64,000 bases of DNA, taken from assembly GCA_036394575.1 (NCBI GenBank), contig DASWEY010000019.1:40579-104578 (forward strand), read 5' to 3'. Origin of the DNA: Usitatibacteraceae bacterium. Lineage in GTDB: Bacteria; Pseudomonadota; Gammaproteobacteria; Burkholderiales; Usitatibacteraceae. Positions within the stretch are counted from its first letter, which is position 1, and every line of letters begins with the position of its first letter. Both the position numbers and the translations under genes were made by a program. Positions 1 to 64,000 of the stretch are shown here, in pieces. Below the pieces are notes generated by a model that had not been told where the DNA came from, did not search any database, and worked only from the letters and a program-made list of their open reading frames with translations.

Positions 1-322
1 CTGGGTTGAATTCAATTTCAACATGTGCGGCTGTCTCGACGCCCTGTTCGTTGAGCACCCTGACGACAGTGTGCCGGTAGTTCGTCGCGCTCTCACCATC
101 AATGCGCACCTGGGCATCGGCCAACAGCCAATAGACACCCTGCGAGGCCTTGCTCTCCTGCGCATTGTTACCCTCATTGATCGCAATGGGCACCACCCAA
201 GCTGGGGCGGGGCCGATCTTGTATTCCTTGCCAATGGCAGTGTCGGAAGGGGCAGCGTGCGCCGACGGGAAGGCGAGCGCGACAAAACATGCTGTAGCGG
301 CGGCAGTGGCTTTGCGCCACAT
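1..322 (-). CDS. 5' part of a secreted DUF3857/transglutaminase-associated-like protein (gene continues past the left edge)
   Basis: Not in the ORF track because the window edge truncates it. Reverse-strand translation from ATG at 320-322 gives MWRKATAAATACFVALAFPSAHA/APSDTAIGKEYKIGPAPAWVVPIAINEGNNAQESKASQGVYWLLADAQVRIDGESATNYRHTVVRVLNEQGVETAAHVEIEFNP. It has a signal peptide with an AHA cleavage motif. The family call is from memory of DUF3857 N-termini. Confidence 0.45.
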   Translation of the reverse strand, partial: MWRKATAAATACFVALAFPSAHAAPSDTAIGKEYKIGPAPAWVVPIAINEGNNAQESKASQGVYWLLADAQVRIDGESATNYRHTVVRVLNEQGVETAAHVEIEFNP

Positions 323-461
323 GCCCTGAAACCCATCAATGCGTGAACTCAATCGCGTGCTTCCTTCTTCTTGTTGGCTTTGGAATTAAAGCGGAATCAC
401 CGGATTCTAACGTGCCAATGCAACCATCGAAGGTAGGTTCGGCGCACGGGATAGCGCCAAT

Positions 462-552
462 TCGAAAAATGCAGATCGCCATTTGGCGCGCCTTCCCGGA
501 CATTTTTGCCCCGAAAGGCGCGCCAATGCTGGAGTTTGGTATTTGTATTTAG
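462..552 (+). repeat. Family-1 nested-hairpin intergenic repeat, copy 1 (T-loop form)
   Basis: tcgaaaaatgcagatCGCCATTTGGCGCGCCttcccggaCATTTTTGccccgaaaGGCGCGCCAATGCTGGAGtttggtatttgtattt. Outer inverted arms flank an inner hairpin. The same architecture occurs at 10 other sites in the window. Confidence 0.8.
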
Positions 553-583
553 GCTGAAGCTTTTATTCCTTGCGGCTCGTGCC

Positions 584-859
584 TCAGGCCGCGCCCTTCT
601 TCGCCGCAGCCTCTTTCGCCTTCTTCGCGTCCGCCTTGCCGAGTTCTTCCGCAGTCAGCTTGACCTTCTTGACCTTCTCGACTTTTTCGGCCTTGACCTT
701 TTCCTTCACCACTTTTTCCTTCTTCACCTTTTCCTTTTTCACGACCGGCCCCGCCGCCGCTACTTTCGCCGCGCGCTTGGCCTGCTTGGCTTCCACCTCG
801 AGCAACTTCTTGTTCTTCTGATTCTGACGTCTTGCCTTCAACATTTTTGCGTGACTCAA
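584..859 (-). CDS. Small Lys/Ala/Glu-rich basic protein (histone H1-like / AlgP-like low-complexity protein)
   Basis: ORF track 91 aa. TTG start at 857-859 with AGGAGG 5 nt upstream. Periodic KEKV-type repeats (VVKKEKVKKEKVVKEKVKAEKVEKVKKVK). Function cannot be assigned from sequence. Confidence 0.55.
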   Translation of the reverse strand: MSHAKMLKARRQNQKNKKLLEVEAKQAKRAAKVAAAGPVVKKEKVKKEKVVKEKVKAEKVEKVKKVKLTAEELGKADAKKAKEAAAKKGAA

Positions 860-1094
860 TTGAACCTCCTGTGATGAAACATGAAATGTCGCGTTATTTT
901 GTTCCGAATTTGTGTTCTGCGCTGAACCTCGGTTGGCAGCGCCCGGAATTAGATCACGAAAGCGTACCGGCCCGGGAATGAGGAAACATCGTATCTGGTC
1001 GTGCGAGAGCAGATTGCTATATTGCGCGACCTGGCCCCGAAGCCGCGATGCCCTCTGCCCCCAATGCGCTTGCGTCTGGCAAGGGCCGCTTGCG

Positions 1095-1595
1095 CTATTT
1101 TTTCGCCATGGCTTTTGGTCCTGCCGCCGTTTTCCGCTTTACCCCCTTGGTACGTCCCGCAACTGCCTCGCCCTCACGCAGTCCCGGCGTTACGGATCGA
1201 TCAAGCGCTGCCTTCGCCCGCTCGATCGCCGACAGCACCAGGTAGGCCGAGCGGTCCATATGTGCTCGCTTGGCCGCGCGATCGACGATGGCGAGTTCGC
1301 TTTTCCGCGCGGTGATATTCACCCGCACGGTGGCGTCATTCATGAACGACAGATCCACCGGCGCCAGGGCGAGCGCATAAGCATCGCGGTAATCGGGATC
1401 GGCCTTCCAGCGATCCAGCGCCGACGGCTCGGGCGCGATGTCTTCGCCGCGCAAATGCACCTCGACCGCTTCCTGCACATTGCGTAGCGCTTCGTCGAGC
1501 GTGGCGCCCGCCGAAAAACATCCCGGCAAATCGGGAATGATCACGCCGAATACCGATTTCCGGTCCTTGTGAATGACGACGGGGTAGTGCTTCAT
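1095..1595 (-). CDS. hicB: HicB-family antitoxin with C-terminal ribbon-helix-helix-like DNA-binding segment
   Basis: 166 aa. N-terminus YPVVIHKDRKSVFGVIIPDLPGCFSAGATLDEALRNVQEAVEVHL is HicB-like. C-terminal VNITARKSELAIVDRAAKRAHMDRSAYLV is RHH-like. 4-nt overlap with the upstream hicA. Confidence 0.85.
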   Translation of the reverse strand: MKHYPVVIHKDRKSVFGVIIPDLPGCFSAGATLDEALRNVQEAVEVHLRGEDIAPEPSALDRWKADPDYRDAYALALAPVDLSFMNDATVRVNITARKSELAIVDRAAKRAHMDRSAYLVLSAIERAKAALDRSVTPGLREGEAVAGRTKGVKRKTAAGPKAMAKK

Positions 1596-1777
1596 GATGG
1601 AATTCCTGCCTGTTTGAGAATGGCTTTGGCGGTGCCCAGCGGAAGGTCTTTTCTCGGGTGCGGCACAGTGATCTTTCCCGGTATCCGCGCGTGCTTGAAT
1701 TGCACGTGGCTGCCTTTCTGGTGAGCCTTCCGCCAGCCGGCGGCTTTAAGCAGCTTGATAATCTCGTCGCTGGACAT
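1592..1777 (-). CDS. hicA: HicA mRNA-interferase toxin
   Basis: ORF track 82 aa (1592..1840). The likely start is M22, giving MSSDEIIKLLKAAGWRKAHQKGSHVQFKHARIPGKITVPHPRKDLPLGTAKAILKQAGIPS, a canonical HicA sequence. Confidence 0.85.
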   Translation of the reverse strand: MSSDEIIKLLKAAGWRKAHQKGSHVQFKHARIPGKITVPHPRKDLPLGTAKAILKQAGIPS

Positions 1778-1835
1778 GGGCGGATTATACACACCAATAC
1801 ACACGTGGCGTGGGCCGCCGGGGTTGCACCAGATC

Positions 1836-1916
1836 GTCAAACTCTAGCACTGGTGCGGTGTTTGAGGATTTTTACTCGGGAAGGCGCGTGGATGCTTGGG
1901 TTTTGTATTTATATCG
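1836..1916 (+). repeat. Family-1 repeat, copy 2 (island subfamily, T-loop form)
   Basis: ctctagcactggtgcggtgtttgaggatttttactcgggaaggcgcgtggatgcttgggttttgtatttatatcg. Lies between hicA and the membrane-protein gene. Confidence 0.7.
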
Positions 1917-1967
1917 AATTTGGCCTATCTGATTCTAAATTGTGAAATCGGCCATTATTAAACTTTG

Positions 1968-3158
1968 TTACGATTTTCCACTTCCTCGGGTTAGCTGCTC
2001 AAACACTGCGGATGGCGCCGTGTCATCTTTTACTATTCCGTCAGAGGCCTGCCGAAAAAGCGCCTGCAAAACAAATTGAATGTCTCCATCTTTGGGGCCG
2101 ACCCCTTTGCGCATTAGGGACAAATAAGTTTGCACCATCGTCACGCGTTCAGATGCATCTGCCTCCAAATGCGTCTGACTCATAAAAAGTCTAACCAAGA
2201 TTCGAGCTACCCAGAGGTACACAGTGGCGCCCAAAATGATCCCCGAGATCCTCCAGTGATCAAGAGCGGTACCGGGCTTTAACTCGGACAGTAAATCGTG
2301 AAGGTATGAATAAAAAATAAGACTGCCGGAACAAAAATACGCGATCAAAAGAAATGCCAGGAACAACATCAATCTTTGATGCACTTTTCTTTTCTTCTCC
2401 CAGTATTTAACTGGTGCCTGAAGGGCAAGTTTTTGATCGTATGTCTTTGCAATTGCCGCAAGCTCTGTCGCCGAGCCCTTTAATTGCGTTTCGAACGCGA
2501 CGCGATTTGACGAAATCAGTTCAGCGAAAGCTTTCTCAGCGACATTTTTCGCCGATTTGATTTCCTCCGAAACCAATTCAAATCTATTCTGAAGCTCATC
2601 TTCTTCTGCGCGATATTGGCTCAGATGATTAGTCCACTCCTGCCTGAGTTCTTGTAACGCCTGTCTTTCAGCATCACTTGTTTTCTGGAGTCCCCTTTCA
2701 TACAAAATTGCGTCGGTTATTCCTGTGAATGCAACGGACTTTAAAGGTCCAACCGCCAGCCCCAAAAAATAACAAAGCGCATAGGCGGCAACTTGATCAC
2801 CAGATTTTCTTAGCGACGCAACCAATTTCGCGCGGGGAGACTTTGAGTGAAGCGCCTTCCCGCTTGCATATGTGTTTAAAAGATGCGATTGCAGTCCCGC
2901 AATACTGCTTGCATATGAAGGCTGACCGATTTGGTTTCTGCAGTCTTGCACCAGCCTCTGAGCGACGCTTAGTGGGTCAACAATAGTTGACCATGTTTGC
3001 GATAAGTTGCCATCCAAGCTGGCGAGGTTAGACATCCAGCTCCAGAAACTAATTTCTTCTGCTAACCATATGGAAACTTCATCAAGTTCCCGGAAGGTAA
3101 ATCTGCCGCCATTCCCTTCCAAATTGATCTCAAATAGGACCGCCTCTTTTTTTGCCAT
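1968..3158 (-). CDS. Coiled-coil protein with two C-terminal TM helices (C-terminal module recalled as DUF6161-like); function unknown
   Basis: 396 aa, AT-rich. Central coiled coil (LQELRQEWTNHLSQYRAEEDELQNRFELVSEEIKSAKN). TM candidates are LMLFLAFLLIAYFCSGSLIFYSY and ISGIILGATVYLWVARILVRLF. The tail is TYLSLMRKG...LQALFRQASDGIVKDD. The DUF assignment is from memory and unverified. Confidence 0.6.
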   Translation of the reverse strand: MAKKEAVLFEINLEGNGGRFTFRELDEVSIWLAEEISFWSWMSNLASLDGNLSQTWSTIVDPLSVAQRLVQDCRNQIGQPSYASSIAGLQSHLLNTYASGKALHSKSPRAKLVASLRKSGDQVAAYALCYFLGLAVGPLKSVAFTGITDAILYERGLQKTSDAERQALQELRQEWTNHLSQYRAEEDELQNRFELVSEEIKSAKNVAEKAFAELISSNRVAFETQLKGSATELAAIAKTYDQKLALQAPVKYWEKKRKVHQRLMLFLAFLLIAYFCSGSLIFYSYLHDLLSELKPGTALDHWRISGIILGATVYLWVARILVRLFMSQTHLEADASERVTMVQTYLSLMRKGVGPKDGDIQFVLQALFRQASDGIVKDDTAPSAVFEQLTRGSGKS

Positions 3159-3450
3159 GGGTTTCTCCAGTGAGAATTTGAAATTTCACGGCACCGATTA
3201 TTCGCTATTCACTCGTTTCGTAACGACAGTCCGACCATCCTCGGTCGGAAAGTAAATATGGGTCCGCAAGGTCCGACACCTGTCTTCCATCTTTATTCCA
3301 GTTAACCTGACGCTCATTCATAAAATTTATGGCGCCAAGCTCGCGTTGATTTTCGAATTACCCTGTGCCGAAAAATATACGGCGCCTGGCTCGTTTTGTT
3401 TGGAATGGCATTTCAGACTCGTTGCCCGTTTTTAAGCAAATGGTGCTGCG

Positions 3451-3540
3451 CTAAAATCTGTAGATGCCCTATTGGCGCGGTGTTTGAGACGTTTTTGCTC
3501 GGGAAGACGCACCGATGCTAGGGTTTGGCATTTATATCGG
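3451..3540 (+). repeat. Family-1 repeat, copy 3 (island subfamily, T-loop form)
   Basis: ctaaaatctgtagatgccctattggcgcggtgtttgagacgtttttgctcgggaagacgcaccgatgctagggttggcatttatatcgg-like sequence (read by eye). The left flank, arms, loop and tail all align to copies 1 and 2. Confidence 0.7.
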
Positions 3541-3608
3541 ACCCAGCCCCTTTGATTCGAGCCGACTCATTCGTGACGCCATAAAGTAAAAAAGGTAGGT
3601 CGTCGCCG

Positions 3609-4634
3609 CTACTTACACGACTTGGGGTCCGCCTGACATTGAATCAGGCGTTGTTGCTGGAGTATTAAATCGGCCTGGGCTTTTACATCAGCGGCTTTTT
3701 GAGCAGTGGTCTCACCGCTTAGCGCGGTCAGCGCAGAGCTCGCGACGTTAAGCGTCTGGCCTACGCCACCGTTGCTTGCATATTGAAGGCTCGTTAGCGC
3801 TCCTGACTCGGCGAAGCATACGGCGAAGACTTGCTTGCCAAACACCTTTGCGACCGGAATAGGAAGTGAATATGGCACGCCAAGTTGTGCCACTGGCAGC
3901 CGTCCCTCCCAAATTGTGTCGCTTCGGCATCCACCAATAGCGCCTGCGGTCACCGTGATATTTAGCAAAGCTGGTTGGCGCGCTTTAAGTATGACGCCAC
4001 CAGATTCCGCCTGGTATGCGGCCGGCGCGTTGGCTGGCTCAACTGTTCCCACTTGAGCGCAAACCCTACCAATTACGGTTGCGAGTTTGCTCGCATATAT
4101 TCCACTAGTTGGATCGGCAGGGATGTCCTGGGAGGCTGAACCAATCTTTGTTACGTCGACCGCACCCTCGTACGTCAGCGTGAGCGGCTTGCCTCCCCCG
4201 GCGCCCTTAATTATTTCGCATTCCTCCGGGTATCCTTTGGCGCCGCCATCAAACGCCAGCGCTGCAGCAGTTGACGCAATTGTCACTGCCGTCTTAAAAA
4301 TGACTTCTCCTTGCCCTGTTCCAGTCGCATTCACATTTTTCAGTCTGCCGTCATCGTAAAAATCAAATTTGACATCAGTGTCGGAAAAAGCACCCTTTAG
4401 TCCAGATAGACGAAGGGGTATGAACTGAGCCTGATCGGCCCAATGCAAAACGGCCGGCGTCACAGACGTCACGACAATTGGCATATTGTTGGCATCGCAC
4501 GCTACAGTGCGTATGACCTTAAACCTTGGCTGACTTTGTGCAAGGTAATAACCGACCGTAACATCAGGCAAATGGGCGCAGCTGCAAAGAAAAGCTAGCA
4601 ATGCCATGCCGCCAGCTTTGATGCAATTGTTCAT
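3609..4634 (-). CDS. Orphan predicted lipoprotein, no family recognised
   Basis: ORF track 365 aa (3609..4706). The likely start is M25 (MNNCIKAGGMALLAFLCSC), giving a signal peptide plus a lipobox-like LCSC. Gly/Ala/Thr/Val-rich body. C-terminal coiled tail with two Cys (RLIQCQADPKSCK). Confidence 0.55.
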   Translation of the reverse strand: MNNCIKAGGMALLAFLCSCAHLPDVTVGYYLAQSQPRFKVIRTVACDANNMPIVVTSVTPAVLHWADQAQFIPLRLSGLKGAFSDTDVKFDFYDDGRLKNVNATGTGQGEVIFKTAVTIASTAAALAFDGGAKGYPEECEIIKGAGGGKPLTLTYEGAVDVTKIGSASQDIPADPTSGIYASKLATVIGRVCAQVGTVEPANAPAAYQAESGGVILKARQPALLNITVTAGAIGGCRSDTIWEGRLPVAQLGVPYSLPIPVAKVFGKQVFAVCFAESGALTSLQYASNGGVGQTLNVASSALTALSGETTAQKAADVKAQADLILQQQRLIQCQADPKSCK

Positions 4635-4763
4635 TTTGCCTCCCGCGTATTTGCTGGTGCTGATGCAACAGAATCCTCGAGAAGCATGGTGCGCGCGGAT
4701 TCGCATAAAGGAAACTACCCGAACAGGTAGGATTTTGTGGTCCTGACCACAAGGTCTCGGCCC

Positions 4764-4812
4764 TAATTGCTCTGGGAAGGAACGCGGATGCTTGGATTGG
4801 CACTTATTTCGA
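4764..4812 (+). repeat. Family-1 repeat, copy 4 (partial: right half only, island subfamily)
   Basis: ctaattgctctgggaaggaacgcggatgcttggattggcacttatttcgag matches the loop, right arm and tail of copies 2 and 3. The left arm is missing or degenerate. Confidence 0.55.
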
Positions 4813-4849
4813 GACTGGCATCTTTAATCCCTCATTAATCCCTGCTAGA

Positions 4850-5551
4850 TTAAACAGCACCGAGCAAAGGTACTAACTCCTCAATCGAAGAGCCAAAAAC
4901 GACATTCTTGGCGACGTCTCCGCCAGTAACGTGACCAATACAGCGGCGTTTGCTATCAACAATTGGCGCCCCGCTACAGCCTTGAAAAGCATCGTGTCCG
5001 GGATGCTCGACAGGCAAACTAAACGTTAGCTTATGAGCAGATTGCTCAATGAGACGTAAGCCTGGGTAGACGATCGGCTGCCGAAAGAATGTGTTGTCGG
5101 CGTACATCTCCGGACTAATCTTGCCGGAGAATGCAAATACCTCTTTGATATCCGGTTTGACAATCTCTGACGGCATAAAGACATGATTAAGAATTGGTTC
5201 TCCAATCATTCCTCGAGGACCGCGCTCCTGATGAAATGGTTGCAAGTCGATGGCGACACTCGCTGCACTTAGATCAAGCTCCGGTCCATCGATGATTGAG
5301 AACTCATTGGGCCAGTAAAGTTCGTTCTTGCCTTCTATGTTGGGGCCGATGTCGACACACCAATCGACTCCTTTTTGCAGCGAGTGTGCTGCAGTGATCA
5401 AAATGCGCTTCTCTCCTAGATTCAAAAGCCAAGCAGATGCGATGCCAAGCACCTGATCTGTATTACGTTTAATCCTGCAAAGTGGGACACTCGTAGATCC
5501 AACCCACTTCAACCAAGATTGAATCTCCACCGGGTCTACTGGCCCTCCCAT
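4850..5551 (-). CDS. Cytoplasmic trypsin-fold (S1/Trypsin_2-like) serine protease
   Basis: 233 aa. Catalytic-triad motifs are in the canonical order: ILITAAHSL (His56), ELDLSAASV (Asp93), FQGCSGAPIV (Ser193). No signal peptide. The ATG at 5549-5551 directly abuts the stop codon (5552-5554) of the upstream ATPase. Confidence 0.8.
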   Translation of the reverse strand: MGGPVDPVEIQSWLKWVGSTSVPLCRIKRNTDQVLGIASAWLLNLGEKRILITAAHSLQKGVDWCVDIGPNIEGKNELYWPNEFSIIDGPELDLSAASVAIDLQPFHQERGPRGMIGEPILNHVFMPSEIVKPDIKEVFAFSGKISPEMYADNTFFRQPIVYPGLRLIEQSAHKLTFSLPVEHPGHDAFQGCSGAPIVDSKRRCIGHVTGGDVAKNVVFGSSIEELVPLLGAV

Positions 5552-7102
5552 TCAGTTCAATCTCGGCGCAAGCACACTTGCCGCACATCCCGGGCTGGCG
5601 ATCTCAAGGGACTCGACGTACCAGTCGAAAATTTGATCCAGCAGGAACTCGCGACTCTTTCCAGTCTTTGCGTGTAAAGCGTCGCTGAATCTATCTAGAG
5701 ATGTTTTAGCATTGCTGCGTGCAGTTGGGTCATTCGTGCTTCCCACCGATAATGGAAGCGGAACGGACAGTATGCTGTTGTTCGAAAGGGCGTCCATAAG
5801 CAAAACAAGAAAATCATTCCCGCTAATTGCCAACGCGTTTACAACTCCGACCTCTGGGGTTACGGAGAGGAACGCGACGTTTTTCTTTATTTGGTGGTAG
5901 AGCTTTTGAAGGTCGAAATTTGCCTTTGCGGCAGGTTTGATGACTGTTGGCGAAGTAGCAAATCCGGCAGCAGGCGGCGTAGTGAGTGTTGGAGGATCGA
6001 GAGCTTCAATGCAGTCCTGATCCAAGAAGGCCGTAACCCGTGTCTGCGGAGAGAATATTGAGCTGCTTTTGTCCAGGAAGCGCAAAACTGCGTCATACGG
6101 ACCAATTGGCATCACAGCAATTGTGGGGGACGCACTAGAGAGGTTAAGTGTCTTCAATGCATGCCGCAAGGATGACCGAATTAACCGTTCGGCAGCAGCA
6201 TCCTCGACTAGAAGTACAACCTCAGGCCGATGGTCGCTCGTGGGAGCCATACGTCCAAGCGCATACGTTGGATAACATCCGCGAACGCAAACTACCTTCT
6301 TGCCCTGACGCTCCAAAAAAAGTAAATGCTGCCGATCAATAGTGCCTATCAGCGTTGCAGAGTGTGTTGAAAAAACTACTGTGAGGGCTTTTTCCTTTGC
6401 GATTTTCTTAATCTCAGCAAGAAGGCGCTCTTGTGCTAACGGGTGTAAGGCAAGTTCAAGTTCGTCAATAATTGCGAGTGACTTGTCCGGCGCCTTTTCT
6501 AAAGCTCTCAACAGTTTTAGTACAGCCAGTTCTCCTAAACTGAAATTTCGCTCGGAGACATACTCATTTTCTTCGTATTCAATGACAAACGCCTGCTGCC
6601 CTTTTCCTCTTCTAACGTTTACCGTTTTTAGGTCGTCAAATTTTGACGTGCCTAGAATCAAATTGGCCTTGCTGCTAATAAAGTGGGATGCAGGGGTTAT
6701 TTTATTCGGCTTAAAATCTTCCCTTCTAGGCGTTACACGTGCGCCATCGGCAGCGATGTACAACACCTGCGAATAACCAATATTCGCCAACAATGTCGCG
6801 CCGTTTTTCTTTGGTGCGGGTTCCCATCGCACGCCACTGTAGGCGTATGTAACGCTCTGTGTTGGATCAGGCGAAACATACGAAACAGTCGCGCCGATAT
6901 AAATATCAAGTTTCGTGGACGCGTTTGACGTTTTGAAATGCCGAGGGAACGCGTCAGGAATTCCAACCCTTGCGAGGCATGCGAGAAGTGACGTCTTTCC
7001 AGCGCCATTTTCGCCGGTCAGTACATACACACCAGGACCCGGGATTTCGAAATCCAATGCGACAAGATTCTTTACATGGCGAATCTCGATTAACCAGCTC
7101 AC
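5552..7102 (-). CDS. ABC-type (AAA_15/21, OLD-like) ATPase with an uncharacterised C-terminal half containing Toprim/DUF4435-like motifs
   Basis: 516 aa, GTG start. Walker A GENGAGKTS (res 30-38), signature-like FSLGE (187-191), Walker B LAIIDELE (209-216), H-loop FSTHS (244-248). The C-terminal region has EVVLLVEDAAAE (E300) and AFLDQDC (D361/D363). Confidence 0.85.
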   Translation of the reverse strand: MSWLIEIRHVKNLVALDFEIPGPGVYVLTGENGAGKTSLLACLARVGIPDAFPRHFKTSNASTKLDIYIGATVSYVSPDPTQSVTYAYSGVRWEPAPKKNGATLLANIGYSQVLYIAADGARVTPRREDFKPNKITPASHFISSKANLILGTSKFDDLKTVNVRRGKGQQAFVIEYEENEYVSERNFSLGELAVLKLLRALEKAPDKSLAIIDELELALHPLAQERLLAEIKKIAKEKALTVVFSTHSATLIGTIDRQHLLFLERQGKKVVCVRGCYPTYALGRMAPTSDHRPEVVLLVEDAAAERLIRSSLRHALKTLNLSSASPTIAVMPIGPYDAVLRFLDKSSSIFSPQTRVTAFLDQDCIEALDPPTLTTPPAAGFATSPTVIKPAAKANFDLQKLYHQIKKNVAFLSVTPEVGVVNALAISGNDFLVLLMDALSNNSILSVPLPLSVGSTNDPTARSNAKTSLDRFSDALHAKTGKSREFLLDQIFDWYVESLEIASPGCAASVLAPRLN

Positions 7103-7168
7103 TTAGACCTGCTCTATAGTAATGGTCAAGTTGCGCAGGATTTCACCGTTGATGTGAAGCTAACCTGA

Positions 7169-8401
7169 TCATTCCCAGTTGAGCGCGCCGCCGGTTTGGT
7201 ATTCGGTCACGCGCGTCTCAAAGAAGTTCTTCTCTTTCTTCAAGTCGATCAGTTCCGACATCCACGGGAAGGGGTTGGTGGCGCCGGGGTAGAGCACGTC
7301 CAGGCCCACTTGCTGGGCGCGGCGGTTGGCGACGAAGCGCAGGTATTCCTTGAACATGGGTGCGTTGAGGCCGAGCACGCCGCGCGGCATGGTGTCTTCG
7401 GCGTAGGCGTATTCGAGCTCGACGCCCTGGCGGAACAGGCCTTCGATTTCTTTCTTGAATTCGTTGGTCCAGAGCTGCGGGTTTTCGAGCTTGATGGTGT
7501 TGACGAGGTCGATGCCGAAATTGCAGTGCATCGATTCATCGCGCAGGATGTACTGGTACTGCTCGGCGGCGCCGGTCATCTTGTTCTGGCGGCCCAGCGC
7601 CAGGATCTGCACAAAGCCGACGTAGAAGAACAGGCCTTCCATGATGCAGCTGAACACGATCAGGGACTTGAGCAGCTTCTGGTCGTTCTCGAAGGTGCCC
7701 GTCTTGAAGGTGGGGTCGGAGAGCGTGTCGATGAAGGGGATCAGGAAGCGATCCTTGTCGCGGATGCATTTGACTTCGTTGTAGGCGTTGAAGATTTCGG
7801 CTTCGTCAAGCCCTAAGCTTTCGGCGATGTACTGGTAGGCGTGGGTGTGGATGGCTTCTTCAAAGGCCTGGCGCAGCAGGTACTGGCGGCACTCGGGCGC
7901 GGTGATGTGACGATAGGTGCCGAGCACGATGTTGTTGGCGGCGAGCGAATCGGCGGTGACGAAGAAACCGAGGTTGCGCTTGATCAGCAGGCGCTCGTCG
8001 TCGGTCAGCCCCTGCGGGTTTTTCCAGGTGGCGATGTCGCGGTTCATGTTCACTTCCTGCGGCATCCAGTGGTTGGCGCAGCCGGCCAGGTATTTGTCCC
8101 AGGCCCATTTGTATTTGAACGGCACGAGCTGGTTGACGTCGGTCTTGGCGTTGATGACGCGCTTGTCTTCGGCGCGCACGCGGGTGAAGCGGGCGTCGAT
8201 ATTGGCGGTGGCGGCGCTCATGTCGGCAGCGGGGTTGGCAACGGAAGCGGCCGGCTTCTCATTGGCGAACTCACGCGCGAGGATGCCGCTGGCGGCCATG
8301 GCGTCGGCGGTGGAGGGCTGCGAACTGCGCGGCCCCGGGCCGGATGCGGCCGGGGCGGCGGGTGGGAAAGCAGCCGGGGTATCGTCCCAGGTTAATGACA
8401 T
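7169..8401 (-). CDS. nrdB: Ribonucleoside-diphosphate reductase class Ia beta subunit
   Basis: 410 aa. [25 protein letters not shown], di-iron ligand motifs [10 protein letters not shown] and LRDESMH, C-terminal tail [12 protein letters not shown]. Confidence 0.95.
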
Positions 8402-8537
8402 AGTCGTGACTCCGAAAAAATTTGATCGATCTGTTTTTGTTCGGGACGTGGCCCGGTGCTGTTGCTGTGCAAGATTTCAGTGCTGCAAATTCGGTGTTGC
8501 TGGATGCGTGGGCGCCCCGATGCGCCCTTGATGCAAC

Positions 8538-8762
8538 CTAATGCGCGAACGCCAGATGCGCCGCGCGGGTGACGTCGGCCAGGGTGCCGAAGTTGTCGTA
8601 CACCGTCGGCGCTTCCACCGCCCCGCGCATATGCTTGATGGCGAGCACGCAATCGCCGCGCCGCTTGTAGGACTGGGCGGCGGTGGCGAGCTTGTCGCCA
8701 CTGGCCGCGGCCAGGTACCAGCGCCATTCGTTGCGGATGTCCTGATAAAGATGGAAAACCAT
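8538..8762 (-). CDS. DUF1508 (YegP-like) single-domain protein
   Basis: ORF track 76 aa. The likely ATG is at M3 (a G-rich SD lies upstream). MVFHLYQDIRNEWRWYLAAASGDKLATAAQSYKRRGDCVLAIKHM fits the F..D..G.WRW.L.A.NG..IA.S..Y.....C pattern. Confidence 0.75.
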   Translation of the reverse strand: MVFHLYQDIRNEWRWYLAAASGDKLATAAQSYKRRGDCVLAIKHMRGAVEAPTVYDNFGTLADVTRAAHLAFAH

Positions 8763-8875
8763 ATACACCCCCCGTTGCTCATTTATGCTGCTTAGGCCCC
8801 AGCCCTCTTCCGTTTCAGGCCGCCTGTTTGATGCCGTGGCGGAAGAGGTAGTGGACGGGATTACTCAATAGCGAA

Positions 8876-9106
8876 TCAATGTTGACGAAAAAAACCCGGC
8901 ATCTGTAACAGTTCGGTGTTCATCAGGCTCGTGACGTTCTCCAGCACGATGGCCTGATCCGCCGCCTTCACCTGCAAAATCGTTTCGAGGCATTCTTCCT
9001 TGTCGCGATAGCCGCTGCCGGAATCCGCGATCTTCTTGCCCTCGTCACTGCTCAACTGCCAACGCCATTCGAGCCTTGCATCCTGGAAGATGTGAAATTG
9101 CATCAT
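8876..9106 (-). CDS. DUF1508 (YegP-like) single-domain protein, paralogue of 8538..8762
   Basis: 76 aa. MMQFHIFQDARLEWRWQLSSDEGKKIADSGSGYRDKEECLETILQVK. Confidence 0.75.
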   Translation of the reverse strand: MMQFHIFQDARLEWRWQLSSDEGKKIADSGSGYRDKEECLETILQVKAADQAIVLENVTSLMNTELLQMPGFFRQH

Positions 9107-9351
9107 CGGTCCTTTTCGGGTGGTGGTTGGGTGCTGCTTGCTGCCTGCTACTGTTGACGCATTTAAAACTGGTGGTGTCGTTCCGAAACGCTGCTACGTG
9201 TGCCGCACTACTACTTTTGAATTGCTCCGGACTCAACTACTTCCGCTGCGTTAAAACTTTGTTTGTCGCCCCGGCTCATTTTCGTTTCCGGGCCGGGGCG
9301 ACATAGCTGAGTTTGGCGAGTGTTATTGGCATCTCGCCGCACTACGTTTCA

Positions 9352-12342
<2,991 letters not shown>

Positions 12343-12609
12343 GGTCAGTCTCCTGTCAAATGCTTTTTGTTTTGAAAACAGTGTGTTAGTACGCAAATAC
12401 TTAACGCAAAACGTTACGCAAACTCGTTGCGCAAACCCGGTTCGTTTCCCACTCACCGGCCCTTTTGTCTGCCGTCTGCCGCCTGCTGCGTACTGCGTAC
12501 CGCACACACCACTTATGCCCAAGCCGCCACCGTGTTGCTTGTTGCGGTGAAGCTTCTGGCACGCAAGCCGCCTATGGAAGCTCCAGAGGCCGGATTGCGG
12601 AACGCGGAG

Positions 12610-12675
12610 TTGTCCACAGACTATCCACCGCGCGTCCCAACCTTTACAGTCCGGTTGGGAACAGAATTATCCACA
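12610..12675 (+). promoter_or_regulatory. DnaA-box cluster upstream of nrdA
   Basis: TTGTCCACA (12610-12618, 1 mismatch), CTATCCACC (12621-12629, 2 mismatches) and a perfect TTATCCACA (12667-12675), all in the same orientation. DnaA control of nrdAB is established in E. coli. Confidence 0.45.
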
Positions 12676-12679
12676 GCTG

Positions 12680-12726
12680 ACACAATATCTTGTGCCTGCA
12701 AGGGTCAGAACGCACTATATCGTGCG
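12680..12726. promoter_or_regulatory. Two NrdR boxes in the nrdA promoter region
   Basis: ACACAATATCTTGTG (12680-12694) and CGCACTATATCGTGCG (12711-12726) match the palindromic NrdR consensus acaCwAtATaTwGtgt. Centres are about 31-32 bp apart, as is typical. On the gene strand, box 2 overlaps a possible -10 (TATAGT) that lies 18 nt after TTGCAT. Confidence 0.65.
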
Positions 12727-12850
12727 CTTTCAAGAAAATGCAACAGTAATTTTTTTATCTGAATTTCGCCAGTAAAAACAAACACTTCAAGCATTAAAAC
12801 CAGGGTGAAAATAACCTTGCAGTTCATGTGCTTTGTGAAGGTTTGCAAGG

Positions 12851-12925
12851 CCCAGAAATGACGCGCTTTCCGGGCCAAAAAGCCTTGGAAAGGCGCATGG
12901 ATGCTGGGGTTCGCGCTTTTGGCGC
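12851..12925 (+). repeat. Family-1 repeat, copy 5 (degenerate, A-loop form)
   Basis: cccagaaatgacgcgctttccgggccaaaaagccttggaaaggcgcatggatgctggggttcgcgcttttgg. Confidence 0.55.
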
Positions 12926-13028
12926 CGGGTGATGCACGGCCAGACAGGCAGTTTTTTGGCTGGCGCCATATCCCCTGAGCAGGGGATGGGGGCGGCCCGC
13001 GCCGGCGCGCGGCAGGCTGGTTGCGCCG

Positions 13029-16000
13029 CTAATTTCGCAAAAACCGCGCTTCGAATTCCGCCGCCGGCAGGGGCTCGCTGAACAGGAAGCCCTGGCATTC
13101 GTCGCAGTTGAGCTCGGCCAGCAGGCGCTTCTGCGCCTCGGTTTCCACCCCCTCGGCGATCACGGTCAGCTTCAGGCTGTGGCCGAGCGCGACGACGGCG
13201 GTGATGATGGCGGTGGCGTCGAGGCTGGTCTCGACGTCGCGCACGAAGCTCTGGTCGATTTTCAGGGTGTCGATATGGAAACGGCGCAGATAGGCCAGCG
13301 AGGAATAGCCGGTGCCGAAATCGTCGATGGCGATCTTCACGCCCAGGTCGGAGATCTGGCGCAGCACGTCGATATTGTCGTCGGCATGCGCCATCAGCAG
13401 GCTCTCGGTGACTTCGAGCTCCAGGAAGCGTGGCTCCAGCCCGGCGCGGTACAGCGCGTTATGCACGCTGCGCGCGAGGCCGCGGTTGAGCTGGCCCACC
13501 GAGAGATTGATCGCCAGCGACAGCGGCTCGCGGCTGGGGTGGTGGCTGCGCTGCTGGGTAAAATCGCGCCAGGCGCGCGCCTGCGCGCAGCCCTGCCGCA
13601 GCACCCACTCGCCGAGCGGGCCGATCAACCCGGTTTCCTCGGCGATCGGAATGAATTGCGCCGGCGAGATCAGACCCAGCTGCGGATGACGCCAGCGCAG
13701 CAGCGCCTCGGCCCCGGTGAGGTGCCCGTCGACGAGGCTGAACTTGGGATGGTAATAAAGTTCGAATTCCTCGCTCTCGATGGCGCGCTTGAGGGTGCTT
13801 TCCATACTCAGTTTTTCGACGGCGCGCGCATTCATCTGCGGCGAGAAATACTGGTAGCTCTGGCGGCGGTGTTCCTTGGCGAAGGACATGGCCATATCGG
13901 CATTGCGGATCAGGGTGGCGGCGTCGGCGGCGTCGTTGGGGTAGACGCTGATGCCGACGGTGACCGAGCTGTCGAGGTTGCGGCCGTCGACGGCGAACGG
14001 CTTGGCCAGCGCCTGGATGATGTTCTGCGCCACCGCGCCGGCGTCTTCGGGTGCGCGCAGGGTGGCCAGCACCACTGCGAATTCATCGCCGCCGAAACGC
14101 GCCAGGGTGTCGCCCTCGGTCATCATGCCGGCGATGCGCGCGGCCACCTGTTTGAGCAGGCCGTCGCCGGTGGCATAGCCCAGGGAATCGTTGATCACCT
14201 TGAAGCGGTCGAGGTCGAACAGCAGCACGCCGATCATCTGCTGGTTGCGCTGCGCCACCAGGATCGCCTGCGAGAGGCGGTCCATCATCAGGCGGCGGTT
14301 GGGCAGCTGGGTCAGCAGGTCGCGGGTGGCCAGTTCCTCGATGCGTTCCTCGGCGGCCTTGCGCTCGGTGATGTCGAGGCCGGTGCCGCGAAAGCCGATG
14401 CGGCTGCCGTCGGTGGCGTAGAACGGCACGCCGGACACGCGCTGCCAGATGCGGCGCCCGTCGCGGGTGATGGAGACATGCTCGAGATTGCGGATCGGCT
14501 CGGCGGTATCGCCGCGCAAATCGAACCAGGCCCTGACGCGTGCGGCCTCTTCCGGCGGCATGAAATCGTAGGCGCTCCTGCCGAGCACTTCGTCGACCGG
14601 GTAGCCCAGCACTTTTTCGATGCGCGAGGAGACGTACAGGTAGCGGCGCTGCCGATCGGACTCCCACACGTATTCGCCTGCGGCCTCGACCACGTCGGCG
14701 AAGCGGCGCTCGCTTTCGCGCAACTGGAGCTCGGCGCGCTTGCGGTCGGTGACGTCCGACATTACCGCCAGCATGCAACTCTCGCCACGCAGTTCGATGA
14801 TCTCGCTCGACATCAGGGTTTCGGCGATCGAGCCGTCCTTGCGGCGCAGACGGAACTCGAACTCGCGCGCGCGCCCCTGTGTCCGCAGTTGCTCGACCAG
14901 CCGGGCGCGATCCTGCGGCGACACCCAGATGCCCAGGTCCAGCGAACGCCTGCCCAGCATTTCCTCGCGCGTGTAGCCGCACAGGCGCAACCAGGCGTCG
15001 TTGAATTCGACATAGACGCCGGTGTCCAGGTTGGAGATCACGATCGCGTCGGGGCTGGAATGGAAAATGCGCGCGAAGCGCTCGTCGGACTCGCGCTGCT
15101 GGGCCTCGGCGCGCTTGCGCGCACTGATGTCGGCCAGCACCGAGATCGCGCAGGGCTCGCCCTGCAGCTCGATCACGTCGGCGGCCAGCACCACATCGGC
15201 GAGACTACCGTCCTTGCGGCGCAGGCGGAACTCGAAGTCGCGCACCCGCCCGTGCGCCTGCATCTGTTCGACCAGGTAGGCGCGATCCTCGGCCGAGAAC
15301 CAGGTGCCGATCTCGAGTGCGCGCTTGCCGATGATTTCCTCGCGCGTATAGCCGGTGAGCGCGAACCAGGCTTCATTGGCCTCGAGATAGGTGCTTTGGT
15401 ACAGGTGCGAAATGACGATCGCATCGGGGCTCGCATGGAAGATCTTGGCGAAGCGCTCGTCGGATTCGCGCTTCTGCGCCTCGGCGCGTTTGCGCGCGGT
15501 CAGGTCGAAGGCGGTGGCGATCACGCAGGGCTGCCCGCCGAACTCGATGACCTGCGCCGAATACAGCACTTCCACCGCCTGCCCGTCGGCGGCGGTCAGA
15601 ACCACCTCGGTCGGATCGATGCGCCCGTTTTCATGCATTTGCGCAATCACCATCTGGCGCTGGGCCTTGTTCCGCCAGACACCGAGTTCCGGGGTGGTGC
15701 GACCGATCACCTGCTCGCGGGTGAAATGCATCATGTCGAGCCCGGCCTGGTTGACCTCGAACACACGGCCGTCGGCCAAACTACTGATGGTGGCCGGGAT
15801 CGGACTGTTGGCGAACACCATGGCAAACAGTTTTTGCGAGCGCGCCAGTTCGACCATGCCCTGTCGCTGTTCGGCGCGGCTGCTGACCAGGAGCAAGGCG
15901 GCCAGCGCCACCGCATAGCCGAAGCCCTGCTGCTGCAGCACGGCCGCGGTGACGGCGAGATTGGAGAACGGGCCGAAGTCGAAGCGCGTGCCGATGATGA

Positions 16001-16742
16001 CGACCACGGCGACCAGAAAATTCGACAGGGCCACCTGACGCACCTCGCCTTCCAGGGCGGCCCATACCGCAACCGGGAACACTGCCAGCAGCAGCACGTT
16101 CTGCAGCCAGGGCCAGTTTTCGGGCAACAGGAAAAACACGCCGGCGGCCAGCAGCGCCGGCGTCAGGGCGTTGACCACCGCGGACCAGGACAGCGCCTCC
16201 CGCCAGCGCCGGAACGCGAAGCCGTACCAGGACAGCAGCAGCGGTGCAGCGCAGGCGATGCCGACGGCGTCGCCCAGCCACCAGGTGACCCAGGCGGCGA
16301 ACTGGTTGGCGACCGGCAGGGTGCCGCTGAGGCGCAGGGCGACGATGCCGATGCAGGCCGCGATCATCGCCGTGCCCAGGGCCGCCGGCACCATCAGCAA
16401 CAGGGCCTCGCGCGCATGCTGCAGCCGGTATTCGCCGCCCCAGAAGCGTCGCATCAGCCAGGCGCCGGCCAGCGCTTCCAGGGTGTTGCCGCAGGCGATC
16501 ATGAGGCGGAATTGCGGCTCCAGCACCGCATCCAGATTGGCCAGGAAGGCGCCCAGCAACACCCCCGGCCACAGCCGCATCCCGCCCAGCATCAGCGCGA
16601 CCAGGGCGATGCCCGAGGGCATCCAGGCCGGGGTGACATGGCCGTGCACCGACGCCAGCATCAGGCCGAGCTTGGCGGTGATGATGTAAGCGACGATCAA
16701 CAGCGCCAGGTTACGAAAATAGGGAACGGAATTGAGCTTCAT
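13029..16742 (-). CDS. MASE1 - 4x PAS - GGDEF - EAL cyclic-di-GMP signalling protein
   Basis: ORF track 1276 aa (to 16859). The likely start is M40 (MKLNSVPYF). N-terminal multi-TM MASE1-like region, PAS repeats, RFGGDEFAV (GGDEF), ELEVTES and DDFGTGYSSL (EAL). Confidence 0.9.
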   Translation of the reverse strand: MKLNSVPYFRNLALLIVAYIITAKLGLMLASVHGHVTPAWMPSGIALVALMLGGMRLWPGVLLGAFLANLDAVLEPQFRLMIACGNTLEALAGAWLMRRFWGGEYRLQHAREALLLMVPAALGTAMIAACIGIVALRLSGTLPVANQFAAWVTWWLGDAVGIACAAPLLLSWYGFAFRRWREALSWSAVVNALTPALLAAGVFFLLPENWPWLQNVLLLAVFPVAVWAALEGEVRQVALSNFLVAVVVIIGTRFDFGPFSNLAVTAAVLQQQGFGYAVALAALLLVSSRAEQRQGMVELARSQKLFAMVFANSPIPATISSLADGRVFEVNQAGLDMMHFTREQVIGRTTPELGVWRNKAQRQMVIAQMHENGRIDPTEVVLTAADGQAVEVLYSAQVIEFGGQPCVIATAFDLTARKRAEAQKRESDERFAKIFHASPDAIVISHLYQSTYLEANEAWFALTGYTREEIIGKRALEIGTWFSAEDRAYLVEQMQAHGRVRDFEFRLRRKDGSLADVVLAADVIELQGEPCAISVLADISARKRAEAQQRESDERFARIFHSSPDAIVISNLDTGVYVEFNDAWLRLCGYTREEMLGRRSLDLGIWVSPQDRARLVEQLRTQGRAREFEFRLRRKDGSIAETLMSSEIIELRGESCMLAVMSDVTDRKRAELQLRESERRFADVVEAAGEYVWESDRQRRYLYVSSRIEKVLGYPVDEVLGRSAYDFMPPEEAARVRAWFDLRGDTAEPIRNLEHVSITRDGRRIWQRVSGVPFYATDGSRIGFRGTGLDITERKAAEERIEELATRDLLTQLPNRRLMMDRLSQAILVAQRNQQMIGVLLFDLDRFKVINDSLGYATGDGLLKQVAARIAGMMTEGDTLARFGGDEFAVVLATLRAPEDAGAVAQNIIQALAKPFAVDGRNLDSSVTVGISVYPNDAADAATLIRNADMAMSFAKEHRRQSYQYFSPQMNARAVEKLSMESTLKRAIESEEFELYYHPKFSLVDGHLTGAEALLRWRHPQLGLISPAQFIPIAEETGLIGPLGEWVLRQGCAQARAWRDFTQQRSHHPSREPLSLAINLSVGQLNRGLARSVHNALYRAGLEPRFLELEVTESLLMAHADDNIDVLRQISDLGVKIAIDDFGTGYSSLAYLRRFHIDTLKIDQSFVRDVETSLDATAIITAVVALGHSLKLTVIAEGVETEAQKRLLAELNCDECQGFLFSEPLPAAEFEARFLRN

Positions 16743-16819
16743 GTACACGGTAAAGGCAGGAGCGGCGTCGACGCAGGCGTCGCGGCGCCGGTCGCGGGAT
16801 GGAGCGGAAGCGGCTGATT

Positions 16820-17410
16820 CTAGTGCGGTAAATTCAGTGCGGTGCGCAGGCGTGTCCAATCGAACGCCGGGCCGGGATCGGTCTTGCGCCCCGGAGAAAT
16901 ATCGGCATGTCCGGCCAGCGCCAGCGGGCCGTAGTGCGCAAACAGGGAGGCCGTCAGGTCCGTCAGCGTCTCGTACTGGGCATCGGTATAGGCGATATCA
17001 TCCGCCCCCTCGAGTTCGATGCCAATCGAAAAATCGTTGCAGCGCTCGCGGCCGCGCCAGCTGGACGCGCCGGCATGCCAGGCGCGCAGCTCACAGGGCA
17101 CGAACTGGATCAGCTCACCGTCGCGGCGAATGAAGAAATGCGCGGACACGCGCAGATCCTTGATGGTCTCGTAATAGGGGTGGGCCGCCGGGTCGAGCCG
17201 GTTGGTGAACAGCTCAAGCACGCCGTTGCCGCCAAAGGCATTCGGGGGCAGCGAAATATTGTGGATCACCAGCAGCGAAATCGGCTCATGCTCGGGACGC
17301 TCGTCGAAATTGGGCGAGGCGATATAGCGGGCGCCGCCGCACATGCCGGCGATATCGATCAGGAAACGGGGAGGCTTTTCAGCGGGGACATCGGGATCGA
17401 ATAACGACAT
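16820..17410 (-). CDS. ampD: 1,6-anhydro-N-acetylmuramyl-L-alanine amidase
   Basis: 196 aa. ASPNFDERP...ISLLVIHNISLPP...LRAWHAGASSWRGRERCNDFSIGIELEG...LAGHADISPGRKTDPG. Confidence 0.9.
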   Translation of the reverse strand: MSLFDPDVPAEKPPRFLIDIAGMCGGARYIASPNFDERPEHEPISLLVIHNISLPPNAFGGNGVLELFTNRLDPAAHPYYETIKDLRVSAHFFIRRDGELIQFVPCELRAWHAGASSWRGRERCNDFSIGIELEGADDIAYTDAQYETLTDLTASLFAHYGPLALAGHADISPGRKTDPGPAFDWTRLRTALNLPH

Positions 17411-17510
17411 AGCCGGATTTTAATCGAACTAGGCGACAAACTCGTTTCAGCCGCGGAAACAAGGCTGTTTATTGCGCAGTCCATTGCGCGCACCGGCTGG
17501 GACCGCGCTG

Positions 17511-17603
17511 TCGAAAATCATGCAGAACGCCATTTGGCGCGGGTTTCGGGGAAAAAATGGCTGGAAAGGCGCGCCAATGCTGGAGATTGGCCATCACATT
17601 TAA
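17511..17603 (+). repeat. Family-1 repeat, copy 6 (A-loop form)
   Basis: tcgaaaatcatgcagaaCGCCATTTGGCGCGGgtttcggggAAAAAATggctggaaaGGCGCGCCAATGCTGGAGattggccatcacattta. Confidence 0.8.
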
Positions 17604-17608
17604 TATCC

Positions 17609-19006
17609 CTACTCGATGCCGAGACGGTCGAGGCGGTAGCGCAGCGAACGGAAAGTGATCCCCAGCACCTTGGCGGCCGCCGTCTTGTTGAAGCGCGTCG
17701 ATTCCAGCGCCTTCATGATCTGTTGGCGCTCGATCTGGTCGAGGTATTCATGCAGGGGCATGGTGCGCTCGCCGATTACGCCGCTGCTGGCGCTCATCGG
17801 CTCGCGGCCCTCGGTGAGGTACAAATCGGCCTCGCGGATCACCTTGCCGTCGCACAATGCCAGGGCGCGCTCGAGGATATTTTCGAGTTCGCGCACATTG
17901 CCGGGATAGTCGTAGCCGACCAGGGCATTGAGCGCGCCGGCGGCCAGCTCGGGCACCGGCGTGCCGACCTGCAGGGCCAGGCGCTCCAGCACCTTTTGCA
18001 CCATCAGCGGAATGTCCTCGGGGATCTCGCGCAGGCTCGGCATCTTCAGTTCGATGACATTGAGGCGGTAGAACAGATCCTGGCGGAATTCGCCGGCGGC
18101 GACCTTGTCGTTCAGGTTCTTGTGGGTGGCGCTGATGATGCGGAAGTCAACCTGGAATTCGCCGGTGTCGCCCAGCTTGCGCACCTTCTTTTCCTGGATG
18201 ACGCGCAGCAGTTTTACCTGCATCAGCAGGGGCAGATCGCCGACCTCGTCGAGAAACAGGGTGCCGCCGTCGGCGGCATGCAGAAAACCGTCCTTGTCGC
18301 CATCGGCGCCGGTGAACGCGCCTTTTTTGTAGCCGAAGAATTCGCTCTCCATCAGGTTTTCGGGAATGGCGCCGCAGTTGACGGCGACGAATTGCGCCTC
18401 GCGGCGCGCGCTGCCGGAATGGATCAGGCGCGCGGCGACTTCCTTGCCGGTGCCGGATTCGCCGGCGATGTATACCGGCGCCTGGCTGCGCGCCAGCTTG
18501 CCGATCATGTCGCGGGCACGCGCGATCGGCGCCGATTCGCCGAGCAGGCGCGGACCGGCGCCGTTCGCCTTGTCCGCCGCCGCCGATTTCTTGCCGCGCT
18601 CGCTGCGCTCATTTTTTTCCGCGCGCTCGGCCGGCGTGCGCGGCAGGTTGAGCGCCGCGGTGATCACTTCGCGCAGCTGCTTCAGCTGGATCGGCTTGGA
18701 AATGTAGTCGAAAGCGCCGGCCTTCAGCGCCGCCACCGCGTTCTCGGTGCTGCCGAAGGCGGTGATCACGGCCACCGGCGTGTTGCCGTGATGCTCGGCG
18801 ATATGCTGCAGCACGCGCAGGCCGTCGCCATCGGGCAGGCGCATATCGGTCAGGCACAGATCGTAGCTGCGCTCGGCCAGGCGGGCGAACGCGTGCTCGC
18901 AGCTGGCCGCACTGTCGGCCTCGACGCCCATGCGCATCAGGGTCAGCACCAGCAGTTCGCGGATATCGGCTTCGTCGTCGACGATCAGTACATGTTTGGC
19001 CGTCAT
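17609..19006 (-). CDS. pilR: Sigma-54-dependent NtrC-family response regulator, PilR-like
   Basis: 465 aa. REC domain (LIVDDEADIRELL...LCLTDMRLPDGDG), AAA+ GESGTGKE, GAFTGA sigma-54 contact motif, C-terminal Fis-type HTH (NKTAAAKVLGITFRSLRYRL). N-terminus closely resembles PilR. Confidence 0.8.
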   Translation of the reverse strand: MTAKHVLIVDDEADIRELLVLTLMRMGVEADSAASCEHAFARLAERSYDLCLTDMRLPDGDGLRVLQHIAEHHGNTPVAVITAFGSTENAVAALKAGAFDYISKPIQLKQLREVITAALNLPRTPAERAEKNERSERGKKSAAADKANGAGPRLLGESAPIARARDMIGKLARSQAPVYIAGESGTGKEVAARLIHSGSARREAQFVAVNCGAIPENLMESEFFGYKKGAFTGADGDKDGFLHAADGGTLFLDEVGDLPLLMQVKLLRVIQEKKVRKLGDTGEFQVDFRIISATHKNLNDKVAAGEFRQDLFYRLNVIELKMPSLREIPEDIPLMVQKVLERLALQVGTPVPELAAGALNALVGYDYPGNVRELENILERALALCDGKVIREADLYLTEGREPMSASSGVIGERTMPLHEYLDQIERQQIMKALESTRFNKTAAAKVLGITFRSLRYRLDRLGIE

Positions 19007-19026
19007 GGGTTTCTCTTGCGGGTTGG

Positions 19027-20700
19027 TTATTGACGGTGGAAGGTAATGCGGAACGTGGCGCCGGGCGCCGCGCCCGATATTGTTTCAGCGGGCAGGTACT
19101 CGATGCGCGCGCCATTGGCCTCGGCCAGCTCCTGCGCAATATACAGCCCCAGGCCGGTGCCCTGGCTGTCGGTGGTGAAGAAGGGCTCGAACAGATGCGG
19201 CAGCGCCTCCACCGACACCCCCGGGCCGTCGTCGCCGACGGTCAGCGCCGGGGTGCGGTTGTCGGCGCGCACCGACAAGGCCAGGGTCACGCTGCCGGGC
19301 AGCCGGCGGCTGTGGCGGCAGGCATTGCGCGTCAGATTCCACAGCACCTGATCGAGATGGCTGCGATCGAACACGAGGCGCAGGCCGCTGCCGATTTGCA
19401 GGCGGATCATGTCGGCGGCGATTTTTTCATTGCTGCAGAAATCGCGCAGGAACTGCTCGAGATAGGGGCGCGGATCGATCTCCTCGGGATGGGCGCGGTC
19501 GCGGCGGTTGAGGTACAGCACTTCCTGCACCAGACGGTCGAGCCGGTGCGAATTCTGCTGGATGATGGTGAGCAGGCGCACATCGGCCGCGCTGCGTCCG
19601 ACCTCCTCGCCGAGCAGTTCGGCGGCGTGATTGATGCTCGACAGGGGGTTGCGGATTTCATGCGCGATGCTGGCGGTGAGTCGCCCCAACGCGACCAGCT
19701 TCATCTGCTGCGCCTGCGCGCGGATGCGCCCGGCATCCTCGATGAACACCACGGTCGGCGACATGCTCAGCCGGCCGATGGCGATGAAGCGCACCTGGTA
19801 GTCCTTCTGCGTGGCGGCATCGCGCAGCATCGGGAAAATGCGGCCGCGGTCGCGCTGCCATTCCCGCAGCAGCGCCGCCAGCGCCGGCGCGCATTCGGCC
19901 AGCGGACGGTTGACCGCATTCCTGAGTCCGCCGACCATCGCCACGCTTTGCGGATTGTGCTGGCGGATCAGGCCCTGCTCGTCGACCACCACGAAGCCGT
20001 CCTGCATATCGCGGATCACCAGCTCATTGATCTGCGCCAGATTGGCCAGATCGACGCCGCGCTCGGCGGCGATCTTCTCCGCACCGGTGGCATATTTGGC
20101 CAAGGTGTAACCGAGTCCGGCGATGACGAAATAGCTGGCGGCCAGCAGGCCGCTGGCGACGAAGTCGGAGGTGCTGGCATCGAGATACAGGAACTGCCAG
20201 GCTTGTTCCATCAATACCGCCAGGGCCGCCAGCGCGGCATGAAAATAGGCCATGCGTCCGCGCGACACCAGGCCGGCCGCCGCCAGGGTCACCAGCAGCA
20301 GCAGGCCGATGCCGCTGCGCGCGCCGCCGGAAGCATGCATCAGCAGGGTGAGGCCAACCACATCGATGGCGACCTGCATGCTGAGATGCAGATTCGGCGC
20401 GAGAAAGCGCACCTTGGCGCTGGCAAGGGCGGCGGCGGCGGCGAGGAAATAACCGCCGATGACCGAGGCCGCCAGCAGGGGCCCGGTGGAGCCGACCACC
20501 TGGAAGCGGTTGAATCCCCAGTAAGTGGCGGCAAGGATGACGATGATAACGAGGCGATAAATGCAGAATGAAACCAGCGACCGCCACACCAGGTCGAGGG
20601 CGCGCGCGCTGTCCGTTACCGGGTCGACAACGGGCTCGCCCGCGGCCGCGGCACCCGGTTCGGCGCCGGACATGGAGATCTCGGAACCGGGTGCGCTCAC
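19027..20700 (-). CDS. pilS: Multi-TM PAS sensor histidine kinase, PilS-like
   Basis: 557 aa. About 6 N-terminal TM helices, H-box LTASIAHEIRNPLSSI, N box NLTRNACRH, G boxes DDGPGV and GTGLGLYIA. Confidence 0.75.
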   Translation of the reverse strand: MSAPGSEISMSGAEPGAAAAGEPVVDPVTDSARALDLVWRSLVSFCIYRLVIIVILAATYWGFNRFQVVGSTGPLLAASVIGGYFLAAAAALASAKVRFLAPNLHLSMQVAIDVVGLTLLMHASGGARSGIGLLLLVTLAAAGLVSRGRMAYFHAALAALAVLMEQAWQFLYLDASTSDFVASGLLAASYFVIAGLGYTLAKYATGAEKIAAERGVDLANLAQINELVIRDMQDGFVVVDEQGLIRQHNPQSVAMVGGLRNAVNRPLAECAPALAALLREWQRDRGRIFPMLRDAATQKDYQVRFIAIGRLSMSPTVVFIEDAGRIRAQAQQMKLVALGRLTASIAHEIRNPLSSINHAAELLGEEVGRSAADVRLLTIIQQNSHRLDRLVQEVLYLNRRDRAHPEEIDPRPYLEQFLRDFCSNEKIAADMIRLQIGSGLRLVFDRSHLDQVLWNLTRNACRHSRRLPGSVTLALSVRADNRTPALTVGDDGPGVSVEALPHLFEPFFTTDSQGTGLGLYIAQELAEANGARIEYLPAETISGAAPGATFRITFHRQ

Positions 20701-20933
20701 GAGGGGCGATGCGCGCAGTGCGCCGGGTCGCGACAGCCGATTTTGCCGTCTTTCAACACGCTGTCCGACTCGGGCATATATACGCCGCAGCTGGCGCAGG
20801 CCACCATGCGCTCGGCGGCGGCCGGTTTCGCCTCGCCGGATTTGCCTGCCGCGGGACGGTCGGGACGCTGCTGCTTTTTGAAAAAAGCCCAGGCCACAGC
20901 GGCAATCAACAGCAGGAGCAGCAGTTTTCCCAT
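20697..20933 (-). CDS. Small membrane-anchored Cys-rich (zinc-ribbon-like) protein, recalled as PP0621-family
   Basis: 78 aa. N-terminal TM (LLLLLLIAAVAWAFF) then CASCGVYMPESDSVLKDGKIGCRDPAHC. 4-nt overlap with the downstream kinase gene. Confidence 0.55.
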   Translation of the reverse strand: MGKLLLLLLIAAVAWAFFKKQQRPDRPAAGKSGEAKPAAAERMVACASCGVYMPESDSVLKDGKIGCRDPAHCAHRPS

Positions 20934-21027
20934 GGGGACGTCAGACTCGCATCAACGGTAAGGTCGATATGCTATCGCACCCGGGCACCGGCGCCCAAGC
21001 CGGCCATCCGCAATGAATGGCGGCGCG

Positions 21028-21801
21028 CTATTTTTCGACGAAGGCGCGTTCGACCACGAAATGACCGGGAGAATCCATATGGCCTTCTCGGTAGCCGCGC
21101 GACAGCATCAGGTTTTTGGTGTCCCTGAGCATTTCCGGGCTGCCGCAGATCATCACGCGATCGCGCTCCACGTCGAGATGCGGCAGGCCCAGATCGTCCA
21201 TCATCTTGCCGGTCTCGATCAGGGCGGTGATGCGCCCCTGGTTGCGGAACGGCTCGCGCGTGACGGTGGGGTAATACAGCAGCTTGTCGCGCACCACTTC
21301 GCCGAAGAATTCGTTGTCCGGCAGTTCCCGGTTGATGAAGTCGTTATAGGCCAGCTCGGCGACATGGCGGCAGCCGTGCACCAGCACCACTTTTTCGAAA
21401 TGTTCGTAGGTTTCCGGGTCCTTGATGACGCTCATGAAGGGCGCCATGCCGGTGCCGGTGGACAACAGGTAAAGCGTCTTGCCGGGCAGCAGGTTCTGCA
21501 GGATCAGGGTGCCGACCGCCTTGCTGTTGACCAGCAGCTCGTCGCCGACTTTGAGGTGCTGCAGGCGCGAGGTCAGCGGCCCGTTCTGTACCTTGATCGA
21601 GAAGTACTCGAGCCGTTCCTCGTAGTTGGCACTGACCATGCTGTAGGCGCGCAGCAGGGGCTTGCCCTCGACCTGGATGCCGATCATGGTGAACTGCCCG
21701 TTCAAAAAACGGAACGAGGGGTCGCGGGTGGCGGTGAAACTGAACAGGGTATCGGTCCAGTGATGAACGCTCAGAACGCGTTCGTGAAAATGGGTGGCCA
21801 T
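21028..21801 (-). CDS. fpr: Ferredoxin-NADP+ reductase
   Basis: 257 aa. RAYSMVS (FAD-binding RxYS), LLSTGTGMAPF (NADP-binding), overall Fpr-like. Confidence 0.9.
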   Translation of the reverse strand: MATHFHERVLSVHHWTDTLFSFTATRDPSFRFLNGQFTMIGIQVEGKPLLRAYSMVSANYEERLEYFSIKVQNGPLTSRLQHLKVGDELLVNSKAVGTLILQNLLPGKTLYLLSTGTGMAPFMSVIKDPETYEHFEKVVLVHGCRHVAELAYNDFINRELPDNEFFGEVVRDKLLYYPTVTREPFRNQGRITALIETGKMMDDLGLPHLDVERDRVMICGSPEMLRDTKNLMLSRGYREGHMDSPGHFVVERAFVEK

Positions 21802-21920
21802 GGCTTCTTGACAGTAGGTGGGTGCCGCGTGCTTTCGCGGGATGGGAACGGGAGGATGGAGGAATCAGGCGATTCGGATATGGGATATGGATATGCCGCA
21901 AAGGTCTAAAGTGTTGCCGC

Positions 21921-21955
21921 AAAGAAAAAGCCTGTGCGTCGCACAGGCTTTTTCT
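21921..21955. terminator. Bidirectional rho-independent terminator hairpin
   Basis: aaagaaaaAGCCTGTGCgtcGCACAGGCTtttt. 9-bp GC-rich stem with an A-run on one side and a T-run on the other. Lies immediately downstream of tRNA-Pro (minus strand). Confidence 0.65.
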
Positions 21956-21987
21956 TTGCGATCCCCGGACGCATTCCGGGGAAAAAT

Positions 21988-22064
21988 TGGTCGGGGTGAG
22001 AGGATTCGAACCTCCGGCCTCTACGTCCCGAACGTAGCGCTCTACCAGGCTAAGCTACACCCCG
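21988..22064 (-). tRNA. tRNA-Pro (anticodon CGG)
   Basis: The reverse complement CGGGGTGTAGCTTAGCCTGGTAGAGCGCTACGTTCGGGACGTAGAGGCCGGAGGTTCGAATCCTCTCACCCCGACCA folds as a cloverleaf. Anticodon loop TTCGGGA, CCA encoded. Confidence 0.92.
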
Positions 22065-22135
22065 AATTTTTTGCGCGCGCCGGCGTAACGTAATGAAAGC
22101 AAGCAAAACCAGGCGGGCCCAGCCTTCGGCAAGCC

Positions 22136-23125
22136 TTAAAACCTGCGTTCGACCGCGAAAACGCATAATTGTAGCAAAGCATCGCGATAAACGGAATCCG
22201 GAAAATGCGAAATCGCGTCGGCCGCTATTTTGGCCTCGCGATGCGCCGCCTGCCGCGCGTAATCGATGGCGCCGGTCGCCTGGATGGTGGCGACGACGGC
22301 CGCCATGTTTTCCTTGCCGCCCTCTTCAATGGCTTGCCGGATCAGATCGCGCTGTGCGGCACTGCCCTCGCGCATTGCAAAAATCAACGGTAGTGTGGGC
22401 TTACCTTCGGCAAGATCGTCACCCACATTCTTGCCGGTTTCACTGATATCGCCCGAGTAATCGAGCACATCGTCGATCAACTGGAAGGCGGTGCCCACAT
22501 GGGTGCCGTAAGACGCCAGCGCCTCTTCATTGCGACTCGAGGCTTCGCCCAGGATCGCACCCACCCGGCAGGCCGCCTCGAACAGCTTGGCGGTCTTGTA
22601 GCGCACCACCTTGAGGTAGCTTTCCTCGTCGGTGTCGGCGTCGCGCACATTCATCAGTTGCAACACCTCGCCCTCGGAAATGATATTGGTCGCCTCGGCC
22701 ATCACCCCCATCACGCGCATCGAGCCGACCTCGACCATCATCTGGAAGGCCCGCGAATACAGGAAGTCGCCGACCAGCACGCTGGCCGCATTGCCGAAGG
22801 CCGCGTTGGCGGTTTCGCGGCCGCGGCGCAGGTCCGATTCATCGACCACATCGTCATGCAGCAGGGTGGCGGTATGGATGAATTCGATCACCGCGGCCAT
22901 TTCGTGCATGGCCGCCTTGGGCGCGCCGGCCAGGCTGCCGCTGAGCGCCACCAGGACCGGGCGCAGACGCTTGCCGCCGGCACTGATGATGTAGCTGGAA
23001 ATCTGGTTGACCAGGATGACGTCGGAGGCAAGGCGCTGGCGGATGACGCCGTCGATGGCCTGCATATCGGCCTCGATGACGGCGCGGATCGCATCGAGGT
23101 TCACGGGATGGTGCGAAGAATTCAT
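22136..23125 (-). CDS. ispB: Octaprenyl-diphosphate synthase
   Basis: 329 aa. Aspartate-rich motifs LLHDDVVDESDLRRG and FQLIDDVLDY. Confidence 0.9.
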   Translation of the reverse strand: MNSSHHPVNLDAIRAVIEADMQAIDGVIRQRLASDVILVNQISSYIISAGGKRLRPVLVALSGSLAGAPKAAMHEMAAVIEFIHTATLLHDDVVDESDLRRGRETANAAFGNAASVLVGDFLYSRAFQMMVEVGSMRVMGVMAEATNIISEGEVLQLMNVRDADTDEESYLKVVRYKTAKLFEAACRVGAILGEASSRNEEALASYGTHVGTAFQLIDDVLDYSGDISETGKNVGDDLAEGKPTLPLIFAMREGSAAQRDLIRQAIEEGGKENMAAVVATIQATGAIDYARQAAHREAKIAADAISHFPDSVYRDALLQLCVFAVERRF

Positions 23126-23222
23126 GCGTTATTGGTGATTTTATCGGGAGCGGCCCCCGGATACGGCCTGGCCGGCCGCGACTAACTATCTGTTTCGACT
23201 AAACATCAGAACAAAATTCGCA

Positions 23223-23251
23223 TTGACGCGCCAGTCGGGGATTCGTATAAT
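23223..23251 (+). promoter_or_regulatory. Sigma-70 promoter for rplU-rpmA(-obg)
   Basis: TTGACG (23223-23228), a 17-nt spacer, then TATAAT (23246-23251), about 125 nt upstream of rplU. Confidence 0.6.
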
Positions 23252-23376
23252 AGCGGGTTCATTCGTCGCCCACCAATTTCTTCGCGGTTTTCGCTGCGGG
23301 CAGGCTGGTCCCGGGATTGCTGAAACGGTTACCCGGCGCACGATGGATTACACGAATCTTTTTCAGGAGTTTAACC

Positions 23377-23688
23377 ATGTATGCGGTCATAAAAACCGGC
23401 GGGAAGCAGTATCGTGTCCAGGCCGGCGAAAAACTTAAAATAGAACAGATACCGGCAGACGTGGGCTCGCAGATTGTCCTGGACGAAGTGTTGATGGTCG
23501 GAACGGGTGAAACCGTCAAGATCGGAACGCCTCTCCTGGCAGGTGCGCAAGTCTCGGCTACCGTTGTCTCCCAGGGTCGTGCTGACAAGGTGCGCATTTT
23601 CAAGATGCGCCGTCGCAAGCACTATCAAAAACGCCAGGGTCATCGCCAAAATTACACCGAGATCCAAATCGGCGACATCAAGGCCTAA
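23377..23688 (+). CDS. rplU: 50S ribosomal protein L21
   Basis: Within ORF 23317..23688. Start M21 with a [33 protein letters not shown]. Confidence 0.95.
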
Positions 23689-23705
23689 GGCACAGGAGAT
23701 AAACC

Positions 23706-23963
23706 ATGGCACATAAAAAAGCAGGCGGCAGTTCCCGTAACGGCCGCGATTCAGAATCGAAACGCCTGGGCGTCAAGGCCTATGGCGGCGAGTTGATCCC
23801 GGCCGGCTCGATCATCGTGCGTCAGCGCGGCACCGAGTTCCACGCAGGCGAAAACGTCGGCATGGGCAAGGATCACACCCTGTTCGCGCTGACCACCGGC
23901 AAGGTCATGTTTGCGGTCAAGGGCGAGAAAAAACGCCGCACCGTCAGCGTCCAGCCGGCATAA
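23706..23963 (+). CDS. rpmA: 50S ribosomal protein L27
   Basis: 85 aa. [29 protein letters not shown]. Confidence 0.95.
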
Positions 23964-25270
<1,307 letters not shown>

Positions 25271-25292
25271 GAACCCGTCCTGGATTTCAACA

Positions 25293-26399
25293 ATGCCCAC
25301 CCCGCGACGCATCGTTGTCAAAATCGGCTCCACCCTGATCACCAATCACGGTGCGGGCGTCGATCATGCGTTGATCGCCGACTGGGTGCGGCAGATCGCG
25401 ACCCTGACGCGCGACGGCCACGAGGTGCTGCTGGTCTCCTCCGGCGCCATCGCCGAGGGCATGAAGCGCCTGGGCTGGAAGACGCGGCCGCATGAGGTCA
25501 ACCAGTTGCAGGCGGCCGCGGCGGTCGGCCAGATGGGGCTGGTGCAGGTGTATGAATCCGCGTTCCGCGAGCATGCGCTCGGCACCGCGCAAATCCTGCT
25601 CACGCATGACGATCTCGCCAACCGCGAACGCTATCTGAACGCGCGCTCCACCCTCACCACCCTGCTCGATTTAAGGGTGGTGCCGATCATCAACGAGAAC
25701 GATACCGTGGTCACCGACGAGATCAAGTTCGGCGACAACGACACCCTGGCGGCATTGGTTGCCAACCTGGTCGATGCCGATGAACTGATCATCCTCACCG
25801 ATCAGCAGGGCCTGTTCAGCGCCGACCCGCGCAAGGATCACTCAGCCGCGCTGATTGCCGGCGCCCGGGCAGGCGATCCGGCGCTGGAGACCATGGCCGG
25901 CGGCGCCGGCTCGGCCCTGGGACGCGGCGGCATGCTCACCAAGGTGCTGGCCGCGAAAAAAGCCGCCCTGTCGGGAGCGGCAACGGTGATCGCGCACGGA
26001 CGCGAAGCCGATGTGCTGCTGCGGCTCGCGCAGGGCGAGACCATCGGTACGCGCCTGACCCCGGAGGCCCTCAGCCTGCAGGCGAAAAAAACCTGGCTGG
26101 CCGGGCATCTCAAGACCAGCGGCCGCCTGATTCTCGATGCCGGCGCGGTGCGCGCCCTGGTGCAGGATGGCAAGAGCCTGCTGCCGATCGGGGTGCTGCG
26201 GGTGGAAGGCAATTTCGGGCGCGGCGAGGTAGTCAGTTGCGTCACGCCCGACGGCCTTGAAGTGGCGCGCGGCCTATGCAATTACGGTTCGCTCGATGCC
26301 GGCAAAATCGCCCGCAAGCCGACGGCGAACATCGAGTCCCTGCTGGGCTATATCGCCGAGCCGGAACTGATTCACCGCAATAATCTGGTGCTGATTTAG
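25293..26399 (+). CDS. proB: Glutamate 5-kinase
   Basis: Within ORF 25245..26399. Start M17 ([17 protein letters not shown]). Amino-acid kinase domain plus C-terminal PUA-like domain. Confidence 0.95.
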
Positions 26400-26431
26400 G
26401 CGTGCAGGACGCGCGCCCGGTTAGCGTCGGC

Positions 26432-27070
26432 TTATTGAAAGCGTTTCAAGTCGACCGTCTTGTAAAGCCCCATCACCTTGGGCACATAGGCCATCGTTTC
26501 CGGATAGGGCGGGATGCGATTGCCGGCGCGGATGACGGCGTTCTCACCGGCGTTGTAACCGGCCAGCGCCAACTCCACATTGCCATGGAACATCTTCAGC
26601 AGGTCGCGCAAATAACGCGTTCCGGCCGCAATGTTCTCGACCGGGTCGTCGAGATTGGTGATGCCGTAACGCTGCGCCGTCGCGGGAATCAGCTGCATCA
26701 GACCGATCGCGCCCTTGGCCGAAATCGCCCGGGCGTTGTAGCCGGATTCGGCGCGGATCACGGCATGAATCAGTTTCGGGTCCATGCCGTGCGTCTTGGC
26801 GGCGCTGTCGATCATCGGCACATAGCGGGCGATATCGACGGTCGACGGTCCGTTCGGCGACCAGGCATTGGGACGCATCGCTCCCGAGGTGGGAATGCGA
26901 TAGACCAGCCGGTAACGGCGATCGAGGTGCGGCAGATTGGAAAAATGCACCACCCCGTTCTCGTCTCTGAACGAATAAATATTGGCGACCGAATTCTGCG
27001 CCCACGCCGGCGCGATGGCGGTCACCAGGATCGAGCAGATTGCCGTCCGTATCAGGAATTGGCGAGGCAT
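26432..27070 (-). CDS. Secreted lytic transglycosylase (SLT domain)
   Basis: 212 aa. Signal peptide, catalytic IRAESGYN, GLMQLIP, AGYNAGENAV. Confidence 0.85.
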   Translation of the reverse strand: MPRQFLIRTAICSILVTAIAPAWAQNSVANIYSFRDENGVVHFSNLPHLDRRYRLVYRIPTSGAMRPNAWSPNGPSTVDIARYVPMIDSAAKTHGMDPKLIHAVIRAESGYNARAISAKGAIGLMQLIPATAQRYGITNLDDPVENIAAGTRYLRDLLKMFHGNVELALAGYNAGENAVIRAGNRIPPYPETMAYVPKVMGLYKTVDLKRFQ

Positions 27071-27195
27071 AGATTCGGGTTTGTAAACGAAGGATTAAAT
27101 ACTAACACCAAGTCTTTGTTTTGTCTGGAATTCCTGTAATGAAGGGCGCTGACGCCCGGTTTGCAGGGGGCCAGGCTTGATGTAACCTTGCACTT

Positions 27196-30100
27196 ATGGA
27201 AAACCGCGCCCCTGTGGCCGCCAGGCCTGACGGCCCCCGCCGTAATGTGCGCTTCAAGCTGGAAGCGCCCTGGCTGATCATGCTGGCGCTGCTGGTCGCC
27301 ACCTTCGTTTCAGCCTATCAAAGCTATCAGCGCACCAGTTCGGCGACCAACGCACGCTTCGCCGAAATCGCACAGGTGGCCCAGGCATCATTTTCCGGGC
27401 AATTGCGCGACATCGAGAGCCTGCTGCGCAGCGCATCGGTGATGATTACGGCCATTCCCGACCTGCCGGCCCGGCAGTGGGCGTATTTTTTTACGTCACA
27501 CCGCGAAAGCACCCAGGATTATCGCGGCCTGTCGCGCATCGAATACATCTATGCGGAGGGGCGCAGCGGCCCGCGTCTGGCGCACGCTTTCGACACCCGG
27601 CTTGAGCAGGCGCCGGAACAGGCGATCGAGAAAATACCGGCCGTGATCGAAGCCATGCAGCGCGTCAACCAGTCGCGCACCTATGCGCTCTCCGACCCCT
27701 TCCTGTTGCCCGGCGGCGACGGTAGTCGGCAGAACATGATGGTGATGGTGATGCCGGCCTACGGCTACGCCATCGACGACCGGGGCCGCAAGGGCGAGCC
27801 CTGGGCCCTGGTCGGCTACCTGCTGGCCACCGTCAGCCTCGACGACATGGTCGCCAAGCTGACCTCTCGCCAGGATCCGCGCCTGATCATTGCCCTGGTC
27901 GCCAACAACCGCCAGCTCTACCGCAGCCCGATCCCTGCCGGCGCGGATGGCGCGCGCTACAGCACCGACATGGCGCTCAATTTCAGCGAGCGCCCCTGGA
28001 CCATGCACTTTGAAAGCGCCCCGGCGCTGGAACGGGAACTGGCCAACAACACGCCGCAGACGATTCTGCTGGTCGGCTGTGTGGGGACGCTGCTGCTCAG
28101 CGGCATGATCTGGCTGTTGTCGCGGTTGCGCGAGCAGGCCGAATCGCTGGCCGCCAAAATGACCGAACGCCTGCAGGACCAGGTCAAGTTCACCGAAGAC
28201 CTGATCGAATTCAATCCCAACCCCATCACCCGCAAGGATGCCGCAGGGCGTTATGTCACCGTCAACCGCGCCTGGGAATTGCTGACCGGCCATAAACGCC
28301 AGCATGTGCTGGGCAAATCCGTCCGCGAGTTCGTCAATCCCGATCAGGCGGCCCGCATCGAGGCCCAGGATCAGCGCGTGTACGAATCGTCGTCCGGGTA
28401 TGACGCCATGGAAATGGTGGTGGTCAATCCCGACGGCCAGCGCTTCGAGACCATTTTTTCCAAGCAGCTGCTGCGGCGCGCCGATGGCAGCATCGACGGC
28501 GTCATCGGCACCATCACCGATGTCACCCCGATCAAGAAGCTGGAACAGGAACTGGCGCAGAAGCGCGAGCAGCTCGATCTGGTCATTCGCTCTTCGCAGC
28601 AAGGTATCTGGGACGTGGAACTGCGGCCCGGGGGCAATGTGTACCTGTCGGAAAGGTTTCTGGAGATGCTCGGCTATGTGAACAGCCGTTTTCCGAACAG
28701 CGACTGGCGCACAGTCCTGCATCCGGAAGACGTGGCCATGTTCCAGCGCGAAATGATCCGCCATTTCAAGCGCGAAACCCCGTATTTCGACGTCGAAGCG
28801 CGCGTACGCCGTCGCAGCGGCGAATATATCTGGGTACGGGTGCGCGCCACTGCGCAGCACGATGCCCGCGGCCGCGCAGTGCGCTTTGTCGGTTCGATCG
28901 GCGACATCTCGGACCGCAAGCGGGCCGAGGCGACGCTGATCGAGGCCAATGAACGCATCGTCGAGGCGGCGCGTGCCAAGGCGGCTTTTCTGGCCACCAT
29001 GAGCCACGAAATCCGCACCCCGCTGAACGGCGTGCTGGGCATGGCCGGCCTGCTGGCCGAAACCCGCCTCAACGACGAGCAGCGCGATTACATCCGCCTG
29101 ATCCGCGCCTCGGGCGACACCCTGCTGCGCCTGGTCGACGACGTACTCGATTTTTCCAAGATCGAATCCGGACGCATGACCCTGGAGGCGGTGCCGGTCG
29201 AACTGGTGCAACTGATCGAGGAGGCATTCGACCTGGTCGCCGACAAGGCGCGCGACAAGCAGCTGGCGCTGATCTACGACGTCAGCGACAATGTGCCTGC
29301 CTACATCCTCGGCGACGCCACGCGCCTGCGACAGATCCTGCTGAACCTGCTGTCGAACGCCATCAAGTTCACTCCGCGCGGAGAAATCATGCTGACCTTC
29401 ACCGCGACCCATGTGACCGGCGACGTGCTGGTCCTGGAAGGCCGCGTCAAGGACAGCGGCATCGGCATTCCGGCCGAGCGCATCGGCCAGCTGTTCCAGG
29501 CCTTCACCCAGGTGGACGCCTCGACCACGCGCAAATACGGCGGCACCGGCCTGGGTCTCGCCATCATCAAGCGCCTGACGCAGCTGATGAACGGCGATGT
29601 GCGCGTCGAAAGCGTGGAGGGCGAAGGCACGACCTTCATCTTCAATATCACCACGCAGGCCGCGCGCGGCCCTGCGCGGCCGTATATGCAAAGCGATGTG
29701 TTCGACTTTCTCGGCAAGCGCCTGCTGTTGGTCGAAAGCAACCTCAGCCGTCGCCCGATCCTGCAAGGGATTCTCCGGCGCTGGGGCTTCGAGTGTCTGG
29801 TCGTGACGCCCGGGGAGGCCGCCGCCGCACTGCGTATGCAGGCCGATATCGACATTCTCCTCAGCGACCTCATGTCGCCGGACGCGCCGGCCGCCGCCGT
29901 CAGCGACGCGCTCGCGGAACTCGACCGCGAGCGCGCGCAGCGCGAACAACCGCCGCTGGTCAGCATTTTTGTTTCCAATCTTTCGCGCGCCGAACTGTCG
30001 CAGCGCCCTGATTGCAGGCTGCCGCGTCACGATATATTCCTGCTGCGACCGGTGAGCCAGCCGAAGCTGTTCGATGCGCTGATGCGCGCCGCGTTGCATG

Positions 30101-31152
30101 ATTTGCAATCCGATATCGCCAGCCGCCCGTTCACCCCTGGATCCGGCGGCTGGCCGGCCAGCGCACGCGACGGCGATATCGCCAGGACCGACGCACCGGC
30201 CGGCATCGCGGCCGACAGCCATGCTGTCGTCGAGGGCGCGGAAGGCCGCCCCCTCGAGATCCTGGTTGCGGAGGACAACGAGGTAAATCAGCAGGTGATT
30301 TTCGGCATGCTGAAAAACCTGGGGCATCGCGTCACCATGGTCGGCGATGGCCGCGCCGCGGTGACGGCGGCAGGCGACGCCCGGTTCGACGTGGTGCTGA
30401 TGGACATTCATATGCCGGAGCTCGATGGGGTGGCGGCCATGCGCGAAATTCACACCCTGCTCGGCGAGCAGTGTCCGCCGATCGCCGCCATGACCGCGCA
30501 CGCGCTAGCCGGCGATCGCGAGCATTACCTGAATGCGGGCATGGACGACTATATTTCCAAACCGGTTCGCAAGGCCGAACTGAACGCTCTGCTGGCGCGT
30601 ACCTGTGGCGACAGCGAAACTCCGGCCGCCTCGCCATTCCTGACGCCGGCTACTCCCCACACCGTGACCGTGCCCGCCGCCGGGTACGCCGCCGGGAATA
30701 CCGATACGCGCGTGGAAGCGATCCCGGTGCTGGACACGGAGCAGCTGGAGGACCTGCGCTATCTGCCCGCCAGCAGCAGTGATGGCGATGGCGGCGACCC
30801 GGTCGGCGGCCTGATTCGCCTGTTCCAGTCGAAGGGCCTTGAGCGTATGGCACTGATGGAGCGCTGCCTGGCGGAGAACAACTGGACTACGCTGGCGGAC
30901 ACGGCACACAGTCTGCGCGGCGCTTCGGCCAGCATGGGCTTTCCGCGCGTCGCAATACTGTGCAAGGACCTCGAGCTCGGCGCCCGCCAGCAGGCGAATG
31001 CCACCGCTTCCAATACGTCCGCGTCGGCTGCAGCCGACCTGGCGGCGATCTTCGTCTCGATCCGCCATTACTACCGCGAAGCGAACGATGCGCTGGCTAT
31101 CTGGCTGAAAGAGCCGCAACCCGCGCCGGTACAGGCGGGACATACCCCCTGA
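27196..31152 (+). CDS. Hybrid sensor histidine kinase/response regulator (CHASE-like sensor, 2x PAS, HisKA-HATPase, REC domains, C-terminal HPt)
   Basis: 1318 aa. Periplasmic region between two TM helices, H-box MSHEIRTPLNGV, GTGLGLAI, REC (ILVAEDNEVNQ...VLMDIHMPELDG), HPt AHSLRGASASMG. Confidence 0.9.
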   Translation: MENRAPVAARPDGPRRNVRFKLEAPWLIMLALLVATFVSAYQSYQRTSSATNARFAEIAQVAQASFSGQLRDIESLLRSASVMITAIPDLPARQWAYFFTSHRESTQDYRGLSRIEYIYAEGRSGPRLAHAFDTRLEQAPEQAIEKIPAVIEAMQRVNQSRTYALSDPFLLPGGDGSRQNMMVMVMPAYGYAIDDRGRKGEPWALVGYLLATVSLDDMVAKLTSRQDPRLIIALVANNRQLYRSPIPAGADGARYSTDMALNFSERPWTMHFESAPALERELANNTPQTILLVGCVGTLLLSGMIWLLSRLREQAESLAAKMTERLQDQVKFTEDLIEFNPNPITRKDAAGRYVTVNRAWELLTGHKRQHVLGKSVREFVNPDQAARIEAQDQRVYESSSGYDAMEMVVVNPDGQRFETIFSKQLLRRADGSIDGVIGTITDVTPIKKLEQELAQKREQLDLVIRSSQQGIWDVELRPGGNVYLSERFLEMLGYVNSRFPNSDWRTVLHPEDVAMFQREMIRHFKRETPYFDVEARVRRRSGEYIWVRVRATAQHDARGRAVRFVGSIGDISDRKRAEATLIEANERIVEAARAKAAFLATMSHEIRTPLNGVLGMAGLLAETRLNDEQRDYIRLIRASGDTLLRLVDDVLDFSKIESGRMTLEAVPVELVQLIEEAFDLVADKARDKQLALIYDVSDNVPAYILGDATRLRQILLNLLSNAIKFTPRGEIMLTFTATHVTGDVLVLEGRVKDSGIGIPAERIGQLFQAFTQVDASTTRKYGGTGLGLAIIKRLTQLMNGDVRVESVEGEGTTFIFNITTQAARGPARPYMQSDVFDFLGKRLLLVESNLSRRPILQGILRRWGFECLVVTPGEAAAALRMQADIDILLSDLMSPDAPAAAVSDALAELDRERAQREQPPLVSIFVSNLSRAELSQRPDCRLPRHDIFLLRPVSQPKLFDALMRAALHDLQSDIASRPFTPGSGGWPASARDGDIARTDAPAGIAADSHAVVEGAEGRPLEILVAEDNEVNQQVIFGMLKNLGHRVTMVGDGRAAVTAAGDARFDVVLMDIHMPELDGVAAMREIHTLLGEQCPPIAAMTAHALAGDREHYLNAGMDDYISKPVRKAELNALLARTCGDSETPAASPFLTPATPHTVTVPAAGYAAGNTDTRVEAIPVLDTEQLEDLRYLPASSSDGDGGDPVGGLIRLFQSKGLERMALMERCLAENNWTTLADTAHSLRGASASMGFPRVAILCKDLELGARQQANATASNTSASAAADLAAIFVSIRHYYREANDALAIWLKEPQPAPVQAGHTP

Positions 31153-31184
31153 AATTCGGCAACGCTTCCATTTGCCGCGATACG

Positions 31185-32195
31185 CTATGCCGCCTGATGC
31201 GTGGCCAGCGGACATTGCCGGGCATTGTCGCCGGTCTCGATCTGCACGGTCGGGTGGCCGATGCGGAAACGCAGCAACAATTCCCCGGCAAGGCCGGAAA
31301 AAAAATCATCGCCTGGATGCCCGGCGGGCATCACCAGATGCGCCGTCAGCGCGGTTTCCGTGGTGCTCATACCCCAGATATGCAGATCGTGGACTTCGCT
31401 GACGCCGGGCAGTGAGCACAGGTATTTCTTGACGGCGCCGGCATCGATGCCGGCAGGCACCGCCTGCAGGGCCAGCTGGATCGACTCGCGCAACAGACCC
31501 CAAGTGCTCCAGAGAATCACGACGGCGATGATGATGCTGACTGCGGAATCGAGCCATGGCCAGCCGAAGTAATACATCAGCACACCGACTGCCACCACGC
31601 CCAGCGACACGGCGGCATCGGCCGCCATATGCAGATAAGCGCCGCGCAGATTGAGATCATGCTCGCTGCCACGCATGAACAGCAGTGCGGTGGCGCCATT
31701 GATCACCACACCCGCCAAGGCTACCCAGATCACGGTGGCGCCTCCCACCGCCTCCGGATGAACCAGGCGCTGCGCGGCCTCCCATACGATCGCGCCGGTC
31801 GCCAGGATCAGCAGCATGGCATTGGCCAGCGCCGCCAGGATCGTGCTACCGCCCAGGCCATAGGTAAAGCGCGTGGACGGCCTGCGCAGCGCCAGGCGCA
31901 TCGCCCCCCAGGCCAGCACCAACCCGATCACATCGCCAAAATTATGGCCCGCATCGGCCAGCAGGGCGAGGGAGTTATCCCACAGGCCAAACACCGTCTC
32001 AATGACCACAAAGGCAATATTGAGAGCGACGCCGATCGCGAACGCGCGATTGGAACCGGGCACATGATGGTGATGACGGCCGCCGTGGTCCGCATCGTTG
32101 CTGTGATCGACCTCGCCTTCATGCCGATGGTCATGGCTATGCCCATGCTGATGATGCTGGTGCTGCTGCTGGTGATCGTGGTGGTCATGTGACAT
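31185..32195 (-). CDS. Cation diffusion facilitator (CzcD/ZitB-type) metal efflux transporter with His-rich N-terminus
   Basis: ORF track 378 aa (to 32321, GTG). The likely start is M43 (MSHDHHDHQQQHQHHQHGHSHDHRH). Six TM helices and a cytoplasmic C-terminal domain (VSEVHDLHIWGMS). Confidence 0.9.
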   Translation of the reverse strand: MSHDHHDHQQQHQHHQHGHSHDHRHEGEVDHSNDADHGGRHHHHVPGSNRAFAIGVALNIAFVVIETVFGLWDNSLALLADAGHNFGDVIGLVLAWGAMRLALRRPSTRFTYGLGGSTILAALANAMLLILATGAIVWEAAQRLVHPEAVGGATVIWVALAGVVINGATALLFMRGSEHDLNLRGAYLHMAADAAVSLGVVAVGVLMYYFGWPWLDSAVSIIIAVVILWSTWGLLRESIQLALQAVPAGIDAGAVKKYLCSLPGVSEVHDLHIWGMSTTETALTAHLVMPAGHPGDDFFSGLAGELLLRFRIGHPTVQIETGDNARQCPLATHQAA

Positions 32196-32661
32196 GGTGG
32201 GCCGATGGAAGATTGAAATGGGGCGAAGCGGAAGCTGCCGCCATTTTACCGGGTCGTGCCGAACACATGAAATATCGTCACGCGGAGGACAAAAACAAAC
32301 AGGCCGCGTCTTTTTGGACACGGCCTGTTGCGTTTGTTGTTGTGCTCTTGTGCGCCAAGAGGGGCGATCGGTTGCAAGGCGTTATTGATTCGCCTTGTGC
32401 AACCCCACTTTGCCTGTGATGCACGGGCGCGGCTGTGATATTGGACACATTTGACATTGTTTAACAATCGGAACGCCCAAACGAAAGGGCCGCCCAGTGG
32501 CGACTGCACCGCAAGAATTCCCAGCGAGATCGGGTCGGTCTCGCCTTAGGGCGATCCCGCCATCGCTGCGCGACCGCGCTATGCGCGTCCAAGCGAAGTC
32601 CACCGGACTTCGCTTAGTCGAACTCGGGCGCGTTCTTACAGGCCGGGGACATCAAAAAATG

Positions 32662-32689
32662 AAAAAGCCCGCACAAGGCGGGCTTTTTC
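32662..32689. terminator. Bidirectional rho-independent terminator downstream of tRNA-Glu
   Basis: aaaaaGCCCGCacaagGCGGGCttttt. Confidence 0.7.
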
Positions 32690-32695
32690 ATTTTT

Positions 32696-32771
32696 TGGCG
32701 TCCCCAGCGAGATTCGAACTCGCGTTACCGCCGTGAAAGGGCGATGTCCTAGGCCTCTAGACGATGGGGAC
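32696..32771 (-). tRNA. tRNA-Glu (anticodon UUC)
   Basis: Reverse complement GTCCCCATCGTCTAGAGGCCTAGGACATCGCCCTTTCACGGCGGTAACGCGAGTTCGAATCTCGCTGGGGACGCCA. Anticodon loop CTTTCAC. Confidence 0.92.
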
Positions 32772-32804
32772 TCATTCGTCAGTTACGGATGAAAAACAAT
32801 TTTG

Positions 32805-32880
<76 letters not shown>

Positions 32881-32960
32881 ACATGGAAGACGCGCATTAT
32901 AGCGGGCCGGCGGCACTTTTGCCAACCCCCATTGCCTCTCCAATTACTAAGGTAGGGAAT

Positions 32961-34358
32961 TCAAGGGCTATTGCCCGGCGCCAGCCTCGCCAGCACTTCG
33001 TCACGCCCGAGGACATCCATGATCGCGTCAATGGCCGGTGTCTGGGTCTGACCGGTCAAGAGCACTCGCAAGGGCATCATCAGCTGCGGCATTTTCAGGC
33101 CATGTTTGGCAACCTGCGCCTTGATGGCGGCGCCGATCTCGACCTTGTTCCAGTCGGTACCCGGCAGGACTTGCCGCAATTCGGCCATCGCCGGTTTCGC
33201 CCCGTCGGTCAAATGCTGGGCCAGCAGGGCCGCATCCGGTTGCGGGCGTCGATAGAAATAATGCGCCGCATCCGCCATCTCCACCAGGGTGGGTGCGCGC
33301 TCGCGCAGCAGTTCGGCAACGCGGACCAAGTCCGGTCCCTGACTCACGTCGAGCCCGGCGCGCGCCATGAACGGCACCAGTTGCCTGACCAGTTCGGCCG
33401 CTTCAGTACGCTTGATGTATTCGTGATTGAGCCACTTCAGTTTTTCGGTATTGAACTGCGCGGCCGAGGGCGTGATGTGGTCGAGGTCGAACCATGCGCA
33501 GAACTGCTGCATGGAAAAAATCTCTTCATCGCCATGCGACCAGCCGAGGCGGGCCAGATAATTCACCACCGCGTCACGCAGGAAACCGTCGGCCGGATAT
33601 TCCATCACGCTGACCGCGCCATGGCGCTTGGACAGCTTGTGGCCGTCGTCGCCGAGGATCATCGACAGATGCGCATACACCGGCAAGGCGGCGCCCAGCG
33701 CGGTCAGCACATTGATCTGCCGCGGGGTGTTGTTGACATGATCGTCGCCGCGAATGACGTGGGTGATGCGCATGTCCCAGTCGTCGACGCAGACGCAGAA
33801 ATTGTAGGTCGGGGTGCCGTCGGAGCGGGCGATAATGAAATCGTCGAGTTCGCGGTTGTCGAACTCGATGCGGCCTTTCACCCCGTCTTGCCAGGCAACC
33901 ACGCCGTCCAGCGGATTGCGAAAGCGCACCACCGGCTCCACACCCTTCGGCACCGGCAGCAGCACCTTGCCCGGCTCGGGGCGCCAGCGGCCGTCGTAGC
34001 GCGGCTTCTCTCCGCGCGCGCGCTGCGCCTCGCGCATCGCATCCAGTTCTTCCGGAGTGCAATAGCAGTGGTAGGCGGTACCGTTGGCGAGCATTTGCCG
34101 GATCACCTCCTTGTAGCGATCCATGCGCTGCATCTGGTAGAACGGGCCCTCGTCGTAATCCAGGCCCAGCCACTGCATGCCGTCGAGAATCGCCTGCACC
34201 GCCTCGGGGGTGGAGCGCTCGACATCGGTGTCCTCGATGCGCAGGATGAACTGGCCCCGGTGACGGCGGGCATAGGCCCAGGCGAACAGGGCGGTGCGGC
34301 CGCCGCCGATATGCAGGAAGCCGGTGGGGCTGGGGGCGAAGCGGGTTCTGACGGTCAT
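32961..34358 (-). CDS. gltX: Glutamyl-tRNA synthetase
   Basis: 465 aa. HIGH-type [10 protein letters not shown] and KMSKS-type KLSKRHG. Confidence 0.95.
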
Positions 34359-34388
34359 TGATGAAATTTCTTGAAAACGCAGGATGGA

Positions 34389-34955
34389 TTACATCTTGGG
34401 CAGGGTGACGCCCTTCTGCCCCTGGTATTTGCCGCCGCGGTCCTTGTACGAGGTTTCGCACACTTCATCGCTCTCGAAAAACAGCACCTGGGCCACGCCC
34501 TCGTTGGCGTAGATCTTGGCGGGCAGCGGCGTGGTGTTGGAGAACTCCAGGGTCACATAACCTTCCCATTCCGGCTCGAAGGGCGTGACGTTGACGATGA
34601 TGCCGCAGCGCGCATAGGTCGATTTGCCCAGACAGATGGTCAGCACATTGCGCGGGATGCGGAAGTATTCGACGGTACGCGCCAGCGCGAAGGAGTTCGG
34701 CGGGATGATGCAGAAGTCGGCCTTGATGTCGACAAAGGATTTGTCGTCGAAGTTCTTGGGGTCGACGATGGTCGAATTGAGGTTGGTGAACAGCTTGAAT
34801 TCGTTCGAGCAGCGGATATCGTAGCCGTAGCTGGAGGTGCCGTAACTGACGATGCGGTGGCCATTGGCCTCGCGCACCTGGCCGGATTCATAGGGCTCGA
34901 TCATGCCGTGCTGCTTGGCCATCCTGCGGATCCATTTATCGCTTTTGATGCTCAC
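34389..34955 (-). CDS. dcd: dCTP deaminase
   Basis: 188 aa. [23 protein letters not shown]...SYGYDIRC...[21 protein letters not shown]. Confidence 0.95.
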
Positions 34956-34989
34956 GCGTCGTTCTCCCTGGTCGAATCGTTGTCTTTAT

Positions 34990-35310
34990 CTATGCGGAGT
35001 GTAGCCGATGGCTGTCGGTTTCATACGTCACCACCGTGACGTCCGCACCGGCGGCCCGCAGCGGCCTCAATTGCTGGTATTCGCTCGAGTGGTACCAGCG
35101 GTGCAATGATTCCATATTGTCGAAGCGCAGCACCACCAGACGCTCGAATTCCGCCTTCAGTTCGCCGGGGTTGCTGAGTATTTCCTGCTGCAGGCCGCGC
35201 AGCAATATCTCACCGCCATAGGCGATGATGGTGGCGTCGACCTGGTCGAGATAGTCGTGCCATTTTTCGGCATCGCGGATTTTGATATGCCCGGTGAGGT
35301 AGGCCGCCAT
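34990..35310 (-). CDS. DUF1330 domain protein
   Basis: Within ORF 34990..35424. Likely start M39 (MAAYLTGHIKIRDAEKWHDYL...RWYHSSEYQQLRPLR). Confidence 0.75.
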   Translation of the reverse strand: MAAYLTGHIKIRDAEKWHDYLDQVDATIIAYGGEILLRGLQQEILSNPGELKAEFERLVVLRFDNMESLHRWYHSSEYQQLRPLRAAGADVTVVTYETDSHRLHSA

Positions 35311-35320
35311 GGATGATCGC

Positions 35321-35833
35321 TCAGTCGTCGTAGGGTGCGTTATCGGGAAGATCGGGCGAGGCCGCGTAATGCGCGATCGCCGCGCCATAACGTTTGGTGG
35401 CAGGCTCCCGGGAATACTCGGCAATATGGGCCAGCAACAGCGTCATCGAGTCGCGATGCCGGCCCAGGTTGTACAGGCTGAGCGCCAGGAACACCTTGAA
35501 TTCCGGGGCATCCGGAAACCGGGCGATGCCTTTTTCCAGTGTCCTGACCGAATCGGTGATGCGGCCTGTACAACGATACGAACTCCCCAGCCCGAGCAGG
35601 GCGCCACGCAAATCTTCGCCGCCCAGGCCGTTCTCCAGCGCAAATTCGTAATGCGGAATGGCCTCTTCTTCCATGCCCTGCGGATCATAGGTGCAGGCCA
35701 GCTCGTAATTCACCTGCGGATCGCGCGGATGGGCCTTGTACAGATCGAGCAAGATCGCCAGCGCCTCGGTGAATTTCGATTCGCGCCGCAGGCTGGCGGC
35801 ACGTTTGATGGCCGCTTTCAGGCGATCCGGCAT
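35321..35833 (-). CDS. Tetratricopeptide-repeat protein
   Basis: 170 aa. TPR-like helical repeats (FTEALAILLDLYKAHPRDPQVNYELACTYD...). No specific function assignable. Confidence 0.7.
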   Translation of the reverse strand: MPDRLKAAIKRAASLRRESKFTEALAILLDLYKAHPRDPQVNYELACTYDPQGMEEEAIPHYEFALENGLGGEDLRGALLGLGSSYRCTGRITDSVRTLEKGIARFPDAPEFKVFLALSLYNLGRHRDSMTLLLAHIAEYSREPATKRYGAAIAHYAASPDLPDNAPYDD

Positions 35834-35839
35834 GCTGGC

Positions 35840-36928
35840 CTAGGTATTTTGGATAACGATTTTCGGGAACACGCTGGTGCGATCCTGCGACTGCTTGGCG
35901 ATTTTGGCCGCGCATTTGCGGGCAATTTCCTTGTAAATCTTCGTGATCGGCCCGTCGGGATCCGACACCACCGTCGGCTTGCCGCCATCGGCCATCTGCC
36001 GGATGCTCATGTCCAGCGGCAGGGAACCCAGCATCTCGATGTTGTAATCCTTCGCCATCCTGGCGCCGCCGCCTTCGCCGAAAATATGTTCGATATGACC
36101 GCAGTTCGAGCACACATGCATGGCCATGTTCTCGACGATGCCGATGATCGGCACGCCGACCTTCTCGAACATCTTCAGGCCCTTGCGCGCATCCAGCAGG
36201 GCAATGTCCTGCGGCGTGGTGACGATCACCGCGCCGGTGACCGGCACTTTCTGCGCCAGCGTCAGCTGGATGTCGCCGGTGCCGGGGGGCAGATCGACCA
36301 CCAGGTAATCGAGGTCGTTCCAGCGCGTTTCGTTCAGCAGCTGCTCCAGCGCCTGGGTGACCATCGGCCCGCGCCAGACCATCGGCGTTTCCGGATCGAT
36401 CAGGAAACCCACGCTCATCGCCTGGATGCCGTGGCCTTCCAGCGGCTCCATGGTCTTGCCGTCGCGCGACTGCGGGCGGCCGGTGATGCCCAGCATCATC
36501 GGCTGCGAGGGCCCGTAGATATCGGCATCGAGCATGCCCACCACCGCGCCTTCGGCCGCGAGGGCGAGCGCCAGGTTCACCGCCGTGGTGCTCTTGCCCA
36601 CCCCGCCCTTGCCGGAGGCCACCGCGATGATGTTCTTGATGCCCGGCACCAGCTTCACGCCGCGCTGCACGCTGTGCGAGACGATCTTCGAATACACATT
36701 GACCGAGACGTTTTCCACGCCGGCGATTTTTTTCAGCCGCTCGGTGACCTGCCTGCGGATGGACTCGGTGACGCTTTTACCCGGATAGCCCAGCACAATT
36801 TCCAGCGAAACGAAGCCGCCCTCGATCTTGATGTTCCGGGCCTGCTTGCCCTCGACGAAGTTTTCATCGGTGACGGGATCGATCAATTCGCGCAAGGCGT
36901 TCTGGATGGTTTCTGCGGTGATGCTCAT
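35840..36928 (-). CDS. apbC: Fe-S cluster carrier ATPase ApbC/Mrp
   Basis: 362 aa. Deviant Walker A ASGKGGVGKST and CxxC CSNCGH. Confidence 0.92.
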   Translation of the reverse strand: MSITAETIQNALRELIDPVTDENFVEGKQARNIKIEGGFVSLEIVLGYPGKSVTESIRRQVTERLKKIAGVENVSVNVYSKIVSHSVQRGVKLVPGIKNIIAVASGKGGVGKSTTAVNLALALAAEGAVVGMLDADIYGPSQPMMLGITGRPQSRDGKTMEPLEGHGIQAMSVGFLIDPETPMVWRGPMVTQALEQLLNETRWNDLDYLVVDLPPGTGDIQLTLAQKVPVTGAVIVTTPQDIALLDARKGLKMFEKVGVPIIGIVENMAMHVCSNCGHIEHIFGEGGGARMAKDYNIEMLGSLPLDMSIRQMADGGKPTVVSDPDGPITKIYKEIARKCAAKIAKQSQDRTSVFPKIVIQNT

Positions 36929-37141
36929 GGGCTGCCGATCAATTCATTGAAATATGTAAAAGCGGAGCAATATTTTATCGGAAAGACGTGTGTCGCACCC
37001 CTTCTTTGTGTACCTATTTGCGGAAGGGCTTGATACAATCGACACCACAAAAATTATTCAAATCAGTCACTAACCGCATTCAGCCGCCCATCGACGTCGC
37101 AACGTCCGCCGGGCAGCGCACCGAGCGCCGCAAATACCCTG

Positions 37142-39316
37142 ATGTCCCGCAAACTTTTCGTTACCACCGCCCTGCCCTACGCCAACGGCCCGTTCCATAT
37201 CGGCCACATCATGGAATACATCCAGGCGGATATCTGGGTACGGTTTCAGCGCATGCAAGGCAATGAGGTGCATTTTGTCTGTGCCGACGACGCGCACGGC
37301 GCGCCGATCATGCTCAAGGCCGAAGCCAGCGGCGTCACGCCCGAGCAGCTGGTCGCCAGCATCGCCGCGCAGCGGCCGCGTTCGCTCAACGGCTTCCATA
37401 TCGGCTTCGACCACTGGCATTCCACCCACTCGCCGGAGAACGTGGCGCTGTCGCAGGACATCTACAAAAAACTGAAGGCGGCCAAGCTGATCGCCACCCG
37501 CTCGATCGAGCAGTTCTACGATCCGGTCAAGGGCATGTTCCTGGCCGACCGCTACATCAAGGGCGAGTGTCCCAAATGCGGCACCAAGGACCAGTACGGC
37601 GACGCCTGCGAGAACTGCGGCGCGGTCTATGCGCCCACCGATCTGAAAAATCCCTATTCGACCATCACCGGCGCCAAGCCGGTGCTGAAAAGCTCCGAGC
37701 ATTTTTTCTTCAAGCTCTCGGACAAGAAATGCGTGCAGTTCCTGCAGGATTGGGTGAAGGAAACGCCGTTGCAACCCGAGGTCGTCAACAAGCTGGCGGA
37801 GTGGCTGGGCGACGACGGCAAGAACTTCAACGACTGGGACATCTCGCGCGACGCACCCTACTTCGGCATCGATATCCCCGATGCGCCGGGCAAATATTTT
37901 TACGTCTGGCTGGATGCGCCGGTTGGTTACCTGGCCAGCCTGAAAGCCTATTTCGATTCCGGCAAGGCCCATGCACGCGGCGAGAAACGCAGCTTCGATG
38001 AATTCATGGCCGACGACAAGGTCGAGCAGTATCACTTCATCGGCAAGGACATCGTCTATTTCCACACCCTGTTCTGGCCGGCCATGCTCAAGTTTGCCGG
38101 CCGCAAGGTGCCGAACAATGTGTTCGTGCACGGCTTTTTGCAGGTCACCGGCGAGAAGATGTCGAAGTCGCGCGGCATCGGCTTCGGCCCCGACAGATAC
38201 CTCGATCTGCACCTCAATCCCGAATGGCTGCGCTATTACATCGCCGCCAAGCTGAACGACAAGGTCGAGGACCTCGATTTCAATCCGGACGATTTCCTGG
38301 CGCGCGTCAACAGCGACCTGATCGGCAAGTATGTGAACATCGCCAGCCGCGCGGCCGGGTTCATCAGCAAGAAATTCGGCGGCAAGCTCGTCAAGCCGGT
38401 GCTGCCGGCCGAGGTGGCCAGGGAATTCGCCGCGGCGGCACCGGAGATTGCGGGCTATTACGACGGCCGCGAATTCGGCAAGGCGATCCGCAAGATCATG
38501 GCGCTGGCCGATCTGGCCAATCAGTATGTCGATGCCAACAAACCCTGGGAACTCGCCAAGCTTGAAGGTCGCGACGCGGAGTTGCATACTGTGTGCTCGA
38601 CATGCATCGCCATGTTCCGCGATCTCACGGTATATTTGGCGCCTGTGCTGCCGGAACTTGCAGCCAACGCCGGCGCGATGTTCAATTTCGACGCACTCGA
38701 CTGGAAAGCATTGGCGAAGACCTTGCCATCCGGCCATGAAATCAAACCGTACAAACACTTAATGTCACGCATCGACCCCAAACAAATCGACGCCTTGCTC
38801 GAACCCGGTGCAGAAGCCGCAGCCGCGGCGGATGCCATCGCCAAGGCCGCCGCCAAGCCTGATAAGGCCGCCAAGCCTGCCGACGGCAAGGTGGAAGCCA
38901 AAACCGCCAATAATGATTTGCCCGCGACCGGCGGTGACTTCGCCCTGGTCGCGCCGGAGCCGCCGAAACCGGTCGTCATCCAGGAAATTTCGGAGACGAT
39001 TTCGATCGACGATTTTGCACGCATCGATTTGCGTGTCGCCAAAATCCTCGATGCCGAACTGGTGGTCGAGGCCGACAAACTGCTGAAGCTCACGCTGGAC
39101 CTGGGTATTGAACAGCGCACCGTGTTCGCCGGCATCCGTTCCGCCTACAACCCCAAACACCTGGTCGGCCGCCTGACGGTGATGGTCGCCAACCTCGCGC
39201 CGCGCAAGATGCGCTTCGGCGAATCGCAGGGCATGGTGCTGGCCGCCGGCGACGGCACCGGCATCTATCTGCTCTCGCCGGACTCCGGCGCGGTGCCGGG
39301 GATGCGCATTAAATGA
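37142..39316 (+). CDS. metG: Methionyl-tRNA synthetase (with C-terminal tRNA-binding domain)
   Basis: 724 aa. ANGPFHIGH, zinc knuckles CPKCG/CENCG, KMSKS, C-terminal Trbp111/EMAP-like domain. Confidence 0.95.
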
Positions 39317-39789
39317 CGCAGTCGACCCGGGATTCAGGTGCGAAGCGCCTGGAAGCCCGGCAGTCGCTGCGTCATCCCGGCGAAGGCCGCGCCTCTGCCA
39401 AGCCCGCAGTTTCTCCCTCCCGCGAGTTGCCGCTGCGGCTGCCGCCATACGCGGTGGATCGCGAGACGCTTGAAAACGAAGCGCGCATCGACACCTACCG
39501 CGCCAGCGGTCCCGGTGGCCAGCACGTCAACAAGACCAATTCCGCCATCCGCATCACGCACCTGCCATCGGGCGTGGTGGTGATCGCACAGGATTCCTCT
39601 TCGCAATTCCGCAACAAGAACGTTGCCTTCGAGCGCCTCATCGAGAAGCTGGCCAAGCTCAATCACGTGCCGAAGAAGCGTTTCGCAACCAAGCCGACGC
39701 GCGCTTCCAAAGAACGGCGCATCGAGGCGAAGAAAACGCGCACCGTGGTCAAGAACCAGCGCAGTCGCAAGATTTCGCATGATGAGTAA
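39313..39789 (+). CDS. arfB: GGQ-domain peptidyl-tRNA hydrolase, ArfB (YaeJ)-like ribosome rescue factor
   Basis: 158 aa. [24 protein letters not shown] and a basic C-terminal tail [27 protein letters not shown] like ArfB. The ATG overlaps the metG stop (ATGA). The N-terminus is about 45 aa longer than E. coli ArfB, so the true start is uncertain. Confidence 0.75.
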
Positions 39790-40120
39790 CGAGACCGACA
39801 ATATCAACGAGAGCGGCTGGCAGGGCGGCGACGAAATCATCACCCTGCACCTGTCGATCACCGGTCGTGTGCAAGGCGTCGGCTTTCGCGAATCGATGCG
39901 CCTGATCGCGCAGGCCTTGAACGTCACCGGCTGGGTGCGCAATCTCGCCGATGGCAGCGTCGAAGCCACCGTGCAGGGCGAGGAGGCCGCGGTCGAGCAG
40001 CTCGTCAACTGGTGCCACAACGGCCCGCCCGGCGCCAATGTGAAATACGTGAACGCGCGCGCCGTCGAGGATGCCGAAACCTATATCGCGTTTTCGCGCT
40101 GGGCCAGTACCGAACGCTAG
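39779..40120 (+). CDS. acyP: Acylphosphatase
   Basis: Within ORF 39623..40120. Start at [20 protein letters not shown]...[19 protein letters not shown]. Confidence 0.85.
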
Positions 40121-40127
40121 CGAGCCT

Positions 40128-40218
40128 TCGATTTAAAAATAAAACTCCAGCATTGGCGCGGTGTTTGAGGCATTTTTGCTCCAGAAGCCGCGCCAAATGG
40201 CGACCCGAGATTTTTGGA
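40128..40218 (-). repeat. Family-1 repeat, copy 8 (reverse orientation, A-loop form)
   Basis: cgatttaaaaataaaaCTCCAGCATTGGCGCGGtgtttgaggCATTTTTGctccagaagCCGCGCCAAATGGCGacccgagattttt. Confidence 0.8.
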
Positions 40219-40368
40219 CACTTCTCGAAACCTCAAATAGTCGTCATTCCAGCTTATTTTGGTAAATGAGCTGGAATCCAGTCCTTCGTTGAATCAAACG
40301 CTTGGACGGACTTGGGGCGAAAGCATGCTTTCGCGCCCGCGCCGGGACGACGAGGTTTTTGGAAGTCC
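40216..40368. repeat. MITE-like unit bounded by ~17-nt inverted repeats, containing a family-2 REP hairpin (40240-40284)
   Basis: Left arm ggacacttctcgaaacctc. Right arm gaggtttttggaagtcc. The interior holds GTCGTCATTCCAGCttattttggtaaatgaGCTGGAATCCAGTCC and a gaaagcatgctttc hairpin. The arms are homologous to those at 56919/57024. Confidence 0.5.
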
Positions 40369-40436
40369 CCATTTCCGCCCGCGTCAAGCGAATCACGGTA
40401 ACGGAAGGTCCCGGCCCGCCGAGATTTCAGCGCGGC

Positions 40437-40925
40437 TCATTGCAGCTGCAATTCGAGGAACGCCGCTCCCGGGACAGGGTTGAACCGGTAAGGCGAAACA
40501 GGCTTGAAGCCCAGCGACAGGTACAGGGCATGCGCCGCCGCCATCGAAGGCAGCGTATCCAGCAGCAAGCTGCGGTATCCCAGTTGCCTGGCCGCGGTCA
40601 CGATGCCTTCCACCAACAGACGTCCAACGCCTTGCCCGCGCATGTCGGGGCTCGCATACAAGCGTTTGATTTCGCCGACGCCCTCCGAGAATTGCCGCAC
40701 GCCGACACAGCCGACATAAACGCCCGACTGCGCGGCGAGCAGAAAAGCGCCCGCCGGCGGGGAGTACTGGCTGGCAAGATGCGCCAATTCGTGCGCGAGA
40801 TGCTGAAACGAAAGGTCCAGGTCCAGGGACGCCGCATACTCTTCGATCAGTTGCCGCGCCTGACCCCAGTCTTCCTCCGATTGCGGCGACACAAGACGAA
40901 TCGTCACCCTTTTCTCCCGGGACAT
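40437..40925 (-). CDS. GNAT-family N-acetyltransferase
   Basis: Within ORF 40437..40991. Likely start M23 (MSREKRVTIRL). Acetyl-CoA motif RGQGVGRLLV. Confidence 0.8.
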   Translation of the reverse strand: MSREKRVTIRLVSPQSEEDWGQARQLIEEYAASLDLDLSFQHLAHELAHLASQYSPPAGAFLLAAQSGVYVGCVGVRQFSEGVGEIKRLYASPDMRGQGVGRLLVEGIVTAARQLGYRSLLLDTLPSMAAAHALYLSLGFKPVSPYRFNPVPGAAFLELQLQ

Positions 40926-41114
40926 CCACCCCTCTTCCGGAACATGCATGGGACCGATATATGTTGAAGCAAACGTTTCGTCATTTACCACCCTGGATTT
41001 TCAAATCGCTGCCGGTCATTCGCGGCCGCCGCGCTCAATGAGGGCAGGAGCGCGTTGACGGCGTCTGGCCCAACCAAACCTATCGAGCGGCCCCGCAAAT
41101 TCCGGTTTGCCTGC

Positions 41115-41660
41115 TCATGGCCGCGCATCGTAGAAATAATAGGCCGCCGTATACGGCACCCGCACCTCGCTGCCTGCCTGTGCCTCGCTGCACGCGGCGG
41201 CAGGTGCCTTGCCACCGACGGTACGCACCCGCTGGATGCTTAGCGTATGGCCGAAGACGCCGTTGCCCGCGTTCGATTTCGCTTTCAGCAACAGCCAGGG
41301 AATGGCATTGGCATCGGGGCCGTCATCGCGCGCCTTGACTTCGCCGACCACCTTGCTGCCGTCGTTCGATTCCCAGGTCGGGCCGGCATAGTGCTTGCCG
41401 ATCCGGGTTCCAGCGTGGTCGAACAGATCGGCTTCCGGCGCCTTGAAGGCCCACTCGAAGCGCGCCGGATCGGCCTTGCCGGCGCTGCATACATAAATTT
41501 GCACGCCGGTGGCGGCCACCTCGAGCGCGGGCACCTGATCCGCCGGCGCCCTGAGGTTGTCGGCGACGGCCGGCGCCGTTATGCCCCCGGCAGCGGCACA
41601 GCCGGCGAGCAGCACTGCGGCTGCGACCATCATCATCGTGATCACGTTTTGTGTCTTCAT
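41115..41660 (-). CDS. DUF3455-domain lipoprotein
   Basis: Within ORF 41115..41678. Start M7 (MKTQNVITMMMVAAAVLLAGC, lipobox LAGC). GVQIYVC...HYAGPTWESNDGSKV...IPWLLLKA matches DUF3455 from memory. Confidence 0.7.
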   Translation of the reverse strand: MKTQNVITMMMVAAAVLLAGCAAAGGITAPAVADNLRAPADQVPALEVAATGVQIYVCSAGKADPARFEWAFKAPEADLFDHAGTRIGKHYAGPTWESNDGSKVVGEVKARDDGPDANAIPWLLLKAKSNAGNGVFGHTLSIQRVRTVGGKAPAAACSEAQAGSEVRVPYTAAYYFYDARP

Positions 41661-42118
41661 GGTTGATGCACCTTTCATGGGTTACCGCTTCGGCAGGAAA
41701 ATAACGGGAAAATAACAGGAAAATATTCAGACGAAACCGTTTTACGTCGGGGACACCTATCTGGATGCAATCCTTATCTCCTTATCGTATCGCGTCAGCC
41801 GCTTTGCCGACCAGGACCTGGTAATGCACTGGTCCTCATTGTCCATTAGTCCCTGTAGCCTCTTTTTCTCAGCGTGAATACTTGGTGGCGCCACGCGCCC
41901 GGCAACGCACCTCCGCCCAACAATGGCGCAAACGATGTCGCCGCCACCCCTTTTGGTGCGAAGCCGTCCGCGTTCGCGCACTGCGCATCTATCGCCATCG
42001 CCGCGCGCATCGCGATCAGGGTATGGTCACACGGCATTCCCGGCACGGCGCTTGCTCATTACCCTGGCCGTCACGGCCAATGAAAAAAACCCGATAACAA
42101 ATTTCGAGAGGAAAATAA

Positions 42119-42403
42119 ATGGACCAGGCACTGTTGAAGGAATTGGCGCAATTCAAAATGTTGTTCAAACGCACCATCAACCAAACGGTCGATATCGAAC
42201 GACTGATCTCCGATGCGCCCTATGGCAAGGACCTCCTTTCGCTCGCCGAGGATAGCGACAACGAAACGCTGGTGCTGATGGCCCTGAGCCTGAAAGACAA
42301 ATTGGGGCTACTGCCGCAACCGCGCGCGGCCGAGGCAACGCCTGCGGAAGCCGGCGCGGATGCCAAGCCAAATGACAAATACGTGCGCGGCGCACGCGGC
42401 TAG
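42119..42403 (+). CDS. Hypothetical protein (94 aa)
   Basis: ORF track only. GAGAGGAAAATAA precedes the ATG. No family recognised. Confidence 0.4.
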   Translation: MDQALLKELAQFKMLFKRTINQTVDIERLISDAPYGKDLLSLAEDSDNETLVLMALSLKDKLGLLPQPRAAEATPAEAGADAKPNDKYVRGARG

Positions 42404-42477
42404 GCCGACGTTGCAACTGGTGTTGCGGAAACCCACAGCGCGCTTTCGCGACGGGCAGCGCTGAAGAAACCGGCGCA

Positions 42478-42568
42478 AGTCACAAAAAACAAGCTCCAGC
42501 ATTGGCGCGGCGTTCGGAGCATTTTTGCCCCGAACGCCGCGCCAGATGGCGTTCTGCGATTTTGATCG
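42478..42568 (-). repeat. Family-1 repeat, copy 9 (reverse orientation, A-loop form)
   Basis: gtcacaaaaaacaagCTCCAGCATTGGCGCGGcgttcggagCATTTTTGccccgaacGCCGCGCCAGATGGCGttctgcgattttgatcgac. Confidence 0.8.
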
Positions 42569-42621
42569 ACTGCACAACCGAATCATGCCGATCAAGCGCC
42601 CTTGCTTCGCGGCACGAAAAG

Positions 42622-43146
42622 TCAGGCGAGCACCTGATACTCGCTCTGCACCAGTCCGCTCGGGAAGGTTCGCGTCGATACATGCCGCAGCCGCACATCA
42701 TGCGGCAGCGAACCAAACAGCGGAATGCCCTCGCCGATCAGCACCGGCACACGGGTCACAATCAGGCGATCGATCAGTCCCGCGCGCAGGAACCCCTGGA
42801 TCGTGACCCCGCCGTCGATGTAAAGATGGTGCGCGCCGCCGGCCGCAAGCTGCGCCACGATCTCGGCCGGTGTGCCGGAAATCTGCTCCGCGCGCCCGCC
42901 GCGGACGGCAGAAAAATCGACCGGCCGGCTGCTCAGCACCACCACGCGCTTATTGCCGTACGGCCATTCGGGAAACGCCAGCACCGTCTCGAAAGTCTTG
43001 CGTCCGATCACCAGCGCATCGATGCCGGCCATGAACTCGTCATAACCATGCGGCTCGCCGCCGCCCTCGGGCAGAAAATCGAGAGCGCCGTTGGGGCGGG
43101 CGATGAAGCCGTCGACGCTGGTGCCGACAAAAACAGATATGGTCAC
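42622..43146 (-). CDS. Dihydrofolate reductase-like (RibD C-terminal domain) family protein
   Basis: 174 aa. MTISVFVGTSVDGFIARPNGALDFL...DALVIGRKTFE...HLYIDGGVTIQGFL. Confidence 0.8.
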   Translation of the reverse strand: MTISVFVGTSVDGFIARPNGALDFLPEGGGEPHGYDEFMAGIDALVIGRKTFETVLAFPEWPYGNKRVVVLSSRPVDFSAVRGGRAEQISGTPAEIVAQLAAGGAHHLYIDGGVTIQGFLRAGLIDRLIVTRVPVLIGEGIPLFGSLPHDVRLRHVSTRTFPSGLVQSEYQVLA

Positions 43147-43261
43147 GGCGGCCTCCTCAAGTGCGGATGCTTCGCAGGCAGAGATTCAACGCCGAAGCCC
43201 CAGCCGCCGTCTTAACCGCAGCGAAGAGAGGACAAGACGGTCGGCTGGAGTGCCTTATGTG

Positions 43262-43696
43262 TTATTCCGCCACATTGACGCCCGAACCGCCCAATTCCTT
43301 CGGGAAGTCCTTCATCTTCGGCAACCCATCCTTGATTCGCAGCTTCGTTTCCTGATAATTGACATGGATGCCGGCGTGATACGGAAAGTCCGGAATGGCC
43401 GCCGCATACACATCGGTGAGTCCCATGCCGGGATGCTCGGTGAAGATGTGCCCTCCGCACGTTTTGCACCATTTTCGATAACTGTGCGGCGTCTTGTTGT
43501 ATGTGCCGATGTTGTCTGCCCCCCGCGTGATCTGCACCGCTTCAGGTTTCCATAAAGTGAAGGCGTTGACAGGCCCCGCCGACCAGCTTCGACACGACTC
43601 ACAATGGCAATAGCCCATTCCGGCCGGCTCGCCACTGACCGTGAACTGAACCGCGCCGCAAAAACAGCTGCCTTGGTAAGTTTTTCCGTTGCTCAT
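43262..43696 (-). CDS. GFA/CENP-V family zinc protein
   Basis: Within ORF 43262..43729. Start M12 (MSNGKTYQGSCFCGAVQFTV...GYCHCESCR...CKTCGGH). Confidence 0.8.
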   Translation of the reverse strand: MSNGKTYQGSCFCGAVQFTVSGEPAGMGYCHCESCRSWSAGPVNAFTLWKPEAVQITRGADNIGTYNKTPHSYRKWCKTCGGHIFTEHPGMGLTDVYAAAIPDFPYHAGIHVNYQETKLRIKDGLPKMKDFPKELGGSGVNVAE

Positions 43697-44086
43697 GATG
43701 CACCTCCCTGGTGGTTTGCACGACGACAAGGTCCGGAGCGCAGGCTTTAAGCAGTGCGTGAAGGACGGAAGCCTGCGAAATAGATGCTCGGAACACCAAT
43801 TCTAGGCGCAAAGACGATTGGCCCGCATTTGATTTTGCTGCAAAAAAAACGGCCCGAACTTTCCTGACGCGGCCTTCTGCGGCCGTCTCGCCCTTATGTG
43901 CGCCGGTGCAAGGTCCGCGTTCGATTCCCTCGCTGTCGCCGCAGCCGCATTTTGGCGGGGTTCGGCCACGCCGATCAGGTTGTTTGGTTGGGCCTGCAGG
44001 GGTCTGGGCAGCGATCGCTGCTTGTGCTCGATTAGCCAGCGTTCGAGGGCATGCCCCGCTTGGTGTAGGTTGATGCGGCAGCCCGA

Positions 44087-44401
44087 CTAAACTGACGCAT
44101 CCCGAAACGCGCGCAACACCGTATTGATGCGCGTCTGGTAGCCAGGCCCCTGCGCCTTGAACCATTCAAGCACGTCCTGATCGACGCGCAGCGAAATGGA
44201 TGCCTTTGACGGCATAGGCTGCAGCCCGCGGCGGACAACGCCGCGAACGATGTGGTGGATGTCGGCTTCAGGGTGATCTTTGGTCGGCGTCGCCGGCTTT
44301 GCTTTCGCCTTGAGACGGGCCCAGTCAGTTTTGGATTTCATTGAAGAAGATGATTGCTTCGCGCTGGGTTGCTTTGCGGAACGAGATGATGCGGATTTCA
44401 T
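44087..44401 (-). CDS. BrnA-like antitoxin (no adjacent BrnT)
   Basis: Within ORF 44087..44455. M19 has GGAGA about 7 nt upstream. The C-terminus ISLRVDQDVLEWFKAQGPGYQTRINTVLRAF matches the BrnA pattern. Confidence 0.7.
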   Translation of the reverse strand: MKSASSRSAKQPSAKQSSSSMKSKTDWARLKAKAKPATPTKDHPEADIHHIVRGVVRRGLQPMPSKASISLRVDQDVLEWFKAQGPGYQTRINTVLRAFRDASV

Positions 44402-44544
44402 GGTCAGTCTCCGTGTGCGCAATGGATACGGATAGGTGCGGAGCGTGGCGGGCATCTCGGAGCGGCCTGGCTAGCGCTTATGCAAGGAATGGGCGCCGAA
44501 CTTATTTTTCTTTTGCAGTTTTTCTTTCTGCTTCAATGGCAGCA

Positions 44545-44880
44545 TCAGGCATCCCCCGCGCCCGCGGAAAAAGTTTCCACGACTTCATAAATCCCCGGCT
44601 CGAACTTCGCGATGGCCAGCGCCTGCTGAAGATACGGCAGGGGAGCAGGATTCTCGCGCATGGCCTGATAATCCGCAACGCTGCGCCATTGCGCGTACAT
44701 CGTGACCTTGGTGCCGTCGAGGCTGCGATGCAGATTGGCGGAAATAAACCCCGGCGCATGGCGCACCGAGGTCTCGGTCGCGCGGGTCAGCAAATCAATG
44801 AGCTGCTGCTGGTTCGCGGGTTCCACGGTAAAGACATTGATGAGGGTTACGAGCTTGTTGTGCTTGGAAATCGTGGGCAT
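44545..44880 (-). CDS. Antibiotic-biosynthesis-monooxygenase (ABM) domain protein
   Basis: 111 aa. VTLINVFTVEPANQQQLIDLL...MYAQWRSVADYQAM. Confidence 0.75.
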   Translation of the reverse strand: MPTISKHNKLVTLINVFTVEPANQQQLIDLLTRATETSVRHAPGFISANLHRSLDGTKVTMYAQWRSVADYQAMRENPAPLPYLQQALAIAKFEPGIYEVVETFSAGAGDA

Positions 44881-45078
44881 GAACGGTTGTGCGAAGTGAT
44901 GGGTTGAGATAGTTCGAGCAATTCTAGTCTTCTGACAGTATGCGCGGGCCGAGCCCGACGACTATCGGGGCGCCGGACAGTTGAGAAATAGTCGACTTTA
45001 ACCATAAAGACTCTTTTTTCCCAAGAAAATTGACTCTGACCATGAGGGTTTCGCTCGTTGATAATTACGTCCTACCTG

Positions 45079-45582
45079 CTATTCAATCACGCGAAGTGAA
45101 TATATCGTTTCTTCCATTGGCTTCTTCGGGGACGCTGGGTCAAATACGGCGCGACGTCTAACGGCTACTTTATCGAAGTAAATTTCCCCCTCAAACGATT
45201 CTGAACCGTCACCGCCATAAATATGTAGTACACCTTGGCCCGCTGAGAGTATGAGTTCGCACTTGCGAACGTCTACTAAGTCAATGAAGGCAGATGAAGG
45301 TACAACAAGTTTTCTATTGTTGACTACGATTTCCAAGTTTTCAATGACTGAGAAAGTATCTGTGAACTGACCTTCAATAAATCGCGGCCCCAGAAAATCC
45401 TTAGCGTTTACTACTTTTGTTTTTGCAACAACCGTTACTGCCATCCCGTACGCACGAAGAGAAAACTTCGTGTTTGCGCTTGAGGTTAGGTCTTGAGTTT
45501 CAATGTAGTCACCCCAAACAACGGGGCTTAGCAGGATCACGCATACGGCCACAAGTGAGCAATACCAATTTATTTTGGACAC
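45079..45582 (-). CDS. Exported hypothetical protein, candidate immunity protein 2 (paralogue of 45603..46091)
   Basis: 167 aa, AT-rich. Signal peptide MSKINWYCSLVAVCVILLSPVVWG. The C-terminal block VPSSAFIDLVD...HIYGGDGSESFEGEIYF...RRRAVF...KPMEETIYS aligns with the upstream paralogue. Confidence 0.6.
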   Translation of the reverse strand: MSKINWYCSLVAVCVILLSPVVWGDYIETQDLTSSANTKFSLRAYGMAVTVVAKTKVVNAKDFLGPRFIEGQFTDTFSVIENLEIVVNNRKLVVPSSAFIDLVDVRKCELILSAGQGVLHIYGGDGSESFEGEIYFDKVAVRRRAVFDPASPKKPMEETIYSLRVIE

Positions 45583-45602
45583 GATATTAATTTAGGCACT
45601 TA

Positions 45603-46091
45603 TTACATGTTGAAAGAATATCGCGTTTCTTCCCAAGCCTTGTCTGGAAACGATCCATTTACAACACGTCTTTTTTTGAGGTAGCGCCCCTGTTGAAATA
45701 CTAGTTCGGCAGTATAAGCATCTGCGCCATCGCCACCATTCACCAAGAGGACGACATCATTCCCAGATTGGTCCAAAGAGACGTTCATTGGGTTTGCAAG
45801 ATCTGCGTACGCTGAGAACGGAATGTATATCTTTTGCTTCCCGATTCTAATGTCTAGCTTGACAATTGCTGAAGCGGGATGCCCTTGTTCAGCACCCCAC
45901 AGGCTTTGCGAGCCATAAATAGAAAAATTTGGTTTGCTCGCAAGAACGACAATAGAGAATTTTTTGCCACCTTTAAGCTCTATTGCCAATTCGGCACGCC
46001 CATCTTTTAGGGACACCGAGTTGGCACCAAACACCATGCCTGCCTGAAGTAGAAAGACAATAAATGCCCAACAGTAGATTCGTATCATCAT
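45603..46091 (-). CDS. Exported hypothetical protein, candidate immunity protein 1
   Basis: 162 aa. Signal peptide [33 protein letters not shown]...[17 protein letters not shown]...KRRVVN...KAWEETRYS. The ATG overlaps the toxin stop (ATGATGA). Confidence 0.6.
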
Positions 46092-46672
46092 TCGAATACT
46101 TTCAATATTTTGTCTGAACTGCGGTTGATCCTTTTTCGGACATTAAGCGGAAGCACAATACAGCCTGTAGAGGCTGTTTCACACTTACACGAATTATCAC
46201 CGTGAATCTGGAACGAACTGCGACCAAAAGTATTGGTGTCAGGTAATGGCGTCAAGTCCATAATATTTTTACCAGTATTAGGGCTATCTCTCATCGAACC
46301 AATCCGATATTCTCCTTCGGTTAAAGGCCCCGCCGGATTTTGAGGATTACGCGGTTCAGATGCGGACTGCAGTTGCCAAACTGGATTGTTAAGCCCATCT
46401 GCCCTCCCTGAATATCCTTTGTCAGTAATAAAGTCAGCCGCTCCTCCTTCTGGAGGGAAGTACCACAGCGAACCTGAAGACAAGTAGTACTCCCAGTGCA
46501 ATCCGAAGGGGTCTCTTAAGTTCAATGGGCTGCCCTTCACATATGCATATGTATTGACGCCCCCTTTTAACCCAATCGGGTCACTCTGCACATATCGCGC
46601 TGCAGCACTACTGCCATAACCGATTAGCACCAGCATAAGCAAGATCGCTTTGATCAATCTCAGTATTGTCAT
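46088..46672 (-). CDS. Signal peptide + Rhs-core C-terminal tip motif + DUF2778/Tlde1-like (L,D-transpeptidase-fold) toxin domain
   Basis: ORF track 205 aa (to 46705). The better start is M12 (AGGGGA SD), giving [58 protein letters not shown] (Rhs PxxxxDPxGL end motif). This is followed by ...[11 protein letters not shown]...[27 protein letters not shown] (H...GC catalytic pattern of the YkuD/DUF2778 fold). Confidence 0.7.
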
Positions 46673-46685
46673 TCCGCTTCCCCTT

Positions 46686-47717
46686 TCATTGTACTGATTT
46701 AGCATTGTTCACTCGTTGTAAATAATCCCTGTTTGCTGCCTCATCCGGTTCTCGCCAACCAAGCGCCTCAGCCTTCCCTCGCCATTGCCGCATGCCCTGA
46801 TCAAGTTGCATGAAATACGGGCGCTGTTCCTCCGGAATGTCTCTCGGCATCGGGTACTTGTTCACAAAATGCCGCTGCCGTAGGCGGTAGCAGGCCGATG
46901 CGGTATGCAGCATGGCCGGTACATACTTCGGGTAGTGCGCTAACACCAGACTGGCCAAAGCAATGCGGTACTCTTCCTGGCCTTGCTGTCCATACCACTC
47001 CAGCAAGGTGCCTGCCATCACGACAACGGTCTCTTTCTTGGTCAAGGGTTGCATGTAGATGCCATTGGCCAAGGCTTCCGCGGTCATCGGGTTTTGCTGC
47101 TGCACCCAGACGTCCCGCGTGAAGCCGGCGCCGCTGGTAGCTTCCAAATTGAAATAGGTACCCAACTCATCCCGGTATTTGACGAAGATATGCTCCGGCG
47201 CGGTCGATGCGGTTACGTCGATGCCGAGCTTCTGTCCAAGGACGATGAAGAGCAAGGGCATCGACACGCAATTGCCCTTCCGTGTGGCAAGATAGTTAGG
47301 CAACAGCTTGTTGCGAATGTTTTGGCCGAAGGGGTCGTCGAGATCGTAATGGAATGGTCGGTTGGCGTTCCAGGGACCTGCTTGATAAATATACGAACGC
47401 AGCGCATCGAGTTTCTGCCGGCTAGTAGCGCGGGCCGGCAATTGGGATTTGACCTTTGCCGCTATCGCATCGAGTTGCTTGAGATTTTTGGCGATGTCGA
47501 TGCCCGGATCGATCATGTGATCGATGGCCAGCTTTGCTTTCGCGAGATCGATCTGATCGTCCGGCGATTCCAGAATGGCGCGGATCGTTTGAAGATGCGC
47601 GTCCGGCACATGTGTGATGCTCTCCGCATATGCAGCCTGGATAGCTGCCGATAGCGGAAGAAACATGCCCAACAAAAACGATAGTACTAATGAAGTAGGC
47701 GCTGGTAGCGGGCGCAT
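46686..47717 (-). CDS. Exported transglutaminase-like / TPR protein (SirB1-like family)
   Basis: 343 aa. Signal peptide ...[12 protein letters not shown]. Transglutaminase-core-like [19 protein letters not shown] and APEHIFVKY...FNLEAT. Helical TPR-like C-terminus. Confidence 0.65.
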
Positions 47718-47951
47718 GCTTATCCGACGGGTAGATGGAGTTTTACATCACAAATTTTAATTGGCGTTACGCCACGCAAAGGCTTGAGTGCCCTTTGAAT
47801 TCAAGCGGCAATCTCGCAACGACGGCTAATGTAGCCAAATGTAAATTTGATAGGCAAGCATTTTGATTTGGATTTGCCGTTTCCTACCCGCGCAAGTAGG
47901 AATTGAGGGTGCTTATATTGCCGAATCAAGATTGGCGTCTGAGTTGCGCTG

Positions 47952-48034
47952 TGAAAAATTCGTAGAACGCCATTTGGCGCGCATTTCCAAGCTTTTTTGC
48001 CCGGAAACCCGCGCCAATGCTGGACTTTCAAAAT
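47952..48034 (+). repeat. Family-1 repeat, copy 10 (T-loop form)
   Basis: gtgaaaaattcgtagaaCGCCATTTGGCGCGCatttccaagCTTTTTTGcccggaaacCCGCGCCAATGCTGGACtttcaaaattc. Confidence 0.8.
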
Positions 48035-48060
48035 TCATCCGTGCACCGCCCATGGATACA

Positions 48061-48092
48061 AAACTGGATACCGGCCTTCGCCGGTATGACAG
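48061..48092 (-). repeat. Family-2 REP hairpin (variant)
   Basis: aaactggataccggccttcgccggtatgacag. Its reverse complement ctGTCATACCGGCGAAGGCCGGTATCCAGTtt aligns with GTCGTCATTCCAGCGGAGGCTGGAATCCAGTCC. Confidence 0.55.
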
Positions 48093-48186
48093 TGTTCCAT
48101 TCGCGGTCTGTCTAAATTGAAAGCTATGCAGTTCCGGCAAAGCAGTTATTGCCGCGCCTGAGTCCGAGGTTGCGAGCGATCGCGAC

Positions 48187-51100
48187 TCAATAATCCCCAC
48201 CGCCCCCCGAAAACCCACCCTGCTGGTAGCGATCCCGCCAGTCGCGCTGCGGGGGCGGCAGCATATTGCTGGTGTCGTATTTGAGTTCGACGTTGTCGGG
48301 GGTCAGCCACTCTTGCAGGGATTGGATCAGCGGCTCGCTGATGCGCACGCGCCAGTTTTCGGGCAGGGGCACGTCGACTTCGCCGGTGCCGTTGTTGTAG
48401 TGGATGAAAATCGCGCAGCTGCCGGGCTGGTTGGGGGCGAGATGCGGGGAGAGGATGCGGCGCAGTTTTTCGCTGTCGGCCTGGCCGTTCATCGATAGCG
48501 TCATCATGCGCACATGCTTACGCGCTTCGTCGATCGACAGCAGCTCGTCGACGATCACGCGCAGGCCACCGGAAAAATCGTCCACGCTGACCTTGCCGCG
48601 GATGATCAGGGGCTGATCGTCGACCAGCATGGCGCGCTTCTTGTCGAAGACTTCGTTGTAGATCACGGCTTCCACCCGCGCGGTGCCGTCGTCGAGGGTG
48701 ATCACGCACATGCGCCCGCGCTTGCCGTTGCGCACGCGCTGCTCGTAGAGAATGCCGGCCAGCATCACCGGCTCGTTCTTGGCCTGCAGATCGATCAGCC
48801 TGGTCTTGGCGAACTGGCGGATTTCGCGCTCGTATGAGGTGAAAGGATGACCGGAGAGATAAAAGCCCAGTGCTTTTTTCTCGGCATTCAGGCGGTCGCG
48901 TTCGCTCCAGGCGTGCACCTGCACCAGCTCGAGCACATCCATGCTGCCGCCGGTGGCTTCGCCGAACAGGCTGACCTGCTGTGCGTCGCGCTCGGCCTTC
49001 TCGGCCATTTCGATGGCCTTGGGCAATGCGGTGATGAGCGTGGCGCGATTCGGCTCGATGGCGTCAAACGCGCCGGCGCAGATCAGCGCTTCGATGGCGC
49101 GGCGGTTGACCTTGCTGCGGTCGATGCGGCGCACGAAATCGAGCAAATCCTTGAATGGCCCGCCGGCAATGCGCACGCCGACGATGCTCTCAATTGCCGA
49201 TGCGCCGGTGCCTTTGACCGCACCGAGGCCGTAGCGCACGGTTTTTTCATCGACCGGTTTGAAGCGATAGGTGCCCTGGTTGATATCCGGCGCCAGCACG
49301 GTAATGCCATTGGCCTTGGTGTCGTCGAACACCATTTGCACCTTGTCGGTGAAATCCATCACCCCCGACATGTTGGCGGCCATGAATTCGGCGGTGTAAT
49401 GCGCCTTCAGGTACGCGGTCTGGTAGGCCACCAGCGAATACGCGGCCGAGTGCGATTTGTTGAAACCGTAGCCGGCAAACTTTTCCATGAAGTCGAAAAG
49501 TTCCTTGGCCACCTTGGCGGTGACGCCGTTCTTTTGCGCGCCCTCGCCGAAGATGCCGCGATGCTTGGCCATCTCTTCCGGCTTTTTCTTGCCCATGGCG
49601 CGACGCAGCAGATCGGCGCCGCCCAGCGAGTAGCCGCCGATCACCTGGGCGATCTGCATCACCTGTTCCTGGTAGATCATGATGCCGCAGGTGGGCGAGA
49701 GGATCGGCCGCACCCGCTCATCAAGGAAGGTCACCGCCTCGCTGCCGTTCTTGTACTTGATGTATTGCGGGATCAGGTCCATCGGGCCCGGGCGATAGAG
49801 CGCGTTCAGCGCGGTGAGATCGTCGAGCCTGGAGGGCTTGGACTTGACCAGCAGATCGCGCATGCCGCGACTTTCAAACTGGAAGATCGCCACCGTATTG
49901 CCCTTGGCGAAAATCTCGTAGGCTTTCTTGTCGTCGAGCGGAATGGTGGTGAGATCGAATTCGCTGTTTGGGCGGCCATTGGGTTGCTTACCCGGCCGCT
50001 CGTGGATCAGCTTGTTGGCTTCTTCCAGAATGGTCAGCGTGGTCAGGCCCAGAAAGTCGAACTTGACCAGGCCCACCGCTTCGACGTCGTCCTTGTCGTA
50101 CTGGCTCACGAATGAATCCGAACCATCGGCCACATACAGCGGCGTGAAGTCGGTCAGCGGCCCGGGCGCGATCAGCACGCCGCCGGCATGCATGCCGACG
50201 TTGCGGGTGATGCCTTCCAGTTTCAGCGCCAGCTCCATCAGCTGCGCGACTTCATCCTCGGCCTTCATGCGCTCGGAGAACTGCGGCTCGGCCTCGATCG
50301 CGCCCTTGAGCGTGATGCCGAGCTGATTGGGGATCAGCTTGGCGATCTGGTCGACATAGTTGTAGCCCATGCCGAGCACGCGGCCGACGTCGCGGATCAC
50401 CGCCTTGGCCGCCATCGTGCCGAAGGTGACGATCTGCGACACGCTTTCGTGGCCGTATTTGTTCTTGACGTAATCGATGACGCGATCACGCCCTTCCTGA
50501 CAAAAGTCGATATCGAAATCGGGCATCGAGACGCGTTCCGGATTCAGAAAGCGCTCAAACAGCAGATCGTATTCCAGCGGATCCAGATCGGTAATACCCA
50601 GCGAATATGCCACCAGCGAGCCGGCGCCCGAGCCGCGGCCCGGCCCGACCGGCACGCCGTTCATCTTCGCCCAGTTGATGAAGTCGGCCACGATCAGGAA
50701 GTAACCGGGGAAGCCCATGTGCACAATGGTGCGGACCTCGAACTCGAGCCGCTCCAGATAGCGCGGATAAACCTCGGCGCGTTTGGCCGCATCCGGAAAA
50801 CCGATCGCCAGGCGCTTGTCCATGCCGGCCTTGGCGGAATCCATCAAATAGGCGTCGATGGTCTCGCCATTGGGCGTGGGAAAATTCGGCAGCCTGGATT
50901 TGCCCAGCGAGAATTCGAAGTGGCAGCGCCTGGCGATCTCGGCGGCGTTTTCCAGCGCTTCGGGAATATCGGCGAACAAGGTCGCCATTTCCGCTGCCGA
51001 CTTGAAATACTGCGCCGCCGTGAAATCGCGCGTGCGGCGCTTGTCGCCCAGCACCTCGCCGCGCGCGATGCAGACGCGCGCTTCGTGCGCCTTGAAATCC

Positions 51101-51729
51101 TCCGCCTTCATGAACTGGATGGGATGGGTCGCCACCACCGGCAGATCGCAGACACTGGCGAGATTCATCGCCTGCTGGTTGTAGGGCTCGTCGAAATCGC
51201 GCTCGGCGCGCTGCAGCTCGATGTAGAACGCATTCTGGAAATCCGCCGACCAAGCATTGGCCAGCGCCATCGCGCGCTTGGTATCGCTCTGCAACAGCGC
51301 CTGGCCGATATCGCCGAACGCCGCGCCGGACAAGGCGATCAGGCCATCCGTGGTTTTACCGCTCAGCCATTTGCGCGACACTTCGGCGCGGCCGCGCCAG
51401 GTGTTCTCGCGATAAGCGCGCGTCAGCAGCTGGCAGAGATTGAGGTAGCCGGCATCGTTGCGGCACAGCAGCAAGAGGCGCGTGGGCTGGTCGCGATTTT
51501 TTTCGTTTTCGATATACAGCTCGCAGCCGATGATCGGCTGCACGCCGCGGCCGCGCGCCATCTGGTAGAACTTGACCGCGCCGAACACATTGGCCAGATC
51601 GGTGATCGCCAGCGCCGGCAATTTATCGGCAGCCGCCTTGGCCACCGCTTCATCGATACGGACGATGGAGTCCGTGATGGAGTACTCGGTGTGGAGGCGC
51701 AGATGCGCGAAGGGAGCGGAAGGGATCAT
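48187..51729 (-). CDS. dnaE: DNA polymerase III alpha subunit
   Basis: 1180 aa. PHP N-terminus FAHLRLHTEYS, polymerase core (PDFDIDF, GLVKFDFLGL) and OB-fold C-terminus. Confidence 0.97.
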   Translation of the reverse strand: MIPSAPFAHLRLHTEYSITDSIVRIDEAVAKAAADKLPALAITDLANVFGAVKFYQMARGRGVQPIIGCELYIENEKNRDQPTRLLLLCRNDAGYLNLCQLLTRAYRENTWRGRAEVSRKWLSGKTTDGLIALSGAAFGDIGQALLQSDTKRAMALANAWSADFQNAFYIELQRAERDFDEPYNQQAMNLASVCDLPVVATHPIQFMKAEDFKAHEARVCIARGEVLGDKRRTRDFTAAQYFKSAAEMATLFADIPEALENAAEIARRCHFEFSLGKSRLPNFPTPNGETIDAYLMDSAKAGMDKRLAIGFPDAAKRAEVYPRYLERLEFEVRTIVHMGFPGYFLIVADFINWAKMNGVPVGPGRGSGAGSLVAYSLGITDLDPLEYDLLFERFLNPERVSMPDFDIDFCQEGRDRVIDYVKNKYGHESVSQIVTFGTMAAKAVIRDVGRVLGMGYNYVDQIAKLIPNQLGITLKGAIEAEPQFSERMKAEDEVAQLMELALKLEGITRNVGMHAGGVLIAPGPLTDFTPLYVADGSDSFVSQYDKDDVEAVGLVKFDFLGLTTLTILEEANKLIHERPGKQPNGRPNSEFDLTTIPLDDKKAYEIFAKGNTVAIFQFESRGMRDLLVKSKPSRLDDLTALNALYRPGPMDLIPQYIKYKNGSEAVTFLDERVRPILSPTCGIMIYQEQVMQIAQVIGGYSLGGADLLRRAMGKKKPEEMAKHRGIFGEGAQKNGVTAKVAKELFDFMEKFAGYGFNKSHSAAYSLVAYQTAYLKAHYTAEFMAANMSGVMDFTDKVQMVFDDTKANGITVLAPDINQGTYRFKPVDEKTVRYGLGAVKGTGASAIESIVGVRIAGGPFKDLLDFVRRIDRSKVNRRAIEALICAGAFDAIEPNRATLITALPKAIEMAEKAERDAQQVSLFGEATGGSMDVLELVQVHAWSERDRLNAEKKALGFYLSGHPFTSYEREIRQFAKTRLIDLQAKNEPVMLAGILYEQRVRNGKRGRMCVITLDDGTARVEAVIYNEVFDKKRAMLVDDQPLIIRGKVSVDDFSGGLRVIVDELLSIDEARKHVRMMTLSMNGQADSEKLRRILSPHLAPNQPGSCAIFIHYNNGTGEVDVPLPENWRVRISEPLIQSLQEWLTPDNVELKYDTSNMLPPPQRDWRDRYQQGGFSGGGGDY

Positions 51730-51880
51730 TGCAGGCCGTCAGAATCAGGGTGGAATTTTAACACCCTGTCGAATCGGCACTCGCCCGATGGATACCTTAT
51801 TTGCGACGGCATTGCCGCGAACGCGGCGATGAAAACGAGCGCGACGACAGGCTGCCGTAGCACCTGGGCAGGCAACCGGG

Positions 51881-52630
51881 CTAGGCGGACTGCAGGCCCA
51901 AATTGAAAGTGGCCACATAGGCTGCGCCCTCTTTCATGGCGGTAAGCATCAACTCGCTGCCGCCGCTGCGAAAGATGCCGTCGCGCTCATTGCGCCGGTC
52001 CCGCCGGCCCTTGGCGGCATAAGGCGCCTGCGCGAAAACCTGGTCGCTGAGCGCATCGTCGAAGTACAACTGCGAGGTAAATTCGCGGATCTTGCCGGCG
52101 GCCGCGCCGGCGCGCACCTTGAAATGGATGTGCACGGTCCTGCCGGGATACCAGCCGGGATAGATGGTGATAAAGCTGGCCGCGCCGTTCCGGTCGGTCA
52201 GCTGGTAGCCGCGCAGGAATTTCTTGCCGCGGGTGTCGGTGCCGTCGTCATTGACATCCGAATACACGCCCAGCGCATCGCAGTGCCATATATCGACCAT
52301 GACTCCTGCGAGGGGCGCGCAGCTGCCGCCATCGACGCGGGACACATTGAAGATCAGGCGCAGCTCGGCGCCGGCCTTCAGCGTGCCGTCGCCCGGATCG
52401 GCGCGGATGTCGCTGCGATTGAGTTTCTCGTCGACGAAATAAGGGCCCTCGGTCTGCGCCGGCTTCACCACACAGGATGGCATCGGCGTTCCCGATGTTG
52501 CAGCCCCACCCAAGGCTTGCCGCGGCGCACCGAGCAAGGTTAGGGCCGCGGAGGTGCCGATCAGGCCAAGCAGTTCGCGGCGGTCGATATTGGCGAGGCG
52601 GCTTTTCTCCGTTTCATTGCTGTTGCTCAT
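51881..52630 (-). CDS. Tat-exported intradiol ring-cleavage dioxygenase-like protein
   Basis: 249 aa. Twin-arginine signal DRRELLGLIGTSAA. TEGPYFVDE...IWHCDALGVYS...YPGWYPGRTVHIHFKV. Confidence 0.8.
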   Translation of the reverse strand: MSNSNETEKSRLANIDRRELLGLIGTSAALTLLGAPRQALGGAATSGTPMPSCVVKPAQTEGPYFVDEKLNRSDIRADPGDGTLKAGAELRLIFNVSRVDGGSCAPLAGVMVDIWHCDALGVYSDVNDDGTDTRGKKFLRGYQLTDRNGAASFITIYPGWYPGRTVHIHFKVRAGAAAGKIREFTSQLYFDDALSDQVFAQAPYAAKGRRDRRNERDGIFRSGGSELMLTAMKEGAAYVATFNLGLQSA

Positions 52631-52679
52631 CTGCCCTCCTCAACCGGGATTGCAACACAAGATCGGTCTCACGTCGGGA

Positions 52680-53594
52680 TTACTTTACGCTTTCCGCGCC
52701 GGACATGTCATTGCGCCGGCAATGCGCCGCAATCTCTTCGACCAAACGTGCATGCAGGCCGACAGGCAGATCATGACCCATGCCGGGGATTACCGACAAT
52801 TTGGCCTGGGGGATCACGCGGGCAGTATCGATGCCGGCGGCCACCGGCAACAGGGGATCGTTCTGGCCGTGAATCACCAGCGTCGGCGCGGTAATCGTTT
52901 TCAGCACGCGACTGCGATCGCCGCTTGCGGCAACGGCGACCAGTTGACGGGCGACGCCCTGCGGGTAGTTGCTGCGCAGCACATGGCGTTCGCACATGGC
53001 GTCGAGCACGGCATCGTCTTCGGGAAAACCGGGGCTGCCGATGACGCGCAGCACTTTTTTCATGCGTGCAATGGCGCCGGGAATATCGCCGCGCCTGGCG
53101 GGCGGCGCCAGCAGGGCATTGCGCGCTTTCCACGTCGGCCCCGGCAGGCTGCGGCGGCCGGTGGTCGACATGATCGAGGTGAGGCTCTGTACCTTGTGCG
53201 GAAAATGCGCGGCGAGATTCTGCGCGATCATGCCGCCCATCGAGGCGCCGACCACATGCGCGCGGGCGATGCCCAGCGCGTCCAGCAGGCCGGCGGCGTC
53301 ACGGCTCATATCGTCGATGTAATACGGCGACTTCATCGGCAGGCGCAGCATGTATTTGGCGAATTCCAGCGGCACATTCGGCATGCCGGCCTGCCCGAAC
53401 TTGGTGGAGAGGCCGACATCGCGGTTGTCGAAGCGGATCACGCGAAAACCGCGCGCGGCCAGCAATACGCAAAAAGGATCGGGCCAGGCGATCATCTGCA
53501 TGCCCAGACCCATGATCAGCAGCAGGGGCAGCGCCGTGGCATCGCCGATAATTTCGTATTCGAGCTGGAGGCCGTTGACCTGAACCGACGACAT
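52680..53594 (-). CDS. Alpha/beta-fold hydrolase
   Basis: 304 aa. Nucleophile elbow VGASMGG. C-terminal IPGMGHDLP. Confidence 0.85.
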   Translation of the reverse strand: MSSVQVNGLQLEYEIIGDATALPLLLIMGLGMQMIAWPDPFCVLLAARGFRVIRFDNRDVGLSTKFGQAGMPNVPLEFAKYMLRLPMKSPYYIDDMSRDAAGLLDALGIARAHVVGASMGGMIAQNLAAHFPHKVQSLTSIMSTTGRRSLPGPTWKARNALLAPPARRGDIPGAIARMKKVLRVIGSPGFPEDDAVLDAMCERHVLRSNYPQGVARQLVAVAASGDRSRVLKTITAPTLVIHGQNDPLLPVAAGIDTARVIPQAKLSVIPGMGHDLPVGLHARLVEEIAAHCRRNDMSGAESVK

Positions 53595-53596
53595 CC

Positions 53597-54415
53597 TTAA
53601 TCCCGATCCGGGTCGCGATAGAAATACTGGCGCCAGCCGAGGCGGTGGAATTTTTCCCAGGCGCCCGGGCGCTGCGCAAGACGGTCGGCGACGGCGTACA
53701 GCGCGGTCGGGTTCATGCCCATGCCGACATGGCTGGCGACGACTTCGATGTTCTCGGTGTGCTTCGCCTCTTTCTGCTTGCTGAGCGGCCAGGACACCAC
53801 GCCGTCGGTACGGCTGAAGATCGACGTGGTGGGGACCGGCGGCGCCTCGGCGATCTGCGCCAGCATCGCCGCATCGTCGAGCTTGTGGCCGCTGGCGAAT
53901 TCATACAGGCGCCAGGCATTGGTCGCCTTCGGATTGCCCGCGAACGGCGTGCCCAGGGTGATGACGCTGCGCACATGATCGGGCAGGGCCTTGGCGAATT
54001 CGCGCGCATAAATGCCGCCGAGGCTCCAGCCGATCAGGCTGACTTTCCGTTTCGATTTGCGATGGATTTCGGCGACGCGTTCCAGGCTTTTTTCGAGCAC
54101 GCCTTCGCGCGGCCCGAAGTTGAAGCCGAGGTCCCAGCCATAGGTTTCGTAACCCTGCGCCGACAGGAAATTGCGCAAGGGCACGGTGGAAAAATCCCCC
54201 GCGCCCAGGCCGGGAAATACGATCACCGCATGGCCGTCGCCGGCAGGCGCGCTTTTCAGCAGGGGCCAGGCCGCCAGGGTCGCCCCCAGTTCCCAGGGTG
54301 CGCGGCCTTCCAGCGCCAGCAACATTGCGCCAGGCGCCTGCAATTTTTCCAGAACTTCCGCCATCGAATCTCCCTTCGGTTTCCTGCCGCGCCCGGAGCG
54401 CTTTGCTTCAGCCAT
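53597..54415 (-). CDS. Alpha/beta-fold hydrolase (esterase/lipase-like)
   Basis: 272 aa. Nucleophile elbow IGWSLGG. 2-nt gap to the downstream hydrolase gene. Confidence 0.8.
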   Translation of the reverse strand: MAEAKRSGRGRKPKGDSMAEVLEKLQAPGAMLLALEGRAPWELGATLAAWPLLKSAPAGDGHAVIVFPGLGAGDFSTVPLRNFLSAQGYETYGWDLGFNFGPREGVLEKSLERVAEIHRKSKRKVSLIGWSLGGIYAREFAKALPDHVRSVITLGTPFAGNPKATNAWRLYEFASGHKLDDAAMLAQIAEAPPVPTTSIFSRTDGVVSWPLSKQKEAKHTENIEVVASHVGMGMNPTALYAVADRLAQRPGAWEKFHRLGWRQYFYRDPDRD

Positions 54416-54443
54416 TCATATCACCCACAAATTTTGAGTCTGT

Positions 54444-54529
54444 GTCGTCCCAGCGGAGGCTGGGACCCAGTCCAATCCTTGATTTTGAAATACGGAGGAC
54501 TGGATTCCAGCCTCCGCTGGAATGACGAC
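54444..54529. repeat. Inverted doublet of family-2 REP hairpins (REPIN-like)
   Basis: GTCGTCCCAGCGGAGGCTGGGACCCAGTCC (54444-54473), a 23-nt spacer, then GGACTGGATTCCAGCCTCCGCTGGAATGACGAC (54497-54529). The two units are reverse complements of each other. Confidence 0.7.
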
Positions 54530-54576
54530 AAATTGCCGATTTGCTGCAAGCATTGCGTTTTCGATATGCCACGCTG

Positions 54577-56181
54577 TCATCGCGATGATAATGCGGAAGC
54601 CCGGCGTTTTACCGCAACGGGCTTTTTTGCAACTCGTGCGCCTGGCTTACCCGCTGCCGTTTTTTTTGCAGGCGATTTTTTTACCTTCGGCGCTTCCTCC
54701 GCCGGCAACGCCAGCGCCAGCAATTCGCGATGCGCCGCCTCGACATGCCTGACGAAGGCGGACAGCCGCGGCATTTCGTTTTTGGCGGCGATGAAGCCGT
54801 AATCGAGCGAGCCCGCATAGGACTGGATGGTGATGTTCAGCGCCAGCCCGTGGGTGACGATCGACACCGGAAAATGCGCCGTCATCTCAGCGCCGGCCAT
54901 ATACAAGGTCATCGGCGGGCCCGGCACATTGGAGATCACTACATTGGCCACGACCGGAATGCGATTGCTGGCCACTGCGCTCTTGTACAGCGGTGTGATC
55001 AGGCTCATCAGCCAGGGAATGCCGAGTGTGGGCAAATCGTCGGTGACGGTCGTCATCGCGCCCTTCATGCCGCCGGTGAGCTTTTTGGCAGCGCTGCTGG
55101 CCTCGCGAATCGCGGCCATGCGCTTGGCCGGATCGGCGATGTTGGTGGCCATGTTCACCAGCATCATCGTCACCTGGTTATTGGCGCTGGTATCGCCCGG
55201 TGCGCGCAGGCTGACGGGCACGGCCGCGATCATCGCCTTGGTTAAAGTTGCCTTGTCGCCCGCGAAATGATGGCGCAGCGCAGCCGCCACCGTGGCCAGC
55301 ACCACATCGTTGAGCTTCACGTCGAAATGTTTCGCGATCAGCTTGGCCTCATCGAGCGGAATGCGCGCGGTGGCGAAGGCGCGCCTGCCGCCGATGGCGA
55401 CATTGAGCGCCGTGCGCGGGCCGAGCTTGATTCCCGTTTTGCCACCTGCCGGCAATAATTTTTTGACGGCCTGCAACGGCGTGTCGCCCGGTTTCAATTT
55501 GGCGACGCCACCCGCGAACGCCGCCAGATTGGCGATGCCCGCCAGTTGTTCGGTGGGTGCGCCGGCCTTTCTCGCCTGGCTGCTGGACAATGCGCCGGCG
55601 GCCAGGCTGCCGAGCGATTTCATGGCGCCGGGCACGGCCGACAACAGTTTTCCATACTGCGCCACGCTGTTGCGAAACGCGGCCGAGAGCATTTTGGCAG
55701 CCGAGAGCGGCAGCGCCGATTTGATTTCCCGCTCCTTTGCATGCGCCGTCCTGGCGACCGGTTTCGGGTCGATATCAAGCACCGCCTGCGCCAGCGCCAC
55801 CCCGCCCTGGCCGTCGAGCCCGGCATGATGAATGCGCGAGGTGAAGGCGACCTCGCCGCTGGCGAGGCCTTCGATCACGGTGAACTGCCACAGCGGACGA
55901 TCACGATCGAGCATCCCTTCATGCAGCCTGGCCACCGCCGCTTCAAGCTGCGCCATGCTGCCGGGCCTAGGCAAGGTCATCGCGCGGATATGCCAATCCA
56001 GATCGGGATGGTCCTCGCGCACCCAGACCGGGTTGGCGAGATCGAAGGGCATGAAGGCCAGCTTGCGCGTGAACAGCGGCGCCAGGTGCAGGCGCGATTC
56101 GAGATGGCGGCGGATGACCGGATAAAAGCTGCCGCGATGTCGCGCCGGCTTCCTGAACAGGATCAGGCTGCCGACATGCAT
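54577..56181 (-). CDS. Wax ester synthase/diacylglycerol acyltransferase (WS/DGAT); conserved N-terminus extends upstream of the first ATG
   Basis: ORF track 534 aa. Active-site HHAGLDG. The family-typical N-terminus (IQHLSALDALFLYLETPETP) is encoded in frame at 56182-56241 without an ATG, GTG or TTG (see findings). Confidence 0.85.
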   Translation of the reverse strand: MHVGSLILFRKPARHRGSFYPVIRRHLESRLHLAPLFTRKLAFMPFDLANPVWVREDHPDLDWHIRAMTLPRPGSMAQLEAAVARLHEGMLDRDRPLWQFTVIEGLASGEVAFTSRIHHAGLDGQGGVALAQAVLDIDPKPVARTAHAKEREIKSALPLSAAKMLSAAFRNSVAQYGKLLSAVPGAMKSLGSLAAGALSSSQARKAGAPTEQLAGIANLAAFAGGVAKLKPGDTPLQAVKKLLPAGGKTGIKLGPRTALNVAIGGRRAFATARIPLDEAKLIAKHFDVKLNDVVLATVAAALRHHFAGDKATLTKAMIAAVPVSLRAPGDTSANNQVTMMLVNMATNIADPAKRMAAIREASSAAKKLTGGMKGAMTTVTDDLPTLGIPWLMSLITPLYKSAVASNRIPVVANVVISNVPGPPMTLYMAGAEMTAHFPVSIVTHGLALNITIQSYAGSLDYGFIAAKNEMPRLSAFVRHVEAAHRELLALALPAEEAPKVKKSPAKKTAAGKPGARVAKKPVAVKRRASALSSR

Positions 56182-56312
56182 CGGCGTTTCCGGCGTCTCC
56201 AGATACAGGAACAGGGCGTCCAGCGCGCTCAGGTGTTGGATGTTGTTCTCCTCGTGCGGCGCGTTTTTTGCAGACTGCTTGCAGACTGCTGTTGGAACGG
56301 CTTACGCCGGTT

Positions 56313-56843
<531 letters not shown>

Positions 56844-56847
56844 TCAA

Positions 56848-56925
56848 ACTCAAGCATTGGTGCGCCTTTTCAGCCATTTTTGCCCCGAAGTGCGCGCCAA
56901 TGCTTGGGTTTGCCATTTGGGAACT
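56848..56925 (+). repeat. Family-1 repeat, copy 11 (T-loop form, both arms of the CCAATGC type)
   Basis: ctcaAGCATTGGTGCGCCttttcagcCATTTTTGccccgaagtGCGCGCCAATGCTTGGGtttgccatttgg. Confidence 0.7.
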
Positions 56926-57040
56926 TCTCAAAACCGTCGCGAGCGGTCCAAGGTCGCGGCGAGGAGCGGAAGCGTACGAAGAGTACGCTGAACACCGGCG
57001 CCGCGAGGTTGGTCCGCGCAGTAGGTTTTTAGAAGTTCCC
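56919..57040. repeat. MITE-like nested palindrome bounded by near-perfect 17-nt inverted repeats
   Basis: GGGAACTTCTCAAAACC (56919-56935) and GGTTTTTAGAAGTTCCC (57024-57040), 16 of 17 complementary. The interior has nested arms gcggtccaaggtcgcggcg / cgccgcgaggttggtccgc and a central agcgtacgaagagtacgct hairpin. Confidence 0.6.
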
Positions 57041-57081
57041 ATTTTGGATGACCGCGTTGGCGGCGCCACTATTGCCCGGAG

Positions 57082-57471
57082 TCATGCCGTAATATACGCG
57101 TCGGCCTCGATTTCGACGAGATGATCAAGGTCGATCAGGCGCGACACCTCGACCATGGTCGAGGCCGGCCGGATCTTGCCGAAGTACTCGCCGTGCACAC
57201 GGCCGACCGCTTCCCAGTTGGCGATATCGGTGACAAACATGCGGGTGCGCACCACATCGTTCAACGAGGCGCCGGCCTGCAGCAGGGCCGCCTCGATCTT
57301 TTCCAGCACGAAGCGCGCCTGCCGGGCGGCATCGCCCTTGCCCACCACCTGCCCATTGGCGTCGGTGGCGGTGGTGCCGGCCACAAACACATGCCGGTCC
57401 ACGCGCACGGCCCGCGAATAACCGACGATCGGCTCCCAGACGGCGCCGGAGGAAATGTTCTTGCGGCTCAT
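57082..57471 (-). CDS. RidA/YjgF-family protein
   Basis: Within ORF 57082..57570. Likely start M34 (MSRKNISSGAVWEPIVGYSRAVRV...RTRMFVTDI...PASTMVEVSRL). Confidence 0.8.
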   Translation of the reverse strand: MSRKNISSGAVWEPIVGYSRAVRVDRHVFVAGTTATDANGQVVGKGDAARQARFVLEKIEAALLQAGASLNDVVRTRMFVTDIANWEAVGRVHGEYFGKIRPASTMVEVSRLIDLDHLVEIEADAYITA

Positions 57472-57683
57472 ATCAATATCGCTCGCCTCCAGGAGAGTTG
57501 GTTCGTCGGCGCGCAGACGAACTTGATGGCCGCCGCCTATTCTGTGCAAGTGGCCGTACTGCGAATACACTTATGATACCTGCGCGCGGTGCCCAGCCGA
57601 AACCGGCTTTCGAATGGCCTCGCTGCTGGACGGCGTCGCAAGCTGAGCCGCCGGCCGCCATCGCAACCACCCTGGAGCTGCAT

Positions 57684-58553
57684 ATGGTCAGACTCAAGTT
57701 ATCGATAACGCTCCGATATGAAATCGCCAACCAAGCCAGCGATTTCATTTTCAATATCCACGCCGCCCAGACCGCGCATCAACAGGTGGTCACTGAAAGC
57801 CTGGATATCAACCAGGCGCTGACGCCGCTAATCTATGCCGATACCGCGACGGGCACACGCTTCATGCGCCTCAAGGCCGAGCCCGGACCGCTGACCCTGC
57901 GCTACCGCGCGACCGTGGACATCGAACATCATGCGGAATCGCCGGCGCGCATCGAGGAAACCGCGATTTCACGGCTGCCGCCTTCGGTGCTGCCTTATAT
58001 CTACCCCAGCCGCTACTGTCAGTCGGACCGTTTGCGGCGCTTTGCCACCCGCGAGTTCGGCCATTTGCGCCAGGGATACCAGCGGGTGCAGGCGATCCAC
58101 GACTGGGTGCGTGCGCATACCACCTTCACGCCGGGCAGTTCAAATGTCAGCACCTCGGCGATCGATACCCTGATCGACCAGGTCGGCGTCTGCCGCGAAT
58201 TCGCACATTTGATGATTGCCCTGTGCCGGGCCGTGAATATTCCCGCCCGCTTCATCACCGGCATCGATTACGGCGCCGACCCGGCCCTGGGGCCCACCGA
58301 TTTTCACGCCTACGTGGAAGCGTTTCTCGGCGACCGCTGGTACCTGTTCGACCCCACCGGGGTGTCGCCGCCGATGGGCCTGGTGCGCATCGGCACCGGG
58401 CGCGACGCGGCCGATGTCTCGTTTGCCACCATGTTCGGCGCGGTGACCTCCTCGGCGCCCTCGATCCAGATCGAGGCGGTGAACGACCCGGCCAATGGCT
58501 TCGTCCAGCCTTGGCTGTGTGCGGATGCGCTGTCGTCGATGTCCGACGGCTGA
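57684..58553 (+). CDS. Transglutaminase-family protein
   Basis: Within ORF 57498..58553. Start M63 (MVRLKLSITLRYE). Cys-His-Asp core motifs GVCREFAH, DFHAYVE, LFDPTG. Confidence 0.85.
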   Translation: MVRLKLSITLRYEIANQASDFIFNIHAAQTAHQQVVTESLDINQALTPLIYADTATGTRFMRLKAEPGPLTLRYRATVDIEHHAESPARIEETAISRLPPSVLPYIYPSRYCQSDRLRRFATREFGHLRQGYQRVQAIHDWVRAHTTFTPGSSNVSTSAIDTLIDQVGVCREFAHLMIALCRAVNIPARFITGIDYGADPALGPTDFHAYVEAFLGDRWYLFDPTGVSPPMGLVRIGTGRDAADVSFATMFGAVTSSAPSIQIEAVNDPANGFVQPWLCADALSSMSDG

Positions 58554-58566
58554 GCCTTTTTCTACT

Positions 58567-58780
58567 ATGTGCGCTGACAGACAGACCGCCTTGGGGACAG
58601 GCCCCAAGCTCTCCGTCCGGGAATAGCGACAGCGGTGCCAGCACCCTGCCGGCTTCCAATAACCAGATCGACGTGATTGCCGGCAAGATCCAGGAATCGT
58701 ACGGCATCACCAAAGACGATGCCGAGGTCCAGATCAACGACTGGCAGAAGCGCATGAAGGAATTGAACAACAACCAATGA
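58567..58780 (+). pseudogene. Possible degraded CsbD-like gene
   Basis: The 3' frame ending at 58780 encodes IDVIAGKIQESYGITKDDAEVQINDWQKRMKELNNNQ, which resembles CsbD C-termini but seems to lack about 7 residues after IAGK. That frame has no in-frame ATG. The only ATG (58567) is in another frame and stops after 19 codons. Confidence 0.3.
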
Positions 58781-58891
58781 TTCTGCCGCACAAGGGCGCA
58801 ATCGCCGGCGATGCCAAGGCCAATTGCCTTACACAGGCCAAAACGCGTTTCGGCAAATAAATAATAATTGGCCGGGCAAGCCATCCAGTTA

Positions 58892-58922
58892 GATCAGAGG
58901 CGCCTTTGGGCGCCTCTGATCA
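58892..58922 (+). terminator. Strong hairpin terminator
   Basis: GATCAGAGGCGCCtttgGGCGCCTCTGATCattt. 13-bp perfect stem. Confidence 0.6.
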
Positions 58923-58976
58923 TTTCCGGGGCCACGCGGTGCATATGCAATAATCCTCGCAAACAAACAGGGGGAA

Positions 58977-61900
58977 TTGCAGATGCAGTCATTTTTCGTG
59001 CTGGTACTGCTGTTCTTTGTAGTCGGGCCGATCGTGCTGTTTTTTCTGGTGCTGGGCGCGCGCAACCGCATCGATGCGCTGGAACGCAGCCAGAAGGAAA
59101 TGCGCGATGAGTTGCAACGCCTGCGCGGCCAGCCCGCCGCCAGGCCGGTCCCTGCCCGCGCGGTGGAATCGCCGGCCCCGGCCGCGCGCAGCGAAGCCGA
59201 GGCAAAACCTGCCACCGCCGCAATAACGCCGCCCGCGTCGGCACCCGCACCGCCGCCTGAAATCGTCAGCGCGCCCATTGCCAAACCGGCGCCGGGCCCG
59301 GCTTCAGCAAATGCCCCGGTTCCGGTCAGCATGCCGCGCAGGGAAATTACCGCAAGCGCCACGGAAGCGGATGCACCACCGCCGTATGAACCGTCGCCGC
59401 CACCAGCCTGGCTGGTGCATCTGAAAGAATGGCTGTTCGGCGGCAACCTGGTGGCCAAGGTCGGCCTGCTGATCCTGTTCTTCGGTGTGGGCTTCCTGCT
59501 CAAATATGCGGCGGCCCGCGTCACGGTACCGATCGAATTCCGCCTGATCGGTATCACCCTGGTCGATATCGGACTGCTGCTGTGGGGCTGGCGCATTCGC
59601 GCATCCCGTCCCGCCATCAGCCTGCCGGTGCAGGGCGCTGCACTGGCCATCCTGATGCTGGTGACCTTCGGCGCGTTCCGTCTTTACCATCTGATTCCCG
59701 GCGGTCTCGCTTTCGCATTGCTGTTTGTGCTGACGGCATTTACCTGCATCCTGGCGGTATTGCAAAACGCGGTATGGCTGGCGGTGTTCGGCATCGCCGG
59801 CGGTTTTGCGGCGCCGATCCTCACCTCAACCGGACAGGGCAGTCATATCGCGCTGTTCTCCTACTACGCCCTGCTCAATGCCGGCATTCTGGCGATCGCG
59901 CTCAAGCGCTCCTGGCGCGCGCTCAATCTGCTGGGCTTCATATTCACTTTCCTGATCGGCACCACTTGGGGCGTACTGCGCTACCAGCCGGAAAACTATG
60001 CCTCGGTGCAGGGTTTCCTGATCCTGTTCTTCGTGTTTTATGTGGCGATCGCCATCACTCACGCGATCAGGCAGGCGCCGCGGTTGAAGAATTATGTCGA
60101 CGGCACCCTGGTATTCGGCACGCCCCTGCTGGCCTTCGGCCTGCAATACGGCATCGTCCACGACAAGCCTTTCGGTCTTGCCTATTCGGCCCTGGCGCTC
60201 GGCCTGTTTTACATCGGGCTCTCCCTGCTGATGTGGCAGCGCCGCGGCAGCTCGCTGAAGCTGCTGGTGGAATCGTTCCTGGCGTTGGGCATCGTGTTCG
60301 GCACCCTGGCCATTCCCTTCGCGCTCGACGGCCGCTGGACCTCGGCCGCCTGGGCGCTGGAAGGCGCCGGCATCGTCTGGGTGGGCTTGCGGCAACGGCA
60401 GACGCTTGCCTGGGTGTTCGGCGTGCTGGTGCAGGTTGGCGCCTGGTTCTCCTTCATCGGTTCGGTCAGCGGTCTGACACCGTCGGTCGCTGCACAATCG
60501 AACCTGTGGCTGGGCTTCCTGCTGCTGGCCGGCACCGGGATGGCGATGGCGATGAATTTCCGCAAGCGATCCAGTGAAGGTGCGGCCGATGGCCAAGGCG
60601 GCGCATTGGCCCTGCTGGCCACCCTGTTCCTGGCGGTGGCTTCCGTCTGGCTGCTGGCCGGCGCGTGGACGGAAATCATCCTGCATATGCATGGCCATTT
60701 GCGCGGCACCCTGCTGGTGTTCAGCGCGGTGATGGTGGCAGGCATCCTCGGCATGGTGGCCAGAAGCCTCGAATGGAACGTGGCGCGTTACTTCGCCGTG
60801 CTGCCGCAAATCGCTGCCGGCGCGGCGCTGGCCTACGCATTGTTCAACGGCGACAGCATGCAATCGCAGGGCAATCTGTTCGACGGTCCCTTTCTCGGCG
60901 CCCTGCTGATCGCGCTCGGCGCCGGCTTCAGCGGCCTGATGTTTCATCGCCAGCCCGAGACCGGACATCGCGGCCTGTCGCGCATGTTGCTGGGCTGGAG
61001 CGCGCTATGGTGGTTTGCCCTGGTGCTGCCCAGCCTCGCCGCCTGGGGCGAGTGGATGCTGGCCGCCCACACCACGCTGGACGCCGGCCGCAGCGAGCTG
61101 TTCCATGCGCTGTACAACCTGTTCCTCGCCGCCGGCGCGATCGCTTTTGCGCGTCTCACCATCCGCCTCGACTGGGCCGATCTGCGCTGGCCGGCCGCCG
61201 TCGTCTGGCCGGGCCTGCTGATCGCCACCCTCGACATCCTCGACACCCTGCACGGCGGTGGCCTCAATCTGCCCGGCGCGCCCGCATGGGCTGGTTACAT
61301 TGCCCTGTGGCTCGCCGGCGAATGGCTGCTGGCCAATAGTCAGCGCACCGCCTGGTTGCTGCCCGAGGAGCGGCCGTGGACATTGCGTGTGCTGCACACC
61401 CTGCGCACCACCAGCCCCTGGCTGATCCTCTGGCCGCTGGGACACCACCTCATCACCCGGGCCCTGCAAGCCGGCTCGGCACAAGAGGCGATGCTGCTGG
61501 CCGAGGCCGGCTGGTACACCACCGGCAGCTGGGCGCGTTATCTGCCGGCCTGGGCGATGATGGCTTTCATCGGGGTGCTGATCACACGCGTTCTCGCCGC
61601 CGATGAGGATAACGACCGAGTGGACAACTGGCCGGTGGCGCCAATTCCCGAATGGTATCGGCACACCCTGATTCCGCTGGGCACGCTGTGGTCGCTGCTG
61701 CTCGTGCTGTTCTGGAACTTTGCGCATAACGGCCAGATGGCGCCCCTGCCCTATCTGCCCCTGCTCAATCCCCTCGACCTGAGCACCGGTTTCGCCGCGC
61801 TGCTGGGCATCGCCACCTGGCGGATGCATGGCGGGGCGGGCGCCGAGGTTCGCCCCTGGTCCAGCCGGGTGCTGCAGGCGGCCATGCTGCTGGCCTATCT

Positions 61901-62270
61901 CTGGTTCAATCTGATGCTGTTGCGCACCGCCGCCAATTATCTCGACATCCCTTATCGTTTCGATCGCCTGTTCCAGTCGCAATTCGTGCAGGCGATGCTG
62001 TCCCTGGTATGGAGCGCCACCGCCCTGGTGCTGATGCGTTTCGCCGCGCGCCGCGCCATGCGCACACCATGGATGGCCGGCGCCGCACTGCTGGCGCTGG
62101 TGGTCGCAAAATTGTTCTTTGTCGATCCCAATGTCGGCGGCATCGAGCGCATCGTGTCCTTCCTGGGTGTCGGCGCCCTGATGCTCGCTATCGGCTACCT
62201 GGCGCCTTTTCCGGGTTCAGCCGCTTCCGAGGGCATGGGCACCGATGAGAAAAACGCTGCGGCCGAATAA
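58977..62270 (+). CDS. DUF2339-family large polytopic membrane protein
   Basis: 1097 aa. N-terminal TM plus coiled segment (RIDALERSQKEMRDELQRLRG), a Pro/Ala-rich linker, then more than 20 predicted TM helices. Family call from memory. Confidence 0.75.
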   Translation: MQMQSFFVLVLLFFVVGPIVLFFLVLGARNRIDALERSQKEMRDELQRLRGQPAARPVPARAVESPAPAARSEAEAKPATAAITPPASAPAPPPEIVSAPIAKPAPGPASANAPVPVSMPRREITASATEADAPPPYEPSPPPAWLVHLKEWLFGGNLVAKVGLLILFFGVGFLLKYAAARVTVPIEFRLIGITLVDIGLLLWGWRIRASRPAISLPVQGAALAILMLVTFGAFRLYHLIPGGLAFALLFVLTAFTCILAVLQNAVWLAVFGIAGGFAAPILTSTGQGSHIALFSYYALLNAGILAIALKRSWRALNLLGFIFTFLIGTTWGVLRYQPENYASVQGFLILFFVFYVAIAITHAIRQAPRLKNYVDGTLVFGTPLLAFGLQYGIVHDKPFGLAYSALALGLFYIGLSLLMWQRRGSSLKLLVESFLALGIVFGTLAIPFALDGRWTSAAWALEGAGIVWVGLRQRQTLAWVFGVLVQVGAWFSFIGSVSGLTPSVAAQSNLWLGFLLLAGTGMAMAMNFRKRSSEGAADGQGGALALLATLFLAVASVWLLAGAWTEIILHMHGHLRGTLLVFSAVMVAGILGMVARSLEWNVARYFAVLPQIAAGAALAYALFNGDSMQSQGNLFDGPFLGALLIALGAGFSGLMFHRQPETGHRGLSRMLLGWSALWWFALVLPSLAAWGEWMLAAHTTLDAGRSELFHALYNLFLAAGAIAFARLTIRLDWADLRWPAAVVWPGLLIATLDILDTLHGGGLNLPGAPAWAGYIALWLAGEWLLANSQRTAWLLPEERPWTLRVLHTLRTTSPWLILWPLGHHLITRALQAGSAQEAMLLAEAGWYTTGSWARYLPAWAMMAFIGVLITRVLAADEDNDRVDNWPVAPIPEWYRHTLIPLGTLWSLLLVLFWNFAHNGQMAPLPYLPLLNPLDLSTGFAALLGIATWRMHGGAGAEVRPWSSRVLQAAMLLAYLWFNLMLLRTAANYLDIPYRFDRLFQSQFVQAMLSLVWSATALVLMRFAARRAMRTPWMAGAALLALVVAKLFFVDPNVGGIERIVSFLGVGALMLAIGYLAPFPGSAASEGMGTDEKNAAAE

Positions 62271-63769
62271 TGCGGAGATCATGCATGCCTGAAAAAAATA
62301 TCCATCCCACACTTGTCTTGCTGCTGGCGCTGACGCTATGCAACCTGCCGGCCACCGCCGCGGACGACAGGACAAAGTCCGACACGCCCGCCGATTACGC
62401 CTATGCCCTGCCGCTGCAAATCAGCGGCAAGCAGGGTGTGGTCGGATTGCGTCTGCCGTTGCCGGTATATCAGCAGGCCAGGACGGCGGCACTCGACGAT
62501 TTGCGGGTGTTCGATGCGCATGGCAATCCGCAACCCTTTGCGCTCTATCATCCGCAACCCGCAACGCCGGCGCAGCGGTCCACCCTGGCCGCCAATATTT
62601 TTCCGATCCGGGCACAGCGCAATACCGCCGCCGGCCCCGCCACCTTCGACCTCGACATCCGCACCCGCGCCGACGGCAGCGTGCTCTCGGTGCAGGCGCG
62701 AACCGGCAAGGGCGCCGGCGGCGGCGCACTCAGCAGCCTGCTGCTGGACTTCGGCGCCGATGCCATCGGCACTGGCACTGTCACGGATACCGCCAGCCCG
62801 ATGCGCATCGAGGCCCTGCGTTTTACCCTGCCACCCGCACAAACCGAATATACCGCCGAGGTCTGGCTCGAAACGAGTGCCGATTTGAAACGCTGGGACA
62901 CCGTTGGCGCCGCCGAATTGCGCTGGCTGCGCAACGATAATGCGCAGACGCTGGCCAGCGACCGGCTCGAATTCAGTCCGCAATCCTTCCGCTACGCGCG
63001 CCTCACCTGGCAGCGCGGCGAGCCCCTGCTGTTTACCGGAATCCAGGCGGAAACCATCATCCGCAAAACCGCGGAGCCGCCGCGCGAAACCCTGTGGATC
63101 CAACCCGTGCGTGCGCGGCAGGCCGGCGACCTCGCCTATCCCGCCGGCATCGCCATCCCGGTCGAGCAGATCGCATTGCGCTTCAGCGAACCCAATATCG
63201 TCTACCCGGTCGCGCTCGGCCAGTATGTGGAGCGGCCCAGCCGCCATAGCGGCAATCCGACCGAATGGCTGTTCGAGGCGCGGACCCGCGCCACCTTCTA
63301 CCAGATCACGCAAAACGAGCAGACCCGCCGCTCGGGCGCCATACAGGCCGGCGACGCGCACGCGCAGGAGTGGGTCATCCGCCCGCAGACCAATGGCGCC
63401 GGCGCCATGCCGGAACTCGGGCTTTCCTGGCAGCCGGCCACCCTGGTGTTCCTCGCCGGGGGCACGCCCCCGTACACGCTGAGCTTCGGCCGCAGCGATG
63501 CCGTCAATGCGGCCCAGCCCCTCAATCAGGTCGCCCCCAATTTCAGCGCACAGGAGCTGGGTCAGCTTGAGCTGGCGCAGGCCGGCGCGCTGCAATCCTC
63601 GGCCGGCAATGCGCAGGCAAACAGCGCCGCCGCGCAAGCCGGCATATCCGCCCGCAATCGCAGTCTGATGTTATGGGGGGTGCTCCTGCTCGGCGTATTG
63701 GTACTGGGCGGCATGGTCTGGCGACTGGTGAAGCAGATGAGGAGTGCTCCGCCTGCTGGCGGTGCGTGA
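62270..63769 (+). CDS. DUF3999-family protein (signal peptide, C-terminal TM anchor)
   Basis: 499 aa. The ATG overlaps the stop of the upstream gene (TAATG). YAYALPLQISGKQGVVGLRLPLPVY...DLRVFDAHGNPQPF. C-terminal TM LMLWGVLLLGVLVLGGMVW. Family call from memory. Confidence 0.7.
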   Translation: MRRSCMPEKNIHPTLVLLLALTLCNLPATAADDRTKSDTPADYAYALPLQISGKQGVVGLRLPLPVYQQARTAALDDLRVFDAHGNPQPFALYHPQPATPAQRSTLAANIFPIRAQRNTAAGPATFDLDIRTRADGSVLSVQARTGKGAGGGALSSLLLDFGADAIGTGTVTDTASPMRIEALRFTLPPAQTEYTAEVWLETSADLKRWDTVGAAELRWLRNDNAQTLASDRLEFSPQSFRYARLTWQRGEPLLFTGIQAETIIRKTAEPPRETLWIQPVRARQAGDLAYPAGIAIPVEQIALRFSEPNIVYPVALGQYVERPSRHSGNPTEWLFEARTRATFYQITQNEQTRRSGAIQAGDAHAQEWVIRPQTNGAGAMPELGLSWQPATLVFLAGGTPPYTLSFGRSDAVNAAQPLNQVAPNFSAQELGQLELAQAGALQSSAGNAQANSAAAQAGISARNRSLMLWGVLLLGVLVLGGMVWRLVKQMRSAPPAGGA

Positions 63770-63796
63770 CCGCATTCACGGAAAAATTTGATGAAA

Positions 63797-63826
63797 CAAA
63801 AATGCCCGCAGATTGCGGGCATTTTC
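63797..63826. terminator. Bidirectional rho-independent terminator between convergent genes
   Basis: aaaaATGCCCGCAgattTGCGGGCATtttc. Confidence 0.7.
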
Positions 63827-63849
63827 ATTGGCGAAGATGAAGGCGTCCT

Positions 63850-64000
63850 CTACTCCCACTCGATCGTCGCCGGCGGCTTGCCGGAAACGTCATACACCAC
63901 ACGATTGAAGCCGCGCACTTCATTGATGATGCGGTTCGACACCTTGCCCAGCAGGCTATAGGGCAACTCGGCCCAGTGCGCGGTCATGAAGTCGGTGGTT
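63850..64000 (-). CDS. guaA: GMP synthase, 3' end only (gene continues past the right edge)
   Basis: The reverse-strand translation ends ...[17 protein letters not shown]-stop (stop at 63850-63852), the characteristic GuaA C-terminus. Confidence 0.85.

Follow-up and report, generated by a model that had tools for sequence, protein, structure and literature searches.

Two genes that abut without a spacer in the 64,000-nucleotide stretch of Usitatibacteraceae DNA analyzed here (the window) raise the question of whether an ABC-type ATPase and a small trypsin-fold protease form a single conserved anti-phage system, as the initial annotation had proposed, or are neighboring genes of separate origin. 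The features of the locus, all on the minus strand, are arranged as follows.

7169 to 8401, minus strand: nrdB ORF, encoding the small subunit of ribonucleotide reductase and serving as the conserved anchor of the hotspot described below
5552 to 7102, minus strand: ORF of the 516-aa ABC-ATPase-Toprim-like protein, with a GTG start and the stop TGA at 5552-5554
6248 to 7102, minus strand: ABC-type ATPase domain spanning residues 1-~285, with K36, S188-L-G-E191, D213/E214, and H247
5843 to 6226, minus strand: Toprim-like α/β core, residues ~293-420, with VE300D301xxA, LD361xD363, and TPE417
5555 to 5842, minus strand: C-terminal helical region, residues ~421-516, with invariant R462 and K466
5549 to 5554, minus strand: TGA-ATG abutment of the ATPase and protease ORFs, a 0-nt spacer read from the sequence
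4850 to 5551, minus strand: ORF of the 233-aa stand-alone trypsin-fold (PA-clan-like) protease, with the triad H56/D93/S193
4715 to 4730, minus strand: terminator-like hairpin and T-run from a pattern scan, beyond the stop codon of the protease and ahead of the following ORF
3609 to 4706, minus strand: 365-aa orphan ORF, a probable lipoprotein from the internal Met25, variable hotspot cargo
1968 to 3158, minus strand: 396-aa DUF6161/AbiZ-like membrane protein (Pfam DUF6161, 7.8e-23; PADLOC AbiZ, 1.8e-15), variable hotspot cargo
1095 to 1840, minus strand: toxin-antitoxin pair of HicA (1592-1840; Pfam HicA_toxin, 4.2e-22) and HicB (1095-1595; Pfam HicB_lk_antitox, 6.5e-33)

The ORF calls and a direct reading of the junction confirm the two abutting genes at the positions and on the strand first assigned to them. 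The junction reads AAC TGA ATG GGA, the ATPase stop codon (5552-5554) meeting the protease ATG (5549-5551), and the GTG start of the ATPase is backed by the N termini of its homologues. This abutment argues that the ATPase and protease genes of the window are co-transcribed, with translation of the protease probably coupled to that of the ATPase through the TGAATG overlap-free junction. A promoter scan 5′ of the ATPase returned nothing. The hairpin at 4715-4730 is only suggestive as a terminator following the protease because the number of terminator patterns in the region (11) is not enriched over that in shuffled sequence (6.5 ± 2.9).

Both genes are housed in an island of low GC content (approximately 1968-7100) placed between nrdB and HicAB, with 47-52% GC compared with 57-67% in the flanks, and no tRNA was found at its borders. 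The AT-rich island and the adjacent HicAB pair were correctly recognized at the outset as elements of a defense context; the accompanying description of the other genes as orphans holds for the ORF at 3609-4706, which has no match in Pfam, PADLOC, NCBIfam, or PHROGs, and not for that at 1968-3158, which is AbiZ-like/DUF6161.

The N-terminal region of the 516-residue protein contains the full ABC motif set that had been read from its sequence, and GENGAGKTS (K36), FSLGE (residues 187-191), LAIIDELE (D213/E214), and FSTHS (H247) are invariant in 48 ATPase homologues. These ABC residues are also unchanged when the protein is aligned with the ATPase-Toprim proteins of E. coli plasmids. Pfam matches are to AAA_21 (1.9e-19) and AAA_15 (7.6e-11) and also to SMC_N and ABC_tran. 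The best PADLOC match is to ATPase-Toprim_I-B (4.1e-35, residues 148-364), and the HEC-04 model is matched at 4.8e-22 (76 bits) with residues 15-363 placed on profile positions 42-377 of 494. A Foldseek search with the ATPase model gives the retron Eco8 OLD effector (9lpa_B) as the top match with an E value of 2.4e-12, followed by TsOLD (6p74) at 3.5e-12, with GajA at 1e-10. These OLD alignments extend over 608-720 columns with TM scores of just 0.33-0.37, the low values resulting from domain orientation. TsOLD is also matched by sequence within the ATPase domain, and some members of the family carry the NCBI name ATP-dependent nuclease/endonuclease. A plasmid search recovers distant relatives, among them E. 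coli plasmid proteins of 21-23% identity that match ATPase-Toprim_I-B at 1e-39 to 1e-41, one of them also matching HEC-04 at 3e-25. The OLD-like nature suggested for the ATPase is borne out by the PADLOC and Foldseek matches.

The C-terminal half, initially described as uncharacterised, is covered in part by the PADLOC models and displays an invariant Toprim-like signature. E300-D301, D361xD363, and E417 do not vary among the 48 homologues, and these E-D, DxD, and E columns are common to the E. coli plasmid proteins. The AF2 model shows an alternating β-α pattern over residues 295-411, and three independent HMMs (PADLOC I-B, HEC-04, and phrog_3940) align as far as residue 363/364, passing through the DxD motif. 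In the register of the HEC-04 profile K36 falls on K62 and D363 on D377, both experimentally essential in HEC-04, and by spacing E300 and D361 correspond to E319 and D375. Pfam Toprim does not match the family in a search of all Pfam-A with the window protein, 17 C-terminal domains, and 10 distant members, a PDB sequence profile search with the C-terminal domain gives no match, and hhalign against the E. coli class 1 OLD protein YbjD aligns the P-loop region alone and not the Toprim domain. The Toprim assignment is based on motif invariance, the PADLOC and PHROG HMM coverage, and the full-length structural match of low TM score. Beyond the DxD motif, residues ~365-516, including the C-terminal helical domain, are confined to this family of ~500-aa proteins, with 249 clusters of the C-terminal domain found among 1.84 billion representatives in an exhaustive profile search.

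The matches to ATPase-Toprim_I-B and HEC-04 combined with the Toprim-type signature identify the 516-aa protein as a predicted OLD-like ATPase-nuclease that contains an effector domain itself. The original observation that no nuclease lies adjacent stands for a separate gene, but a Toprim-type nuclease domain appears to be fused to the ATPase itself. The predicted presence of this Toprim-type effector domain within the ATPase weakens the proposed logic of an ATPase sensor paired with a protease effector, as does the homology of the ATPase to the validated single-gene defenses HEC-04 and IbfA.

HEC-04 is a single-gene defense requiring K62 and E319/D375/D377 (Payne et al. 2024 preprint, 10.1101/2024.01.29.577857), and IbfA is an experimentally validated single-gene abortive-infection factor (PMC12111858). 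[quoted passage not shown] They differ in being Hma-embedded or IncI plasmid-borne, whereas the window ATPase is chromosomal and adjoins nrdB, and the region past the DxD motif is specific to the ATPase family. The modest score of the HEC-04 model indicates that the ATPase is a distant relative of HEC-04 and not its orthologue. The class 1 OLD proteins (P2 Old, TsOLD, Vibrio cholerae OLD, and YbjD) are, as predicted for the window ATPase, encoded by single genes combining an ABC ATPase and Toprim domain; differences are the lack of a Pfam Toprim match in the ATPase, with the YbjD alignment limited as described above, and its location in a defense hotspot, as class 1 OLDs are described as not being near other defense genes.

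The retron type I-B effector (class 3 OLD, Retron-Eco8) provides both the best HMM match and the best structural match of the ATPase, and one of the related contigs (L149) has a reverse transcriptase (RT) two genes downstream. These matches would be expected of a degenerate type I-B locus in which the ATPase-Toprim protein is the effector and the RT and ncRNA lie nearby or have been lost. Retrons of this type have the RT and msr/msd ncRNA adjacent, however, and both are absent at the window ATPase, with no RVT domain found by Pfam in any of the island ORFs and no Rfam match in positions 1-14000 (E ≤ 1). No RT family recurs beside 80 ATPase homologues, and the retron-less E. coli plasmid proteins match the same model better than does the window protein, making a retron origin highly improbable. 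Gabija (class 2 OLD) needs the UvrD-like helicase GajB, and the island ORFs contain no helicase domain; the PADLOC models of GajA match the ATPase at ~1e-10 to 1e-11 in the Walker B/H-loop region only. In PARIS the AriA ATPase and the AriB Toprim protein are encoded by different genes, in contrast to the domains fused in one ORF here, and the AriA match (2.5e-20) is restricted to residues 136-252. Iet combines an ATPase with a subtilase (S8) and not a trypsin-fold protease. The statement that the pair fits no named two-gene system remains correct in PADLOC, Pfam, and NCBIfam.

The 233-aa protein is confidently predicted to adopt a trypsin fold and is a putative serine protease of the PA clan. 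The triad is conserved in 44 homologues, without exception at D93 and S193 and almost without exception at H56, and the AF2 model (pLDDT 91.3) matches FAM111A, Deg1, HtrA1, DegS, uPA, and V8 in the PDB with Foldseek E values of ~1e-7 and TM scores of 0.5-0.6, in agreement with the triad and fold first assigned. Matches in BFVD are to viral trypsin-like or 3C-like proteases. Identity to the PA-clan structural matches is 10-16%. The fold search was required because sequence searches yielded nothing reliable, with no match in Pfam, NCBIfam, or PHROGs, PADLOC matches just at E > 0.02, and a PDB sequence search giving a false match to a CBS domain, with trypsin at an E value of 0.11. The protease shares the double β-barrel, the His-Asp-Ser order, and the G-x-S-G-x-P motif with HtrA/DegS, V8/Esp, and FAM111A. 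In contrast to these named proteases it lacks a signal peptide and any regulatory domain such as PDZ, and it has its own family motif LPVEHPGH...F.GCSGAPIV and an N-terminal helix. The N terminus has no hydrophobic signal-like segment, in accord with the earlier reading, and the protein is probably cytoplasmic.

The protease family comprises 267 clusters in 5.8 billion proteins and is absent from most genomes. Its members are found mainly in Beta- and Gammaproteobacteria and are roughly 245 aa in length; among the best 120 of the 267 relatives nearly all have 230-250 aa and no extra Pfam domain, and Trypsin_2 is found in 1 of the 267. A plasmid search gives essentially no relatives. Housekeeping genes, including BCCT, miaA, ClpB, and peptidase M17, are neighbors of many homologues, and the protease gene is located 8 nt after nrdB in the closest relatives and ~20 nt after polA in L005. 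This placement, with no match to PADLOC or PHROGs, is consistent with a protease of specialized housekeeping or regulatory function, perhaps connected with DNA-precursor or replication genes, that neighbors a defense gene here by chance. Such a role is decidedly unlikely given the patchy spread of the family, a GC content that is low relative to the host, a variable context with frequent TA and defense neighbors (ParE, ThsB, HamA, PD-T7-1, HEPN, and caspase-FGE), and homologues on predicted viral contigs, which together are typical of an accessory or mobile gene.

Hachiman, AVAST, Lamassu, and DRT have taken up trypsin-like proteases as modules that activate latent effectors, the protease being fused to a sensor and co-evolving with one particular effector encoded alongside (MBL, Pepco, EACC1, or α/β-hydrolase) (PMC12799240, PMC12642450). 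The window is similar in that a trypsin-fold protease is encoded beside an NTPase in a defense island. Unlike the proteases of these modules, that of the window stands free as a single domain and has no neighbor that is conserved, and no MBL, Pepco, or EACC1 was matched by Pfam among the island ORFs. The models of LmuA (protease-type Lamassu) and RT-Protease_XI give E values of 0.028-0.087 against the protease with zero reportable stretches. The protease family may alternatively be an autonomous or plug-in defense component, acting as a lone abortive-infection effector or docking onto different sensors, here the OLD-like ATPase-nuclease through translational coupling, although we regard such a role as distinctly unlikely.

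The distribution of the two genes shows that the ATPase and protease are not a conserved two-gene system. The ATPase is found beside protease homologues in 0 of 57 genome loci, 49 of which have at least 2.7 kb of upstream sequence, and in 0 of 3 viral loci. In the reverse direction the protease is found beside ATPase homologues in 0 of 80 metagenome loci, with at least 900 nt of downstream sequence available for 49 of these, and in 0 of 10 viral loci. Clustering of all ORFs within 3 kb gives no neighbor family of the ATPase in more than 4 of the 80 metagenome loci and no conserved neighbor of the protease in 46 genome loci, the recurrences being duplicate contigs only. A relaxed HMM and Walker A scan of the protease neighbors reveals sporadic unrelated NTPases only. 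The synteny expected of a single system, as first proposed, is thus lacking, and each gene is found alone at the nrdB site.

The nrdB gene is present with 82-97% identity at the 5′ end of 11 of the 14 related contigs (L006-L011, L149-L151, L155, and L159), that of L010 being annotated as PF00268. The protease follows nrdB after 8 nt with no ATPase present in L007, L008, L009, and L155, whose nrdB genes are 94-97% identical to that of the window, and in L010, L011, L149, L150, L151, and L159 nrdB is followed by the ATPase and unrelated genes with no protease. The single copies of either gene retain all catalytic residues. Both genes are present in the window and L006 only, in the same order, with a spacer of 236 nt in L006. 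The remaining cargo at this site includes a BglII-type RM and HigBA, an RT, and an MTase with DUF87 in the relatives, with the AbiZ-like gene and HicAB as the defense cargo of the window. The downstream genes of 365-375 aa in the window, L006, L010, and L149 were considered as a shared third component and are mutually unrelated. The comparison contigs are mostly short metagenome fragments from close relatives representing ~8 independent hotspot configurations, and the stretch that follows nrdB is a hotspot, specific to this lineage, of variable and mostly defense-type genes.

The L006 locus bears directly on whether the protease serves the OLD-like ATPase-nuclease as an optional accessory, which would be either an extra effector unleashed by the ATPase or a processing enzyme that activates the nuclease. 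The conserved order of ATPase then protease in L006, the abutment in the window with its predicted co-transcription and likely translational coupling, the hairpin placed after the protease and not after the ATPase, and the precedent of modular protease recruitment are in keeping with a facultative pair. Between the window and L006, however, the protease is 81% identical and the ATPase only 50%, which indicates that the genes evolve as separate modules. Co-occurrence is zero outside one small clade, within which each gene persists intact alone, and the recruited proteases known so far are sensor-fused with a fixed effector, unlike the free window protease. We consider an accessory role of this kind unlikely.

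The locus is best explained, with a probability of roughly 65%, as two independent cassettes co-transcribed in the nrdB defense hotspot, one a single-gene OLD-like ATPase-nuclease and the other a stand-alone protease. By analogy with related proteins, the ATPase would dimerize and sense an infection cue, and ATP binding or hydrolysis would then license a two-metal site formed by E300/D361/D363, which would nick or cut DNA and so abort phage replication. Among described proteins the ATPase-Toprim protein is nearest to HEC-04/IbfA and the retron type I-B effector, and it would act with no partner gene. The protease would be a compact cytoplasmic serine protease of a family that moves alone through variable regions, and the TGAATG junction of the two genes would stem from the way genes are packed locally, with no obligate partnership implied.

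This assignment removes the ATPase-protease pair as a candidate new conserved defense system and places the ATPase within a known and experimentally validated kind, the single-gene ABC-ATPase-Toprim defenses (HEC-04/IbfA/OLD). It also documents a hotspot, anchored by nrdB, where close relatives swap cassettes, and such hotspots are a practical route to new defense genes. The sole new element at the locus is the uncharacterised protease family, for which there is no Pfam model. The family is flagged here as small, free-standing, cytoplasmic trypsin-fold proteases that have no database model and occur in variable and defense-rich regions. If the protease proves to be a defense effector or a modular add-on, protease-gated immunity, an emerging theme, would come to include a free-standing enzyme, and if it docks onto the ATPase, the pair would be the first known case in which a protease cooperates with an OLD-type nuclease.

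The two genes lie within a low-GC island (47-52% GC at ~1968-7100 compared with 57-67% in the flanks) between nrdB, encoding the ribonucleotide reductase small subunit, and a HicA/HicB pair.

7102 to 5552, minus strand: ATPase ORF, 516 aa, GTG start, TGA stop
5551 to 4850, minus strand: protease ORF, 233 aa, ATG start on the base directly after the ATPase TGA
7169-8401: nrdB, bordering the island on one side
1095-1840: HicA/HicB pair, bordering the island on the other side

Coordinates and sequence agree with the initial annotation on the two ORFs, their direct stop/start abutment and the AT-rich island, confirming what it observed, and the GTG start is backed by agreeing N termini in 47 homologues. 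The ABC motifs it listed in the ATPase, GENGAGKTS (K36), FSLGE, LAIIDELE and FSTHS, are all present and invariant in the family.

The C-terminal half of the ATPase had been regarded as uncharacterised, but it does contain conserved features. The Toprim signature, reportedly set out by Aravind and co-workers in 1998, is a conserved Glu with a DxD motif, and among the columns past the H-loop that are invariant in 48 homologues, E300-D301 (VEDxxA), D361xD363 (LDxD), E417 (TPEvG), R462 and K466, the Glu and DxD can be read as this signature; the predicted model has an alternating β-α pattern over residues 295-411. The best PADLOC matches are ATPase-Toprim_I-B (4.1e-35, residues 148-364) and then the single-gene defence HEC-04 (4.8e-22), whose model places residues 15-363 on profile positions 42-377 of 494; phrog_3940 aligns with residues 133-364, and all three alignments end at the DxD motif. 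When the complete model (pLDDT 89) was searched with Foldseek, the top-ranked structures were the OLD effector of retron Eco8 and the OLD protein of Thermus, followed by PtuA and GajA.

In HEC-04 the K62A and E319A/D375A/D377A mutants lose defence (10.1101/2024.01.29.577857), and the essential K62 and D377 correspond to K36 and D363 of the ATPase by profile coordinates, with E319 and D375 matching E300 and D361 by spacing. A HEC-04 homologue of IncI plasmids, IbfA, is an abortive-infection factor (PMC12111858). E. coli plasmid proteins detected by tblastn are 21-23% identical to the ATPase over residues 5-363; the two that were tested both match ATPase-Toprim_I-B, one also matches HEC-04, and a joint alignment has every catalytic column in common with the ATPase. 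Pfam Toprim models match no family member tested, a PDB sequence search with the C-terminal-domain profile returned nothing, and hhalign against the class-1 OLD protein YbjD aligns the P-loop alone. An exhaustive profile search finds the C-terminal domain in 249 clusters only; most are ~500 aa long and end with this domain, and the shorter ones resemble fragments. Given these failed matches and the family-confined domain, the ATPase is placed among the ABC-ATPase-Toprim (OLD-like) proteins as a remote and separate member whose nearest described relatives are HEC-04/IbfA and the retron I-B effector. It is a new, divergent member of an already known defence kind. A retron effector locus was ruled out and a retron remnant is highly improbable, as Pfam detects no reverse transcriptase (RT) in the island ORFs and Rfam no ncRNA in window 1-14000.

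The protease had been assigned a catalytic triad and trypsin fold, and both assignments stand. D93 and S193 are invariant in the family and H56 nearly so, and the AlphaFold2 model (pLDDT 91.3) matches FAM111A, Deg1, HtrA1, DegS, uPA and V8 in Foldseek (E about 1e-7, TM 0.5-0.6), as well as viral trypsin-like or 3C-like proteases. Searches of Pfam, NCBIfam and PHROGs returned no match for this protein. Among 5.8 billion proteins its family forms 267 clusters, of which only one matches Pfam Trypsin_2, and nearly all of the best 120 relatives listed are single-domain hypothetical proteins of 230-250 aa. The protein is probably a compact cytoplasmic serine protease lacking a regulatory domain, and its family is the only really uncharacterised element of the locus.

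In close relatives the same chromosomal site can be recognized in 11 of 14 contigs because each opens with nrdB at 82-97% identity to that of the window. Where nrdB is most similar (L007/8/9 and L155, 94-97%) it is followed after 8 nt by the protease (63-66% identical) with the ATPase absent, and in L007 by a BglII-type RM system and HigBA. L010/11, L149, L150/151 and L159 instead have nrdB, the ATPase (49-58% identical) and then unrelated genes (a 375-aa orphan; a protein of 433 aa with an RT; MTase and DUF87; an opposite-strand ORF), with the protease absent. Since same-site contigs carry one gene without the other, each persists independently of its window neighbour, intact and with all catalytic residues kept. 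Both genes occur in L006 alone among related contigs, separated by 236 nt, with the protease 81% but the ATPase only 50% identical to the window, and their histories are discordant. The zero-nt spacer is a local trait of the window's genome. In this lineage the region directly 3' of nrdB (window 7103-7168; L007-L011, L149-L151, L155, L159) acts as a hotspot where cassettes are swapped, and the genes carried there include the OLD-like ATPase, the protease, BglII-type RM with HigBA, RT, and MTase with DUF87. In L159 (456-1909) the nrdB-adjoining ATPase homologue is apparently disrupted, residues 1-364 and 439-513 lying in different frames, which suggests cassette decay or an assembly error.

Beyond the hotspot, none of 57 protease-homologue loci from GTDB representative genomes (49 with at least 2.7 kb upstream) has an ORF matching the ATPase-family HMM, a relaxed search giving only sporadic unrelated P-loop proteins, and none of 80 metagenome ATPase-homologue loci (49 with at least 900 nt downstream) has a protease homologue. 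Predicted viral or prophage contigs of IMG/VR (L163-L172, L160-L162) hold both families separately (10 ATPase and 3 protease loci, no co-occurrence), consistent with mobile cargo resembling the P2 old locus. Judged by the synteny that the initial annotation had itself proposed as a measure, the ATPase and protease do not form one conserved system (0/57, 0/80, 0/3 and 0/10), and its two-gene proposal is not supported; the nrdB hotspot provides the most telling evidence on this point. Two independent cassettes, an ATPase-nuclease and a protease, are the preferred reading (probability about 0.65). A facultative pair, with the protease as accessory effector or activator for the ATPase, is unlikely; the genes are probably co-translated in the window and recall protease-effector modules, but in those modules the protease forms one protein with the sensor and has co-evolved with a particular effector encoded next to it (PMC12799240, PMC12642450), whereas here it is neither sensor-fused nor tied to such an effector.

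No recurrent neighbour was found for either family. Flanks of the protease homologues are heterogeneous, some holding defence or toxin-antitoxin genes (ThsB, HamA, PD-T7-1, PsyrT, HEPN, ParE, caspase-FGE) and others housekeeping genes (polA, BCCT, miaA, ClpB); a non-defence role for the protease is somewhat less probable still than facultative pairing. Two independent loci, L001 (5621-7429, with an additional 96-aa ORF) and L014, adjoin a caspase (Peptidase_C14)-FGE-sulfatase fusion protein, an architecture known from conflict or protease-effector systems. L036 (5899-9733) is the sole further locus where an ABC-like NTPase of any sort lies close to the protease. The protease homologue there is broken into two ORFs, after which come a 162-aa ORF and a 722-aa protein; the Walker A of the latter (GLNGTGKS) is ABC/SMC-like, and the ATPase-family HMM misses this protein even at E≤10.

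The neighbouring genes had been called orphans, which is true of only one. The 396-aa protein at 1968-3158 (minus), which hits DUF6161 in Pfam (7.8e-23) and AbiZ in PADLOC (1.8e-15), represents a further abortive-infection-type gene in the island. The 365-aa ORF at 3609-4706 (minus) has no match in any library searched and is unrelated to genes at the equivalent position in relatives; its product is probably exported because internal Met25 opens MNNCIKAGGMALLAFLCSC, which resembles a lipoprotein signal. Between nrdB and nrdA are two paralogous 76-aa DUF1508 (YegP-like) ORFs, 8538-8768 and 8876-9106 (both minus), at a position where L010 likewise has a small ORF. A second low-GC stretch (45079-47717, minus, 44-52% GC) of four co-directional ORFs may be a toxin/effector cassette and includes the following.

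46088-46705, minus strand: Tlde1-domain protein (Pfam E 2.5e-5, under Pfam's cutoff)
46686-47717, minus strand: transglutaminase-like protein (8e-13)

The domain architecture with its putative Toprim part, the conserved catalytic residues, the folds and the gene-neighbourhood statistics are direct results of the analysis, and homology to HEC-04/IbfA/OLD suggests the mechanism. The ATPase-Toprim protein would act alone, its ABC-ATPase dimers sensing an infection cue and licensing the nicking or degradation of DNA by a putative two-metal Toprim site formed by E300, D361 and D363, leading to abortive infection or direct interference. Should the protease prove an autonomous or plug-in defence component, the locus would gain in importance.

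Follow-up and report, generated by a model that had tools for sequence, protein, structure and literature searches.

Rhs toxins are understood to be cargo locked in a large cocoon of YD repeats, the C-terminal plug of which carries the DPxGL protease. The Rhs/YD-repeat toxins, including the T6SS Rhs effectors, WapA and TcC, share the core end …RYxQSDPIGLxGGxNxYxYVxxNPxxxxDPxGL in front of a variable toxin. In these toxins and in the orphan Rhs-CT modules, an immunity gene lies downstream, and toxin and immunity genes are exchanged at the core end. The DPxGL motifs sit in the plug buried in the barrel, and cleavage just behind the second motif depends on its aspartate (PMC8636562). Furthermore, the RHS toxins of the Sec/T2SS class possess an inactive N-terminal transglutaminase domain without its triad, fused in front of the RHS repeats (Zhang et al. 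2012, PMC3482391, section 19). In addition, the MafA/MafB/MafI system of Neisseria comprises a Sec-exported polymorphic toxin, conserved in its N-terminal part and variable at its C-terminus, the gene of which lies between that of an exported helper upstream and an immunity gene downstream (PMC4287609). Among the Tlde1/DUF2778 T6SS effectors, Tlde1a from Salmonella has an L,D-transpeptidase-like fold with the motif H…SHGC, acts on a periplasmic target and comes with an immunity protein that is exported (PMC9638812). The closest published descriptions to the locus reported here are the fused inactive transglutaminase of the Sec-type RHS toxins, MafABI, and the surveys that class short Rhs proteins as orphans. 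A description of the cassette itself was not found in full-text literature searches.

The locus was analysed in a window, that is, the whole stretch of 64,000 nucleotides of DNA from a Usitatibacteraceae bacterium. It is a four-gene operon (Table 1) encoding, in order, an exported transglutaminase-like/TPR protein (the partner), the toxin, an immunity candidate of 162 aa and a paralogous immunity candidate of 167 aa, and all four products were predicted to be exported. A hairpin after dnaE sets the operon apart from the upstream gene. It was the sole useful site in the promoter and terminator scan, in which sites were no commoner than in shuffled sequences. The GC content was 0.44 between about 45000 and 46400, where the toxin and immunity genes lie, against 0.58-0.65 in the flanks, which gives the region an island-like character.

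Table 1. Features of the toxin operon and of the exchanged block, with their positions in the window.
Feature	Position	Strand	Remarks
Gene 1, exported transglutaminase-like/TPR partner, 343 aa	46686..47717	-	Predicted signal peptide of about 31 residues (…AAYA|ES)
Toxin Shine-Dalgarno sequence AGGGGA	46680..46685	-	7 nt before ATG 46672; read from the sequence
Toxin ORF	46088..46705 from the farthest ATG; 46088-46672 from the likely start	-	
Toxin residues 1-25, Sec-type signal peptide	46598..46672	-	Predicted cleavage after Ala25
Toxin residues 26-58, Rhs core tip	46499..46597	-	Two DPxGL motifs, 18 residues apart
Left recombination breakpoint relative to L054, approximate	46530..46540	-	Codons 45-47, inside the tip after NTYAYV
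Toxin residues 59-194, Tlde1-like domain of predicted L,D-transpeptidase fold	46091..46498	-	His157 … Ser-Thr-Gly-Cys171; profile, homologues, AlphaFold/PDB matches
Gene 3, exported candidate cognate immunity protein, 162 aa	45603..46091	-	ATG overlaps the toxin stop (ATGA)
Gene 4, exported second immunity candidate, 167 aa	45079..45582	-	Paralogue of gene 3, 20 nt downstream of it
Right end of the exchanged toxin/immunity block, where homology to L054 resumes	44905..44976	-	blastn, 84% over 74 nt
ABM-type gene	44545-44880		Adjoins the right edge of the swapped block

The toxin precursor was 194 aa long and had three parts: a signal peptide, an Rhs tip and a Tlde1-like domain. Its gene likely starts at ATG 46672 rather than at the farthest ATG, 46705. 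This start fits the homologues, all 32 of which, when aligned, began about 25 residues ahead of the R-Y pair. At the N-terminus, a hydrophobic core followed a basic n-region, and positions -3 to -1 were all Ala (AAA|R). The presequence formed a helix (residues 2-21) in the AF2 model of the toxin. Ala25 and Arg26 were invariant among the 32 toxin homologues. Across 34 homologous loci, the presequence was 22-28 aa long with small residues at -3/-1 (ASA, ALA, AFA, etc.), and R-[YF] always came next. The window's toxin has the same AxA|R[YF] junction behind a presequence of this length. The preliminary description of this DNA had placed the tip directly behind a signal peptide, and the pattern of the N-terminus and the conserved presequence agree with that prediction.

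Residues 23-58 of the toxin matched the NCBIfam model TIGR03696 (Rhs_assc_core) with 38.7 bits (E 1.1e-9). The score exceeded the curated cut-off of 32.5, so the DPxGL similarity is not due to chance, and the Rhs core tip with both motifs that had been proposed is significant at the profile level. The match covered model positions 41-76, no more than 36 of the 76 positions of the core. The aspartates of both motifs, Asp31 and Asp54, were present in the window's toxin and were invariant among the long tips of the homologue alignment. No match to the RHS_repeat, TEN_YD-shell or YD-repeat models was found in the 194-aa toxin, and thus the polypeptide has no shell. The contig holding the window likewise gave no RHS_repeat match and no second Rhs-core match, in agreement with the earlier statement that a YD-repeat shell is missing. 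Unlike the Rhs toxins, the cassette has the tip behind a Sec signal and has its own Shine-Dalgarno sequence and start. Assignment to the orphan Rhs-CT modules was considered and rejected, with the upstream gene being that of the transglutaminase partner and not an rhs gene. Compared with these modules, the cassette toxin does not follow an rhs gene, has an obligate transglutaminase/TPR partner, and is encoded in a genome without a T6SS.

Residues 59-194 are predicted from sequence and structural models to be a divergent Tlde1-like enzyme, that is, a peptidoglycan toxin of the L,D-transpeptidase fold. The Pfam model Tlde1_dom matched the C-terminal 136 residues with 25.1 bits (E 2.5e-5), which is below the gathering score of 30.1. 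Many homologues of the domain carry PF10908, which marks the window's toxin as a divergent relative of Tlde1. In an alignment of 57 sequences, Gly89, Gly115, Arg151, His157, Gly170, Cys171 and a GPxPxG motif were invariant. Moreover, free-standing homologues of the domain began exactly behind DPxGL, the same boundary as residue 59. The AlphaFold model of the toxin (pLDDT 82) had a confident domain from residue 59, and its best 30 PDB matches in Foldseek were all L,D-transpeptidases. In the same model the tip had no confident structure (residues 25-53 with pLDDT <50) and is thus predicted to be disordered on its own. The YkuD/Tlde1-like nature of the toxin part, suggested in the preliminary description, was therefore borne out by the PF10908 homologues, by the invariant His157 and Cys171, and by the fold matches. 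Like the Tlde1/DUF2778 effectors, the window's toxin combines an L,D-transpeptidase-like fold and the His…Cys pair with a predicted exported immunity protein, and a periplasmic target would be expected for a Tlde1-like enzyme. It differs from them in the replacement of the second His of SHGC by Thr (S-T-G-C), in the sub-threshold Pfam score, and in the added Rhs tip and signal peptide.

The upstream transglutaminase/TPR gene, which the preliminary description had not linked to the tip, is the key to the system. The partner matched Pfam Transglut_core2 (E 8e-13), the domain of the SirB1/YchA-type proteins, and, weakly, SirB1. Cys150, His176 and Glu192 were invariant among 38 homologues. In the AF2 model of the partner (pLDDT 92), Cys150 was located two residues ahead of helix 152-163, and His176 opened strand 176-182 and Glu192 closed strand 188-192, these strands being neighbours. 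The best folds for the model were menin, followed by PNGase and TglA. A PDB sequence search with the partner profile gave nothing beyond weak matches to designed TPR proteins. Menin is a scaffold with TGase-like and TPR parts that binds short peptides, and the overall architecture of the partner is similar. Three features of the cassette partners, namely their signal peptide, the Cys in the catalytic position and the inserted DDPxG loop, were all missing from one housekeeping SirB1-like paralogue (L069), the sole comparator.

Like the Sec-class RHS toxins described by Zhang et al. (2012), the cassette brings together a signal peptide, a transglutaminase fold and an Rhs-type toxin end in one system. 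However, its transglutaminase is a separate exported protein with invariant C150/H176/E192, and there are no repeats. No transglutaminase fused to Rhs was found in 17 Rhs-rich cassette genomes, where the matches of the partner family were stand-alone frames of at most 470 aa. The gene arrangement is also analogous to that of MafABI. It was different from MafABI in that no sequence relationship was detected (no DUF1020 match), the conserved part of the toxin comprises only 33 residues, and the fold of the helper is not the same.

Of the two immunity candidates, the product of gene 3 had a signal-like segment at its N-terminus, and the product of gene 4 was 33% identical to it over 89 aa (E 1e-13). 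The closest Tlde1-like toxin domain (56% identity) was found at L055, an unrelated classical orphan Rhs array, where it has no signal peptide. A homologue of gene 3 followed this toxin (35% identity over 141 aa, E 2e-28), and on this basis the 162-aa protein is likely to be the cognate immunity protein. The pair also indicates that the cassettes share toxin/immunity blocks with Rhs loci.

The module recurs in many Beta- and Gammaproteobacteria and occurs twice in the window's genome. The second cassette, on contig C81, had a partner gene 68% identical to that of the window and the same presequence and tip. Its C-terminal domain was different and aligned with an M15-type peptidase toxin, and its downstream exported gene also differed from the window's. 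With the partner protein as the sole bait, 40 loci were collected from species-representative genomes, including those of Thiobacillus, Azoarcus, Piscinibacter, Variovorax, Paracidovorax, Lysobacter, Chitinimonas and Methylophilus. The next gene encoded a signal peptide, a tip and a variable C-terminus of 120-165 aa at 34 of the 40 loci, the tip having the pattern R[YF]xQxDPxGL…DPxGL directly behind the hydrophobic presequence. Variant tips occurred at L035, L038, L044, L046, L047 and L049. In the reverse direction, a Transglut_core2 gene was immediately upstream in all seven toxin loci looked up (7/7), and all cassettes examined had the partner gene immediately 5' of that for the toxin. The window shows the same order, with the exported Transglut_core2 gene upstream, the toxin with its variable C-terminal part, and an immunity-like gene next. 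No conserved third gene was seen among the cassette contigs examined.

A HMMER profile of presequence plus tip was also run against 1.84 billion cluster representatives. Most of the 87,882 proteins that it matched were ordinary Rhs. Among the 150 best matches, at least 129 were proteins of 60-245 aa in which the tip directly followed a signal peptide, and in these the residues before the Arg were ASA, AFA, VSA, ALA or AAA. A database survey for this architecture, which had been recommended earlier, thus found it repeatedly. The idea put forward at the same time, that an orphan tip had gained a signal peptide in a one-off event, gives way to a conserved family with an obligate partner gene. The cassette is nevertheless sparse, with the partner gene in only 3 genomes of a 400-genome sample drawn from the whole class. 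A word search with the N-terminal region of the toxin returned 32 candidates only, mostly ordinary Rhs fragments, and was unusable as a census.

The C-terminal domains varied widely between cassettes. They matched Tlde1, M15 peptidase, ribonuclease, DUF4329, caspase-like and PPPDE models, and others gave sub-threshold hints of LHH or GIY-YIG nucleases or of a reprolysin-like peptidase, or no match. The downstream genes also differed from cassette to cassette and encoded exported, membrane or cytosolic proteins, which fits immunity proteins against toxins with different targets. Many of the family's toxin domains have no assignment, and each of these is accompanied by an immunity gene.

An exchange could be followed by comparison with the metagenomic contig L054. 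It was 92% identical to the window in the intergenic region, the partner gene and toxin codons 1-45. Beyond codon 45 it carried an unrelated toxin and immunity gene, after which homology to the window resumed. The blastn alignment stopped at window position 46527, and the identity per 30-nt window fell from 20-28/30 in codons 1-50 to 7-11/30. The tip is a crossover point for the exchange of toxin/immunity blocks, classical Rhs arrays included. The preliminary description had named recombination homology as a possible role of the tip, and this swap, with its breakpoint inside the tip, supports it. A search of the window's genome for full-length rhs genes with the same tip, advised earlier, did find rhs tips, but their DNA was only 73-77% identical to that of the window's tip, with no long exact runs. 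Recombination with them was rejected as unlikely for this reason. The longest exact run shared with any other cassette tip compared was 20 nt, in the C81 paralogue.

The substitution pattern of the tip was examined in 33 cassettes. The median pS was 0.84 and the median pN 0.26, with synonymous sites saturated. The major-allele frequency was 0.45, i.e., nearly random, at third codon positions, compared with about 0.8 at positions 1-2. Saturated synonymous sites together with a conserved peptide point to selection on the tip peptide and not merely on DNA homology. Furthermore, the tip varied together with the partner. All four tips with GGWNRF instead of GGxNTY were paired with partners having PDPQxP in place of GPWN (4/4). 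Likewise, both half tips without the first DPIGL (xYVxGNPLSxxDPxGL; L044 and L046) were paired with partners lacking GPWN and the YDLDDPxG loop (2/2). The half-tip cassettes indicate that the two-aspartate motif is not universally required. These co-variations represent two evolutionary events, each possibly within a single clade. The conservation of the tip, its predicted disorder and its co-variation with the partner loop suggest binding or processing of the tip by the partner, without proving it. The docking role considered in the preliminary description is consistent with the selection on the peptide and with the co-variation, again short of proof.

An alternative is that the tip is a recombination handle at the DNA level only, with no peptide function, and that the transglutaminase acts independently, for example, on the envelope for release. 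The L054 crossover inside the tip and the toxin/immunity pair held in common with a classical orphan array would both be expected in this case. The excess of synonymous over non-synonymous change, the near-random third positions, the co-variation with the partner loop, and the low identity and short exact runs to other tips are difficult to reconcile with it, and we regard it as unlikely. Another explanation is related to the secretion context. No TssC/VipB, the T6SS sheath protein, was found in the window's genome, which is 97.5% complete, and delivery of the toxin by a T6SS is therefore excluded here. Among 27 other cassette genomes, TssC was present in 12 and RHS repeats in 21, with no RHS repeat in 6. 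These absences are soft since many of the genomes are MAGs. The cassette is independent of the T6SS. The window's genome also contained several full-length Rhs genes, split over contig ends and starting with signal peptides. The exported tip and toxin might then be one half of a split Rhs that docks in trans into a cocoon of the Rhs or TcB/TcC type, itself exported separately, which would then deliver the toxin, with the transglutaminase as no more than a loading helper. That the tip belongs to a plug inside the Rhs barrel (PMC8636562), that such Rhs genes are at hand, and that RHS repeats accompany most of the other cassettes would agree with this explanation. However, the 6 cassette genomes without any RHS repeat, being MAGs and maybe incomplete, speak against it, as do the few core positions retained and the constant neighbour, which is a transglutaminase gene and not rhs. 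In addition, the partner-family genes in the 17 Rhs-rich genomes all stood alone and were never fused to Rhs. Also against it, five further Rhs-core matches in the genome reached the last model position, each with its own C-terminal sequence, although these lie at contig ends and are not assignable to particular shells. A split Rhs is thus rather improbable in our judgement.

The operon could also encode a housekeeping periplasmic enzyme of peptidoglycan remodelling with its regulators, and not a weapon. In both cassettes of the genome the C-terminal domain is directed at peptidoglycan (one is L,D-transpeptidase-like, the other M15-like), and all four products of the operon are predicted to be exported, which would fit such a function. 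Other members of the family, however, have ribonuclease domains or sub-threshold hints of nucleases and proteases, with cytosolic or membrane immunity-like genes. The toxin/immunity blocks are swapped between near-identical strains, the distribution is patchy, and the GC content of the region is island-like. This explanation is very improbable. Still harder to accept is a displaced and decaying orphan rhs tip, non-functional and with a fortuitously hydrophobic N-terminus. Short matches to Rhs HMMs are usually counted among the orphans on account of their length (bioRxiv 10.1101/2025.05.08.652813), and the low regional GC might fit such a remnant. It is already contradicted by the gene's own Shine-Dalgarno sequence and ATG, by the intact frame coupled to the next gene, by the intact catalytic residues, by the lack of a nearby rhs gene, and by a conserved presequence and AxA|R junction, which well over 100 distinct clusters have in common.

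Taken as a whole, the locus is best explained as a compact, shell-less polymorphic toxin operon in which the partner handles the tip, and we consider this explanation probable. In the proposed mechanism, Sec would carry both the partner and the toxin into the periplasm, and the producer would be protected there from its peptidoglycan toxin by the immunity protein. After removal of the signal peptide, the unstructured tip may serve as a handle recognised by the transglutaminase/TPR partner. One option is that the partner, with its Cys-His-Glu triad, clips the toxin free and thereby replaces the shell-dependent aspartyl autoproteolysis; the cleavage would possibly take place after DPFGL. Alternatively, the partner may pass the toxin on to an exit route from the cell. 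That the partner is a dedicated sorting or processing enzyme, which reads the 33-residue Rhs tip as a signal and replaces the entire Rhs cocoon, is a more speculative idea, which we put forward tentatively and with some doubt. If this is true, polymorphic toxins of Gram-negative bacteria would have a trafficking route, previously unrecognised and independent of the T6SS, that can draw on the entire Rhs toxin/immunity pool.

In the cassette, the last third of the Rhs plug works under purifying selection without a cocoon, behind a Sec signal and beside a partner with a cysteine triad. This raises the question of the role of the DPxGL tip by itself. It also raises the question of how the toxin leaves a producer without a T6SS and reaches the periplasm or cytoplasm of a neighbour; no receptor or translocation domain and no function for passage across the outer membrane was found in the cassette, the toxin having about 170 residues. 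Moreover, it may be asked how many of the "orphan Rhs tips" counted by length in surveys are complete exported weapons. As to the chemistry of the partner, several members have Glu instead of Gln at position 4 of the tip, and this speaks against a cross-link made there by a transglutaminase.

A second, paralogous cassette was found in the same Usitatibacteraceae genome, on another contig (C81). Its partner, the exported transglutaminase-like/TPR protein, was 354 aa long and 68% identical to that of the window, and was followed by a toxin gene encoding a signal peptide, the Rhs tip and a C-terminal domain. This domain aligned with an M15-type peptidase toxin (SHHSKGEACD…HWH). The gene 3' of the toxin gene encoded an exported protein of 174 aa, which was different from the downstream proteins of the window. 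In addition, the genome, which had no T6SS, encoded several large RHS-repeat proteins with N-terminal signal peptides, the ORFs of which were all interrupted by contig ends. Two neighbouring or related ORFs had an N-terminal motif that is putatively SpvB/TcB-like.

The conserved partner loop (…AGPWN…YDLDDPxG…) itself resembled a YD/DPxG motif. The single SirB1-like paralogue used for comparison did not have this loop, and neither did the partners in the two cassettes whose short tips lack the first DPIGL (L044 and L046).

In an Azospira MAG (L032), a single partner gene was followed by two tandem toxin genes, each with signal peptide and tip, and two tandem ankyrin-repeat proteins occupied the immunity position at L059. 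Furthermore, four loci (L014, L015, L048 and L051) had the partner gene with no recognisable toxin gene downstream; such loci are perhaps remnants, or else the partner could serve another purpose in them.

At L058, the cassette adjoined P2-like phage genes (portal, Ogr/Delta), which suggests that it is carried by a prophage. In the window, a GC-rich hairpin with a T-run, probably a terminator, lay between dnaE and the cassette and separated them.

Coordinates of the features in the window, its genome and other loci
Feature	Location	Strand	Remark
RHS-repeat ORF	C3:914-4549	-	
RHS-repeat ORF	C1:2-3202	-	
RHS-repeat ORF	C1:3206-6283	-	
RHS-repeat ORF	C53:23199-27017	+	
Second cassette	C81:2293-4482	-	L007
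Tandem toxin gene	L032:5015-5560		
Tandem toxin gene	L032:5971-6714		
Ankyrin-repeat proteins	L059:3709-4741		
Partner loop	window 47325-47391		partner residues 109-131
Cassette and phage genes	L058:1-3998		
Hairpin, then T-run	window 48068-48087	-	directly downstream of dnaE
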